From contig CBDESU010000002.1 of NCBI GenBank assembly GCA_965242695.1, forward strand, positions 1,536,001 through 1,600,000: 64,000 bases of DNA, read 5' to 3'. This document shows, piece after piece, positions 1 through 64,000 of the stretch; position 1 is the first letter of the stretch, and each line of letters opens with the position of its first letter. Made by a program: the position numbers and the translations under genes. The notes below the pieces were generated by a model. It was not told where the DNA came from and did not search any database. It worked only from the letters and a program-made list of their open reading frames with translations. Origin of the DNA: Cenarchaeum sp. GTDB taxonomy: Archaea > Thermoproteota > Nitrososphaeria > Nitrososphaerales > Nitrosopumilaceae.

Positions 1-558
1 GACCGTGTCGGGGAGGCTTATGCGGTCCGCGCCTGCCTCCTCGATCGCCCTGCACGCCTCGATCAGGAACGCCGGGTCGGCCCTGCTGCCGTCCTCTACC
101 GTAAAGCGGATCTTGAGGCCGTGCGACTTTGCATACTCGACCGTGTCGACGGCCCTGCGCAGGGCCTCTTCCCGGGTTATGCGCAGCTTGTCCCTCAGGT
201 GGACGTCGGAGACGCCGAGGTACGCGGCGACCCACCTTGCGCCGCACCTCCGCGAGACGTCGATATCCTCCCTCAGGGCCCGCCCGTGGGCGACGATGTC
301 GGCCGAGAGCGACTGCCCGATTATCGCCTTCGTGGCCTCGGCGTGGTCGGGCGATATGATTGGCGATATCTCTATCTGGTCGACCCCAAAGTAGTCGAGC
401 AGCCATGCGATCTGTATGCGCTGCTTGTTCGTGAACGACACGCCGGGGTGCTGCTCGCCCTCGCGCAGCGTGCTGTCGAGTATGCGCACGCGCCGGTCCC
501 TCGACTCGCCGGCCCCCTCGGCGTTGTACGCGCGCGCGTGCCTGTTGTAGTCGGCCAT
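1..558 (-). CDS. Homocitrate synthase / 2-isopropylmalate synthase (LeuA-family DRE-TIM), N-terminal part, runs off the window edge
   Basis: Manual translation from ATG at 558 gives MADYNRHARAY...RVRILDSTLREGEQHPGVSFTNKQRIQIAWLLDYFGVDQIEI...RISLPDTV, with the DSTLREGEQ motif. Position directly after lysM fits homocitrate synthase. Not in the ORF track. Confidence 0.88.
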   Translation of the reverse strand, partial: MADYNRHARAYNAEGAGESRDRRVRILDSTLREGEQHPGVSFTNKQRIQIAWLLDYFGVDQIEISPIISPDHAEATKAIIGQSLSADIVAHGRALREDIDVSRRCGARWVAAYLGVSDVHLRDKLRITREEALRRAVDTVEYAKSHGLKIRFTVEDGSRADPAFLIEACRAIEEAGADRISLPDTV

Positions 559-687
559 GCGCGGCGCGCGCCGGATCCCCCCTATAAAACATGCCTACCG
601 GCGGTGGGCATTTGCGCGCCGCGGGCGCGATATGGTGCAGATTATGCCCGCCCGGGGCGGAAATGGCCTCTTTTGGGGCGTATTTTG

Positions 688-1251
688 TCAGACCACCGTC
701 TTGAGTATTATGACGGTGTTCGTGTCCGTCACGCCGGGCACCCGCCTCACGGTGTCTATGGTCTCGTTGACCTGGTCGATTCCTGCGGCGCTCATAATAA
801 TGGCAATGTCGTGCTGGCCGGTAATCTCGTATATCCTCGCCGTCGTGGCGCGCCATGCGCCGCCCGGGCCCCGCCCGCCGCGCCGCCCGGGCCCCGCCCG
901 CCGCGCCCCGCCGCGCCCCGTTCTCCCGCCCGAGTCCCCCGCGGCAAGGGCCCTGAGGGATGCCGATATCTTTGATATGTCCGACGCCGACTCGGCCGAG
1001 ACGAGGACGATGGCCTTTGCGCCTGCGCCGTCGCCCCGCTCCACCGTGAACCTGACGGCCCCACCGGCGGCCATCCTGGCCAGGCGCTTGCGCGTCCCCG
1101 TCTCGGACATGCCGACCCTCTTGGCGAGCTTTGCGACGGGCATGCGCGCATCGCCGGCGAGCGCGGCGATGATCTCCTCATCGTGATCGGGCGTACTTCC
1201 GCCGGCCGCCGCGGCCGCGGCCGCCCGCGGGGGGCGCCTCCTGCCGGCCAC
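688..1251 (-). CDS. lysM: Lrp/AsnC-family regulator LysM
   Basis: DEEIIAALAGDARMPVAKLAKRVGMSETGTRKRL HTH plus C-terminal IYEITGQHDI...DTNTVIIL RAM domain, inside the lys cluster. GTG start at 1251 chosen because it follows the lysJ stop. Confidence 0.85.
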   Translation of the reverse strand: MAGRRRPPRAAAAAAAGGSTPDHDEEIIAALAGDARMPVAKLAKRVGMSETGTRKRLARMAAGGAVRFTVERGDGAGAKAIVLVSAESASDISKISASLRALAAGDSGGRTGRGGARRAGPGRRGGRGPGGAWRATTARIYEITGQHDIAIIMSAAGIDQVNETIDTVRRVPGVTDTNTVIILKTVV

Positions 1252-1258
1252 CGGCGCA

Positions 1259-2482
1259 TCACCTGCGCCCTGGCGCAGCGGCGCCGGACTGCCCCGCGCC
1301 GCCGCCTTCGCCGGACCTCTTTTTCTCCTCTGCGCCGAGCACGTCGTCGAGCGTGTCGACGACGGCGCCCGCATCGTCCCTGGTGAGGACGAGGGGCGGC
1401 AGCAGCCTCAGTATGTTGCGCCCCGAGTAGAGCAGCAGCAGGCCGCGCCTGATCGACTCGAGCAGGACGTCGCGCACCTCGAAGCGCAGCTCGACGCCTA
1501 TCATGAGGCCGCGCCCGCGCACCTCGCGGATGATGCGCCTCTTTTCGCGCAGGCGCTCGAGGCGGCCGATGAGCTCGGCGCCGACGCTCGCCGCGTTCTC
1601 GGGCATGCCCTCGCCGCGTATGGCATCGAGCGTCGCCGTGCCGGCGGCGCACGAGAGCGGGTTGCCGCCGAACGTCGAGGTGTGCTCGCCCCTGCCGAGG
1701 CTCGAGAGTATCTCGGGCCTTGCGAGGGTCGCGCCCATGGGCACGCCGCCGGCGATCCCCTTTGCCAGGCACATGACGTCTGGCGCGACGCCGTCGTGCT
1801 CGGCCGCCCACATGCGGCCCGTGCGGCCGAGGCCCGACTGGATCTCGTCAAAGGCGAGGACGGCGCCGTTCTCGTCGCACGCCGCGCGCGCCTCGCGCAG
1901 GAATCCGTCGGGGGCCGGATAGATGCCGCGCTCGCCCTGGACGGGCTCGGCGATGACCATTGCCGTGTCCCGGCCGACGGCGGCGCGCAGCGCGTCCGCA
2001 TCGCCGAACGGCACGAACTCTACGGGGCCGATCAGCGGCTCAAAGCTCTTGCGGTACTTTGGCCCAAACGTCATCGACAGGGCCCCCATCGTCTTGCCGT
2101 GGTAGGCCCCCCGCATGGCCACGACCTTGCGGCGGCCCGTGAACTTGAGGGCCATCTTGAGGGCCGCCTCGGCCGCCTCGGCCCCGCTGTTGTTCAGGTG
2201 CGCCTGCTCGAGGCCGGCCGGCGCCTCCTTGACGAGCCTCTCGAGGAACGCCTCGCGCTCGGGGCTGTACAGCGACGGGTGGACGGTAACGACCCTGTCG
2301 AGTTGCGCGCGCACGGCGGCGACGACGGACGGGTGGCGGTGGCCGACGAGGGCCACCCCGTACCCAGCCATGCAGTCGATGTACTCTTTTCCGGCATCGT
2401 CCCACACGCGCGTCCCCTCTGCCCTTGCGACCCTCACTGGAAACCTCTGGTAGAGGCCCCCCATGCGCTCGTCCTCAGTCAC
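1259..2482 (-). CDS. lysJ: [LysW]-aminoadipate/glutamate semialdehyde transaminase (class III PLP aminotransferase)
   Basis: Motifs NSGAEA, YHGKT, EPVQGE, FDEIQSGLGRTG, LAKGIAGG, STFGGNPL; operon context. Confidence 0.93.
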   Translation of the reverse strand: MTEDERMGGLYQRFPVRVARAEGTRVWDDAGKEYIDCMAGYGVALVGHRHPSVVAAVRAQLDRVVTVHPSLYSPEREAFLERLVKEAPAGLEQAHLNNSGAEAAEAALKMALKFTGRRKVVAMRGAYHGKTMGALSMTFGPKYRKSFEPLIGPVEFVPFGDADALRAAVGRDTAMVIAEPVQGERGIYPAPDGFLREARAACDENGAVLAFDEIQSGLGRTGRMWAAEHDGVAPDVMCLAKGIAGGVPMGATLARPEILSSLGRGEHTSTFGGNPLSCAAGTATLDAIRGEGMPENAASVGAELIGRLERLREKRRIIREVRGRGLMIGVELRFEVRDVLLESIRRGLLLLYSGRNILRLLPPLVLTRDDAGAVVDTLDDVLGAEEKKRSGEGGGAGQSGAAAPGRR

Positions 2483-3281
2483 CGCTGATCACCGTGCATC
2501 CGTCGTGCGCGATCGCCGACGATATAGGGTTTTGCCGCGAGCCGCTCGCTATGAGGGCCTCGCCGACGCCCATGCCGAGGGCCTCGCCGGCGGCGAGCAG
2601 CTTTTTCTCCATGCCGGGGCCGGCCTTTGCGCGCGCCTTCTCGGCGCCGCCCCTCGTGAGCGACCCGACCAGCCTGCCCGACTCGTCTAGCAGCCCGTCG
2701 ACGTCCGTTATGAACAGGACGCGGTCGGCGCCGGACGCGCCGGCCACGTACGCGGCGGCCCTGTCGCCGTCGACGTTGAGCAGCTCGTTGTCGGCGCCGA
2801 TCGCGACGGGCGAGACGACGGGGACCATCCCGGCCTCGAGCAGCGACCCGAGCAGCCCCGCGTTGACCGCCCTTATCTTGCCCGTGTACCCCCCGTCGAT
2901 GGCCTGCTTGCGGCCCCTCTCGTTTACGATCACGAGCCGCGCCTTGCGCTCGGCCTCGATCGTCCGCCCGTCGACCCCGGACAGGCCGACGGCGTTGACG
3001 CCGGCGGCCTGCAGCATGCGGACTATCCCTGTGCTGATCCGGCCCGCCATGACCATGGCGAATATCTCGACGGTCCGCTCGTCGGTGTAGCGGCTGCGGA
3101 TGCCGCCCGGCGACGTGACAAACCTCGGCTCGACGCCCATCTGCTCGCACACGCTAGTGACGTCCTTGCCGCCGCCGTGCACGATGATCGCCCCCTCGGC
3201 CGCGGCGACCTCCCTGATGTCGTCGACGGCCGACGGGTGCAGGCCGGAGACGATGCTGCCGCCTATCTTGACTACGATCAT
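2475..3281 (-). CDS. lysZ: [LysW]-aminoadipate/glutamate kinase
   Basis: MIVVKIGGS, VHGGG, SRYTD, NVDGDRAA, TDVDG, GMEKK motifs. Confidence 0.93.
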   Translation of the reverse strand: MIVVKIGGSIVSGLHPSAVDDIREVAAAEGAIIVHGGGKDVTSVCEQMGVEPRFVTSPGGIRSRYTDERTVEIFAMVMAGRISTGIVRMLQAAGVNAVGLSGVDGRTIEAERKARLVIVNERGRKQAIDGGYTGKIRAVNAGLLGSLLEAGMVPVVSPVAIGADNELLNVDGDRAAAYVAGASGADRVLFITDVDGLLDESGRLVGSLTRGGAEKARAKAGPGMEKKLLAAGEALGMGVGEALIASGSRQNPISSAIAHDGCTVISGD

Positions 3282-3287
3282 CGTACC

Positions 3288-4343
3288 CTACACCGGCGTG
3301 AGGGGCGTGTACCCGAGGCCGGCGTCCTCGTCGAACCCGGCCATGACGTTCATGTTCTGCACGGCAGACCCCGCCGCCCCCTTCATGAGGTTGTCCGAGG
3401 CCGACAGCGAGATGAGCCTGTTGTTGTCCTCGTCGATGTCGAACCCGATGTCGCAAAAGTTCGAGCCGACGACGAACTTTGGGTCGGGGAACTTGTAGAG
3501 GCCCTTCTTGTCCCGGATGAGCCTCACGAACCGCTCCTCGCCGTACGCGGCGCGGTATATCTTCCATATCTCCTTCTCGTCGATGCCGCCCTCGCCGCCG
3601 GCGACGAACGAGTGGTTCGTGCAGAGTATGCCGCGCACCACGTCGACGGCGTGGGGGCTCATCGAGACGCGGATCTTTTTCCCGGCGATCTCGCTCAGCT
3701 CCTGCTCTATCTCGCCCGTGTGGCGGTGCTTTGCCGGCTTGTACGGGCGGATGACGCTCGCCCGCATGGCATGCGACGTGCCGGCGCCCGACCCGGCGCC
3801 CGACGAGCCGATCTTCGAGTCGACGACGATGTGCTCGTGGCTTATGACGCCCTCGCGCACGAGCGGGGCGAGCGCAAGCGTCGCCGTGACGGCCATGCAG
3901 CCGGGGCACGAGACGAGCTTCGCGCCGCGTATCTGCTCGCGGTGCAGCTCGGGCACGCCGAACACCGACTTTGGCAGGTAGTCGGGGTGGGGGTGCTCCC
4001 AGCCGTACCACTTGTCGTAGTCGGCGGGGTCGTGGAGGCGGTAGTCGGCGCTCAGGTCGATCACCTTTACGCCCCTGTCGTACAGGGCCTTTACGATCTC
4101 GGTGGCCGTGCCGTGCGGGACGGCCGTGAATACGAGGTCGCACTTGTCCGAGAGGCGGTCGTAGTCTAGCTCGGAAAAGACGATGTCCGTAAAGCCCTTT
4201 AGGCTCGGGTGGACGCGGTGCAGGTACTCGCCGACGTGCTGGCGCGACGTGACGGCGCCGATCTCGACGTTGGGGTGCGAGATGAGCAGGCGCAGCGTCT
4301 CGCCGCCGACGTAGCCGGATGCACCGATGACGCCGACCTTCAC
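3288..4343 (-). CDS. lysY: [LysW]-aminoadipyl/glutamyl-phosphate reductase (ArgC family)
   Basis: VGVIGASGYVGGE, DLSADYR, PGC, SSGAG, DNLMKGAAG. Real start is the GTG at 4343; the ORF-track extension upstream is low-complexity. Confidence 0.93.
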   Translation of the reverse strand: MKVGVIGASGYVGGETLRLLISHPNVEIGAVTSRQHVGEYLHRVHPSLKGFTDIVFSELDYDRLSDKCDLVFTAVPHGTATEIVKALYDRGVKVIDLSADYRLHDPADYDKWYGWEHPHPDYLPKSVFGVPELHREQIRGAKLVSCPGCMAVTATLALAPLVREGVISHEHIVVDSKIGSSGAGSGAGTSHAMRASVIRPYKPAKHRHTGEIEQELSEIAGKKIRVSMSPHAVDVVRGILCTNHSFVAGGEGGIDEKEIWKIYRAAYGEERFVRLIRDKKGLYKFPDPKFVVGSNFCDIGFDIDEDNNRLISLSASDNLMKGAAGSAVQNMNVMAGFDEDAGLGYTPLTPV

Positions 4344-4368
4344 GGGGCGCCGGCCCGTCCCGTGTAAT

Positions 4369-4932
4369 TTAACCTGTATGGGCACGGCGGCCGCGGCGGG
4401 GACGCGGCGGGGACGGCGCCCCTTGGCGCGGCGGCCGGCCGGCCGGGGCGCCCGCGGCGCCGGGATGCGCGGGCGGGCTACCCGGAGCGGCCGCCCATCT
4501 TGGGGCATTCGCATCCCTGCTGGATCCATCCGCCGGCAGGGCGCCGGCCTGTCGCATGCAGAAGCGCGCGGCCTGGACGCGGTTCATCGCACCGGGGCCC
4601 TCTCCCGCGCCGCCGCCGGCCACGCTCCCGTTCCGCCCCGCCCCGCACTCTGCCAGCCTCCCGACCTCGCGCATGACGATCCCGTCTACCTGTCCGATCG
4701 TTCCGTACCCGCAACGCCCAAGGTCAGCCGCGAGCTGCCTGACCTCGGCCAGGCTGCCCTGGCTTCTGAGCACGAAGCGCCACTGGAGGTAGGCATCGAG
4801 GCTGTCGAAGCTGATGGGCATGCCGGGGCTTGCGTATGCGACGCCCTCGGGCAGGCCGATGCTGACCCTCCTGCCGCGGCGGCGCTTTGTCAGCTCGCCG
4901 GCCGCGACCATTGCATCGACCCTCGACCTCAC
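4369..4932 (-). CDS. Hypothetical protein inserted between lysX and lysY; possible wHTH N-terminus
   Basis: 187-aa ORF co-oriented with the operon, with globular-looking segments (VRSRVDAMVAAGELTKRRRGRRVSIGL; SFDSLDAYLQWRF...LAADLGRCGYGTIGQVDGIV). Confidence 0.5.
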   Translation of the reverse strand: MRSRVDAMVAAGELTKRRRGRRVSIGLPEGVAYASPGMPISFDSLDAYLQWRFVLRSQGSLAEVRQLAADLGRCGYGTIGQVDGIVMREVGRLAECGAGRNGSVAGGGAGEGPGAMNRVQAARFCMRQAGALPADGSSRDANAPRWAAAPGSPPAHPGAAGAPAGRPPRQGAPSPPRPRRGRRAHTG

Positions 4933-4995
4933 GTTCCTGTCGCTAATACCGCCGCCGCGGTTCCGGCGCGCACGGACGCCGCCTCTCCGCCCTTC

Positions 4996-5877
4996 TCACC
5001 TGGCCGCCTGCTCTGCGGCGTACCTGACGATCTCGGCCGGTATGTTCGCGCCCGTCACGGCCGATATTCCCTTGAACTCGACCGTGTTGTTGACCTCGTG
5101 GACGACGAGGCGCCCGTCCTGCGCGAGGTCCTCCATCATGTCGATGCCGAGGACGCCCCCGCCGACTGCATCCGACGCGCGGGCCGCGAGCTCGGCCATC
5201 TCGGGCGTCACCTTGCACGGCTTCGGCTCGCCGCCGGCCGAGACGTTGGTCGTAAACGACCCCTTGCCGGCCTCGCGGTACTCGGCAGCTATGGCCCTGC
5301 CGCCGACCGAGACGACCCGTATGTCGCGCGGGGGGCGGTCGACGAGGCGCTGCAGGTAGTATATGCGGTCGTGCGGCGTGTCGGACAGCTCGCGCATCTC
5401 GGCGACGGCGTCGAGCGTGTCGGCGTCGCGCAGCGGCATGACTCCGCGCCCCCAGCTGCCGATGACCGGCTTGATGACGAGCGGGAGCCCCTCGGACGCG
5501 GCGCACTCGGACGCGGCCTCGCGGGTAAAGGCAAAGTGCGTCTCGGGGGTCGGCACGCCGCTCCCTGCGAGTCGGAGCGTCATGAGCATCTTGTTGCCGC
5601 ACACGGTGGCAGTGGACAGCGGGTTGACCACCGCAAGGCCCATCGACTCGAGGGCGGCCGTGACGTGCAGCCCGCGGATGTAGCTGATGCACCGCTCAAG
5701 GACGGCCTGCGAGCCGCCCCCGAGCCCGATGTCCTCTGGCCCCGTGCGCGTCGACAGCCTGAGGCTCTTTGCATCGACGGTAGCCGCCTCGTGACCCTGC
5801 GCGCGCGCCTCGTCGCGCAGCATCTTTTCCTCGGAGCGGAGGCGGTCGTACACGACGCATATGCGCGCCGACCCTAC
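4996..5877 (-). CDS. lysX: ATP-grasp LysW ligase (LysX/ArgX, RimK family); start codon uncertain
   Basis: YDRLRSEEKML, VIKPVIGSWGRG, PRDIRV, HEVNNTVEFKG. Homology appears to extend to about 5870; the first canonical start (GTG 5853) lies inside the first beta strand. Confidence 0.92.
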   Translation of the reverse strand, partial: VGSARICVVYDRLRSEEKMLRDEARAQGHEAATVDAKSLRLSTRTGPEDIGLGGGSQAVLERCISYIRGLHVTAALESMGLAVVNPLSTATVCGNKMLMTLRLAGSGVPTPETHFAFTREAASECAASEGLPLVIKPVIGSWGRGVMPLRDADTLDAVAEMRELSDTPHDRIYYLQRLVDRPPRDIRVVSVGGRAIAAEYREAGKGSFTTNVSAGGEPKPCKVTPEMAELAARASDAVGGGVLGIDMMEDLAQDGRLVVHEVNNTVEFKGISAVTGANIPAEIVRYAAEQAAR

Positions 5878-6044
5878 TCCCCCCAGTCTTCGCCGACCGT
5901 CTCGGCCGGCTTGAGGTCTAGGCCCCCGCCGTCGGCGGCCGCAAGCTCGTAGTCGGCGCCGCAGTCGGGGCAGGATACGATCTCGCCGGCGTCGGCGTCG
6001 TCTGGCACGGCCAGGGACGCGTCGCACTCTGGACAGCTCTTCAT
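5874..6044 (-). CDS. lysW: Amino-group carrier protein LysW (56 aa)
   Basis: MKSCPECDASLAVPDDADAGEIVSCPDCGADYELAAADGGGLDLKPAETVGEDWGE*: two CxxC and the diagnostic EDWGE C-terminus; ATGA overlap with argG. Not in the ORF track. Confidence 0.97.
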   Translation of the reverse strand: MKSCPECDASLAVPDDADAGEIVSCPDCGADYELAAADGGGLDLKPAETVGEDWGE

Positions 6045-7243
6045 GCTCGGCGGCGCCCGCCTGCGGCCATTTTATTAGCTTTTGTCGTCGGCAGGCCCCA
6101 CAGCTCGACGAACCCCCTGGCCGAGCGCTGGTCAAAGTCCGAGCCCGACCCGTACGTGGCCGTTCCCACGTCGTACAGCGACGCGTCCGCCCTGCGCCCG
6201 ACGACCCTCATGGACCCCTTGTGGAGCCTGAGGCGGACCGTCCCGGACACCGCGCGCTGGCTGCTCTCGATGTACGCGTCGAGGTCGGCCCTGAGCGGAT
6301 CGTCCCACAGCCCCGAGTAGACGAGGTCGGCCCACTCTGCATCGGCGATCGGCTTGAGCCTGTTCTGGCGCCTCGTGTGGACGGCCTTTTCGAGGTCCTG
6401 GTGCGCCTCGATCAGGCACAGCGCGCCGGGCGTCTCGTAGACCTCGCGCGACTTTATGCCGACCGTGCGGTCCTCGATGTGGTCGACGATGCCGACGCCT
6501 GCCGCGCCGGCCCTGCGGTTGGCGTGCGACACGAGGCGGACGGGGTCCATGGAGCGGCCGTCGATCGCGACGGGGGCGCCCCGCTCGAACCTTACGGTCA
6601 TGTACGCGGGCCTGTCGGGCAGGCCCGACACGCGGACCCACTCGAACGCGTCGTCGGGCGGCTCGGCGTACGCGTCCTCGACGTCGCCGCCCTCTATGGC
6701 CCTTCCCCACAGGTTCTGGTCGATGCTGTACTTTTTGGCCACCGCGTCGATCCTGATGCCGTGCCTCTTGGCAAACTCCAGCTCGGTCGGCCTGTCCAGG
6801 TTCATGTCGCGGACGGGCGCGATGATGGGCAGGTCGGAGCCGGCGCGCAGCGACACGTCGAACCTGACCTGGTCGTTTCCCTTGCCCGAGCAGCCGTGGG
6901 CGAGCGCGTCCGCATCCTCCTCGGCGGCCACCTCTAGCATCTTCTTTGCTATGAGGGGGCGGGCAAGGGCCGTGGCCAGGCAGTACTTTTTCTGGTACAG
7001 CGCGTTCGCCTTTATGGCGGGGAAGATGTAGCCGGACGCGAACTCTGCGCGCGCGTCGATGTGGCGGTGGGCGACGGCCCCGAGGCTCTTGGACTTTGCG
7101 GCGATGCGGCGCGCGCTGTCGCCCTGGCCGACGTCGACCGTGACCGTGACGACGTCCATGCCGTGCTCTGCCTGGAGGTACTTTACGACGACCGAGGTGT
7201 CCAGCCCCCCGCTGAACGCCAGCACGGCCCTCTTTTCCACCAC
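6041..7243 (-). CDS. argG: Argininosuccinate synthase
   Basis: LAFSGGLDTS, AHGCSGKGNDQVRF, YSIDQNLWGR, GIKSREVYE motifs. Confidence 0.96.
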   Translation of the reverse strand: MVEKRAVLAFSGGLDTSVVVKYLQAEHGMDVVTVTVDVGQGDSARRIAAKSKSLGAVAHRHIDARAEFASGYIFPAIKANALYQKKYCLATALARPLIAKKMLEVAAEEDADALAHGCSGKGNDQVRFDVSLRAGSDLPIIAPVRDMNLDRPTELEFAKRHGIRIDAVAKKYSIDQNLWGRAIEGGDVEDAYAEPPDDAFEWVRVSGLPDRPAYMTVRFERGAPVAIDGRSMDPVRLVSHANRRAGAAGVGIVDHIEDRTVGIKSREVYETPGALCLIEAHQDLEKAVHTRRQNRLKPIADAEWADLVYSGLWDDPLRADLDAYIESSQRAVSGTVRLRLHKGSMRVVGRRADASLYDVGTATYGSGSDFDQRSARGFVELWGLPTTKANKMAAGGRRRA

Positions 7244-7267
7244 GGGCCGCCTCCGCGCCGAGCCGTA

Positions 7268-10200
7268 TTATCTCTTGCCTCGGGGATGGCCGCCGCCGCC
7301 GGCGGTGGCCGCCTGCATCGCGACGGCCCTGGCCCTGCCGGCGCCCTTGGCCGCCGCGTCCTCGGCACGGGGGCGGCCCTGCGCAGCCAGCCGCCGGCCG
7401 GCCGGCGCCTCTGCGGCGGCCAGCCCCGCCTCGGGGGCAAGCTGCGCGATGCATGCATCGATGCTCTCTATGTGGTGGTCGAGCCATGCGAGCACGTTGG
7501 GGTCGTTCTCCCCCCTGTACAGGCGCAGCGCCTGCGCCCTCTTGCCGGCATAGTGCGACAGGATCGACCCCTCGTACGCCCCCATCAGAAATGCCCCCGA
7601 GATGCAGGCCCTTACGTCCCTGTCGCCGCCAAACCGCGCTACAAAGTCCCTGACGGCGGCAAAGTCGGGCGGCAGGCTGCGCGACAGGCTTGCCGGCCTC
7701 TCGTCGGGCCTCTCCTCTGCCCAGCGCATGACGTCTGGCATGGGTAGCACGCGCGCGGCCGCCCCGGCCTTGATCCACGCGTACAGATGGTGCGCTACTT
7801 GCTTGTCGCCGCCGACCTCGGCGGACGCAAGGCGCGATGCGACCGCATCCCACACCTCGCGCGGCCGCAGCCGCGCCGCCTCTGTGAGCACGTCCAAGAG
7901 TGGGTCGCTGCCCGCCGGCGGCGCAGGCAGAACCGGCAGAGCCGGCGCCGGCGGGCGCCGGCAGAGCCTTGCAATCGCCGCCTCGGCCAGACGCGGTGCG
8001 CAGTCTGGATGCTGCCGGACGAACGCGGCGCAGAGGCCCTCCCATTTGGGCACACCGCCGTGATCTTCTACGGCTGATCCCAAGAGGCTCCCGTGCAGCA
8101 GCACGTCTAGGGCCGGCTGAAGCGGGATGCCGCGGGGGGCGCCATCGCCGCCGTCCGGCGGCTCGCTGGCGGGCAGGTAGCATGCGTGGAGCAGGCCCAG
8201 GGCCGCGGCGCCGGCGGCGGGGTCGCCCCTATGCGACTCGAGCAGTGCGCAGACCAGCGCGGAGAGTGCGCCGTCCGACACGCCGTCGGCAAGTATGCGC
8301 CCCGCGCACAGGACGCCGAGAGACTTGGGACTGAGCCGCCCCTTGGACACGCCCCCTGCCAGCCGCCGCACAGCCCTGTCCGACGCGCCCGCCATGCGCG
8401 TGAGCGCGGGCAGGTGCCTGCACAGCGCGCCGTCCAAGAGTATCCCATCGAGCATCTCCTCCGCCGCCTCGCCGTCGCCGCCGTCCCGCATGCCGCGCAG
8501 GTATCCTCCCAGGAACGACGGCGATGATGCGGCGGCCGCGCGCATGGCGCCGATGGCGGCGGCGGGGATCCGCCGCTGCTCGTCCCTTGTGGCGACTTCG
8601 AGCCCGAACTCGAATGCGCCCTCGGCCGCCCCTTCGCCGTCGCCGTCTTCCGCGACCAGCCAGTCCATGTCGGGCCCCCGCAGCCCGTCGTGCACGGCCG
8701 CATCCGCCAGCCGCTGCAGGTTCTGCCTGGTGCGGTCGGCATGCGCCCTGTACGCATCGCCCCATCCGATCCTCGCGCGCTTCCCGACGCCGCGCCTCAG
8801 CTCGGCGGAAAACCCGCTCCCCTCCACCGAGCCTCGAAGCGCGGCAAGGCGCGCCGCAATGCCGGCATCGATGCGCCCGGACTCGATGTCGAGCAGGACT
8901 CCGATCTGCTCGAGCAGGCGCCGAATGTCGGGCACCCTGCCGGCCGCGTACACCTTCTCGACGATCTCGACGGCCTGCGGCGCGAGCTCGGGCACGAGCG
9001 CGGCCTGCCACAGCGTCTCCACGGCCTGGCCCGCCGCCTCGCACCGCACCTCGTGGTCGGGGTCGCCCAGCGCGGCGCCGCCGATCATTTCTAGAACTCC
9101 GAGATAGTATGCGACGGCCCCCCGGCGGTCGCTGGGGGTCCACGGGTCGGGAATCGGCCGGCCCCCTTCGTAGTTGGGCATCGCAATCGAGTGCTTGCGC
9201 ATCCCTATGACCGCGCCGCAGGCGCGCACTGCCACGCGCCTTTCCTCGGCCGACTCGGAGCGCATTGCGCTCCCGATGACGTCGAGCCTGGCCGGCAGCG
9301 GCGTGGCAGTGGGCGCCGCGGGGCCGGATGCGGCCGGATCGAGGGCGTTGCAGTAGGAGTCGAGCGCGGGGTTGCGGTAGTACCCACTTGCGGAGCCCCT
9401 TGCGCCCTCGCGCGCCGCTGCTAGCCTCAGGAGGAGTCGCATTGCCCCTGCAAACGCGCCCGCGTGCCACAGCATCATCCTCAACGCATGCGCGACGTTC
9501 TCGGTACGGCAGCCAAGGCCGGCGGAAGGATCCTCCCCCTTTGCGCGCCCGAACGCCCTTTCTGCGTATGCTAGCGCAGAGGGGGGATCGATCGAGCTAA
9601 ACGTTAAAAAAAAATCCGCGCCGAGCCTGCTCTTGAGCACCCTGTCGGACTCGAGGAATCCGCCCGGCGCTAGCATGTCCCGTATGATCTGCGCCGTCTC
9701 GGGCGCGTCCTTTGCATACTTGAACATGTCTATGTACGACTGAAAAAGGCGCCGCGATCCCACCTCGACAAGCCGGTCGGGACCTGGAGCCATGCCGGCG
9801 GTGTACGTCTTCCACCAGCCTGCCCACATGTGCAGGTGGAGGAGCTTTGGTGTAATGTAGATCTCGGACTCGCCCTGCAGCACCTTCATGGCGCGCAGCC
9901 TTTCGACCGTGTCCATGAACTGCCCCCTGCTGATGTTGTGGTTCTCCTTAGCCAGCGATGCGACGCACTCGAGCTCGCGCATGTATATGCCCTCTCGCCT
10001 GAGCGTCTTGAAGAGGCTTATCCACCTCAGGACGATCTTGTGCACCTCTGCATCGGCCGATCCCTGCTCGTACCGCCCCGCAATGTGCCTTTCCCACACG
10101 GGCACGCTGACGGGCTGGCTGGAAGCATCGCCCGGATTTTTCCTCAGGTTTTCGCCCACTATGTGCGCCACCCGCGGCGACGGCCTAGAGTAGCCGATCC

Positions 10201-11266
10201 ACATGGCCAGGTCTTTTTTCTTTCCCTCCTCGCCCCCTTCTGAGTATTCTGATATGATCTGCCCTATCTGCACATCGTCGAGATCCGGCACCGACATGTG
10301 GTATCTGTTGATCCCATCCTGGCCGGGCTCGCCGGATATGGCGACCAGCCTCATCCCCCTGCAGGCTTTCACCTCGTGCCATATGGTATCCCGCTCGGAG
10401 TACGTAAAGTCGTCGACTACGATGACAAGATCGGAAAAATCTGATTCGCTCACGGCAACACGATTGAGCAAGGGCCGCAGCGATCCGGGTTGGTTCGTAT
10501 AGACGATCCTCTTGCTGTATGCATCGCCTCGCGTCGCCTCTAGGACCAGCCTTGTCTTGCCGGCGCCTGGTGCGCCGGTGACCAGCACGAGGGCGGCCTC
10601 CCCGTCGTCCGACCGTAGGAGGCCCCGAAGATCGTCAATGAAGCGTCGTTGCTCTGGACCGAGATGCGCGGTCTGCCTCATGTCTGGGTGCGATGCCCAC
10701 ATTGCATGCGTGCACAGCCCCGCGGAGGGCACCGAGACTAGGAGAGACAAGCGTGGATGGCGATCCAACAGGCTCCTGATCTTTCCTAGATTCCATACCC
10801 TTACCGGCAGGCCTGCATACTCTGGGCTCCTGTCGGACAGCGCCCTTGCAAACCGCCCCTCCAGACCATCGGCGTCCGCACCAGACCCTCTCCACCCTGT
10901 GAGGATGACGACTAGGGTGCCGCCGCTGTCAAGGCACTTGCGCATGCCGTCCTTTAGCCGTCCGTCCTTCTTGAACATAGTGCGTGCGATGTCGCGCGAG
11001 TGGACAAAGGCGCCGGACTTGACCTGGTATGCCGTATGTCCCTTCTTGATCAGGCCCGTGTCGCTCTCCTTGGGGGCATCCCTTACCACAAAGTCGATGT
11101 CCCCGTCGGGGGAGGGTGCGTTGCCGGAGGTGTATATCTGATCTATGCGGATGCCAGCGCTGGCGGCTTCGGCCGCGATCATCCTCCTGGCAAGATCCTC
11201 TGCGTCCACGGGGCCGAGGAGGGCTAGCATGTCGTCCGAGACCAAGAGCGAAAGCGGATTGTTCAC
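7268..11266 (-). CDS. STAND-like P-loop NTPase with N-terminal PD-(D/E)xK nuclease-like domain and long helical C-terminus (Avs/NLR-like defence candidate)
   Basis: N-terminal PDGDIDF...YQVKSG; Walker A VTGAPGAGKTRL; Walker B VIVVDD; wHTH-like VERLRAMKVLQGESEIYITPKLL; about 800 aa helical region; 5' half visibly lower in GC. Confidence 0.75.
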   Translation of the reverse strand: MNNPLSLLVSDDMLALLGPVDAEDLARRMIAAEAASAGIRIDQIYTSGNAPSPDGDIDFVVRDAPKESDTGLIKKGHTAYQVKSGAFVHSRDIARTMFKKDGRLKDGMRKCLDSGGTLVVILTGWRGSGADADGLEGRFARALSDRSPEYAGLPVRVWNLGKIRSLLDRHPRLSLLVSVPSAGLCTHAMWASHPDMRQTAHLGPEQRRFIDDLRGLLRSDDGEAALVLVTGAPGAGKTRLVLEATRGDAYSKRIVYTNQPGSLRPLLNRVAVSESDFSDLVIVVDDFTYSERDTIWHEVKACRGMRLVAISGEPGQDGINRYHMSVPDLDDVQIGQIISEYSEGGEEGKKKDLAMWIGYSRPSPRVAHIVGENLRKNPGDASSQPVSVPVWERHIAGRYEQGSADAEVHKIVLRWISLFKTLRREGIYMRELECVASLAKENHNISRGQFMDTVERLRAMKVLQGESEIYITPKLLHLHMWAGWWKTYTAGMAPGPDRLVEVGSRRLFQSYIDMFKYAKDAPETAQIIRDMLAPGGFLESDRVLKSRLGADFFLTFSSIDPPSALAYAERAFGRAKGEDPSAGLGCRTENVAHALRMMLWHAGAFAGAMRLLLRLAAAREGARGSASGYYRNPALDSYCNALDPAASGPAAPTATPLPARLDVIGSAMRSESAEERRVAVRACGAVIGMRKHSIAMPNYEGGRPIPDPWTPSDRRGAVAYYLGVLEMIGGAALGDPDHEVRCEAAGQAVETLWQAALVPELAPQAVEIVEKVYAAGRVPDIRRLLEQIGVLLDIESGRIDAGIAARLAALRGSVEGSGFSAELRRGVGKRARIGWGDAYRAHADRTRQNLQRLADAAVHDGLRGPDMDWLVAEDGDGEGAAEGAFEFGLEVATRDEQRRIPAAAIGAMRAAAASSPSFLGGYLRGMRDGGDGEAAEEMLDGILLDGALCRHLPALTRMAGASDRAVRRLAGGVSKGRLSPKSLGVLCAGRILADGVSDGALSALVCALLESHRGDPAAGAAALGLLHACYLPASEPPDGGDGAPRGIPLQPALDVLLHGSLLGSAVEDHGGVPKWEGLCAAFVRQHPDCAPRLAEAAIARLCRRPPAPALPVLPAPPAGSDPLLDVLTEAARLRPREVWDAVASRLASAEVGGDKQVAHHLYAWIKAGAAARVLPMPDVMRWAEERPDERPASLSRSLPPDFAAVRDFVARFGGDRDVRACISGAFLMGAYEGSILSHYAGKRAQALRLYRGENDPNVLAWLDHHIESIDACIAQLAPEAGLAAAEAPAGRRLAAQGRPRAEDAAAKGAGRARAVAMQAATAGGGGHPRGKR

Positions 11267-11463
11267 GCACGGACGCGATTATGGCCCCCGCTTAAACCGT
11301 GCTATCGGCGCATCTGCCGCCCGATGCGCACTGTGTCGCCCCCGCTGTCCTCGCCTCTTCTACACCGGCCTCCCGACGTCCTTGAGCCCCCTCAACCCCT
11401 CGCAACAGACGGCAGGCGCCTGGCCATGAGGCGCCCGCCTAGGGCGAATCCCACCTCTTCGTA

Positions 11464-12270
11464 CTAGCGCGCCGCATCGGAGAAAAGCCCGTTGCGCCGG
11501 GCCGTCTTGCGGTCACTTGCGCTGGCGCGAGATCGGCCTTGCCATGCTTGCCCCCTGTGGCCGAGCCTGACAAGAATGTCTGCCACCTCTTCGTAGGTGA
11601 CGTCTTTGCCGATTATCTGCACCGGGTACAGGTATGCGTCCCCTGTGTTGCGCAACCTGTTGAGCCTCTCGAGGTACTTGCCGTAGTTGGGGTTGGACAG
11701 CCCTGTGCTTTTTTCAGCGATGACTGAGGCGACACCCTCCTTGAACAGCTTCGTGACGGGTATCCACTCCTTGCCCCCCCCCCCTCCGCGCCCCTGCTTT
11801 TCAGCCGAAAGATCGGGTGATCCGCCCGGCCCGGCCGCTGTTTGCATTCCTCGTCTCCAATTCTGCGCCCTTCTTTCATGTCTTCGGTGGTTGGGTTCTC
11901 GGGGTGGCCCATGTTGAAGTGTATCTCGACTGGCCTTGCCGCAGCCTGGCCGCCGCTTACCCTGACGGGCATGCTCGCCAACACGGCCGCAAGCGATGCG
12001 AGCCGCTGGTGCCCGTCAAGCAGGAGGTACGACGGCCCGGATGCGGGGCGTCCCGGCCCCTTTGAGGCCGCCGCTCCGCGCACCCTGGGCGGCCCGTCTG
12101 TCTCCCACAACAGTATGGATCCCGACAGGTATCCTTTGTATATCGAGTCGATCAGTTCGCAGACCTGCTCCTTGCCCCACGCGTATTTTCTTTGCGTTTC
12201 GAGCAGCTGTATGTCGTTGTCGATGAACTCCCCTGACGAGCCTGTTGATCGACCAGTACAGGTCGTCCAT
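11464..12270 (-). pseudogene. Frameshifted, truncated DUF262 (GmrS/ParB-like) restriction-type gene
   Basis: Fragments in successive frames: MDDLYWSINRLVR / EFIDNDIQLLETQRKYAWGKEQVCELIDSIYKGYLSGSILLWET...LLLDGHQRLASL / KEWIPVTKLF...EEVADILVRL / ADLAPAQVTAR. These match the DUF262 QR, DGQQR and FxRxN motifs in degenerate form. Confidence 0.8.
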
Positions 12271-12557
12271 GGCCGGCGGGGGGCGGATCCGTACTTGACT
12301 CCTCTGCCGCTTCCTGGCTGGCCTACCGGCGCAGCGTGGTTGGCCAAACGGCCGCGGTGCATGGACCCCGTGAGCGGCACGCCGGGCCGCTTGCGTGGCG
12401 GGCGAGTGGGCGGGCGGGCGCAGGGGCCCCTGCGCCGCTTGGGCGCACTCGGCGCCGGGAAGGCGGCCCTGAAGGGCGCGCCGGCCGCGGCGCCCGCGCT
12501 GTCCCTAGCTACAGCTAAAAACCGATCCTTATTTAACGGCCCCCCCAACGGGCGCCC

Positions 12558-13610
12558 GTGGTTTCGATGCGGGCTGCCGGCATTGCGGCTGCGGCGGCTG
12601 TGGCCGCCGTTGCAGTGGCCGTTGCTACTGTGGGCAGCGGGCAGGCGGGGGATGCCGGCGTCCGCGTCGCGTTCTTCCCGAACGTCGGGCACGCCATACC
12701 GGTGGTGGGCACAGAGCTCGGCATGTTCGGCGAAGATGTCGAGGCGCGCGTGTTCTACAGCGGCCCTCAGGCAGTCGAGTCGCTCTTTGCCGGATCGATG
12801 GACATGGCATACGTCGGGCCGGGGCCGGCGGTCAGCGCGTACCTGCGCTCCGAGTCCGACCGGATTGTCGTGCTCTCGGGGGCGGCCAGCGGTGGGTCTA
12901 GCCTTGTCGCTCAGCCGGGGTCGGCCCCGTCCCGGGCCGCCGCCGCTTCGAACGCCGCGGCCGGCGGCGGCGCGGCCCATGCCCCTGTCGCGCTCGCACT
13001 CGACGGCCTGACGGTGGCCGCCCCGCAGGTGGCCAACACGCAGGACGTCTCGCTGCGGACGTTCGTCAGGCAGGCCGGCCTCGAGACGGCCGAGCGGGGC
13101 GGCTCGGTGCGCGTCCTCAACGTGGCCAACCCGGAGGCGTACGCCCTGTTCGCGCGAGGCGAGATCGACGCGGCGTGGGTGCCAGAGCCCTGGGCCACAA
13201 TGCTCGTCGCCGAGCAGGGCGGCGAGCGGCTGTTCCGCGAGGAGGCGCTCTGGCCGGACGGCCGCTTTGCGTCCGTCCTGCTCGTGGCGCGCTCCGGGTT
13301 CGCCGAGGCCAACCCAGAGGCGGTCGCCGGATGGCTTGCCGCGCACGACGCGGCTGCCGGGTGGATACGCGACAACCCCGACGAGGCGCGCGCCGCGTTC
13401 GCGCGGTTCCTCGACAGGGAGGTCGGCGCCTCGTTCCCGGACGTTGTGATGGCCGAGGCGTTCTCGAACATCGAGATTACGGCCGACCCCGTCGAGCACT
13501 CCGTCGCCGAGTTCGCATCCAGGGCGGCGCAGCTGGGATACCTTGGCAGGGGTGCGGCCGGGCTGGGAGGCGGCGAGCTCGTGGGCGGGATGTTCCATGG
13601 CTCGGCGTAG
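12558..13610 (+). CDS. ABC transporter substrate-binding protein (SsuA/TauA/NitT family)
   Basis: Signal peptide; FFPNVGHA, YVGPGPA, NTQDV, AWVPEPW motifs; first gene of an ABC triad. Confidence 0.88.
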   Translation: MVSMRAAGIAAAAAVAAVAVAVATVGSGQAGDAGVRVAFFPNVGHAIPVVGTELGMFGEDVEARVFYSGPQAVESLFAGSMDMAYVGPGPAVSAYLRSESDRIVVLSGAASGGSSLVAQPGSAPSRAAAASNAAAGGGAAHAPVALALDGLTVAAPQVANTQDVSLRTFVRQAGLETAERGGSVRVLNVANPEAYALFARGEIDAAWVPEPWATMLVAEQGGERLFREEALWPDGRFASVLLVARSGFAEANPEAVAGWLAAHDAAAGWIRDNPDEARAAFARFLDREVGASFPDVVMAEAFSNIEITADPVEHSVAEFASRAAQLGYLGRGAAGLGGGELVGGMFHGSA

Positions 13611-13673
13611 GGGCCGCCCGCGCCGGCGGGGGGAGCCGGGGGCGGCGGAGCGGGAGAGGGGGGCGGTGCGCTA

Positions 13674-14498
13674 ATGGCATCGCTCGAGGCGCGCCGGATT
13701 GTAAAGCACTTTCCGCTCGGCGGCTACCGGCTCAAGGCGCTTGCCGGGATCGACCTGAGGGTCGACGACGGGGAGTTCATCTGCATCGTGGGGCCCTCGG
13801 GCTGCGGCAAGTCGACGCTCCTCCGGATCATCGCGGGCCTGGAAGAGCCCGACTCGGGCGAGATACTCCTCAACGGCAAGCCCGTGTCGGGGACGGGGCC
13901 CGAGCGGATAATGGTGTTCCAGGAGGGCGCGCTGTTTCCCTGGCTGAGCGTCTCGGACAACGTCGAGTTCGGCCTCAAGATGGCCGGCATACCGAAGGAC
14001 GAGAGGTCGGCGATATCGGGGCGGTACCTAGACATGATGCAGCTGTCCGACTTTGCCGACTCGTACACGTACCAGCTGTCGACGGGCATGAAGCAGAGGG
14101 TGGCCATTGCGCGCGCCCTCGTCATGGATCCCGACGTGCTCCTCATGGACGAGCCGTTCGCCGCGCTCGACGCACAGACGCGCGACCTGCTGCTCGCCGA
14201 GATGCAGGTGATATGGCAGCGAACCAAGAAGACCATACTGTTCGTCACGCACAACGTCGCCGAGGCGGCCGTCCTGGCGTCTAGGGTCGTCGTCTTCTCC
14301 AACCGCCCGTCGACGGTGAGGGCCGCGCTGCCCGTCGACCTGCCGCGGCCGCGCGCCGCCGAGGACGAGGGGGCCGCCGCCGTGCAGCGCGCAATCCTCG
14401 CCGAGCTGCGCCCCAAGGCGCGCGGGCGGCCGGGCGGCGGCGGAGGGGGCGGCGAGGCGGCGGCCAGTAGCGGCGGCGGAGGGGGCGGGACGCCGTGA
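13674..14498 (+). CDS. ABC transporter ATP-binding protein (NitT/TauT family)
   Basis: GPSGCGKST, LSTGMKQR, LLMDEPFAALD, FVTH. Confidence 0.93.
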   Translation: MASLEARRIVKHFPLGGYRLKALAGIDLRVDDGEFICIVGPSGCGKSTLLRIIAGLEEPDSGEILLNGKPVSGTGPERIMVFQEGALFPWLSVSDNVEFGLKMAGIPKDERSAISGRYLDMMQLSDFADSYTYQLSTGMKQRVAIARALVMDPDVLLMDEPFAALDAQTRDLLLAEMQVIWQRTKKTILFVTHNVAEAAVLASRVVVFSNRPSTVRAALPVDLPRPRAAEDEGAAAVQRAILAELRPKARGRPGGGGGGGEAAASSGGGGGGTP

Positions 14499-15256
14499 GG
14501 CTAGGCAGGTCGCGCGCCGCGCGCATCATATTCTATGTCGGGATAGTTGCCGCATGGCAGGCGGTGGCCGACGCCAACGTCTGGCCCGGCGAGATATTTC
14601 CGTCGCCGTACGAGGTGGCCGGGGACCTCGCATACGGCGCGGCCGACGGGAGCCTGTTCTACGGGATCGGAACGTCGATGTGGCGCCTACTCGCCGGCCT
14701 GTCGATCGCCATTGCCGGCGGCATTGTCCTGGGCGTGCTCATGGCCCGGGTGAGGATCGTCAACGACACGATCGGCTCGCTCGTGCTCGGGCTCCAGTCG
14801 ATACCGTCGGTCGCGTGGGTGCCGCTCGGCCTGATATGGTACGGCCCGTTCGATGCGGGGATAATCTTCGTGACCGCGATAGGGGCCGTGTTCGCGGTGA
14901 CCATAAACACCTACACGGGGGTCAAGAACATCGATCCCCACTACGTCGAGGCTGCGCGCAACATGGGAGCGCGCGGCGGGCAGCTCGTGACTAGCGTGCT
15001 CCTGCCGGCGGCGTTTCCGTACATGATCGCGGGGTTCAAGCAGGGGTGGGCGTTCGCGTGGCGCGGCGTCATCGGCGCCGAGCTGCTCTTCTCGTACCTG
15101 GGCCTCGGGTCGCTCCTCAACGTCGGCAGGTTCACCAACGACGTCTCGCAGGTGATCGCGGTCATGCTGGTGATAATGGCGATAGGGATGGTCGTCGACG
15201 GCGTCGTGTTCCGGCGGCTCGAGGACAGGGTGATGTCGAGGTGGGGGCTGCGGTGA
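14495..15256 (+). CDS. ABC transporter permease (SsuC/TauC family)
   Basis: Multiple TM helices, QSIPSVAWVPL, EAARNMGA (EAA loop), VIGAEL; GTGA overlap with the ATPase. Confidence 0.92.
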   Translation: MRLGRSRAARIIFYVGIVAAWQAVADANVWPGEIFPSPYEVAGDLAYGAADGSLFYGIGTSMWRLLAGLSIAIAGGIVLGVLMARVRIVNDTIGSLVLGLQSIPSVAWVPLGLIWYGPFDAGIIFVTAIGAVFAVTINTYTGVKNIDPHYVEAARNMGARGGQLVTSVLLPAAFPYMIAGFKQGWAFAWRGVIGAELLFSYLGLGSLLNVGRFTNDVSQVIAVMLVIMAIGMVVDGVVFRRLEDRVMSRWGLR

Positions 15257-15302
15257 GCGGCCCTGGCTGCGCGGCGCGCGGCCGGCGCGGGGCCGCGGCG
15301 GG

Positions 15303-16175
15303 TTGATCCGCCCCCGCCCGCGCCCACGGCGCGGCCCCTCCCTGAAGGAGCTGCTGCTCTGGACGTTCCGGCGCAGCGAGCGCGATGTCGTCCGCATGTA
15401 CGACTACCTGTCGGACATGATGAGGCTGGCTGCCGGCGGCTCGATGCTCAACTTTGGGTGCGCCCCTGCCGCCGGCGGGTACACCCCCGCCGTGGCCCAG
15501 AGTGCCCTGTGCGCAGAGTTCGCCGGCCTGGCGCGGCTCGGCCCGGGCCAGGTCGTCGTCGACGTAGGCAGCGGCTACGGATCGCCGGCGGCCGTATGGT
15601 GCAATGCGCACCGACCGCGCCGCATCGTATGCGTCAACACCAACCTGGGGCAGCTGCGCGGCTCGGAGCGCCGGCCGGCGGCCGACAGGGCGAACGCGTC
15701 GGCAGCCGGCATTCCCCTGCGCGACGGCTCCGCCGACAGGGTGCTTGCGTTCGAGTCGGCCCAGCACTTTAGGCCGCTGTCGGCGTTCGTAGGCGAGGCG
15801 CGCCGAGTGCTGCGGCCCGGCGGCATACTGGCCCTGGCCCTGCCGGTCATGGCCCGGGGCGGCGCGGCCGAGACCGCGCGGCTCGGGCTACTGGCCCTGA
15901 CATGGTCGTCCGAGCACTACTCGGCAGACGCCGTCCTGTCTGTCCTCGGCCGCGGGTTCACGGTGTCCGAGCGCCGGATGATCGGGCCGCGGGTGTACGG
16001 GCCACTTGCCGACTACTACGAGGAGAACAGGGCCGCCATGCGAGAGCGCATACTACAAAGGTATCCCGGATACGTCGAGGGGATACTCCACAAGTCCCTT
16101 GCTAGGATGAAGGCCGTCTCGGACGGCGGCGTCATAGACTACATGATGGTGGCATGCGAGCGGGGGCGGGACTAG
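15303..16175 (+). CDS. Class I SAM-dependent methyltransferase (sterol/tocopherol MT-like)
   Basis: MLNFG, VVDVGSGYG, FESAQHF, RVLRPGG motifs. Confidence 0.85.
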   Translation: MIRPRPRPRRGPSLKELLLWTFRRSERDVVRMYDYLSDMMRLAAGGSMLNFGCAPAAGGYTPAVAQSALCAEFAGLARLGPGQVVVDVGSGYGSPAAVWCNAHRPRRIVCVNTNLGQLRGSERRPAADRANASAAGIPLRDGSADRVLAFESAQHFRPLSAFVGEARRVLRPGGILALALPVMARGGAAETARLGLLALTWSSEHYSADAVLSVLGRGFTVSERRMIGPRVYGPLADYYEENRAAMRERILQRYPGYVEGILHKSLARMKAVSDGGVIDYMMVACERGRD

Positions 16176-16243
16176 GGCTATCGTGGCCGCCATGTTGCAC
16201 TGGAGGGCATGTGCCTGACTTCTAGCATCGCATATCGTGCGCA

Positions 16244-16445
16244 CCGTTCGAACTCTCTAACGGCTCTTTATAAACACCCGTTCGAACTCTCTAACGGCTC
16301 TTTATAAACACCCGTTCGAACTCTCTAACGGCTCTTTATAAACACCCGTTCGAACTCTCTAACGGCTCTTTATAAACACCCGTTCGAACTCTCTAACGGC
16401 TCTTTATAAACACCCGTTCGAACTCTCTAGCGCTTTTTATAACAT
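16244..16445. repeat. Tandem array of a 34-bp unit (CCGTTCGAACTCTCTAACGGCTCTTTATAAACAC), five perfect copies plus one degenerate copy
   Basis: Unit starts at 16244, 16278, 16312, 16346, 16380 and 16414 (last copy degenerate). No spacers. Each perfect unit has TTTATAAA, the palindrome GTTCGAAC and the inverted pair CCGTT/AACGG. Confidence 0.97.
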
Positions 16446-16464
16446 AGTCTAGGCACACCCCTCG

Positions 16465-17949
16465 TTGAGGATTGATCTCGAGGCGTACAACCCGTGGTGG
16501 TCTAAACCGTCTATACTAGACGACCACCCGCTCATTAAGGCGTGGTCTCGGTCTCGCATTCGACATGATCCTAGCCCTCGCCTTGCCTTTCAGCATGATG
16601 ATCTAGTCTACTCGCTCCGCGGACCGCGACGTGTGGGCAAGACTACATTTCTAATGAGGGCGGTGCAAACTCTACTACGTGCGATGCCCCCACAAAACAT
16701 CTTCTACTATTCATTCGAGATAGAGAATAACCCCGTTGATATCGTCAATGCTGTCCGCGGGTACCTGGCAAAGTTCAATGATGCACATGGCCGTAGATTC
16801 CTACTTCTTGACGAAATATCAAATGTAAAGGACTGGCAAAAGGCCATCAAGAAGCTGTGGGATATGGGATACCTTGAAGAATGCACTGTCCTCGTCACAG
16901 GATCCAACTCTGCGGACATTCGTGGGCCGGCAGAAACCATGCCTGGACGCCGTGGTGTGCCTGGCCCAGACGACCCACTAGACAAGGTGCTTGCCCCCAC
17001 CAGCTTTGGTGAATATATCGAGCTGATAGATCCATCGATAAAAAAGACACTCGATGCTCTGTCTTTATCCGATCCACTTGAAAAGGTTCGCGTGTTCTTG
17101 AGACTCTGCAATGGTAATGTGGACGAGCGACTGCACCGCCTCTTTGCACATCAGGACGGCTTGGAATCCCACCTGAAAGACTACCTTTTATCTGGTGGAA
17201 TGCCGTACGTAGCAAACGAGTTGCTTGCTACCCAAACCATAAAACCCGCTACATACGCGCAGTGCCTGTCTTCAATAAAGACTGATTTGTTGCTTACAGG
17301 ACATAATGTCCAGCGAATATTCAGAATACTCCCCAATATAATAAATTCGCTAGGAACACCCGTCTCTTGGAGCTCCCTTCGAAAGGCGACGGATGTGAGC
17401 AGCCACTACATGATCGAAAATTCAATCATGGCCCTTAATGACTCATTTATCACCTTCATGCTCTACAAATACGACTCGACGAGAAAATCACCGAAATATG
17501 ATGCTCCTAAAAAGCTATATTTTTCTGATCCATACTTTCTACACGCACTGAGTGAAGGCAGCTCCGACAATTTGTTTATTAAGAGCCGACATCGGACTGA
17601 GTCGCAGCAACTCCTCCCCGCGCTGATCGAACAGGCCGTGGCCGAACATGCGGCGCGCCTCGCGTTCGCCATGTCTAAAAACAAGCTCATGTTCGAGCGT
17701 GCCGAATCTGTCTTTTACTGGCAAAGCCGGCGCGGGCGAGAGGTCGACGTGGTCTTCCCCATTCAGGACGACCTTGCCGCAATAGAGGTGAAGTATCAGG
17801 GCCAGATCAGGGGGGATGACCTGCAGGGCCTCTACGATCTTCGAAGGGCGACGGGATTGCAGGGGGGCATTGTCGTGACGCGAGACATGCTGGACACCCG
17901 CTCGGGAGTGGCACTTGTGCCCGCATTCATGTTTCTTCTCTTGGCGTAG
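16465..17949 (+). CDS. AAA_14 ATPase with C-terminal DUF4143 (PD-(D/E)xK-like) domain
   Basis: YNPWW; Walker A GPRRVGKTT; Walker B LLLDEI; VTGS; GGMP; KKLYFSDP; YWQSRRGREVDVV...AIEVK. Markedly AT-richer than its flanks. Confidence 0.88.
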   Translation: MRIDLEAYNPWWSKPSILDDHPLIKAWSRSRIRHDPSPRLAFQHDDLVYSLRGPRRVGKTTFLMRAVQTLLRAMPPQNIFYYSFEIENNPVDIVNAVRGYLAKFNDAHGRRFLLLDEISNVKDWQKAIKKLWDMGYLEECTVLVTGSNSADIRGPAETMPGRRGVPGPDDPLDKVLAPTSFGEYIELIDPSIKKTLDALSLSDPLEKVRVFLRLCNGNVDERLHRLFAHQDGLESHLKDYLLSGGMPYVANELLATQTIKPATYAQCLSSIKTDLLLTGHNVQRIFRILPNIINSLGTPVSWSSLRKATDVSSHYMIENSIMALNDSFITFMLYKYDSTRKSPKYDAPKKLYFSDPYFLHALSEGSSDNLFIKSRHRTESQQLLPALIEQAVAEHAARLAFAMSKNKLMFERAESVFYWQSRRGREVDVVFPIQDDLAAIEVKYQGQIRGDDLQGLYDLRRATGLQGGIVVTRDMLDTRSGVALVPAFMFLLLA

Positions 17950-18051
17950 ATGCGGCGCGGGACTGCTTTGCCTCGCCGTCAGGGTTGCGGCTGGTCTGCC
18001 TGGTCAGGCTGCCGGCATGGGTTATAATCGGGCGGCGGGAGGGGCCGGCGG

Positions 18052-19038
18052 ATGGCAGACAGGGAGGGCTTCATGGCGGCGCTAGGCAGGAGGGTGCTGC
18101 TGTTCGACGGCGCGATGGGCACCGAGATACAGCGGCTCGGCCCGAAGCAGGACGACTTTCCCGACGGCCGAGAGGGGTTCAACGACGGGCTCGTCCTCAC
18201 GCGCCCCGACTGGATACGAGGCATACACGAGTCGTACCTGAGGGCCGGCGCCGACTGCATCGAGACGAACACGTTCGGCTCGAACCGCGTAAAGCTAGAG
18301 GAGTACGGGTTCGGAGAGCGGACGGTCGAGATCAACGAGAGGGCAGCCCGCCTGGCGGCCGAGGCCGTGGCGAACGTCCCGGGCCCCGACGGCAGGGCCC
18401 GCTACGTTGTCGGCTCGATGGGCCCCACCGGCTTTCTGCCGAGCTCGGACGATGCGGACCTCGGCCGGCGGCCGCTCGACGACATCTCGTCCGCGTTCAG
18501 GGATCAGGCAGTAGGGCTGATTAGGGGCGGCGCCGATGCGCTGCTGATCGAGACGAGCCAGGACATACTAGAGGTGAAGCTGGCCGTCGAGGGCTCGCGG
18601 GCCGCCATGGAGTCAGAGGGCAGGCGCCTGCCGCTGATCGCCAACGCGACGCTAGACCAGTACGGCAAGATGCTCCTCGGCACGGACGTGCAGGCGGCGT
18701 ACACGACGGCGTCGGGCATGGGGATAGACGTGTTCGGGCTCAACTGCTCTACGGGGCCCGTCGAGATGGAGCCGAGCGTGAGGTGGCTCGACGAGAACGG
18801 GGGGCACGATCTGCTCGTCGTGCCCAACGCGGGGATGCCCCGCAACGAGGGGGGCAGGGCCGTGTACGAGATGAAGCCGGACGCAATGGCCGGCGCGATC
18901 GCCTCGATTGTGGGGGCATGTCCGCGCGTGAGGATCGTCGGCGGGTGCTGCGGGACGGCGCCGGAGCACATAGCGGCCCTGCGCGCGGCGATCGACAGCA
19001 TGGAGCGGGATGCCGCCGTCGCAACCGCCGACGGCTAG
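18052..19038 (+). CDS. metH: Methionine synthase, homocysteine-binding (S-methyltransferase) subunit of split MetH
   Basis: FDGAMGT, AGADCIETNTFG, GLNCSTGP, PNAGMP, GGCCGT (Zn ligands). Confidence 0.93.
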   Translation: MADREGFMAALGRRVLLFDGAMGTEIQRLGPKQDDFPDGREGFNDGLVLTRPDWIRGIHESYLRAGADCIETNTFGSNRVKLEEYGFGERTVEINERAARLAAEAVANVPGPDGRARYVVGSMGPTGFLPSSDDADLGRRPLDDISSAFRDQAVGLIRGGADALLIETSQDILEVKLAVEGSRAAMESEGRRLPLIANATLDQYGKMLLGTDVQAAYTTASGMGIDVFGLNCSTGPVEMEPSVRWLDENGGHDLLVVPNAGMPRNEGGRAVYEMKPDAMAGAIASIVGACPRVRIVGGCCGTAPEHIAALRAAIDSMERDAAVATADG

Positions 19039-19183
19039 CCGTTGCGGCCTCAAACCCTCCTAGGGCGCGCGCAGTCCCCTGCATGCGGGCGCGGCCGGCC
19101 GCGCGGGCTCGCAACAGTGAGGGGGTCGCCTGGCGCCCGCGGCGCCTGGCTCCGCCTTGCCCCGCGCCGCCGGTGCGACATGA

Positions 19184-19238
19184 CACGTATTTTGGCGAGC
19201 CAATGCTATATACTGCAATTATCCTCACAAAATACATG
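19184..19238 (+). promoter_or_regulatory. Imperfect inverted repeat around a TATATA box; likely AbiEi autoregulatory operator
   Basis: GTATTTTG (19187-19194) and CAAAATAC (19228-19235) flank TATATA at about 19207-19212, directly before ATG 19236. Confidence 0.55.
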
Positions 19239-20051
19239 ATCACGGGCGATGCCGGAACCCGCCTGCTGCTGGACCTGGAGTCGGGCAGGCGCAACGTGTT
19301 CCGCACGGGCGACGCCATGGAGATACTCGGCGCCTCGAGGGCGGCCGTCAACGGCCTGCTGCACCGGCTCGCGAAAAAGGGCCGCATCTACCGGATCGAG
19401 CGCGGCAAGTACGCCGTCGTGCCGGCTGCAGCGGGCTCTGCCGGGGTGTGGTTGGAGCTGCCAGAGGTCATCGGATGGCGCCTTGCCGAGCCGGCGTACA
19501 TCGGCTTCGGCTCTGCGCTGTTCTACTGGGACATGACGGAGCAGTATCCGTGCATTACGCAGGTTGCCACGACGAGGCGGAAGAGGCGCATGAAGTACGA
19601 GTACTACGAGTTCAACTTTGTCACGATGGACCGCAAGAGGTTCTTTGGCCAAAAGACCGTGACGCTAGAGGACCAGCCCGTCGTAATATCGGACCGGGAA
19701 AAGACGCTCGTCGACTGCGCCCTGCACCCGAGGTACTGCGGAACGCTGGAGGAGGTGGCAAAGGGGCTGTTCGGTGTGTGGGACGAACTCGACGCGGAAA
19801 AAATGTTCGAGTACGCGGAGCGGATCGGGGTGAGGGCCGTCAGGTCGCGCCTGCTGTACCTGCTCGACGTCCTCGGGCTCGATCCGCCCGAGCCGGCCGC
19901 CGCAGGCCCGGAGGACGACGCGGGCGGAAAAAGGGAGGGCTATTCGTGGCTCGATCCCACGTGGCACAAGAGGGCGCTCGGATACTCGAAAAAATACCGT
20001 CTGATCATAAACCGGGACAACGAGTCCCTCATGCGGTGGTACGGCCACTGA
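19236..20051 (+). CDS. abiEi: Type IV TA antitoxin AbiEi (wHTH plus C-terminal domain)
   Basis: wHTH LLHRLAKKGRIYRIERGKY; AYIGFGSALFYWDMTEQ; ISDREKTLVDC; overlaps the AbiEii ATG. The ORF-track 5' extension is spurious. Confidence 0.87.
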   Translation: MITGDAGTRLLLDLESGRRNVFRTGDAMEILGASRAAVNGLLHRLAKKGRIYRIERGKYAVVPAAAGSAGVWLELPEVIGWRLAEPAYIGFGSALFYWDMTEQYPCITQVATTRRKRRMKYEYYEFNFVTMDRKRFFGQKTVTLEDQPVVISDREKTLVDCALHPRYCGTLEEVAKGLFGVWDELDAEKMFEYAERIGVRAVRSRLLYLLDVLGLDPPEPAAAGPEDDAGGKREGYSWLDPTWHKRALGYSKKYRLIINRDNESLMRWYGH

Positions 20052-20851
20052 TGATCGGAAGGGATGCCGTGAGGCAAGAGTCGGCAAGGCTGCGCTGCAA
20101 CGCCTCGCTGGTCGAAAGGGACTATGTCGCCGGGTGGCTGCTGCGCGCCATTGCGGGCAGCTCCGTATCAGGGAGGATCGCCTTCAAGGGGGGCACCGCG
20201 CTGTCCCGGGTGCACTACTGGCGGCGGTGGCGGCACTCGGAAGATCTTGACTTTTCCGCCCCGGACGGCCTAGAGTGGGACGACATGGAGCATGCGCTTC
20301 GGGACGAGGTGCCGCCCTACCTCCAGGACCACGCGCAGATGCACACGGAGGTGCGCCGGCGGATCCACACGAACCCCGTGTACGCGCAGGCGAGAATAAA
20401 GTACGTAGGACCGCTCGGACCGAACACGATCAAGGTGGAGGCGACAAGGCCCGCATGCGACGACATCGTCATCGCGGACGCCCTGGTGCCGGGGTACTTT
20501 GACTGCCCGGAGTTTAGGACGAGGGTGCATTCACTCGACACGATAATGGCGGAAAAGATGCTCGCGCTGGTCAGGCGCGGCTACGCCCGCGACTACTACG
20601 ACGCATGGCGGCTCCTTCGGGAGGGCGACTATGATGCCGGCGCGGTCCGCCGCCTGTTCGCATCGCTGTGCAGGTCGAGCGGAACCGAGTACGGCACGGG
20701 CCGCGTCGGGGCAGACGGCGCCGCGGCCGAGCTGGAGCCGTACCTGAAGACGGGGCCGTTCCGGCTGCTCTCCGGGGATGCGCCGCCCGTCCGCGACCTG
20801 GTCGACGAGACGCGGCGCGGACTCGAGGGACTGCTCGGCGGAGCGTCCTGA
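20051..20851 (+). CDS. abiEii: Type IV TA toxin AbiEii (nucleotidyltransferase)
   Basis: VERDY, AFKGGTAL, RHSEDLDF, IKVE, MAEK, ARDYYD; TGATG coupling with abiEi. Confidence 0.9.
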   Translation: MIGRDAVRQESARLRCNASLVERDYVAGWLLRAIAGSSVSGRIAFKGGTALSRVHYWRRWRHSEDLDFSAPDGLEWDDMEHALRDEVPPYLQDHAQMHTEVRRRIHTNPVYAQARIKYVGPLGPNTIKVEATRPACDDIVIADALVPGYFDCPEFRTRVHSLDTIMAEKMLALVRRGYARDYYDAWRLLREGDYDAGAVRRLFASLCRSSGTEYGTGRVGADGAAAELEPYLKTGPFRLLSGDAPPVRDLVDETRRGLEGLLGGAS

Positions 20852-20909
20852 CGCGCGGGCCCGCCGCCCTGCCCGCTAGATATTTACCAAATCCGCGGGC
20901 CGCGCCGCC

Positions 20910-23516
20910 GTGGCAGGCAAGAGGGCGGCCGCGCCGCGCATAAGCTCCGCCCTGAGGGCGGTCGAGCTGCGCCAGGTTCCGCCGCCGCTCATAATCGGCG
21001 AGCGCGTCAACGTGCAGGGATCGGCGCGCGCCAAGAAGATGGTCATGGCCGACGACTACGACGGGCTCGTCGGCCTGGCCCGCTCCCAGGTCGACGACGG
21101 GGCGCACTGCCTCGACGTGTGCGTGGCCACGACCGAGCGCGACGACGAAAGGGACTTCATGGTGTCCCTTGTAAAGCGCATAAGCCTAGAGGTGCCGGCC
21201 CCGCTCGTCATCGACTCGACCGATCCCGAAGTGCTCGAGGCGGCCGTGAGGCAGGTGCCGGGCCGTCCCATGATAAACTCGATAAACCTAGAGGGCGACG
21301 GCTCGCGGTTCGACCGCATCGCCCCCATAATGGCAAGGTACGGCGTGCCGGCCGTGGCAATGTGCATAGGGCCCGACGGCATGGCAAAGACGCCCGAGCA
21401 AAAGGTGCGGGTCGCCGAGATGATGGTCGAGAGGGGCGCAAGGTTCGGCCTCCGCGAGGACCAGTTCGTCTTCGACGTCATTACATTCACGCTCGGCACG
21501 GGAGAGGAAGAGTACGCCGGCTCGGGGCCAAAGACGCTCGAGGGGATCGAGCTCGTCAAGAGGCGGTTCCCTTCCGCCTTTACGACCCTCGGCCTGAGCA
21601 ACATCAGCTTTGGGCTCGACCCGCCGGCGCGCCGCGTCATCAACTCGGCGTTCCTCCACCACGCGGTCGCAAGGGGCCTGGACAGCGCCATCGTGAACGC
21701 GCGCGACATCACGCCGTACGCGCAGCTCGACGCGCGCGAGAGGGGCCTGGCCGACGACCTCATCTTCAACCGCTCCCCCGATGCGCTGCCGGCGCTGATC
21801 GACCACTTCGAGGCGGCGGGGGCGGGCTCGGGGGCCCGCAAATCGAGGGCGCCGGACGTGGATCCGTCCCTGCCGCCGGGCCGGCGCGCCAACTTTCGCA
21901 TAGTCCACAGGCTCAAGGACGGCATCCGCGACGACGTCGTAGAGGCCATCGCCGAGAGGATCGGCGCGACGGCCTCGCTGCGGCGGCTCGGGGAAGGAGA
22001 AGCCGCCGGGCAGCCGTCCGCCCGGATCGCGCTCGACGAGCCGCCCGAGAAGACGCACGACGGGGCCATCAGGACGCTCAACGACGACCTGCTGCCTGCC
22101 ATGAAGGAGGTCGGCGACCTGTTCGGGTCGGGCCAGCTCATACTGCCGTTCGTCCTAAAATCGGCAGAGTGCATGAAGGCCGCCGTCGCCGAGCTTGAAA
22201 AGTACCTGCTCCGCGACGAGGCCGGCGCCGCATCAAAGGGCACGCTGGTCCTGGGGACCGTGTACGGCGACGTCCACGACATCGGCAAGAACCTTGTAAA
22301 GACGATATTCGAGAACAACGGATACGCCGTCCACGACCTCGGCAAGCAGGTGCCCCTGCAGTCGTTCCTGGACAAGATCGAGGAGGTCCGGCCCGACGCC
22401 GTCGGCCTCTCGGCGCTGCTTGTCGTGACGTCGTCGCAGATGGGCATGTTCGTCGAGCATGCAAGGCGCACCGGCATGGACGTGCCGGTGCTGTGCGGCG
22501 GGGCGGCGATCAACACCGACTTTGTCAACCGCATAGCGACAAAGGGCGGCGTGTACGAGCCCGGCGTGTTCTACTGCGCGACGATGTTCGACGGGCTGCG
22601 CACGATGGACGTGCTCGTCACGGACGGCGGCGCCGGCCGCGCCGCGCTGCTCGAGGAGTGGAGGGGAGGCCTAGAGCGGTGGCAAAGGGCGTCCGAGGAG
22701 AGGGCCGCAAGGCGCAAGGCGCAGGGGGAGCGGGAAAGGGGCGGGGAGGGGCCGCCGCGCGGACAGGTCTCCCCCGCGCCGGACGTCCCAAAGCCGCCGT
22801 CGCTCGGCGTGCGCGCCAGGCTCGGGCCCCGCGAGATCGACCTAGGCGAGGTGTGGCGCCTCTTGGATCAGAGGTCGCTGTTCAAGATGTCGTGGGGGCT
22901 GCGCGGCAGGGCCGGCCAAGAGTCCGAGGCCGAGCACGAGCGGCTGCTAGAGTCGTGGAAGGAGCGCGTCGCCGACGAGCGGCTCTTCGAGCCGGCCGCC
23001 GTGTACGGGTACTACGGGTGCGCGGGCGGCGGCGCGGACGGCCGCCTTGCGGTCGAGCTGCCGGACGGCGGCGATTCGGTAACGTTCGAGTTTCCGCGGT
23101 CGTCGCGCGAAAAGCGCCTGTGCCTGGCCGACTACTTTGGACCGTCCGACACGGTCGCGTTCCAGGCAGTCACGGTCGGGGCCCGGGCCTCGGCCGTCAT
23201 CGACGGGTGGAATGCGCAGGACCGCTACTCGGACGCGTACTACCTGCACGGCCTGGCCGTCGAGACGGCCGAGGCGCTCGCCGAGTGGGTGCACCGGCGC
23301 GTGCGCGCCGACCTTGGCCTCACGCCGGGCAGGGGGCTGCGGTACAGCTGGGGGTACCCCAGCTGCCCCGACGTCGGGCAGCACCGCCTTGTCTGGGGCC
23401 TGCTGCGGCCGGACGAGTCGGGGATGACACTGACGGACGCCGGCCAGATCGTCCCCGAGCAGTCGACGGCGGCCGTCATCGTCCACCACCCAGACGCCGA
23501 GTACTTTGGGCTGTAG
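20910..23516 (+). CDS. metH: Methionine synthase, pterin-binding / B12-binding / reactivation subunit of split MetH
   Basis: IIGERVN, IDST, INSINLE, GLSNISFG, GDVHDIGKNLV (cobalamin DxHxxG), RYSWGYPSCPD, PEQST. Confidence 0.94.
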   Translation: MAGKRAAAPRISSALRAVELRQVPPPLIIGERVNVQGSARAKKMVMADDYDGLVGLARSQVDDGAHCLDVCVATTERDDERDFMVSLVKRISLEVPAPLVIDSTDPEVLEAAVRQVPGRPMINSINLEGDGSRFDRIAPIMARYGVPAVAMCIGPDGMAKTPEQKVRVAEMMVERGARFGLREDQFVFDVITFTLGTGEEEYAGSGPKTLEGIELVKRRFPSAFTTLGLSNISFGLDPPARRVINSAFLHHAVARGLDSAIVNARDITPYAQLDARERGLADDLIFNRSPDALPALIDHFEAAGAGSGARKSRAPDVDPSLPPGRRANFRIVHRLKDGIRDDVVEAIAERIGATASLRRLGEGEAAGQPSARIALDEPPEKTHDGAIRTLNDDLLPAMKEVGDLFGSGQLILPFVLKSAECMKAAVAELEKYLLRDEAGAASKGTLVLGTVYGDVHDIGKNLVKTIFENNGYAVHDLGKQVPLQSFLDKIEEVRPDAVGLSALLVVTSSQMGMFVEHARRTGMDVPVLCGGAAINTDFVNRIATKGGVYEPGVFYCATMFDGLRTMDVLVTDGGAGRAALLEEWRGGLERWQRASEERAARRKAQGERERGGEGPPRGQVSPAPDVPKPPSLGVRARLGPREIDLGEVWRLLDQRSLFKMSWGLRGRAGQESEAEHERLLESWKERVADERLFEPAAVYGYYGCAGGGADGRLAVELPDGGDSVTFEFPRSSREKRLCLADYFGPSDTVAFQAVTVGARASAVIDGWNAQDRYSDAYYLHGLAVETAEALAEWVHRRVRADLGLTPGRGLRYSWGYPSCPDVGQHRLVWGLLRPDESGMTLTDAGQIVPEQSTAAVIVHHPDAEYFGL

Positions 23517-23552
23517 CCGCGCGCCGATCCGGCCCGCCCGCCGGCCCGCCCG

Positions 23553-24341
23553 CTAGAGGCTGGCCAGGGCGTCCCTTGCGGCCGCAAAGTCGCTCGGGGA
23601 CGTGACCAGGACGTCGCCGGCCTCTGCGTGCACCCTGCCGATGAACCCCGACGGGTCGCGCTCGTACCCGGACCAGTCGAGGCCCAGGAACTTTGCCGAT
23701 CCCCTGTTGGCCTCGGACGGGACGAGCACGATGGGCACCACGCGGAAGCCCATCGGCGCCAGGCTGCCGCAGATCCGGCCGACCTCCCCGACCGACGATA
23801 CGACCTGCGTGAAAAAGCCGGCCGGCCGCGCGGCGATCTTTGCCCGCATGGCGGCGCCGCGGCCGGCGGGGCCGGCCGCGGACAGGAACACGTCGATGCC
23901 GGCCGCGCCGGCCGCGGCGCGCATGCCCGCCGCCGCCCTGCTCGGCGCCAGCGGCGGGGCCCCTCCGGCCGCGCCCCCCGCACCTGCGCCCCTCGGCGGG
24001 TCGCCCATGACGACGAGTATGCCTCCTATCCCCTCGGCGGCGGCCCTGCTGACGAACGCGAGCGCATCGCCCTGGGATCGGCCGCGCGTCCTCATCGTGA
24101 CCGTAACGGAGAGGCGCGGCTCGATCTCCCTTATGCGGCCGGCCGTCGCGATCGGCGAGAGGCGGCGCGTGCCGAGGACGGACTCTGTGACGTGCACCGC
24201 ATCGCACCGCGGGCACGACTCGGACAGCTCGGCGATGCGCCTCTCGACGCCCTCGAGCAGCCGCGATGCCTCGGCCCCGCCGGGCTCGCCGGCAGAGCCC
24301 TCGGGCAGCCTCGGCGGGTTGACCTCGTACCCTATCGCCAC
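23553..24341 (-). CDS. Methylenetetrahydrofolate reductase-like flavoprotein (thaumarchaeal MetF-like)
   Basis: YEVNPP, HVTESVLG, ILVVMGDP, GFFTQV motifs; convergent with metH. Confidence 0.75.
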   Translation of the reverse strand: MAIGYEVNPPRLPEGSAGEPGGAEASRLLEGVERRIAELSESCPRCDAVHVTESVLGTRRLSPIATAGRIREIEPRLSVTVTMRTRGRSQGDALAFVSRAAAEGIGGILVVMGDPPRGAGAGGAAGGAPPLAPSRAAAGMRAAAGAAGIDVFLSAAGPAGRGAAMRAKIAARPAGFFTQVVSSVGEVGRICGSLAPMGFRVVPIVLVPSEANRGSAKFLGLDWSGYERDPSGFIGRVHAEAGDVLVTSPSDFAAARDALASL

Positions 24342-24391
24342 GCCCGGCCGAGCCAGGCCCCGCTAAATTACTTGATCGCAATGCCAATATC

Positions 24392-25090
24392 ATGCGGGCA
24401 GCGCCCGCGGCGCGCGGCATGGATGCGAGGACCATTGCGGGGCTACTCTCGACGCCGATCGGCCCGCCGGCCGGCCGCGGCGACAGGGCGGTCGCCGAGT
24501 CGCTCGGGGCGCCGGGCATGCGGCCGGCCCGCCCGGCGGCCGTCCTTGTGCCCGTCTGCGCCGGCCGCGGGCCGGGGGGCGAGGCGACCGTCCTCATGAC
24601 CCGAAAGCGCGCCGGCCTGCGCGTGCATGCCGGCGAGATATCCTTTCCAGGCGGCAAGCCCGAGCCCTGCGATGCGGACCTGCTTGACACGGCCCTGCGC
24701 GAGACGCTCGAGGAGATCAACCTGCCCGTCGACAGGCGGCAGGTCGTCGGGCAGCTCGACCCCGTCAGCACGGCGGGGACGGGCTTTGTCATACTGCCGT
24801 TCGTGGCCGTCGTTGGCGGCGGGTTCGGCGGGGCGGCCGGCGGCTGCGGCGATCCCCTCGGCCGCCTGCGCGCCGCCCGCGGTGAGGTCGACGAGATAAT
24901 CGAGCTTCCGCTTGTGCGCCTCCTGGGGACCATGTCGACGGACGCCGATCCGTCCCACCGCTCGGCCCGCCTTGAGGCGCTGTCGTTCTCGCTTGGGGGG
25001 TGGATCGTGTGGGGTGCGACGGCGCGCATACTCGGCCAGGTTGCGCGACGCCTCGGCTGCGCGCCGCCAGGCCTTGCCGCTTCCCCGTAA
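24392..25090 (+). CDS. NUDIX hydrolase, CoA pyrophosphatase (NudL) type
   Basis: AAVLV, HAGEISFPGGK, TALRETLEEI (Nudix box), IVWGATARIL. Confidence 0.9.
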   Translation: MRAAPAARGMDARTIAGLLSTPIGPPAGRGDRAVAESLGAPGMRPARPAAVLVPVCAGRGPGGEATVLMTRKRAGLRVHAGEISFPGGKPEPCDADLLDTALRETLEEINLPVDRRQVVGQLDPVSTAGTGFVILPFVAVVGGGFGGAAGGCGDPLGRLRAARGEVDEIIELPLVRLLGTMSTDADPSHRSARLEALSFSLGGWIVWGATARILGQVARRLGCAPPGLAASP

Positions 25091-25675
25091 GGGCCGCCCC
25101 AGCTGCGCCCGCCGCCCGTGCGGGGGTTGCATCGCCGGCGGGGTGGCCATTCAGATATCTGGCGGCATCCGTGTCTAGAGCGCCCCAGGCACGCGCATGG
25201 CGGCATCGTGGGAGCGCGCGGCGTGGAGGGGCAGGAGGGGCAGGAACGATGCATTCATCGATCAAGCGATCGACGTGCGGCGTGAATGGGCGGGCGGCGG
25301 CAAGTGCGGGCGGTGCCGCGTCTCTGGTAGCTTGCGGGTGCCCTGATGCGCCGGATCGAATATCTTGAGGATGACAACAGGCACCTGTCAACGAAAGCGC
25401 ACGATTGGAGGCGGAATAAGCGCCGAAAAGCAGGTGCGCGAGGTGTGCAAGGCCCTCATGGACATGGGTGTGGAGCTTGCAGAGTCGCGCACCGGGGTGG
25501 CCAGGGCGGTCCTGGTCAGGGGCGAGGACGTCCGCTAGATGGGCTACGAAAGGTCCACCCTGCTGTGCGGCTAGGCCACGCTCTAGGCCCACTGGAACTG
25601 GTGGCCACACGGCAGGAGCAGGCGCCGGCGAGGCCTACGGTAGGGTTTAATAGACACCGGTGGGCGTCTCCGGGC

Positions 25676-25804
25676 ATGGTCAACAGGCACCCACAGGACG
25701 ACGACTACGGGGAGTACCTGCCGGGTGAGGACAAGATAGCATGCACCTACGACTCGGCAGAAGAGGCGGAAGAGGCAGTCCTTCGTGAAGTCTTCGGAGA
25801 GTGA
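25676..25804 (+). CDS. Small acidic protein (42 aa), putative antitoxin
   Basis: MVNRHPQDDDYGEYLPGEDKIACTYDSAEEAEEAVLREVFGE; TTTAATA box about 25-30 nt upstream; overlaps the downstream basic ORF. Confidence 0.45.
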   Translation: MVNRHPQDDDYGEYLPGEDKIACTYDSAEEAEEAVLREVFGE

Positions 25805-26054
25805 CGCTCGATTGGCAAAGACGTCACTCTCCGAGATTTTTAAACAACAGATCAAGGAGTTCGATCCAGTAACAACCGTGAGGATTCTTAGGACCTTCAA
25901 GCGGATTGAACGCTTGGTGGACGACTTGGTTCGGTACAGCTTGGATGTGGGAAAAATGACGATGAAAGTAAAGGTGGGAGGCGGTCTGTCAGTAGTAGTC
26001 CAAGTACTGCCACACGAAGACAAGATTGTGGTCAAAAAAATACTCCGGCGGTAG
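25785..26054 (+). CDS. Small basic RelE/ParE-like protein, putative toxin
   Basis: LSEIFKQQIKEFDPVTTVRIL...KVKVGGGLSVVVQVLPHEDKIVVKKILRR follows the RelE helix-helix-beta meander pattern; low GC. True start may be TTG near 25812. Confidence 0.55.
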   Translation: MKSSESDARLAKTSLSEIFKQQIKEFDPVTTVRILRTFKRIERLVDDLVRYSLDVGKMTMKVKVGGGLSVVVQVLPHEDKIVVKKILRR

Positions 26055-26488
26055 ATCCTGTCGTCCGTAGCGCTGGCGGGCGGAGCGCGGACCGCGGCGG
26101 GCACACCGCGCTAACCGTCCCATCCGGCGCGCTGGCGGGGGCCGTCGCATGAAGGCCGCATGAGGCCGCGTGCCGCCCCGCATCGCCGCCGGGTGTGCGG
26201 GGGGAGGTCCAGCCGTCTGCGAGCGATCCGCTGCGGCACGGGATCGAGCGCGCACATTCCGGCCTCTGGGGCGCACATGCCGCCCAGGGCGCCGCGCCCC
26301 GATGCAGTGCGGCAGGATACGACGGCCTAGGCGCCCGATGTCCTGCGGGAGCTTGGGTGCTAGGCGGGGCTCACGCGGCGGCAGGATACGGCGGCCCAGG
26401 CGCCCGGGTGCCGGGGACTTGAACGTGCACCCTGCAGGATCCTGGCCGCCCGCATTGGTTTAAAAGGAACGCGCCGGCGGCGGCGCGC

Positions 26489-26647
26489 ATGGCAGCCCGA
26501 AAGCCGTCCGGCAGGAAGATACGCCTTCACAAGAAGACGCTGCAGACCACGCCGGTTCCGACATGGATACTGCTCAGGACCAAGAGGCGGGTGCGCACGA
26601 ACCCCAAGCGCAGGGCCTGGCGGCAGACCGACGTAGAGGTGGGCTAG
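26489..26647 (+). CDS. rpl39e: 50S ribosomal protein L39e
   Basis: MAARKPSGRKIRLHKKTLQTTPVPTWILLRTKRRVRTNPKRRAWRQTDVEVG*; directly upstream of rpl31e. Not in the ORF track. Confidence 0.95.
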   Translation: MAARKPSGRKIRLHKKTLQTTPVPTWILLRTKRRVRTNPKRRAWRQTDVEVG

Positions 26648-26648
26648 C

Positions 26649-27368
26649 GTGTCGCAGGACCTGGATCGCGTATACACCATACCCCTCGGCAAGGTGCTGC
26701 TCTCGCCGGACAACCAGCGTGCAAAGAGGGCCATCAACATGATCAAGGAGTTTGCGCGCAAGCACATGAAGATCAACGACGTCCGCATCGACGAAGAGGT
26801 CTCCAAGCTTGTATGGGCGCGCGGGATGCGCCGGCCGCCGCGCAAGATCCGCGTGCGCATGGAGCGGACAGAGGAAAAGCACATACTGATCACCAGGTAC
26901 GACGAGCGCGACGACCTTGCCGGCGCCGGAACGGCCGCGCCGACAGGCGAGGCCGCGGGCGCCGAGACGGCGGCAGCGGCGCCGGCAGGCGCGGCCGTTG
27001 CGGCGGCAGGCGCGCCGGCGCTTGCCGAGGCCGGCGTTGCAGACGCCGGCGCCGACAGGCCGGGCGCCGAGGCGGCCGTGACCAAGGACGGCGACGATCT
27101 CGCGGACAAGGCAGACGCCGGCACGGACATGGACAAAGATGCCGGCGCTGATGCCGACGGCATGGACGCCGAGCCGGTCAAAGATGCCGAGGCCGATGCG
27201 GCCCCGGCCGACGCTGGCAAGACCGGCGAGGACGAGGGGCCGGCGCAGGCCGAGGCCAAGGCGGACGGCGCTGGCGACGTTGGCGGCGGCGATGCGGCCG
27301 CCCCGAAGGATTCTGCCGAGGCGCCCGCTGGCGGCGACAACGACGGCGGCGCAAAGCCCGGCAGCTAG
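26649..27368 (+). CDS. rpl31e: 50S ribosomal protein L31e with long acidic Ala/Asp-rich tail
   Basis: RVYTIPL...RAKRAINMIKEFARKHMK...VWARGMRRPPRKIRV, followed by about 150 low-complexity residues. Confidence 0.94.
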   Translation: MSQDLDRVYTIPLGKVLLSPDNQRAKRAINMIKEFARKHMKINDVRIDEEVSKLVWARGMRRPPRKIRVRMERTEEKHILITRYDERDDLAGAGTAAPTGEAAGAETAAAAPAGAAVAAAGAPALAEAGVADAGADRPGAEAAVTKDGDDLADKADAGTDMDKDAGADADGMDAEPVKDAEADAAPADAGKTGEDEGPAQAEAKADGAGDVGGGDAAAPKDSAEAPAGGDNDGGAKPGS

Positions 27369-27461
27369 CCGGACTCCATCCGGGGCTGGGCTGGCCGGCA
27401 CATGGTGCGACCGTTCGGCCGAGGAAATCTAATCTGGCCTGCACTATACGCGAAAGGCTGG

Positions 27462-28454
27462 TCAGCGCTCGATCTGCGGCATGTCCAGCCCGTTGTCGAT
27501 GCTACACTCTGGCTCGTCCCAGTCCAGCATGCTTTCGGCCGGTATCGCGCCGAGCGGGTCGTACGCGTCGAACTTTGCAGTGCTTTGAAGGGCCGATACC
27601 ATGACGACGCCGCCCGCGCCGCCCCCGGCCCCCGCCGCGTGCGAATAGTCTACCGTCGTCCCGCTGCCGCCGAGCGCGCCGCGCATGAGGCGCGAGACCG
27701 TGTCGATCACGCCCACGGGAACCTCGTCCCCGCCGAACACGTGCAGGACAGAGCTGGACACGTCCCCGGGCCCAGCCCCTGCGTACAGCATGCTCAGCGA
27801 CCGCCTTGCCGACTCTTCCAGCGCATCTGCCTGGCCGCCAGCGGTCACCATGCAGACGCCGCCGGGCGGCGGCGCGGCGCCTCGCAGCGAGGCGGCCACG
27901 CACACGATGGCGGGGTTCGTAATCCTGCGCGTTCCGGCGGGGCTGAGCGACGGGTTTGACGAGAGGACTGCGTCGTTGTCGACGACTACGGTGCAGGCGC
28001 AGTCGGCCCTGAGCCTCCTGAGGGCCGTGCCGGACGCAAAGATGCGGTCCGACTCGAACCCGAACGGCATGATGGCGATCGAGAACGCCTTGATGCCGGC
28101 CCTGCGGCACATGCGCGAGACGACCGGCGCGATGGCGGCCCCGCTCCTGCCGGCCAGGCTGCCGAGTATGACGGCCGAGCCGCACCCGCGCAGGGCGTCC
28201 TCCAGCCGTGCCGACACGCCGGATGCCGTGGTGCAGCCCCTTATCATGGCCGACGACGGGTTGACCACCCCGCCGGTCGGCACCAGAATGTTGATGCCGG
28301 CCGCGCGCCCGGCGCCTCCTGCCTCCGCCAGGTCTGCCGGATCGTTGCTGATTCTAACGTAGTCGCACCCGATGGCGGCCGCAACCTGCGGGGCCAGGCG
28401 CGATCCCGCGCCTCCGGCGCCGACCACAAGGACGGGGCCTGCAAGCTCTGCCAT
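27462..28454 (-). CDS. ftsZ: Divergent thaumarchaeal FtsZ/tubulin-like protein
   Basis: VVGAGGAG, LAGRSGAAIAP in place of GGGTGTG, IMPFGFE, VVDND, C-terminal LDWDEPECSID. Confidence 0.82.
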   Translation of the reverse strand: MAELAGPVLVVGAGGAGSRLAPQVAAAIGCDYVRISNDPADLAEAGGAGRAAGINILVPTGGVVNPSSAMIRGCTTASGVSARLEDALRGCGSAVILGSLAGRSGAAIAPVVSRMCRRAGIKAFSIAIMPFGFESDRIFASGTALRRLRADCACTVVVDNDAVLSSNPSLSPAGTRRITNPAIVCVAASLRGAAPPPGGVCMVTAGGQADALEESARRSLSMLYAGAGPGDVSSSVLHVFGGDEVPVGVIDTVSRLMRGALGGSGTTVDYSHAAGAGGGAGGVVMVSALQSTAKFDAYDPLGAIPAESMLDWDEPECSIDNGLDMPQIER

Positions 28455-28984
28455 CGGCGGCCCTGTCCGGGCTCTCGTAAAATATCTTTGGGCCAAAAAG
28501 GTTCGATCGGGCGATCAAAAAGATCTAGCTTGGCGGGGCGCCGGGGGCCCCGTCAGGGGGCCGATCGCCGGCCGCCGGCCGCCCGATTGGGCGCCGGCTG
28601 GGGGGGGGGGGTGGGGGCAGAGGGGCGGGCCTCCGGCCGCGCCGCCTTGGCATCGGGATGCGCCGGCCGCGCCGCCGGGCGGACGTCCTCCTGCCATGTC
28701 CTGCATGACCCCGCTCCGCATTGGGATCTCCAGTGCGCCGCCATTCCCATGTGTCTCTCCCCCTGCGATCGCCTCTTCGGCCTCGCTCCAGCCCCCGCAT
28801 GCGATCGCCTCTTTTCGCGCCCGCGCGCCGGCCTCCTGCGATCGCGCGTCTTCGCCCCCGGGACTGCCGTCAGGGCTCGGCCGTCCGCGGGCGGGCAGCG
28901 CACGCGGCGCGCCCCGCTGCACTGCGGCGAAGACTGGCTGCCCGCGCGGCGGGCCCCCGGCCCCCCTGCGCGCGCGCCGGCCGC

Positions 28985-30262
28985 TCAGCACAGCTCGCCG
29001 GACAGCCCGTGGTCCGTATGTCCGGTCACCCTGGCCAGCACCGTCTGCCCAGGCTCGGCGCCCGTTCCGGCGCCAAAGTGCACCGGCCTGTACCTGTCGT
29101 CCCTGCCCTTGAGCCCCCCGTCCCCCGTCCGCTCGACGAGCAGCACCTCGCACTGCGAGCCGACAAGCCCCGCGTTGGCCTCCCTCGATATCGAGGCTGC
29201 CAGCTCGGACGCGGCCCTGCTCCTGCCCCGCACCGTATCGGCGTCGACCTGCTCCATGCCGGCCGCCTCGGTGCCCGGCCTTGCGCTGTACCTTGACACG
29301 TTGACGATCTCGGGCCTCGTGTCCCTGAGCAGATCCATCGTCGCCCCAAAGTCCTCGTCGGTCTCGCCGGGAAACCCGACTATGACGTCGGTCGCAACGG
29401 TGAACCTCCCGAACCGCCCCCTGAGGGCGGCGCATGCGCCGGCGAACGTGCCGGCCGTGTGGGCCCTCTTCATTGCGGCCAGCACGGCCCCGCTGCCGCT
29501 CTGCACGGGCAGGTGGGCGAACTTGTACACCTTTTCCGAGGCGTACGCATCGAGCAGGCCGCCGCGCATGCGCGGCATGTACATCGGGTTCATCATGCCG
29601 ACGCGCACCCTGAACCGGCCGGGCACGGCGGCCACGGCCACGACTAGCTCGGGCAGGTCGGCCCCGATGTCGAGCCCGTAGCACCCGTTGTCGGTCGACG
29701 TCAGCCACACCTCGCGGCAGCCGTCCTCTACGTCCTCCCTGACCTGCCTTACGATGTCGCCTATGCGGTGGCTCCTCAGCCCGCCCTTTGCGAGCTTTGT
29801 CTGGCAGAACGAGCACTCGCTCATGCAGCCGGCGGCGATCTCGACTATCGCGACGACGGGGTTGAGCCGGACGCGCGGCAGCGCCGCCCTAGGCCCGTCC
29901 GTGTCGCCGAGCGCGACGAGCCTCCCGCCGGACAGGGCCGCGTCGACGGCCTCGGCGGCCCTCTCTATCGTGCGCGGCCCGATGATGCCGGCGCGCGGCC
30001 CGGCAAACCTCTCTACGGTGCGCATCTCGGCCTTTGGGAGGCACCCGGCGACGACGAGCGGCTTTGACGACAGGCTCTTCATGCGGTGAACCATGCGGCT
30101 CGCGGTCGCATCCTTTACCGAGCACGTCACGATGACGCCGGCGTCGGCCTCGTCGTGCGACGCCGCTAGCGTGTGGCCTCCGGCCTCTATGATCCCCGAT
30201 ATGGCCTCCGAGTCGGCCTGGCTGGCCGAGCAGCCGTACGCCTCGACCCACACGCGCGCCAT
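28985..30262 (-). CDS. tRNA t6A37 methylthiotransferase (MiaB-like radical SAM, archaeal e-MtaB type)
   Basis: YGCSASQADSE, TCSVK, GCMSECSFC (CxxxCxxC), HLPVQSGS, DVIVGFPGET, C-terminal TRAM domain. Confidence 0.92.
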   Translation of the reverse strand: MARVWVEAYGCSASQADSEAISGIIEAGGHTLAASHDEADAGVIVTCSVKDATASRMVHRMKSLSSKPLVVAGCLPKAEMRTVERFAGPRAGIIGPRTIERAAEAVDAALSGGRLVALGDTDGPRAALPRVRLNPVVAIVEIAAGCMSECSFCQTKLAKGGLRSHRIGDIVRQVREDVEDGCREVWLTSTDNGCYGLDIGADLPELVVAVAAVPGRFRVRVGMMNPMYMPRMRGGLLDAYASEKVYKFAHLPVQSGSGAVLAAMKRAHTAGTFAGACAALRGRFGRFTVATDVIVGFPGETDEDFGATMDLLRDTRPEIVNVSRYSARPGTEAAGMEQVDADTVRGRSRAASELAASISREANAGLVGSQCEVLLVERTGDGGLKGRDDRYRPVHFGAGTGAEPGQTVLARVTGHTDHGLSGELC

Positions 30263-30269
30263 GCGCAGC

Positions 30270-31673
30270 TCACCGGCGAAGGAGGGCGGCCGCCTCGGAC
30301 GCCGAGACGAGGCCCCTGGATACGGCAAGGTCGGCCGCCGGCGTGCCCGTCGAGAGCGACTCCTTGAACAGGGCCGCGGCCGCCTCGTACCCGATGCGCG
30401 GGGCGAGCAGCGTGACCATCACGGGGCTGTTCCGCGCCCTCTTGGCGAGCGCATCCCTGTCGGACTCTAGCCCGTCGACGAGATTTGATGCGAATATGGG
30501 CACAAAGCTCGACAGCATGTCCGTCGAGTCGAGGACCGCCCTGAGCATGCCCGGCAGCATCACGTTGAGCTCGAACTGGCCGGCCTGGGCTGCCATCGCG
30601 ACGGCCGCGTCGTTGCCTGCGACGGCAAAGCAGACCATGTTCATGCACTCGGCAAGCGACGGGTTGACCTTGCCGGGCATTATCGACGAGCCGGCGTGGA
30701 CCGCCGGCACCCTGACCTCGGCGAGGCCTGCGACCGGCCCCGAGGCCATCAGGCGCAGGTCGTTTGCAAGCTTTGCAATCTCGCCGGCCATGCCGCGGAG
30801 GGCCGCCGAGACGGACGCGACGGCCAGGCGGCTCTGCAGGGCGTGCTGCATGTCGGGCTCGGGCCTGAGCGGGAGGCCCGACGCCCTTGCCAGCTCCGCC
30901 ACGGCGGCCCTGCGGTAGCCCCTCGGCGCGTTGGCGCCGGTCCCGACCGCCGTCCCGCCGAGGGCCACGGCCCGAAGCGCCTTGGCCGCGGCCTGTACCT
31001 GCGCATGCGCCCTAGATATCGCGGTAGCGCATGCGCCGAGCTCGCCGCCGAGCGTGACCGGCAGGGCGTCCATCAAATGCGTGCGGCCGATCTTCGAGTG
31101 CCGCGAGAACTCGGCGGCCTTTTTGCGCAGCGATGCGACGAGGTCCCCGGCCGCCCCGTCCACGCCCCGCATGGCCAAGAGTATCGACACGTGCATTGCG
31201 GTCGGGTACGTGTCGTTGCTAGACTGCGACATGTTGACGTGGTCGTTGGGGTGCAGGTGCGAGTAGTCGCCCCTCTTGCGGCCCATCCTCTCGAGGGCCG
31301 CGTTGGCGACTACCTCGTTGGCGTTCATGTTGAACGCCGTGCCGGCCCCAGAGTTGATCATGTCGACGGCAAACTGCTCGCGAAGCTTGCCGGCGAGTAT
31401 GTCGTCGCACGCGTACACGATGGACCTGCCGCGCTTGGCGTCGATGGCGCCGACCTTCATGTTGGCGATGGCCGCCGAGCGCTTTATCATGACGAACGCG
31501 TCGACGAGCAGCGGGTGGGCGGGGCGGCCCGTGACGCGGTACTGCTCGAGCGCCCTTGCCGTGAACGGGCCGTAGTAGGCCGACGCCGGCACCCTAACCC
31601 TGCCGAGCGAGTCCTCGTCCGTCCTGTACGCCGCGCCCGGCGCCGCCTTCTTCCGGCTCCTGCTAGCCGCCAT
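30270..31673 (-). CDS. Class II fumarate hydratase / aspartate ammonia-lyase
   Basis: SGAGTAFNMNANE, HPNDHVNMSQSSND, KIGRTHLMDA, GSSIMPGKVNP. Confidence 0.93.
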   Translation of the reverse strand: MAASRSRKKAAPGAAYRTDEDSLGRVRVPASAYYGPFTARALEQYRVTGRPAHPLLVDAFVMIKRSAAIANMKVGAIDAKRGRSIVYACDDILAGKLREQFAVDMINSGAGTAFNMNANEVVANAALERMGRKRGDYSHLHPNDHVNMSQSSNDTYPTAMHVSILLAMRGVDGAAGDLVASLRKKAAEFSRHSKIGRTHLMDALPVTLGGELGACATAISRAHAQVQAAAKALRAVALGGTAVGTGANAPRGYRRAAVAELARASGLPLRPEPDMQHALQSRLAVASVSAALRGMAGEIAKLANDLRLMASGPVAGLAEVRVPAVHAGSSIMPGKVNPSLAECMNMVCFAVAGNDAAVAMAAQAGQFELNVMLPGMLRAVLDSTDMLSSFVPIFASNLVDGLESDRDALAKRARNSPVMVTLLAPRIGYEAAAALFKESLSTGTPAADLAVSRGLVSASEAAALLRR

Positions 31674-31888
31674 GCGCCGCCCGCGGCCCGTGCGCGGCTT
31701 ATCACTCTTTGTCCGCGGGATCGGCCGTGCCGGCCCCTAGACGGGGCGGACTGGCGGCGGGCGGGCGCGGGGAACAGGGGCGGCGCGGGGCGCATCCGGG
31801 CGGCGGCGCCCCTCGGCCGCGGCGCCGCCGCGGAATGGCGGGCAATTACATGCAAGCCTTATATTCTGTTTTTTAAGCGCCCGCCCCA

Positions 31889-33289
31889 ATGCATAAACAG
31901 ACGCACTTGATCCTCACGATCGCCGCAGTGGCGGTCATGGGGGCAACGCTACTTGGAAGCACCTTCACGCAGGCGCCCGCGGCGGATTCGTCGTCGGGGG
32001 TGACGAAGCAGAGCACCGACCTCCTAGAGAAGATACACGACATGGGCGGCCTGCAACTGGTCATGCCCAAGGCGTTCGCCGAGACCGACTGCGACATGCT
32101 GGAGGCCACCGGGCGCAACGTCGTCGAGTTCAGCCTCACGGGAGAGAGCATCGAGATGCCCATCATGGGCGGCAAGACGTACTATGCCATGTCCTTCGGC
32201 CAGCAGATTCCGGGCCCGACGCTCAGGGTGACCCAGGGCGACGTGGTCAAGATGTCGCTTACCATACCCGAGGACGAGGCCACGGCGCACGGCAACGACA
32301 TGCACGCCTCGCAGATGTCGTCTGCCAACTTTGACGCAGTGTATCCTGGCGAGACCGACACGTACTGCTTTATCGCAGAGTCTGCCGGCCTCTTCAAGTA
32401 CCACTGCTCGGGCGTCGACCTGGTCGGAATGGACCAGCACGTCCTGTCCGGCATGCACGGCATCGCCATCGTAGACCCGGCCAACGGCTACAAGACGCTC
32501 CCCGTCGAGAAGACGAGCGGCAGCGGCGTAGTCGACCGCCAGTACTACTCGCCCGACGCGCTAGAGTTCGTACTCCAGTACTCGCAGCTCTACCTCACGG
32601 ACGAGGGATACTACGACGGGGCGGCGATGATCCACCACGAGCAGGACCAGAGCACCGTCAACGGGCAGGCGTTCAGCTACGTGCCCAACGGCGTCCACAA
32701 CCTGCTCGTAGCCGGCGACATGGACACGAACATCTTCGTGGCGCAGCCGTGGAACGGGCTCGACCTAGAGCAGTTCCAGTCGCAGCTCCTCTACGTGGAG
32801 ACGGGCCAGCACGTCCGCCTGTTCATCGCGAACCAGGCAAACGAGCCGGTCTTCTTCCACATCGTAGGAGAGATACTCGACAGGGTTGTCCAGGGCAACA
32901 GGGTCCAGTCGGCAGCCACGGAGACGTGGATGCTCGGCGGCTCGCAGAACATGATCGTAGACGTCGTGTTCGACGAGCCCGGCACGTACGCGGCCGTCAA
33001 CCACGACTATGCGGCGCTGTACACCGGCGCGGTGACGGTCTTCGTGGCCGGCGATCCGTTCGGCCTCAACGAGAGGCTGATCGACGCCGAGGTCATCGCG
33101 GATGCAGTCCCGTCGTACGCGTACGTTCTCGGCAACCCGAGCGATGCGGTGCCCCCGATGGGCGCCAACAGCATCGCGCACCCCGCCGTCAACGTGCACG
33201 GAATGTACACCGACGACGTGGTCGAGCAGAAGATAGCCGAAGGCGCGATCCCGCTCTGGGAAGTAGTACCGACGCTGCCGCCGATCTAG
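31889..33289 (+). CDS. nirK: Copper-containing nitrite reductase (thaumarchaeal NirK)
   Basis: Signal peptide; HGNDMHAS, YHCSG...DQHVLSGM (Cu ligands), FFHIVGE, VNHDY; N-terminal GGLQLVMPKAFAETDC typical of AOA NirK. Confidence 0.93.
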   Translation: MHKQTHLILTIAAVAVMGATLLGSTFTQAPAADSSSGVTKQSTDLLEKIHDMGGLQLVMPKAFAETDCDMLEATGRNVVEFSLTGESIEMPIMGGKTYYAMSFGQQIPGPTLRVTQGDVVKMSLTIPEDEATAHGNDMHASQMSSANFDAVYPGETDTYCFIAESAGLFKYHCSGVDLVGMDQHVLSGMHGIAIVDPANGYKTLPVEKTSGSGVVDRQYYSPDALEFVLQYSQLYLTDEGYYDGAAMIHHEQDQSTVNGQAFSYVPNGVHNLLVAGDMDTNIFVAQPWNGLDLEQFQSQLLYVETGQHVRLFIANQANEPVFFHIVGEILDRVVQGNRVQSAATETWMLGGSQNMIVDVVFDEPGTYAAVNHDYAALYTGAVTVFVAGDPFGLNERLIDAEVIADAVPSYAYVLGNPSDAVPPMGANSIAHPAVNVHGMYTDDVVEQKIAEGAIPLWEVVPTLPPI

Positions 33290-33298
33290 ACGAACGCT

Positions 33299-33314
33299 GT
33301 TTTTTCCTTTTTTC
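33299..33314 (+). terminator. Oligo-T archaeal terminator after nirK
   Basis: TTTTTTCCTTTTTTC about 10 nt after the nirK stop. Confidence 0.6.
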
Positions 33315-33349
33315 TACAAAATATATGGAGCCTGCGCGCCGCGCCGCCC

Positions 33350-34321
33350 GTGGACGCCGCCGAACCGCCGCCAGCCGCCGCAGAGCAGGGCGCGAAGGGC
33401 AGGGAGGCGCTCGTGTGCGACGAGGTCGACGCGTCGCTCGCGCGCATACTAGAGTCCAACGGCATGGCGGTCGCGTACGAGCCGTCGATCACGGCCGGGC
33501 GCCTGCTAGAGGTCGCCGGCAGGTTCGATGCGATCGTGGTGCGCAGCCGGACAAAGGTGACGGCCGACGTGGTCTCGCGCGCCGAGCGGTGCAGGGTGAT
33601 CGCGCGCGTCGGAGTCGGACTAGACAACATCGACGTCGGCGCGGCCGAGGCGCGCGGCATCAGGGTCGTCAACGCGGCAGAGGCGGCCACGACGGCCGTC
33701 GCCGAGCTCGTCCTTGCCCTCATGCTGTCGATGGCCAGGCAGGTGCCGCGCGCCGACGCCGGCATGCGCGGCGGGGAATGGCTAAAGTCCGCGATACGGG
33801 GAACCGAGCTGCGCGGCAAGTACCTCGGGATAGTGGGGCTGGGCAACATCGGAAGGCGCCTCGGCCGCCTGGCGCGGGCCCTGAACATGAACATTATAGG
33901 CCACGACGTGGTCCCGATCGACGCCGAGTTTGCAAGGGACGTCGGGCTGATGAAGGCCGACCTCGACACGCTGCTGCGCAGCTCGGACTATGTGTCGCTG
34001 CACGTGCCGCTGCTCGACTCTACGCGGCACATGATCGGCGCCGAAAAGCTGGCCCTCATGAAGCCGACGGCGAGGCTCATCAACACGTCGCGCGGCGGCA
34101 TAGTCGACGAGGACGCCCTGTACGATGCGCTCGAGTCGGGCCGGCTCGCCGGCGCGGCCCTAGACGTGTTCGAGTCCGAGCCGGCCGCCGGCCACCGCCT
34201 CTCGAGGCTCGACAGTACCGTCCTCACGCCGCACGTCGGCGCGATGACGGCCGAGGCGCAGGCGCTCGCGGCCAACGTGGCGGCCGAAAAGATCATCCAG
34301 GTGCTGCGCGGCGTCATCTAG
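33350..34321 (+). CDS. serA: D-3-phosphoglycerate dehydrogenase / D-2-hydroxyacid dehydrogenase
   Basis: RVGVGLDNID, GIVGLGNIG, LHVPL, INTSRG, ALDVF, TPHVGA. Confidence 0.85.
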   Translation: MDAAEPPPAAAEQGAKGREALVCDEVDASLARILESNGMAVAYEPSITAGRLLEVAGRFDAIVVRSRTKVTADVVSRAERCRVIARVGVGLDNIDVGAAEARGIRVVNAAEAATTAVAELVLALMLSMARQVPRADAGMRGGEWLKSAIRGTELRGKYLGIVGLGNIGRRLGRLARALNMNIIGHDVVPIDAEFARDVGLMKADLDTLLRSSDYVSLHVPLLDSTRHMIGAEKLALMKPTARLINTSRGGIVDEDALYDALESGRLAGAALDVFESEPAAGHRLSRLDSTVLTPHVGAMTAEAQALAANVAAEKIIQVLRGVI

Positions 34322-34919
34322 GCGGGGCGGGGCCGCCGCCTGCCCTTCCGCCTCCACTCCTACCAGCGCATCCGATGCCGCGCCGGCAGGCGGCCGACCG
34401 CGGGCCGCGCAGGGCGGAACCCGGGGCGCCCCATGCCGCGCCCGCGATCTCAGGCGTTCCGGCGCCGCGGACACGGCATCGCCGCACCGCATGCCGCGCC
34501 GGCGCGCCATTGCTCCGGTCTTCCTGCGGCCGCGAGAGGGCGCCGGCTGCAAGGGTGCAGCTCCAGCAGGGCCTCTGTGCGGTCGCGCCCTCCTGCGGCT
34601 GCGAGAGGGCGCCGGCTGCAGGGGCACTGGCGGCATGCGGCGCGATCGTCCCTCTTCTGGCGGCGCTATGGATGGGGGCCGCCTATGGGAGTGTATGGGG
34701 GATGGCGGGGACGTGGCCCTGCGCCTGTGGGATGATCCGCCCCCCCCCCCAATCACTATTCTTTTATAGGTGGCATTGGGGCGGCGGGCGGGCAACAATG
34801 GCGCAAAGCACATTCCCTGCATGCGGCACGGGCCGGCCGCGTAGGAACTCCCGCGCGGCAGAGCTGGGGGGGGGGGCGGCACGAAGCGCCGACCCCGCAG
34901 CGGCCGGCGTCCTGTCGCC

Positions 34920-37900
34920 GTGCCAGTCCTTGCCTTGGTAGCGGCCGCGCTTGCCCTGGCCGCAACCGTAGGCGCGCCGCCCGCGGCTCATGCCCATACC
35001 ACTGCTGCCACGGGCGAGGTGACCGCGTGTAGCGAGACCACTGGAACTTCAACCATCTCGTCGATCGACTTCACCTCGGACGACGGTACGTACGGGATCG
35101 GCGACACCATAGGCATTAGAGTCACAACGACTGAAAATACCGCCGGCGATGACAGCCATAAACATGTAATGGGGCACACCCTCGTCAAGCTCGAGACGGG
35201 AAATACGGATCGGTTTGCCGAATACAGCAGGCATACGGGAGGTACTAGCAACATAATCGACTACACGTACACCGTGCAGGCAGGCGACGTGTCCAGCGAC
35301 CTCGACTACCACTCGAGGACGGCGCTGTTCTGGACGATCCGTCATGGTGGACTTGACTGGCAGCCTACAGACGTTCACGACACGATATTCAACTGCCAGC
35401 TGCCAGCGACCGGAGGAGCCGGCTCGCTGGCCCATGGGAATGCCATCGTAGTCGACGGGATCGCGCCAGAGGCGCAGAGCGTCACCTCTTCCACGGCCGA
35501 CGGCACGTACGGCAAGGGGGAAACGATCACGGTGCAGGTGTCGTTCAACGATGCCGTCACCGTCGACACCACGGGCGGCACGCCGACCATACAGTTAGAG
35601 ACGGGAGCGACCGACAGGAACGCGACGTACAACGCGGCGGCGAGCACCACCACCGTGCTGGCGTTTTTGTACACGGTGCAGCCTGGCGATACCGCGTCCG
35701 ACCTAGACTACAAGAACACCCTGGCCCTGTCCACCAACGGCGGAACCATACAGGACGCGGCCGGTAACAACGCCACCCTGACGCTGAAAGAGCCGGGAAT
35801 ATCCGGCTCACTCGGCCACTCAAAGGCCATCATTATCGACACCCCTCCAGCCGTCTCGTCTGTAACGTCCCAGACGGCCAACGGATCGTACAAGGCCCAA
35901 TCGACGATCGTCGTGCAGGTGGAGTTTGACGAGCCCGTCACCGTCGACACCGCGGGCGGCACGCCGACCATACAGCTCGAGACGGGTGCGACCGACCGAG
36001 ACGTGGCGTACGACGCGTCCGCCAGCACCTCGACCGTGCTGGCGTTTTCGTACACGGTGCAGCAGGGCGATGCCGCGTCCGACCTGGACTACACGGGCAC
36101 GACGGCCCTGTCCCTCAACGGCGGGACGATCCAGAACGCGCAGGGCGACGACGCCGACCTGGCACTGAAAGAGCCGGGAGATCCTGGCTCGCTCGGCGCC
36201 TCGAAGGACATCATTATCGACACCGCCGACCCGACCGTCTCGTCGGTCACGTCCTCGTCGGCCGACGACTCGTACAAGGCCCAATCGACGATCGTCGTGC
36301 AGGTGGAGTTTGACGAGCCCGTCACCGTCGACACCGCGGGCGGCACGCCGACCATACAGCTCGAGACGGGTGCGACCGACCGAGACGTGGCGTACGACGC
36401 GTCCGCCAGCACCTCGACCGTGCTGGCGTTTTCGTACACGGTGCAGCAGGGCGATGCCGCGTCCGACCTAGACTACACGGGCACGACGGCCCTGTCCCTC
36501 AACGGCGGGACCATACGGGACGCGGCCGGCAACGATGCCGACTTGGAGCTGGAGGACCCCGGAACGTCTGGCTCGCTCGGCCACTCAAAGGCCATCGTAG
36601 TCGACACCGCCGCCCCGACGGTCTCGTCTGTCACATCCTCGTCGGCCGACGACTCGTACAAGGCCCAATCGACGATCGTCGTGCAGGTGGAGTTTGACGA
36701 GGCCGTCACCGTCGTCACCACGGGCGGCACGCCGACCATACAGCTCGAGACGGGCGCGACCGACCGAGATGTGGCGTACGACGCGTCCGCCAGCACCTCC
36801 ACCGTACTGGCGTTTTCGTACACGGTGCAGCCTGGCGATGCCGCGTCCGACCTGGACTACACGGGCACGACGGCCCTGTCCCTCAACGGCGGGACGATAC
36901 GGGACGCGGCCGGCAACGATGCCGACTTGGAGCTGGAGGACCCCGGAACGTCTGGCTCGCTCGGCCACTCAAAGGCCATCGTAGTCGACACCGCCGACCC
37001 GACCGTCTCGTCGGTCACGTCCTCGTCGGCCGCTGCTTCATACCTGGAAGGATCAACGATCGTCGTGCAGGTGGAGTTTGACGAGGCCGTCACCGTCGTC
37101 ACCACGGGCGGCACGCCGACCATACAGCTCGAGACGGGCGCGACCGACCGGAACGCGACGTACAGCGCCGCGGACAGCACCTCGACCGTACTGGCGTTTT
37201 CGTACACGGTGCAGCCTGGCGATGCCGCGTCCGACCTGGACTACACGGGCACGACGGCCCTGTCCCTCAACGGCGGGACGATACGGGACGCGGCCGGCAA
37301 CGATGCCGACCTAGAGTTGGATCCGCCGGGCACGGACGGCCTGCTCGACTCGGGGACGATCCTCGTCGATGCAGTGCAGCCGACCGTCGACTCTGCCTCG
37401 TCGACGACCCAGCCCGGCACGTACCCCATCGGCTCGTCCATAGTCGTCACGGTCACGTTCAGCGAGGATGTGGCCGTCGTCACCGCGGGCGGCACGCCGT
37501 CGATCGCGCTGAACACGGGCGCGGCCGGACGGTATGCGGTGTACGACGCGGGGGCCAGCACTGCCAGGACGCTGGCGTTTGCGTACACGGTGACCGAGGG
37601 CGACGACACGGCAGACCTAGACTACAACAGCACGGCCGCTATTCTGCGCAACGGCGGGACCATACGGGACGCGGCCGGCAACGACGCCGACCTAGAGTTG
37701 GATCCGCCGGGCACGGACGGCCTGCTCGACTCTGGGACGATCCGCCTAGAGGCGGTCCGCCCTGCGGTCGACTCTGCCTCGTCGACGACCGAGCCGGGCA
37801 CGTACCCCATCGGCTCGCCCATAGTCGTCACGGTCACCTTCAGCGAGGATGTAACCGTCGTCACCGCGGGCGGCACGCCGTCGATCGCGCTGAACACGGG

Positions 37901-40900
37901 CGCGGCCGGACGGTATGCGGTGTACGACGCGGGGGCCAGCACTGCCAGGACGCTGGCGTTTGCGTACACGGTGACCGAGGGCGACGACACGGCAGACCTG
38001 GACTACAGCGCGGCGGCCGTCATTGTGCGCAACGGCGGGACCATCCGGGACGCGGCCGGCAACGATGCCGACCTAGAGTTGGATCCGCCGGGCACGGACG
38101 GCCTGCTCGACTCTGGGACGATCCACCTAGAGGCGGTCCGCCCGGCAGTAGAGTACGTCTACTCGGAAAAGGACAACGATCTGTACCCCGTCGACACCGT
38201 GATCGACGTGCGGGTAAAGCTTGGCGAGGAAGTCATCGTCGACAACTCTAGCGGCACGCCATCCATACGGCTAGAGACGGGCACGACCGACCGGAACGCT
38301 ACATTTGCCGGAGGCAACAACTCGGACACGCTGGTGTTTACGTACACGGTGCGGCAGGGCGACGAGACGGACGACCTGAACTATACGGGCACGACGGCCC
38401 TGTCCACCAACGGCGGGACCATACGGGACGCGGCCGGCAACGACGCCGACCTAGAACTACCCGAATGGGGCGCCGGGGACACGCTCGGAGAGCGCAAGGA
38501 CATCGCAATCGACACCGCGGCGCCCGTGGTACTATCCGCCGAGGCAGAGTTTTTGGACCGCATACGCGTCACCTTTGACGATTCCGTGGCGTCCGGCTCA
38601 CTGAACGCCTCGGCCGGCTGGTCCATATCGGGGCCCAGCGTGGCCAACCTTTCAATAGCAGCCCTTGAGCCCGTCCCTGCGTCGGCGCCGCGGGACAATA
38701 TCGTCTTTATGCTCAACGACACCCTGCCCAACACGGCCCCCGATCTCGAGCTGTCCTACGACGCCGGCGCCGGCGGCATCCGGGACGAGGCCGGCAACCT
38801 CCTGCAGGACACGACGGGCATAGTCGTGGCCGACCGCATACGGCCGAACATTCTCGAGCCACTGATCACGGGGAATCGCGAGATTACGATCGACTATACA
38901 GAGCCGGTCGCCGCATCGCCGGGAGCCTACTCGGGGCTCGAGATCGGAGGGGATGCCCGCCAGCTGGACCCCCACGACACGGCCCCCCTTAGCCGGCACG
39001 TGATCACCTTTGACGGCGAGCCGGCCCCCGTCCCGGAGCCGCCGAGCAGCATGACCGTGAACGGCACGGCGGTAGTCGACGGGGCTGACCCGCCAAACCC
39101 ACTCGGCGACGATATCTTGACCGTGGACATACTGGACGGGAGGGTCTTGGACGTATTCTCGTCTAGGATCACGGGGCCCGACACGGCCGTCATTGCGTAC
39201 ACTAGGAGCGCAGAGGCCCCGCTCGAGGCGTACTCTTCGCTCGTGGTCGGCGGGCAGAACAGGACGATAACGGGGCTGGACGGGGGAGACGCCGGCGCCG
39301 GCAGCCACTTCCACACGCTCACGTTCTTGCCGGGCGGCGCGCCGCCGAACGCGACCGGCAGCGTGGCGATCGACGGCACGGCCGTCGTCTCGCCGGGACT
39401 GGACATGCGGCTCGGCAACGGCACGGTCCAGCACACGCTTGCCGACGGCCAGTCGCCGTCGGTGCTCGGCGCCACGGCCGTATCGCTCGACACGATACGG
39501 GTCTTGTTCAGCGAGCCCGTACTGGCACCGGGCGCGGGAGCCGGAGGATGGTCGGTGTCGGGCCGCGATGCCGAGGGACTTGCCGTCGCCTCGAGCCAGG
39601 ATGCCGCAGAGCCGGCGGACTCGCTCGACCTCACGCTGGGAGGCGATCTGCCCGACACGGCGCCCGACGCGATAACCCTCTCGTACCGCCCGGCCGACGG
39701 CGGCAGCGTCGAGGATGCGGCCGGAAACGACCTTGTCGCCTCGTCGACGAGCGTTGCGGACGGGATCGTTCCAGAGGTTCGATCTGCCGCCGTTTCGGGG
39801 CCCAACGAGGCCGAGGTTCGGTACACGGAACCCGTATGGGCCGCGCCCGGAGCGTACGCGTCCGTGACGCTGTCATCGGGCGACGAGCCGCGCGCGGTCG
39901 TCTGGGAAGGAAACGGGACGGGCACCCACACGGTCTCGTTCGGCGGCAATCCTGCGGGGCCGGACGCGACCGGCTCGCTGGGAGTGGATGCGGCGGCGGT
40001 GCGCGATGCGGCGGGGCACGCGCTCGCAGCGGGAGGCGCGATCGCGCTTGCCGACGGCCAGTCGCCGTCGGTGCTAGGGGCCACGGCCGTGTCGCTCGAC
40101 ACGATACGGGTCTTGTTCAGCGAGCCCGTGGCGGCCCCAGGCACGGGAGCAGGAGGATGGTCGGTGTCGGGCCGCGACGCGGCCGGCCTTGCCGTCGCCT
40201 CGAGCCAGGACGCCGCAGAGCCGGCGGACTCGCTCGACCTCACACTGGGAGGCGATCTGCCCGATGCGGCGCCCGACGGGGTGGTGATCTCGTACGATCC
40301 GGCAGACGGCAACGTCGCCGATCCAGCCGGCAACGAGCCTGCCGCCTCGTCGGCGGACGTTGCCGACGGGATTGCCCCAGAGGTGCGGTCCGCATTTGTC
40401 GCGGGGCCGAACGCGGCCGAGGTCAGGTACACGGAGCCCGTGTGGGCCGCGCCCGGCGCGTACGCGTCCGTCACGCTGTCTTCGGGAGGCGGCCTGCGTG
40501 TGGTCTCTAGCCTGGCGGGCAACGGGACCGCCGTGCATACGGTGGCATTCGGCGGCGAGCCGGCGGGGCCGGGGGAGACGGGCGTGCTCGAGATGGATGC
40601 GACGGCGGTACGCGATGCGGCCCGGCTTCCGCTTGGGACGGACGCCGCGCTCCAACTCGATCTGGCCGGCGCGGCGCCGCAGCCGGGCAACGCCACGGCC
40701 AGGGCCGTGTTTACCGCTAGCAACGTCGCGACCATAACGTACTCGGCGGCGCTCGGGCCGCCGGCGGGGCACGACGGCCCAGTGTACACCGCGGTGGCGA
40801 TCAACGGGGAGGGCGCCGCCTCCGCCGCCAGCACGCGCCCCGTGTCGGGCGTGGAGGGGCTGGGCACGGCGGTCCACGCCGTCGCGTTCGGCGGGGACGG

Positions 40901-42068
40901 CGTGGGCCGCAACCAGACGGGGACGATCACGCTTGCGGTCGACCTGGTGGGGGCGAGCGGCGCCGCCGGCATCGACCCGCCGCGGTTTGCGGCAGACGAG
41001 ATACCCGTCGCATCCGGCCTGACCGTGCAGACCGTCCTGGTCGCGCAGACGCGGCCGCCGCCGGTCAGCATCGAGCCGGACGGCTTTACCCGGGCAATCG
41101 ACGGCACCGCGGCCGGCGCGGCGGCGCGCTTGGCGATTAACGTGACGGCGCTGGCCGGCACATCCGGCGCGCCGGGCACGGCCACGTTCCCCGAAGAGGC
41201 CGTCACGCTGACGGCCTCGTTCGGCGCGGTGACGTTCCCGCCGGGCGCCACGGCAATGTCCGTCCCCGCCGCTGGCGCGCTCTACCTGTACGTGGACGAC
41301 GGCGGGACTTCCGACGAGGCTGCCACCGCCGCCCTGGCACATCCAAACTCTGGCGGAATGGTGCTGCGAACGATCGTCGAGGCCGGCGGCAACGGCGACG
41401 GCCGCATCACATTCGACATGCCCGTCCGCATATCCCTTGACGGCCAGGCCGGCGGCCGCGCGTTCTACATTGAGGGCGGGGCGGACGGCGCGATTGTGCC
41501 GATCGACCTGGCATGCGCAGCAGACGACACGGAGAGGGTTCACCGGCAGCTCGGCGGCTCGGGCGAGTGCCGGATCGAGTCGGGAGGCGACATGGTCATA
41601 CACACGTACCACCTGACGCGGTTCGGCACCGCCGCATCCGAACGCGGCACGCCGCCGCCAGTCGACCATACGTGCTCGATGCGCCTCGGCTCGGAGCGCC
41701 TGGATGCGCAGGCCCGCCCCGGCGACTATTCCAATGCGGCCGAGCAGGCCGTGACAAATTCGGGATCACTGTCGTTCTCAAGCGTCGAGCTCGGGGCGAC
41801 ACCGTGGTCCGTCACTCCACTCCCAGGCGCACCCGTCCAGAACGCCACGTCGTCGCTGCCAGCCAACAGCACCTTGATGAGCGCGGTCGGATCGGATGCG
41901 GGATTCGCCCCGCTGCCGGCAGGCGGCGCTTCCGTGGCGCACGGACTTGGCGGCGGCCTAGAAGTACCGCTGTGGTTCATGCTCAACCTGACGGGGCACG
42001 CCCAAGTGGAGGGCGCCGAGCTCGCGCAGCGCGTCGAGTACACGGCCGAGTGCGCCGGCGCCGGGTAG
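34920..42068 (+). CDS. Giant secreted Ig-like repeat surface protein (adhesin-like); true start probably ATG 34798 across a G11 frameshift
   Basis: h-region and AHA cleavage site; about nine ~127-aa repeats (LETGATDR.A.Y...F.YTV..GD...DLDY....L..NGGTIRDAAGNDADL.L); further repeats ending ...D.AGN; Cys-containing C-terminal domain. Confidence 0.88.
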   Translation: MPVLALVAAALALAATVGAPPAAHAHTTAATGEVTACSETTGTSTISSIDFTSDDGTYGIGDTIGIRVTTTENTAGDDSHKHVMGHTLVKLETGNTDRFAEYSRHTGGTSNIIDYTYTVQAGDVSSDLDYHSRTALFWTIRHGGLDWQPTDVHDTIFNCQLPATGGAGSLAHGNAIVVDGIAPEAQSVTSSTADGTYGKGETITVQVSFNDAVTVDTTGGTPTIQLETGATDRNATYNAAASTTTVLAFLYTVQPGDTASDLDYKNTLALSTNGGTIQDAAGNNATLTLKEPGISGSLGHSKAIIIDTPPAVSSVTSQTANGSYKAQSTIVVQVEFDEPVTVDTAGGTPTIQLETGATDRDVAYDASASTSTVLAFSYTVQQGDAASDLDYTGTTALSLNGGTIQNAQGDDADLALKEPGDPGSLGASKDIIIDTADPTVSSVTSSSADDSYKAQSTIVVQVEFDEPVTVDTAGGTPTIQLETGATDRDVAYDASASTSTVLAFSYTVQQGDAASDLDYTGTTALSLNGGTIRDAAGNDADLELEDPGTSGSLGHSKAIVVDTAAPTVSSVTSSSADDSYKAQSTIVVQVEFDEAVTVVTTGGTPTIQLETGATDRDVAYDASASTSTVLAFSYTVQPGDAASDLDYTGTTALSLNGGTIRDAAGNDADLELEDPGTSGSLGHSKAIVVDTADPTVSSVTSSSAAASYLEGSTIVVQVEFDEAVTVVTTGGTPTIQLETGATDRNATYSAADSTSTVLAFSYTVQPGDAASDLDYTGTTALSLNGGTIRDAAGNDADLELDPPGTDGLLDSGTILVDAVQPTVDSASSTTQPGTYPIGSSIVVTVTFSEDVAVVTAGGTPSIALNTGAAGRYAVYDAGASTARTLAFAYTVTEGDDTADLDYNSTAAILRNGGTIRDAAGNDADLELDPPGTDGLLDSGTIRLEAVRPAVDSASSTTEPGTYPIGSPIVVTVTFSEDVTVVTAGGTPSIALNTGAAGRYAVYDAGASTARTLAFAYTVTEGDDTADLDYSAAAVIVRNGGTIRDAAGNDADLELDPPGTDGLLDSGTIHLEAVRPAVEYVYSEKDNDLYPVDTVIDVRVKLGEEVIVDNSSGTPSIRLETGTTDRNATFAGGNNSDTLVFTYTVRQGDETDDLNYTGTTALSTNGGTIRDAAGNDADLELPEWGAGDTLGERKDIAIDTAAPVVLSAEAEFLDRIRVTFDDSVASGSLNASAGWSISGPSVANLSIAALEPVPASAPRDNIVFMLNDTLPNTAPDLELSYDAGAGGIRDEAGNLLQDTTGIVVADRIRPNILEPLITGNREITIDYTEPVAASPGAYSGLEIGGDARQLDPHDTAPLSRHVITFDGEPAPVPEPPSSMTVNGTAVVDGADPPNPLGDDILTVDILDGRVLDVFSSRITGPDTAVIAYTRSAEAPLEAYSSLVVGGQNRTITGLDGGDAGAGSHFHTLTFLPGGAPPNATGSVAIDGTAVVSPGLDMRLGNGTVQHTLADGQSPSVLGATAVSLDTIRVLFSEPVLAPGAGAGGWSVSGRDAEGLAVASSQDAAEPADSLDLTLGGDLPDTAPDAITLSYRPADGGSVEDAAGNDLVASSTSVADGIVPEVRSAAVSGPNEAEVRYTEPVWAAPGAYASVTLSSGDEPRAVVWEGNGTGTHTVSFGGNPAGPDATGSLGVDAAAVRDAAGHALAAGGAIALADGQSPSVLGATAVSLDTIRVLFSEPVAAPGTGAGGWSVSGRDAAGLAVASSQDAAEPADSLDLTLGGDLPDAAPDGVVISYDPADGNVADPAGNEPAASSADVADGIAPEVRSAFVAGPNAAEVRYTEPVWAAPGAYASVTLSSGGGLRVVSSLAGNGTAVHTVAFGGEPAGPGETGVLEMDATAVRDAARLPLGTDAALQLDLAGAAPQPGNATARAVFTASNVATITYSAALGPPAGHDGPVYTAVAINGEGAASAASTRPVSGVEGLGTAVHAVAFGGDGVGRNQTGTITLAVDLVGASGAAGIDPPRFAADEIPVASGLTVQTVLVAQTRPPPVSIEPDGFTRAIDGTAAGAAARLAINVTALAGTSGAPGTATFPEEAVTLTASFGAVTFPPGATAMSVPAAGALYLYVDDGGTSDEAATAALAHPNSGGMVLRTIVEAGGNGDGRITFDMPVRISLDGQAGGRAFYIEGGADGAIVPIDLACAADDTERVHRQLGGSGECRIESGGDMVIHTYHLTRFGTAASERGTPPPVDHTCSMRLGSERLDAQARPGDYSNAAEQAVTNSGSLSFSSVELGATPWSVTPLPGAPVQNATSSLPANSTLMSAVGSDAGFAPLPAGGASVAHGLGGGLEVPLWFMLNLTGHAQVEGAELAQRVEYTAECAGAG
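35460..38515 (+). repeat. Intragenic tandem repeats of about 380 bp, several near-identical at DNA level
   Basis: The block GGCGGCACGCCGACCATACAGCTCGAGACGGG recurs at 384-bp intervals (about 35955, 36340, 36725, 37110); a second repeat subtype spans about 37380-38130. Confidence 0.92.
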
Positions 42069-42252
42069 TCCTACGCTTGCGCGCGCCGCGTCTTGGGCTG
42101 CGGGCGGCCGCGCCGGCGCGATCCGTCCCGTTCTGCAGCGCGGCCTCCGCCTCGCGCGGGTTTGAATGTCGGGCGGGTGGAATTGACCCCTCCGCCCCTG
42201 CCCGCGGCCCCCGATGGCAGGATTTATATGCCCGCCAGAGCGAGGCGCGCCG

Positions 42253-42360
42253 ATGGCCAAGTCGTCCAAGATACCGCGGGTAAAGCTAGGCGAGTCGCTC
42301 TATGCCGCAGAGCCTCTTCCTGTCAAGGGCAAGCCCATCATACCGATGGAAGATGACTGA
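42253..42360 (+). CDS. Small peptide (35 aa) upstream of a membrane-protein gene
   Basis: MAKSSKIPRVKLGESLYAAEPLPVKGKPIIPMEDD*; TTTATAT box about 25 nt upstream; stop overlaps the next ATG (42353). Confidence 0.4.
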   Translation: MAKSSKIPRVKLGESLYAAEPLPVKGKPIIPMEDD

Positions 42361-42942
42361 CATTACCATATCTATTTTCTGTTTTTCGCGCTTCCCTGCT
42401 TCCTGACACTTCTTTTGATACGCCACACTGCGCCGTACAAGAGGGTGCTGACGCAGACGGAGTTTGTCTTCTACAGCCTGGCATGCAGCGTGCCTAGCTA
42501 CCTGACTGCCGCGTTGCACGTGGGCATGCTCGGCACTGCCGCCGCCTCGTCCCGCACATCGACCCCGGTCCTTGTCGTTCTTGTTCAGGGTGCAGCTGCC
42601 GCGCTGTACGGGGTGGCAGTAGGGCTTGCCGCAAAGGTGACGTGGAGGCGCCTAGTGAACCGGTATACTCCCTGGTACGGATTCATGTTGAATGCTAGGG
42701 GGAGGTACGTGATCGTGCACACGACGTCATCGGGGCGGTACTATGGCCGAGTCAGGCGGGCGTCGGACGACGACGAGCCGCGCAGGGAGATCGTGCTCGG
42801 AAACCCGGTGCGGCTTGGCAAGGGCGGCTCTCGGGTCAACACGGGGACGGAAATTTTGTTCAGCGAGGGCGAAATTGCCAGGGTTGTCGTAGTGCGGTTC
42901 GACGAGGTTCCTGATGCCGAGCCCCCGCCGGACATGCGCTGA
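42353..42942 (+). pseudogene. DUF6338-like membrane protein with a 1-nt frameshift near the start
   Basis: MTDITISIF joins LFFALPCFLTLLLIRH...TQTEFVFYSL if one T is added to the run at 42375-42378; C-terminal YVIVHTTSSGRYYG...REIVLGNP...ILFSEGEIARV. Confidence 0.5.
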
Positions 42943-43234
42943 TGCGCCATACGCGTGCATTCATTCGAGCCCCCTGATGCCTGTGCGCCCTCGCCACCGC
43001 CATGCGCGCTGCCTTGATCTGGATGGCGTAGGGGGGGGAGTTGAACCCGATGCCAAGGTGGCGCTGTCCGGCGCGGCTTCGTCCGACAGGCTGTCGGGCG
43101 GCGGGCATGGGATCTGGATCCCACTCCCTCCACCAAGCCGCAGGGCGCCCGCCGTCGGCCAGGCTGCGATGCCTGCCGCCCCGATATGGCTTTCTGGGCC
43201 ATGGGTTTTATTGAGGGCCGTCCGGGCCGGGCCG

Positions 43235-44707
43235 ATGGGCGCTAGTGGACCGCGGCGGGCCGCGGCCGGGCCTTGGGCCTCGCCGCGCACGATGCTGCTA
43301 GCGCTTGCCGCCGCCTCGATCCTCGCGCCGCTTGCCGCCGTTGCGCACGGCGAGCCGGGGACGGCCGCGGTGTCCTACGGCGGCACAGAGTACGCAGTTG
43401 CATACGACACGGCCGGCGTGTCAGTCGACGCGGCGTCAGTCGACGAGGCGTTTGCGGCGCTCATTTTTGACGTGCGGGTCGACGGGCCGGGGCCCGGCAC
43501 GCTAGAGGTCGTACTCGAGAGGTCCCTGATCGACGCGCGCGACGGGGACGGCCAGGAAGACATCGAGTTCATTGTCATCTACGACGGGGGCGAGGAGACT
43601 GCCGTCGAGGAGATCGAGACGACGGATGCGAGCCGGACGATCAGGTTCTCTCTGCCGGCCGGCTCCGATGATGTCACCGTAATAGGAACGGACCTGGGGG
43701 GAGGCGGAGTCGCCGCGCCCCCAGCCGAGCCGGCACCGGCCGACGATCCACCGGCGCCCCCAGCCGAGCCGGCACCGACCGACGATCCACCGGCACCGCC
43801 GGGGCAGGATCCGCCGGCCCAAGAGCCGTTCATGGAGCCCGGCGCGGATCCCGTAGAGGACTATGTAAAGCGCTACGCGACCGAGCCCGCGTACGCGGCC
43901 TGGTTCGACGAGAACTTTGGCGGGCAGTACGGCTCGATATGCGAGGCGGTCGGGCTCGGCGAAGGATGCGTCGAGGAGTACAGCGCGGCGGCGGCCGCAG
44001 CCGCAGCGGCCGAGGCGGCCGCCGTTGCCGAGCAGATGCAGCAGGCGCCGCCGTCGGCTCCCTCGGGACCGGAAAGCTTTGTCGATCCGGCCGCCAACCC
44101 GTACGAAGAGTACGTAAAGCGGTACGTGGAGGATGCCGGGTTCCGTGCGTGGTTTGACGAGTCGTACCCCGACAGGCCGTTCTGCGACGCGGTCGGCCTA
44201 GAGGACGGATGCATAGAGGTCTACAACGTGCGGGCCGCCGCGGCGGCGGAAGAGGTGGAGCGCCTGGCCCGCGAGGTCGCAGAGGCGGAGGCGGCCGCCG
44301 CAGAGGCAGAGGCCGCAGCGGCGGCCGCGGCCGCGGCCGCCGAGGCGGACGCCGCGGCCCTGCGGGCCCTAGAGGAGTCGTGCGGCGAGGGGACCGTCCT
44401 GCGGGACGGCGCATGCGTGGCCCTGCCGCCCCCGCGTGACCCTGTCGGCAGCGGCCGCGAGCTGGCGACCGGACTGGTCGCCGCGTTCGTCATTGCGCTC
44501 GCCGCCGGCGCCGCTTTCTGGCTGCTCCACCGGGCCGGCAGGCGGGGGCGGCCGCAGGAGGGAGCCGCCGAAGGCGGCGGCGCTGCGCCAGCCGGCCCCG
44601 GCGCCGGAATGGCCGCCGCTTCTGTGCCGTCCGGCGGCTGGGGCGCCGCGCCGCGGGGCGGCGATGCGGGCGACGACGAGCCGCGCGGCCGCGGCACGAT
44701 AGTCTAG
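43235..44707 (+). CDS. Membrane-anchored surface protein: PEFG-type N-terminal beta domain, two FVDP..YV.RY..WFD repeats, CGxGT..C motif, C-terminal TM
   Basis: Signal peptide; LERSLIDA...FIVIYDG...SRTIRFSLPAGSDDVTVIGT; SCGEGTVLRDGAC; TM ATGLVAAFVIALAAGAAFWLL; TTTTATT box before ATG 43235. Confidence 0.8.
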   Translation: MGASGPRRAAAGPWASPRTMLLALAAASILAPLAAVAHGEPGTAAVSYGGTEYAVAYDTAGVSVDAASVDEAFAALIFDVRVDGPGPGTLEVVLERSLIDARDGDGQEDIEFIVIYDGGEETAVEEIETTDASRTIRFSLPAGSDDVTVIGTDLGGGGVAAPPAEPAPADDPPAPPAEPAPTDDPPAPPGQDPPAQEPFMEPGADPVEDYVKRYATEPAYAAWFDENFGGQYGSICEAVGLGEGCVEEYSAAAAAAAAAEAAAVAEQMQQAPPSAPSGPESFVDPAANPYEEYVKRYVEDAGFRAWFDESYPDRPFCDAVGLEDGCIEVYNVRAAAAAEEVERLAREVAEAEAAAAEAEAAAAAAAAAAEADAAALRALEESCGEGTVLRDGACVALPPPRDPVGSGRELATGLVAAFVIALAAGAAFWLLHRAGRRGRPQEGAAEGGGAAPAGPGAGMAAASVPSGGWGAAPRGGDAGDDEPRGRGTIV

Positions 44708-44717
44708 CGCGCAGCAT

Positions 44718-45236
44718 CTAGCACGAAAAGGCGCCGCCCGGGCTCATCGCCTCGTAGAAGTCCGCGGCGGGGTACGTCCGCGACGTCTCGAGCGGTATGA
44801 ACCCGAGGAGGGGAACGGTGGCGGACACGGCTACCTCCATCCTGGCGGGGTCGAGCCTGACGTCGACCATGCCTCCCATCTGGCTGTCCATGTGCAGGAA
44901 CATGTACTGCGACTCGGCGTACATCTCGGAGGCGAACCGCCCGCCGAGCTCGACTGCCTCGTACGGCGGCAGCGTGGCCGCCGGCGTCCGGTACGTCCCC
45001 TTTAGGTCGCCCTGGTAGTAGGTCGCGATCTCGATGCCGCTTACAGTGGCGGGGAGCGGGGCCGCGTTGCACGCCTCGATCGCCCCGCCGTTGCTCAGCC
45101 CGAACATGCTAAACTCCTCGCCGCCGGCGGCCCTCAGCTGCACGTGATCGAACGCGGCCAGGCTCCACGCGGCGTACGCGGGCGGGGCCGCTATGGCTAG
45201 GGCAGCCGCTATGGCGACGGCCAGGCGGGCGTCCAA
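44718..45236 (-). CDS. Conserved thaumarchaeal secreted/membrane hypothetical protein
   Basis: N-terminal TM, IEACNAAPLP, QYMFLHMD, VRLDP, PLLGFIP, C-terminal FSC; I recall this pattern from Nitrosopumilus hypotheticals. Confidence 0.7.
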   Translation of the reverse strand: MDARLAVAIAAALAIAAPPAYAAWSLAAFDHVQLRAAGGEEFSMFGLSNGGAIEACNAAPLPATVSGIEIATYYQGDLKGTYRTPAATLPPYEAVELGGRFASEMYAESQYMFLHMDSQMGGMVDVRLDPARMEVAVSATVPLLGFIPLETSRTYPAADFYEAMSPGGAFSC

Positions 45237-45253
45237 CGCGGCGCGGCACCCCC

Positions 45254-45982
45254 TCACACGACGATCACGCCGGCGCGCAGGAGGTACTGGAGGCTCGCGC
45301 CGTACGCATCGTCGTCTATCATGCCGTCGACCCACCACTGCGCGCCCTGCTTGACCCATGCGGGTATGGACACGGGCGATCCATCCTCGACGTCCGCCCC
45401 TGCCGCATCCGCCTCCTCCGCCCCAGCCCCGGCGCCGACGTCGATGATCCCGCTCCTGATCAGGTATCCGATCGACGACGCGTACGTCTCGTCGCCTATC
45501 CTGTCGGCGGTCCACAGCCTCGTGGTGTCCCTTATCCAGGACGGTATGACGATCCTGCCCGAGTCTAGCAGCGTAAACTCCGCCTCGTCCGATGCGCCGC
45601 CGTACTCGATGCGCAGCGTGTACAGGCCGGTCGGGTAGGGCGCGTCGGGGTACTGCTCTGGCGGCGGGCTGAACGGGGCCGGCGACGTCGAGACCGTCCG
45701 GGCGCCCGCGAGCGGGATGGGCACGGGCGAGCTGGTCCTGCCGTTCTCGTGGGTGATGTAGAGGTACGCGACATCTCCGCCGCCCGCGCCTGGCGCGCCT
45801 ACAGTGAACGACAGGTGGTCGCCGTAGTAGTACACCTCGCTCGATGCCTCTATGGAGACGGATCGCCCCGGCTCGCCCTCGGCAGCCTCCGCGGCGGGGG
45901 CGGCGGTTAGGGACAGGGCGGCAACGGCGGCGGCGAGCAGCGCCGCGCCGGCGGTAGGACCCGCCGCCCTGAAGCGTCCCAC
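45254..45982 (-). CDS. Secreted protein with two thaumarchaeal IPxW(I/V)K/R..WW..G.I.D...YLI..GII C-terminal repeats
   Basis: IPSWIRDTTRLWTADRIGDETYASSIGYLIRSGII and IPAWVKQGAQWWVDGMIDDDAYGASLQYLLRAGVI; signal peptide after GTG 45982; TATTTAT box upstream. Confidence 0.8.
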   Translation of the reverse strand: MGRFRAAGPTAGAALLAAAVAALSLTAAPAAEAAEGEPGRSVSIEASSEVYYYGDHLSFTVGAPGAGGGDVAYLYITHENGRTSSPVPIPLAGARTVSTSPAPFSPPPEQYPDAPYPTGLYTLRIEYGGASDEAEFTLLDSGRIVIPSWIRDTTRLWTADRIGDETYASSIGYLIRSGIIDVGAGAGAEEADAAGADVEDGSPVSIPAWVKQGAQWWVDGMIDDDAYGASLQYLLRAGVIVV

Positions 45983-46406
45983 GGCCGCACGCCGCGGATG
46001 CGCAATAAATACCGCGGCGCGGCGAGGTGGTACCGCGAGCGCGGCAAAGCGCGACATCGGGGGATGCCGGCATCGATGCCGCGCGACGGCCTGGGGCGCA
46101 AGGCATGCGGGTGCTATCCTCCCGCTCGGGACGAGGCGAAGCCCCAGGCCTTCGGTGGGGGGAGGGGACCGGGCGTCGCGCGGACGCACGGACCCTGCAG
46201 CGCCGTCCTGCGAATCAAGAGCACGTGAAAGCAGGCTAGTGGCCGGGGCCTTCTATAGCGACGGACTTTGCTGTGTTCATGTTGCGCTTTCTCTAGGCAT
46301 ACGGGTGACAGCGTTTGTGGGGGGCGCGTGAGGGTTGCGCGTGCCTCTTGACGATCAAAGTCAACCAGAGCTCGCCCGGACTAACTGAAGCCACCTAGAG
46401 CCGCCG

Positions 46407-46667
46407 CTATAGGTGCTTTCTTACAAGCAGGTTTCCGTATGGTGTCAGAGACAGCACCTTCATGCTCTTTCCGTGGTCCGTGAGGACTCCCTTCTTGACA
46501 AGCCTTCTCGCTAGGGAGTCAAACTTTGCCTTCTCGTGCCTATGCGACGCCATCTTTTGCCAGCCGATGCTTTTTCGTACATCATGGATGCTCCTGTACC
46601 TGCCTGCAACAAGCCCGTTTTGATGCATGCGGATGAGTATGTCCATCTCAATGCCCCTGAGATCCAC
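46407..46667 (-). CDS. Small basic winged-helix protein (86 aa)
   Basis: EMDILIRM...FDSLARRLVKKGVLTDHGKSMKVLSLTPYG matches a wHTH helix-plus-wing pattern; lower GC; divergent from the next gene across an AT-rich spacer. Confidence 0.6.
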   Translation of the reverse strand: MDLRGIEMDILIRMHQNGLVAGRYRSIHDVRKSIGWQKMASHRHEKAKFDSLARRLVKKGVLTDHGKSMKVLSLTPYGNLLVRKHL

Positions 46668-46719
46668 GCCTAGTGCCTGTCAGGCAAGCCATATATTTGA
46701 TATTTCCGGGCGCCCCCTC

Positions 46720-47283
46720 GTGGAGGTTCGCGGCGACAGGATCAACCTGCCGGTGGCATGCAACAAGTCCATGAGGCTCATCGCGGGGGGCAGCCACACC
46801 CGCGAGGCCATCTCTGCAAGAACCGGCCTCAGCGTCAAGGCGGTCGATCTCATACGGGCCGCCATGTCGCGGCAGGGCGCCACTGCCGAAAGGGGGTGGG
46901 AGTCGCTCCCCGATGCGGCAAGGTTCGCGCTCATAAAGTCCGAGTACTACCCGACCCCTACAAAGGACACCTGGATCATGGCCCGCCTCTTGGCGGACGG
47001 GGCGACGGGCCCGGGCTCGGCAGTGCGCATGCCCATGGATCGCGGCATGCGCGACCTAGTCCGATGGGGCCATGTCTGCAGGGACGACGACGGCGGCTTC
47101 TATCTGGTCGGCATGGGCCCCGGGCTGGCGCAGGAGATCCTGTCGATGTACCCAGAGATAGGGAGACCCTCGTTTTCAAAGTCGGGAGGGGCAGGGAAGA
47201 GGGCTCGCAGGCTGGTGGGGGCGGTGTCGCCCGTGGCGCCGCCTGGCGTGAAGCTGGGTCGGAAGGAGGCGCATGCACAATGA
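46720..47283 (+). CDS. Hypothetical protein with HTH and a second wHTH-like segment (187 aa)
   Basis: TREAISARTGLSVKAVDLI (HTH); GMRDLVRWGHVCRDDDGGFYLVGMG (wing); GTG start about 25 nt after ATATATTT. Confidence 0.6.
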   Translation: MEVRGDRINLPVACNKSMRLIAGGSHTREAISARTGLSVKAVDLIRAAMSRQGATAERGWESLPDAARFALIKSEYYPTPTKDTWIMARLLADGATGPGSAVRMPMDRGMRDLVRWGHVCRDDDGGFYLVGMGPGLAQEILSMYPEIGRPSFSKSGGAGKRARRLVGAVSPVAPPGVKLGRKEAHAQ

Positions 47284-47795
47284 CGCGCGTGCGCTCCATA
47301 CTGTTCGAGTGCAGCTGCTACCGTGGAAAGGCATCGCACGAGCGCTGCAGGGCGGTCGAGGAGCACGTAATGGGGTGCGTCGAGGATGCATGCGGACTGG
47401 AGTCTGCGACCATGAGGGAGCTTGACATGGGCGACGGCATTGTCCAGCCGACCGTCGAGCTCGTGTATTCCAAGGGAAACTATCGCAAGCTCATCCCGAT
47501 GGCCGACGAGGCGCTGCGCGAGATCGGGATCGTGGCGGTCAAGGCACTCGTGTCTAGCGTGGCATCGCACGCAGTAGAAGGCGTCATTGCGGGCGCGGGC
47601 GCGGGATGGCTGGCAGGAAGCGCCGCGGCGCGCGGGTCAAGCGGCGGCCGAACCGACGCCGCCGTGCTGGCCGGAACGGTGATCGGCGCTGCACTCGGGG
47701 CGATCGGCGGAAGTCTGGCCAAGGAGAGGTCGCTGAGCCATGTCGCCACAAGGCACGCCGGCGGGTGGGCCGTCAAGAACTTCCCGACAACATGA
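47280..47795 (+). CDS. Glycine-zipper membrane protein (171 aa)
   Basis: ATGA overlap with the upstream gene; soluble N-domain, then GVIAGAGAGWLAG and LAGTVIGAALGAIGG (GxxxG zippers). Confidence 0.7.
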   Translation: MTRVRSILFECSCYRGKASHERCRAVEEHVMGCVEDACGLESATMRELDMGDGIVQPTVELVYSKGNYRKLIPMADEALREIGIVAVKALVSSVASHAVEGVIAGAGAGWLAGSAAARGSSGGRTDAAVLAGTVIGAALGAIGGSLAKERSLSHVATRHAGGWAVKNFPTT

Positions 47796-47988
47796 CGGCG
47801 CCGGCCGCGCGGCATGCGAAACGCCTCGGGCCTCCAAGGCCGCCGCGCAGCACATGCCGGCTGCCTGGCGGGCCGCTCGCTGCGCGGCGCCGACTGGCCG
47901 GCTCTGGGAGCTGCGCGGCGCCGGCCGATCCCGAGCTGCGCCGCGGGCCGGGCTAATCGCTATAAGCCCGTGCCGTGCGGCCAAGCCC

Positions 47989-64000: not shown

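Follow-up and report, generated by a model that had tools for sequence, protein, structure and literature searches.

How can a gene be expressed when the start codon nearest its promoter lies in one reading frame and its signal peptide lies in another? This question is raised by a locus in a window of 64,000 nucleotides (the whole stretch of DNA that was analysed) from Cenarchaeum sp., where a run of 11 G's separates a promoter-proximal ATG from the open frame of a giant secreted protein. The initial annotation of the window suggested that the gene is switched off by the length of this run and that it is a contingency locus. The features of the locus are as follows.

34740..34750, + strand: C11 tract, read from the sequence, 12 nt 5' of the TATA box
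34762..34768, + strand: TATA box TTTTATA, within the motif ATTCTTTTATAGG (sequence and paralogue comparison)
34798..34800, + strand: ATG1, the promoter-proximal start, conserved in paralogues B and C
34821..34844, + strand: ATG2 (34821), with TAG 34842-34844 as its 8th codon (sequence and paralogues)
34866..34876, + strand: G11 homopolymer, the proposed slippage switch; G12 in run X4
34878..34913, + strand: basic n-region GTKRRPRSGRRP, read in the ORF frame
34914..34994, + strand: hydrophobic core VAVPVLALVAAALALAA and c-region TVGAPPAAHA, with AHA at -3 to -1
34845..42068, + strand: giant secreted-protein open frame (ORF and Pfam), closed 5' by TAG 34842-34844

Direct reading of the sequence verified all coordinates of the C11 tract, the TTTTATA box, ATG 34798, its 47-aa frame with the stop at 34941 and the G11 run; those of the initial annotation were exact to the base. 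The signal-peptide parts (GTKRRPRSGRRP, VAVPVLALVAAALALAA and TVGAPPAAHA) were assigned by eye. The motif ATTCTTTTATAGG is common to paralogues A (the copy at this locus), B, C and E, and paralogue D has ATTCTTTTATAC instead. Genome-wide, TATA-like hexamers begin 28-31 nt 5' of the first in-frame ATG; at this locus TTTATA begins 35 nt before ATG 34798, off the modal distance, and the predicted 5'UTR before ATG1 is about 4-6 nt. The C11 tract and its flanks (34737-34751) form a 15-nt inverted repeat, 100% complementary, with 34865-34879. We considered an invertible promoter, with this C11/G11 repeat flanking the TATA box and the ATGs, and rejected it as a general mechanism: no strand-changing joint was reported, and tract pairs of opposite type are rare (4, against 22 same-strand pairs within 300 nt).

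We altered the tract length alone with a script and translated from ATG 34798. With 11 G's the ATG1 frame reached TAG 34939-34941 after 47 aa, and G10 and G13 gave products of 77 and 78 aa. Lengths of G9, G12 and G15 yielded 2422, 2423 and 2424 aa, confirming the earlier claim that G9 or G12 joins ATG 34798 to the long ORF. At G11, the first ATG, GTG or TTG of the long ORF is GTG 34920, from which it runs to 42068 (2382 aa). This codon had been described as having no n-region; it indeed falls within the hydrophobic core, and starting there would drop every basic residue. A sequence scan found zero in-frame ATG, GTG or TTG between TAG 34842 and GTG 34920, and no canonical start other than ATG1 takes in the n-region. 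The initial annotation overlooked a second ATG, at 34821. ATG2 is in the same frame as the long ORF through G11, and TAG 34842 shuts that frame after 7 codons. The start codon in use is presumably ATG1.

Natural alleles were read from Logan contigs, where minority variants are dropped, of four public runs (X1, X4, X5 and X6); X1-X5 may include the assembly's own source sample. The assembly itself has C11/G11. Run X4 (depth 452.7) had G12 and C9 with 0 substitutions over 34645-35300. Run X1, at a depth below 5 (4.39), had G11 and C9 with 0 substitutions over 34645-35098, and run X5 (depth 9.59) had G11 and C11 and matched 34315-35044 free of substitutions and gaps. Among the indels listed, those in X1, X4 and X5 occurred at the two tracts alone. 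In this between-sample comparison, three runs thus carry three length combinations (G12/C9, G11/C9 and G11/C11) on identical flanks. The in-frame G12 allele that had been predicted occurs in the X4 contig, by one extra G. The opposite case, in which G12 is fixed and G11 is an assembly error, is not the one observed: X1, X5 and the assembly have G11. In the divergent X6 strain the C11 tract is six bases shorter. Across 22.6 kb of two assembled haplotypes (99.8% identical; 46 substitutions, 9 gaps), length differed in 3 of 4 homopolymers of at least 9, versus 8 of 294 runs of 4-6. No RNA run holding the stretch was listed among 18 runs.

The G11 tract is more than chance. The genome (67% G+C) has 252 G/C runs of at least 9, and run lengths peak a second time at 10-13: counts are 1914, 265 and 46 at lengths 6, 7 and 8, and 29, 53, 54, 47 and 30 at lengths 9-13. 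Given a roughly 6-fold empirical decay per added base, fewer than one 11-run would be expected against the 54 seen. A/T runs fall steadily (37, 13 and 5 at lengths 8-10). With 11 bases, the tract is well within the hypermutable range for G/C runs (about 8 or more). We then placed the runs on a gene model from a crude codon-usage ORF picker (2173 ORFs, 76.5% of the genome), whose starts are not reliable. Inside genes, 23 runs of at least 9 were seen versus about 146 expected; within open frames ahead of the first start, there were 33 versus 6.9 expected. A coding-strand G run marks the 5' end of 36 of 141 genes of at least 1000 aa (22/39 of those of at least 2000 aa and 14/102 of those of 1000-2000 aa), versus 47 of 2032 smaller genes, and C runs do so in 1/141. 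The tract therefore belongs to a multi-gene surface repertoire, as nearly all of the giant genes with G runs have a signal-peptide-like N-terminus. A need to encode poly-Gly was ruled out by codon usage (GGC makes up 62% of Gly codons, and pure GGG 38 of 2281 runs of at least 3 Gly).

Tracts with at least 100 coding-like codons on each side number only 10, 5 in frame and 5 out, and adjacent genes confound this count. The tracts are strand-polarised by replichore, which hints at dedicated making or keeping. No MutS domain was found in the 96%-complete genome. The G11 pattern matched 554, 464 and 552 times in three large genomes of the genus, and 33 and 12 times in two small ones.

The same arrangement recurs in other copies. 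Paralogues B, C, D and E and three loci of a sister species, G004 (L019, L021 and L023), have a TATA box, an ATG 30-44 nt 3' of it, G11-13 and a signal peptide. At L021 (G13) the ATG runs directly into the signal peptide; a frame correction of +1 is needed in A, B, C and E, and of -1 in D, L019 and L023. An Arg-rich n-region segment with an invariant RR is in the ORF frame in 5/5 paralogues. Two scans of metagenome contigs gave no match to the conserved leader pattern, and a match in genome contigs (L028, a Myxococcota MAG) was rejected as a chance hit.

The product begins with an N-terminal tip domain and continues with repeats of about 128 aa and Ig-like Big_5 domains; its C-terminal part resembles DUF7453. 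Pfam had no match on the whole protein. Searched in pieces, the protein matched Big_5 (27.2 bits, cut-off 23.6, residues coded by 38400-39899; 17.4 bits in the next piece) and, weakly, DUF7453 only; the tip domain matched no Pfam family. The initial annotation had called the protein a giant adhesin; given these Pfam matches, a role in adhesion is conjectural. Because RR is invariant in 5/5 paralogues and TatC is present in the genome, the candidate signal peptide may be of the Sec or the Tat type.

Taken together, the anatomy of the locus, the frame arithmetic, the tract lengths that differ between samples with identical flanks, and the pattern seen across the genome and in the sister species make it reasonably probable that the G run is a slippage switch of a giant secreted surface-protein gene in a sponge-associated ammonia-oxidising archaeon. 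The contingency locus proposed at the outset is thus supported by sample alleles, paralogues, the sister species and genome-wide tract placement. In such a switch, transcription would most likely start a few bases 5' of ATG 34798, about 29 nt past the TATA box, a position that resembles the genome's leaderless genes. Translation from ATG 34798 would pass through the hypermutable G homopolymer, which lies within the giant gene's first 30 codons. With 12 (or 9 or 15) G's, the ribosome would read the n-region, the core and the AHA site into an exported 2423-aa precursor; with 11, it would stop after 47 aa, and the remaining starts all exclude the n-region. Slipped-strand mispairing during replication would alter the run by single G's, and symbiont lineages would flip the gene on and off, presumably reversibly and perhaps with a benefit to the symbiont. 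Dozens of other giant surface-protein genes would undergo the same switching.

The tract could instead be a cis-regulatory leader element (Shine-Dalgarno-like, an sRNA-target G repeat or a promoter spacer) that tunes the level of a protein made in any frame, from GTG 34920 or a non-canonical codon past the tract. In about 14 of the 36 giant genes an ATG or GTG lies in frame at -1 to +14 nt past the tract, for example in paralogue E (GTG +1), C1:92280 (ATG +7) and C1:1586187 (ATG +14), and the effect of the tract in these genes may lie in the 5'UTR and not in the frame. The 16S rRNA 3' end reads ...GGATCACCTCCT, whose CCUCC could pair with GGGGG via one G-U pair. Some of the 22 same-strand tract pairs lie directly 3' of a TATA box, and gene callers begin P0004, P0009 and P0014 within the hydrophobic core. 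In H. pylori, RepG acts on an mRNA leader by targeting a G repeat of variable length (PMC8295292). However, the first canonical start past the tract in copy A is GTG 34920, which would lose the RR-bearing n-region conserved in all five paralogues, and B and D are likewise without a start after the tract. The fold of the leader RNA was not significant (z -0.86), and three matches of the leader to known RNA families were each far under the gathering score. We consider regulation of this kind unlikely.

Alternatively, copy A may be decaying or silenced: the family start would be ATG2, lost here through a TGG to TAG change at 34842, the tract would drift neutrally and G12 would not be a functional on state. 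In paralogues B and C, the equivalent of ATG2, rather than ATG1, is in frame and open, with TGG (B) or CGG (C) as the 8th codon, the position at which the A frame, in phase through G11, is shut. The gene is also accessory: the upstream dehydrogenase gene has orthologues in 4/4 same-genus genomes, none of them followed by this giant gene (in G004, the spacer after the orthologue holds a G10). By our own reading, two changes between A and B/C are synonymous in the ATG2 frame only, and three between B and C in the ATG1 frame only, and these substitutions do not decide between the two frames. Against decay, the 2382-codon ORF is intact and scores as strongly coding (597.7 in the crude codon-usage model), and all three of A, B and C conserve ATG1 with an open frame of 23 codons before the tract. 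The sole natural change seen in the G tract restores the ATG1 frame, and TAG 34842 is kept in X1, X4 and X5 (0 substitutions). A dying copy is an improbable account of the locus.

The out-of-frame DNA might also be the normal expressed form, if slippage of RNA polymerase or a ribosomal frameshift at the G run restored the frame. Long homopolymers are sites of RNA polymerase slippage. Eleven giant genes have a TATA box and an open upstream ATG, and the promoter-proximal ATG is in frame in 1/11 (about 3.7 at random); in G004 it is out of frame in 2/3. Either most copies are off, or the promoter-proximal ATG is not always the start. The shifts required among these giant genes are balanced: recoding by one fixed event could not serve both the 5 that need +1/-2 and the 5 that need -1/+2. 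The length of the DNA tract itself varies between samples. We regard recoding as quite improbable.

A miscount, with G12 true everywhere and G11 a homopolymer error, is very improbable: the deepest data (X4, depth 453) do give G12, G11 comes from contigs of depth 4.4 and 9.6 and from the assembly, and 4/5 paralogues need +1, but three two-tract combinations (C11/G11, C9/G11 and C9/G12) stand on identical flanks with a C tract that differs by 2, a G12 tract at window position 28600 has equal length in X1, X4 and the assembly, giant ORFs run uninterrupted for up to 8081 codons, and a uniform miscall is argued against because the shifts needed in the paralogues and G004 loci point in mixed directions, as do the balanced shifts over the giant genes.

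We compared the poly-G switch with known systems. Host-associated bacteria are the textbook case of phase variation by slippage. In Neisseria pilC, a poly-G run within the signal-peptide coding region switches the frame of a single gene pair on and off; the run described here is similarly placed in a surface-protein gene, whereas at least 36 giant genes of this genome carry one. Upstream of its repeat, Haemophilus influenzae lic1 carries several ATGs that are not all in one frame. Likewise, ATG1 and ATG2 of copies A, B and C stand in two frames before a slippery repeat, and therefore two of three phases could yield a product; unlike in lic1, the second frame of copy A is shut by TAG 34842. In an AT-rich host-associated microbe, G/C homopolymers likewise make up a genome-wide class with a length mode of its own, concentrated in surface-structure genes. 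That class holds about two dozen tracts, versus 252 of at least 9 here at 67% G+C. Most tracts of the present genome are intergenic or at a 5' end, and in giant genes it is nearly always the coding strand that carries the G's.

In Neisseria opa, the sequence that encodes the leader peptide contains CTCTT repeats, and slippage shifts the frame at a measured rate of about 1e-3 per cell per generation (PMC3960869). In both systems the repeat follows the start codon and precedes the main part of the signal peptide, in a surface family with many paralogues in mixed states. The opa system differs in being bacterial, pentameric and led by Shine-Dalgarno translation, whereas here a homopolymer would act in an archaeon on near-leaderless promoters and proteins of 1000-8000 aa. 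The same source places a variable poly-C run within the promoter of the Neisseria opc surface-protein gene (PMC3960869), a possible model for the variable C11 tract at 34740-50; unlike that run, C11 sits 5' of an archaeal TATA box and would leave the TATA-to-start spacing unchanged.

Our literature search found no description of such a poly-G slippage switch in archaea. As late as 2025, a review counted archaea among the ground yet to be explored (PMC11868660). A recent statement that contingency loci are 'described in archaea' has as its sole archaeal reference a 1987 paper with a title on simple repetitive sequences.

The finding also carries a practical warning. Gene callers truncate such giant proteins within the signal peptide: the called starts of relatives 86% and 65% identical in other assemblies lie within the hydrophobic core, and no annotated on form was present among the assemblies seen.

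If the poly-G reading is true, an animal's archaeal symbiont varies its surface by slippage of the bacterial type, and this switching works on archaeal near-leaderless genes and extends to dozens of giant proteins. Counting the tract lengths in each host individual would then give sponge-symbiosis research a concrete marker of how symbiont populations are structured and of how host or phage selects among them. More broadly, with the case for and against evenly balanced, sponge-symbiotic Thaumarchaeota with large genomes may possess an archaeal 'phasome' of about 250 tracts, far larger than any bacterial one described, in which MutS-free slippage at no fewer than 36 giant genes would give each cell its own subset of surface proteins toward host or phage.

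We read the leader of gene A, the giant surface-protein gene studied, directly from the sequence, and the layout described in the initial annotation was borne out base for base on the forward strand:

34740-34750, C11 run
34762-34768, TATA box (TTTTATA)
34798, promoter-proximal ATG (ATG1), whose frame ends at a TAG (34939-34941) after 47 aa
34866-34876, G11 run

The long ORF ends at 42068 and is bounded upstream by a TAG (34842-34844); between this stop and GTG 34920 its frame contains no ATG, GTG or TTG. Past the G tract, this frame encodes GTKRRPRSGRRP, followed by VAVPVLALVAAALALAA and TVGAPPAAHA, and GTG 34920 lies within the hydrophobic core of the signal peptide. Nine or twelve Gs had been proposed to join ATG1 to the long ORF. 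When tract length alone was changed by script, G9 and G12 indeed produced 2422 and 2423 aa from ATG1 and G15 produced 2424 aa; G10, G11 and G13 produced 77, 47 and 78 aa, respectively. The simplest reading of this leader is a slippage-operated frame switch. With G11, ATG1 would be off (not joined to the long ORF) and the second ATG (ATG2, 34821) closed, and no precursor with an n-region would be made; with G12, ATG1 would lead to the full precursor.

Across 1487 genes, TATA-like hexamers peak 28–31 nt before the first in-frame ATG (43, 56, 38 and 21 matches, background 0–5), a spacing that is the signature of leaderless transcripts. In gene A, TTTATA stands 35 nt from ATG1 and 58 nt from ATG2, and the shorter distance predicts a 5' UTR of ~4–6 nt for ATG1. 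Flanking bases included (34737-34751 and 34865-34879), the C11 and G11 runs form a perfect 15-nt inverted repeat, 113 nt between arms, that encloses the TATA box and both ATGs. Opposite-type tract pairs at most 300 nt apart number only four genome-wide, and no inversion joint at this repeat was seen in the sequencing-run contigs. Upstream of the promoter, a 480-nt spacer carries three 25-nt direct repeats with 58-nt spacing (34363-34503) and two 34-nt repeats with 69-nt spacing (34522-34624).

The region 28000-35100 was found in 14 public runs of 6 studies, from sponge metagenomes or coded organisms and none of them RNA. We compared four runs (X1, X4, X5 and X6) with 28000-35300; the assembly may derive from some of them, and the data are contigs, in which minority variants are hidden. 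The G12 allele raised in the initial annotation occurs naturally: in X4 the G run is one base longer and the C run two bases shorter, with no substitutions over 34645-35300 (depth 452.7). X1 has G11 and two fewer Cs, again with no substitutions, at a depth (4.39) below the error-warning depth. X5 matches the assembly at both tracts (depth 9.59; no substitutions, no gaps). X6 represents a diverged strain: over 34552-35219 it shows 66 substitutions and 21 gap letters, its C run is shorter by six bases, and three single-base gaps stand just 3' of its G run; in its upstream spacer, 48 other letters replace 105 nt (34446-34552). Among the indels listed (12 further rows lie outside this list), those of X1, X4 and X5 all fall at the two tracts, and a G12 run at 28600 keeps the assembly's length in X1 and X4. 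Around that run (28488-28731), summed contig depth rises ~10-fold or more (X4, 2612.8; X5, 809.8); together with several contig breaks, this points to a repeated element probably located there.

The window corresponds to C2:1536001-1600000 of a genome of two contigs (C1 and C2; 3.89 Mb, 67% G+C) with an archaeal 16S rRNA. The end of C1 overlaps the start of C2 exactly (C2:1-12526, 12.5 kb), and the start of C1 (C1:1-28700) represents a second haplotype of the C2 end, 99.8% identical over 22.6 kb before a diverged repeat region. Overlap at both ends, one as a second haplotype, indicates a circular genome whose assembly drew on a mixed population. These 22.6 kb contain 46 substitutions and 9 gaps between the two haplotypes, with length differences in 3 of 4 homopolymers of at least 9 versus 8 of 294 runs of 4–6.

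Four paralogues in the same genome share the leader design:

C1:442.9k, paralogue B
C1:1287k, paralogue C
C1:331k, paralogue D
C1:1365k, paralogue E

In genes A–E, ATTCTTTTATA is followed 35–44 nt on by an ATG and ~60 nt past this by G11–13; the tract is followed by an n-region in which RR is invariant, then a hydrophobic core and finally an AxA-like site. The shift needed from the first ATG is +1 in A, B, C and E and −1 in D. ATG2, 23 nt after the first ATG, is common to A, B and C. From it, an uninterrupted frame leads into the ORF in B (G13) and C (G11); in A this frame is likewise in phase through G11 but is stopped by TAG 34842, a codon that is TGG in B and CGG in C. In our reading of the alignment, two changes between A and B/C are silent only in the ATG2 frame and three between B and C only in the ATG1 frame; these patterns point both ways on which frame is read and do not decide it. 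In a sister-species genome (G004), three tandem homologues (L019, L021 and L023) show TTTTAATAGG, an ATG ~31 nt on, G12–13 and a signal peptide; the ATG of L021 runs directly into the signal peptide, and L019 and L023 need −1. Three more homologues have G18, G10 and G11 at the equivalent place. At another sister-species locus (L029, G004:C2:1487669-1489169), a G10 lies between the orthologous 2-hydroxyacid dehydrogenase gene and the next gene, which is a different one.

Genome-wide, G/C homopolymers fall from 1914 at length 6 to 265 at length 7 and 46 at length 8, then rise at lengths 9–13 (29, 53, 54, 47 and 30) with a tail to 34; A/T runs show a plain decay with length. G11 pattern matches (overlapping, both strands) number 554 in this genome versus 464 and 552 in both other large genomes of the genus, and 33 and 12 in both small ones. 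The 252 G/C runs of at least 9 were placed on a crude gene model of our own (2173 ORFs) and compared with 20,000 random placements: 23 lie inside genes (~146 expected), 33 within an open frame but ahead of its first start, as at the A locus (6.9 expected), and 49 at most 150 nt upstream of a start (10 expected). At most 250 nt from the open-frame start, a G run on the coding strand is present in 22 of 39 genes of at least 2000 aa, in 14 of 102 genes of 1000–2000 aa and in 47 of the 2032 smaller ones; the count for C runs is 1 of 141 genes of at least 1000 aa. Nearly all giant genes with a 5' G run encode an Arg-rich segment and an Ala/Leu-rich core immediately after it.

Glycine coding as the purpose of the runs is ruled out by codon usage: GGC makes up 62% of Gly codons, and pure GGG occurs in only 38 of 2281 runs of at least three Gly. 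Same-strand tract pairs at most 300 nt apart number 22, and double tracts ~90–100 nt apart recur (C1:135658/135762, 150343/150446, 266171/266272, 828696/828806 and, in paralogue E, C1:1365k), one directly 3' of a TATA-like AT-rich box and the other 5' of the signal peptide. The longest run, C34, lies 11 nt 3' of a G10 (C1:1176667-1176721) at the 5' end of a 519-aa ORF. The strand of long runs switches at C1 ~1.0 Mb and C2 ~0.45–0.5 Mb: runs on the + strand are mostly G between C2 0.5 Mb and C1 1.0 Mb, going by way of the C2 end (for example, 20 G vs 2 C in C1 0–200 kb), and mostly C on the rest of the circle. This polarity exceeds the gene-orientation bias of the same bins and thus looks replichore-linked.

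The G run may act otherwise than through frame. In ~14 of 36 giant genes an in-frame ATG or GTG lies −1 to +14 nt after the tract (for example C1:92349, C1:1026212, C1:1586019/1590239, C2:1097565 and C1:1365k), with the run at a Shine-Dalgarno-like distance or its last G shared with the GTG start; in these genes it may work in the 5' UTR, where the CCUCC at the 16S 3' end could pair with it. The frame-switch reading is also weakened in two other ways: of 11 giant genes that have a recognisable TATA box and an open ATG, just one has its promoter-proximal ATG in frame, and the gene calls of two relatives in other assemblies (P0009 and P0014, 86% and 65% identical) likewise start inside the hydrophobic core. 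Mixed states among paralogues and species, required shifts in two directions, between-sample variation on identical flanks and the concentration of tracts on giant secreted proteins all fit a contingency repertoire. No MutS domain (MutS_V) was matched in the genome (96% complete), and a NucS-like domain (NucS_C) gave one weak match (C2:763219-763437, 23.3 bits); homopolymers would be less stable if indel repair were lacking. TatC is present.

Our literature search turned up no account of phase variation by homopolymers in Thaumarchaeota or in archaea of sponges. In a survey of 18 archaeal genomes, short poly(A)/(T) tracts lie near 5' ends, with no such closer placement for poly(C)/(G) tracts (PMC2831843). 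A preprint says that contingency loci are described in archaea, citing a 1987 paper on simple repetitive sequences (bioRxiv 10.1101/2025.10.21.683753), and another article names archaea as future ground for phase-variation work and counts 23 phase-variable genes in C. jejuni NCTC11168 (PMC11868660). A further article places CTCTT repeats in the leader-peptide region of opa and poly-C in the opc promoter (PMC3960869). On sequence evidence, the A locus is a real candidate for phase variation in an archaeon, and a well-supported one; its mechanism would be of a known kind, and what would be new is the domain, the archaea, and the unusual scale.
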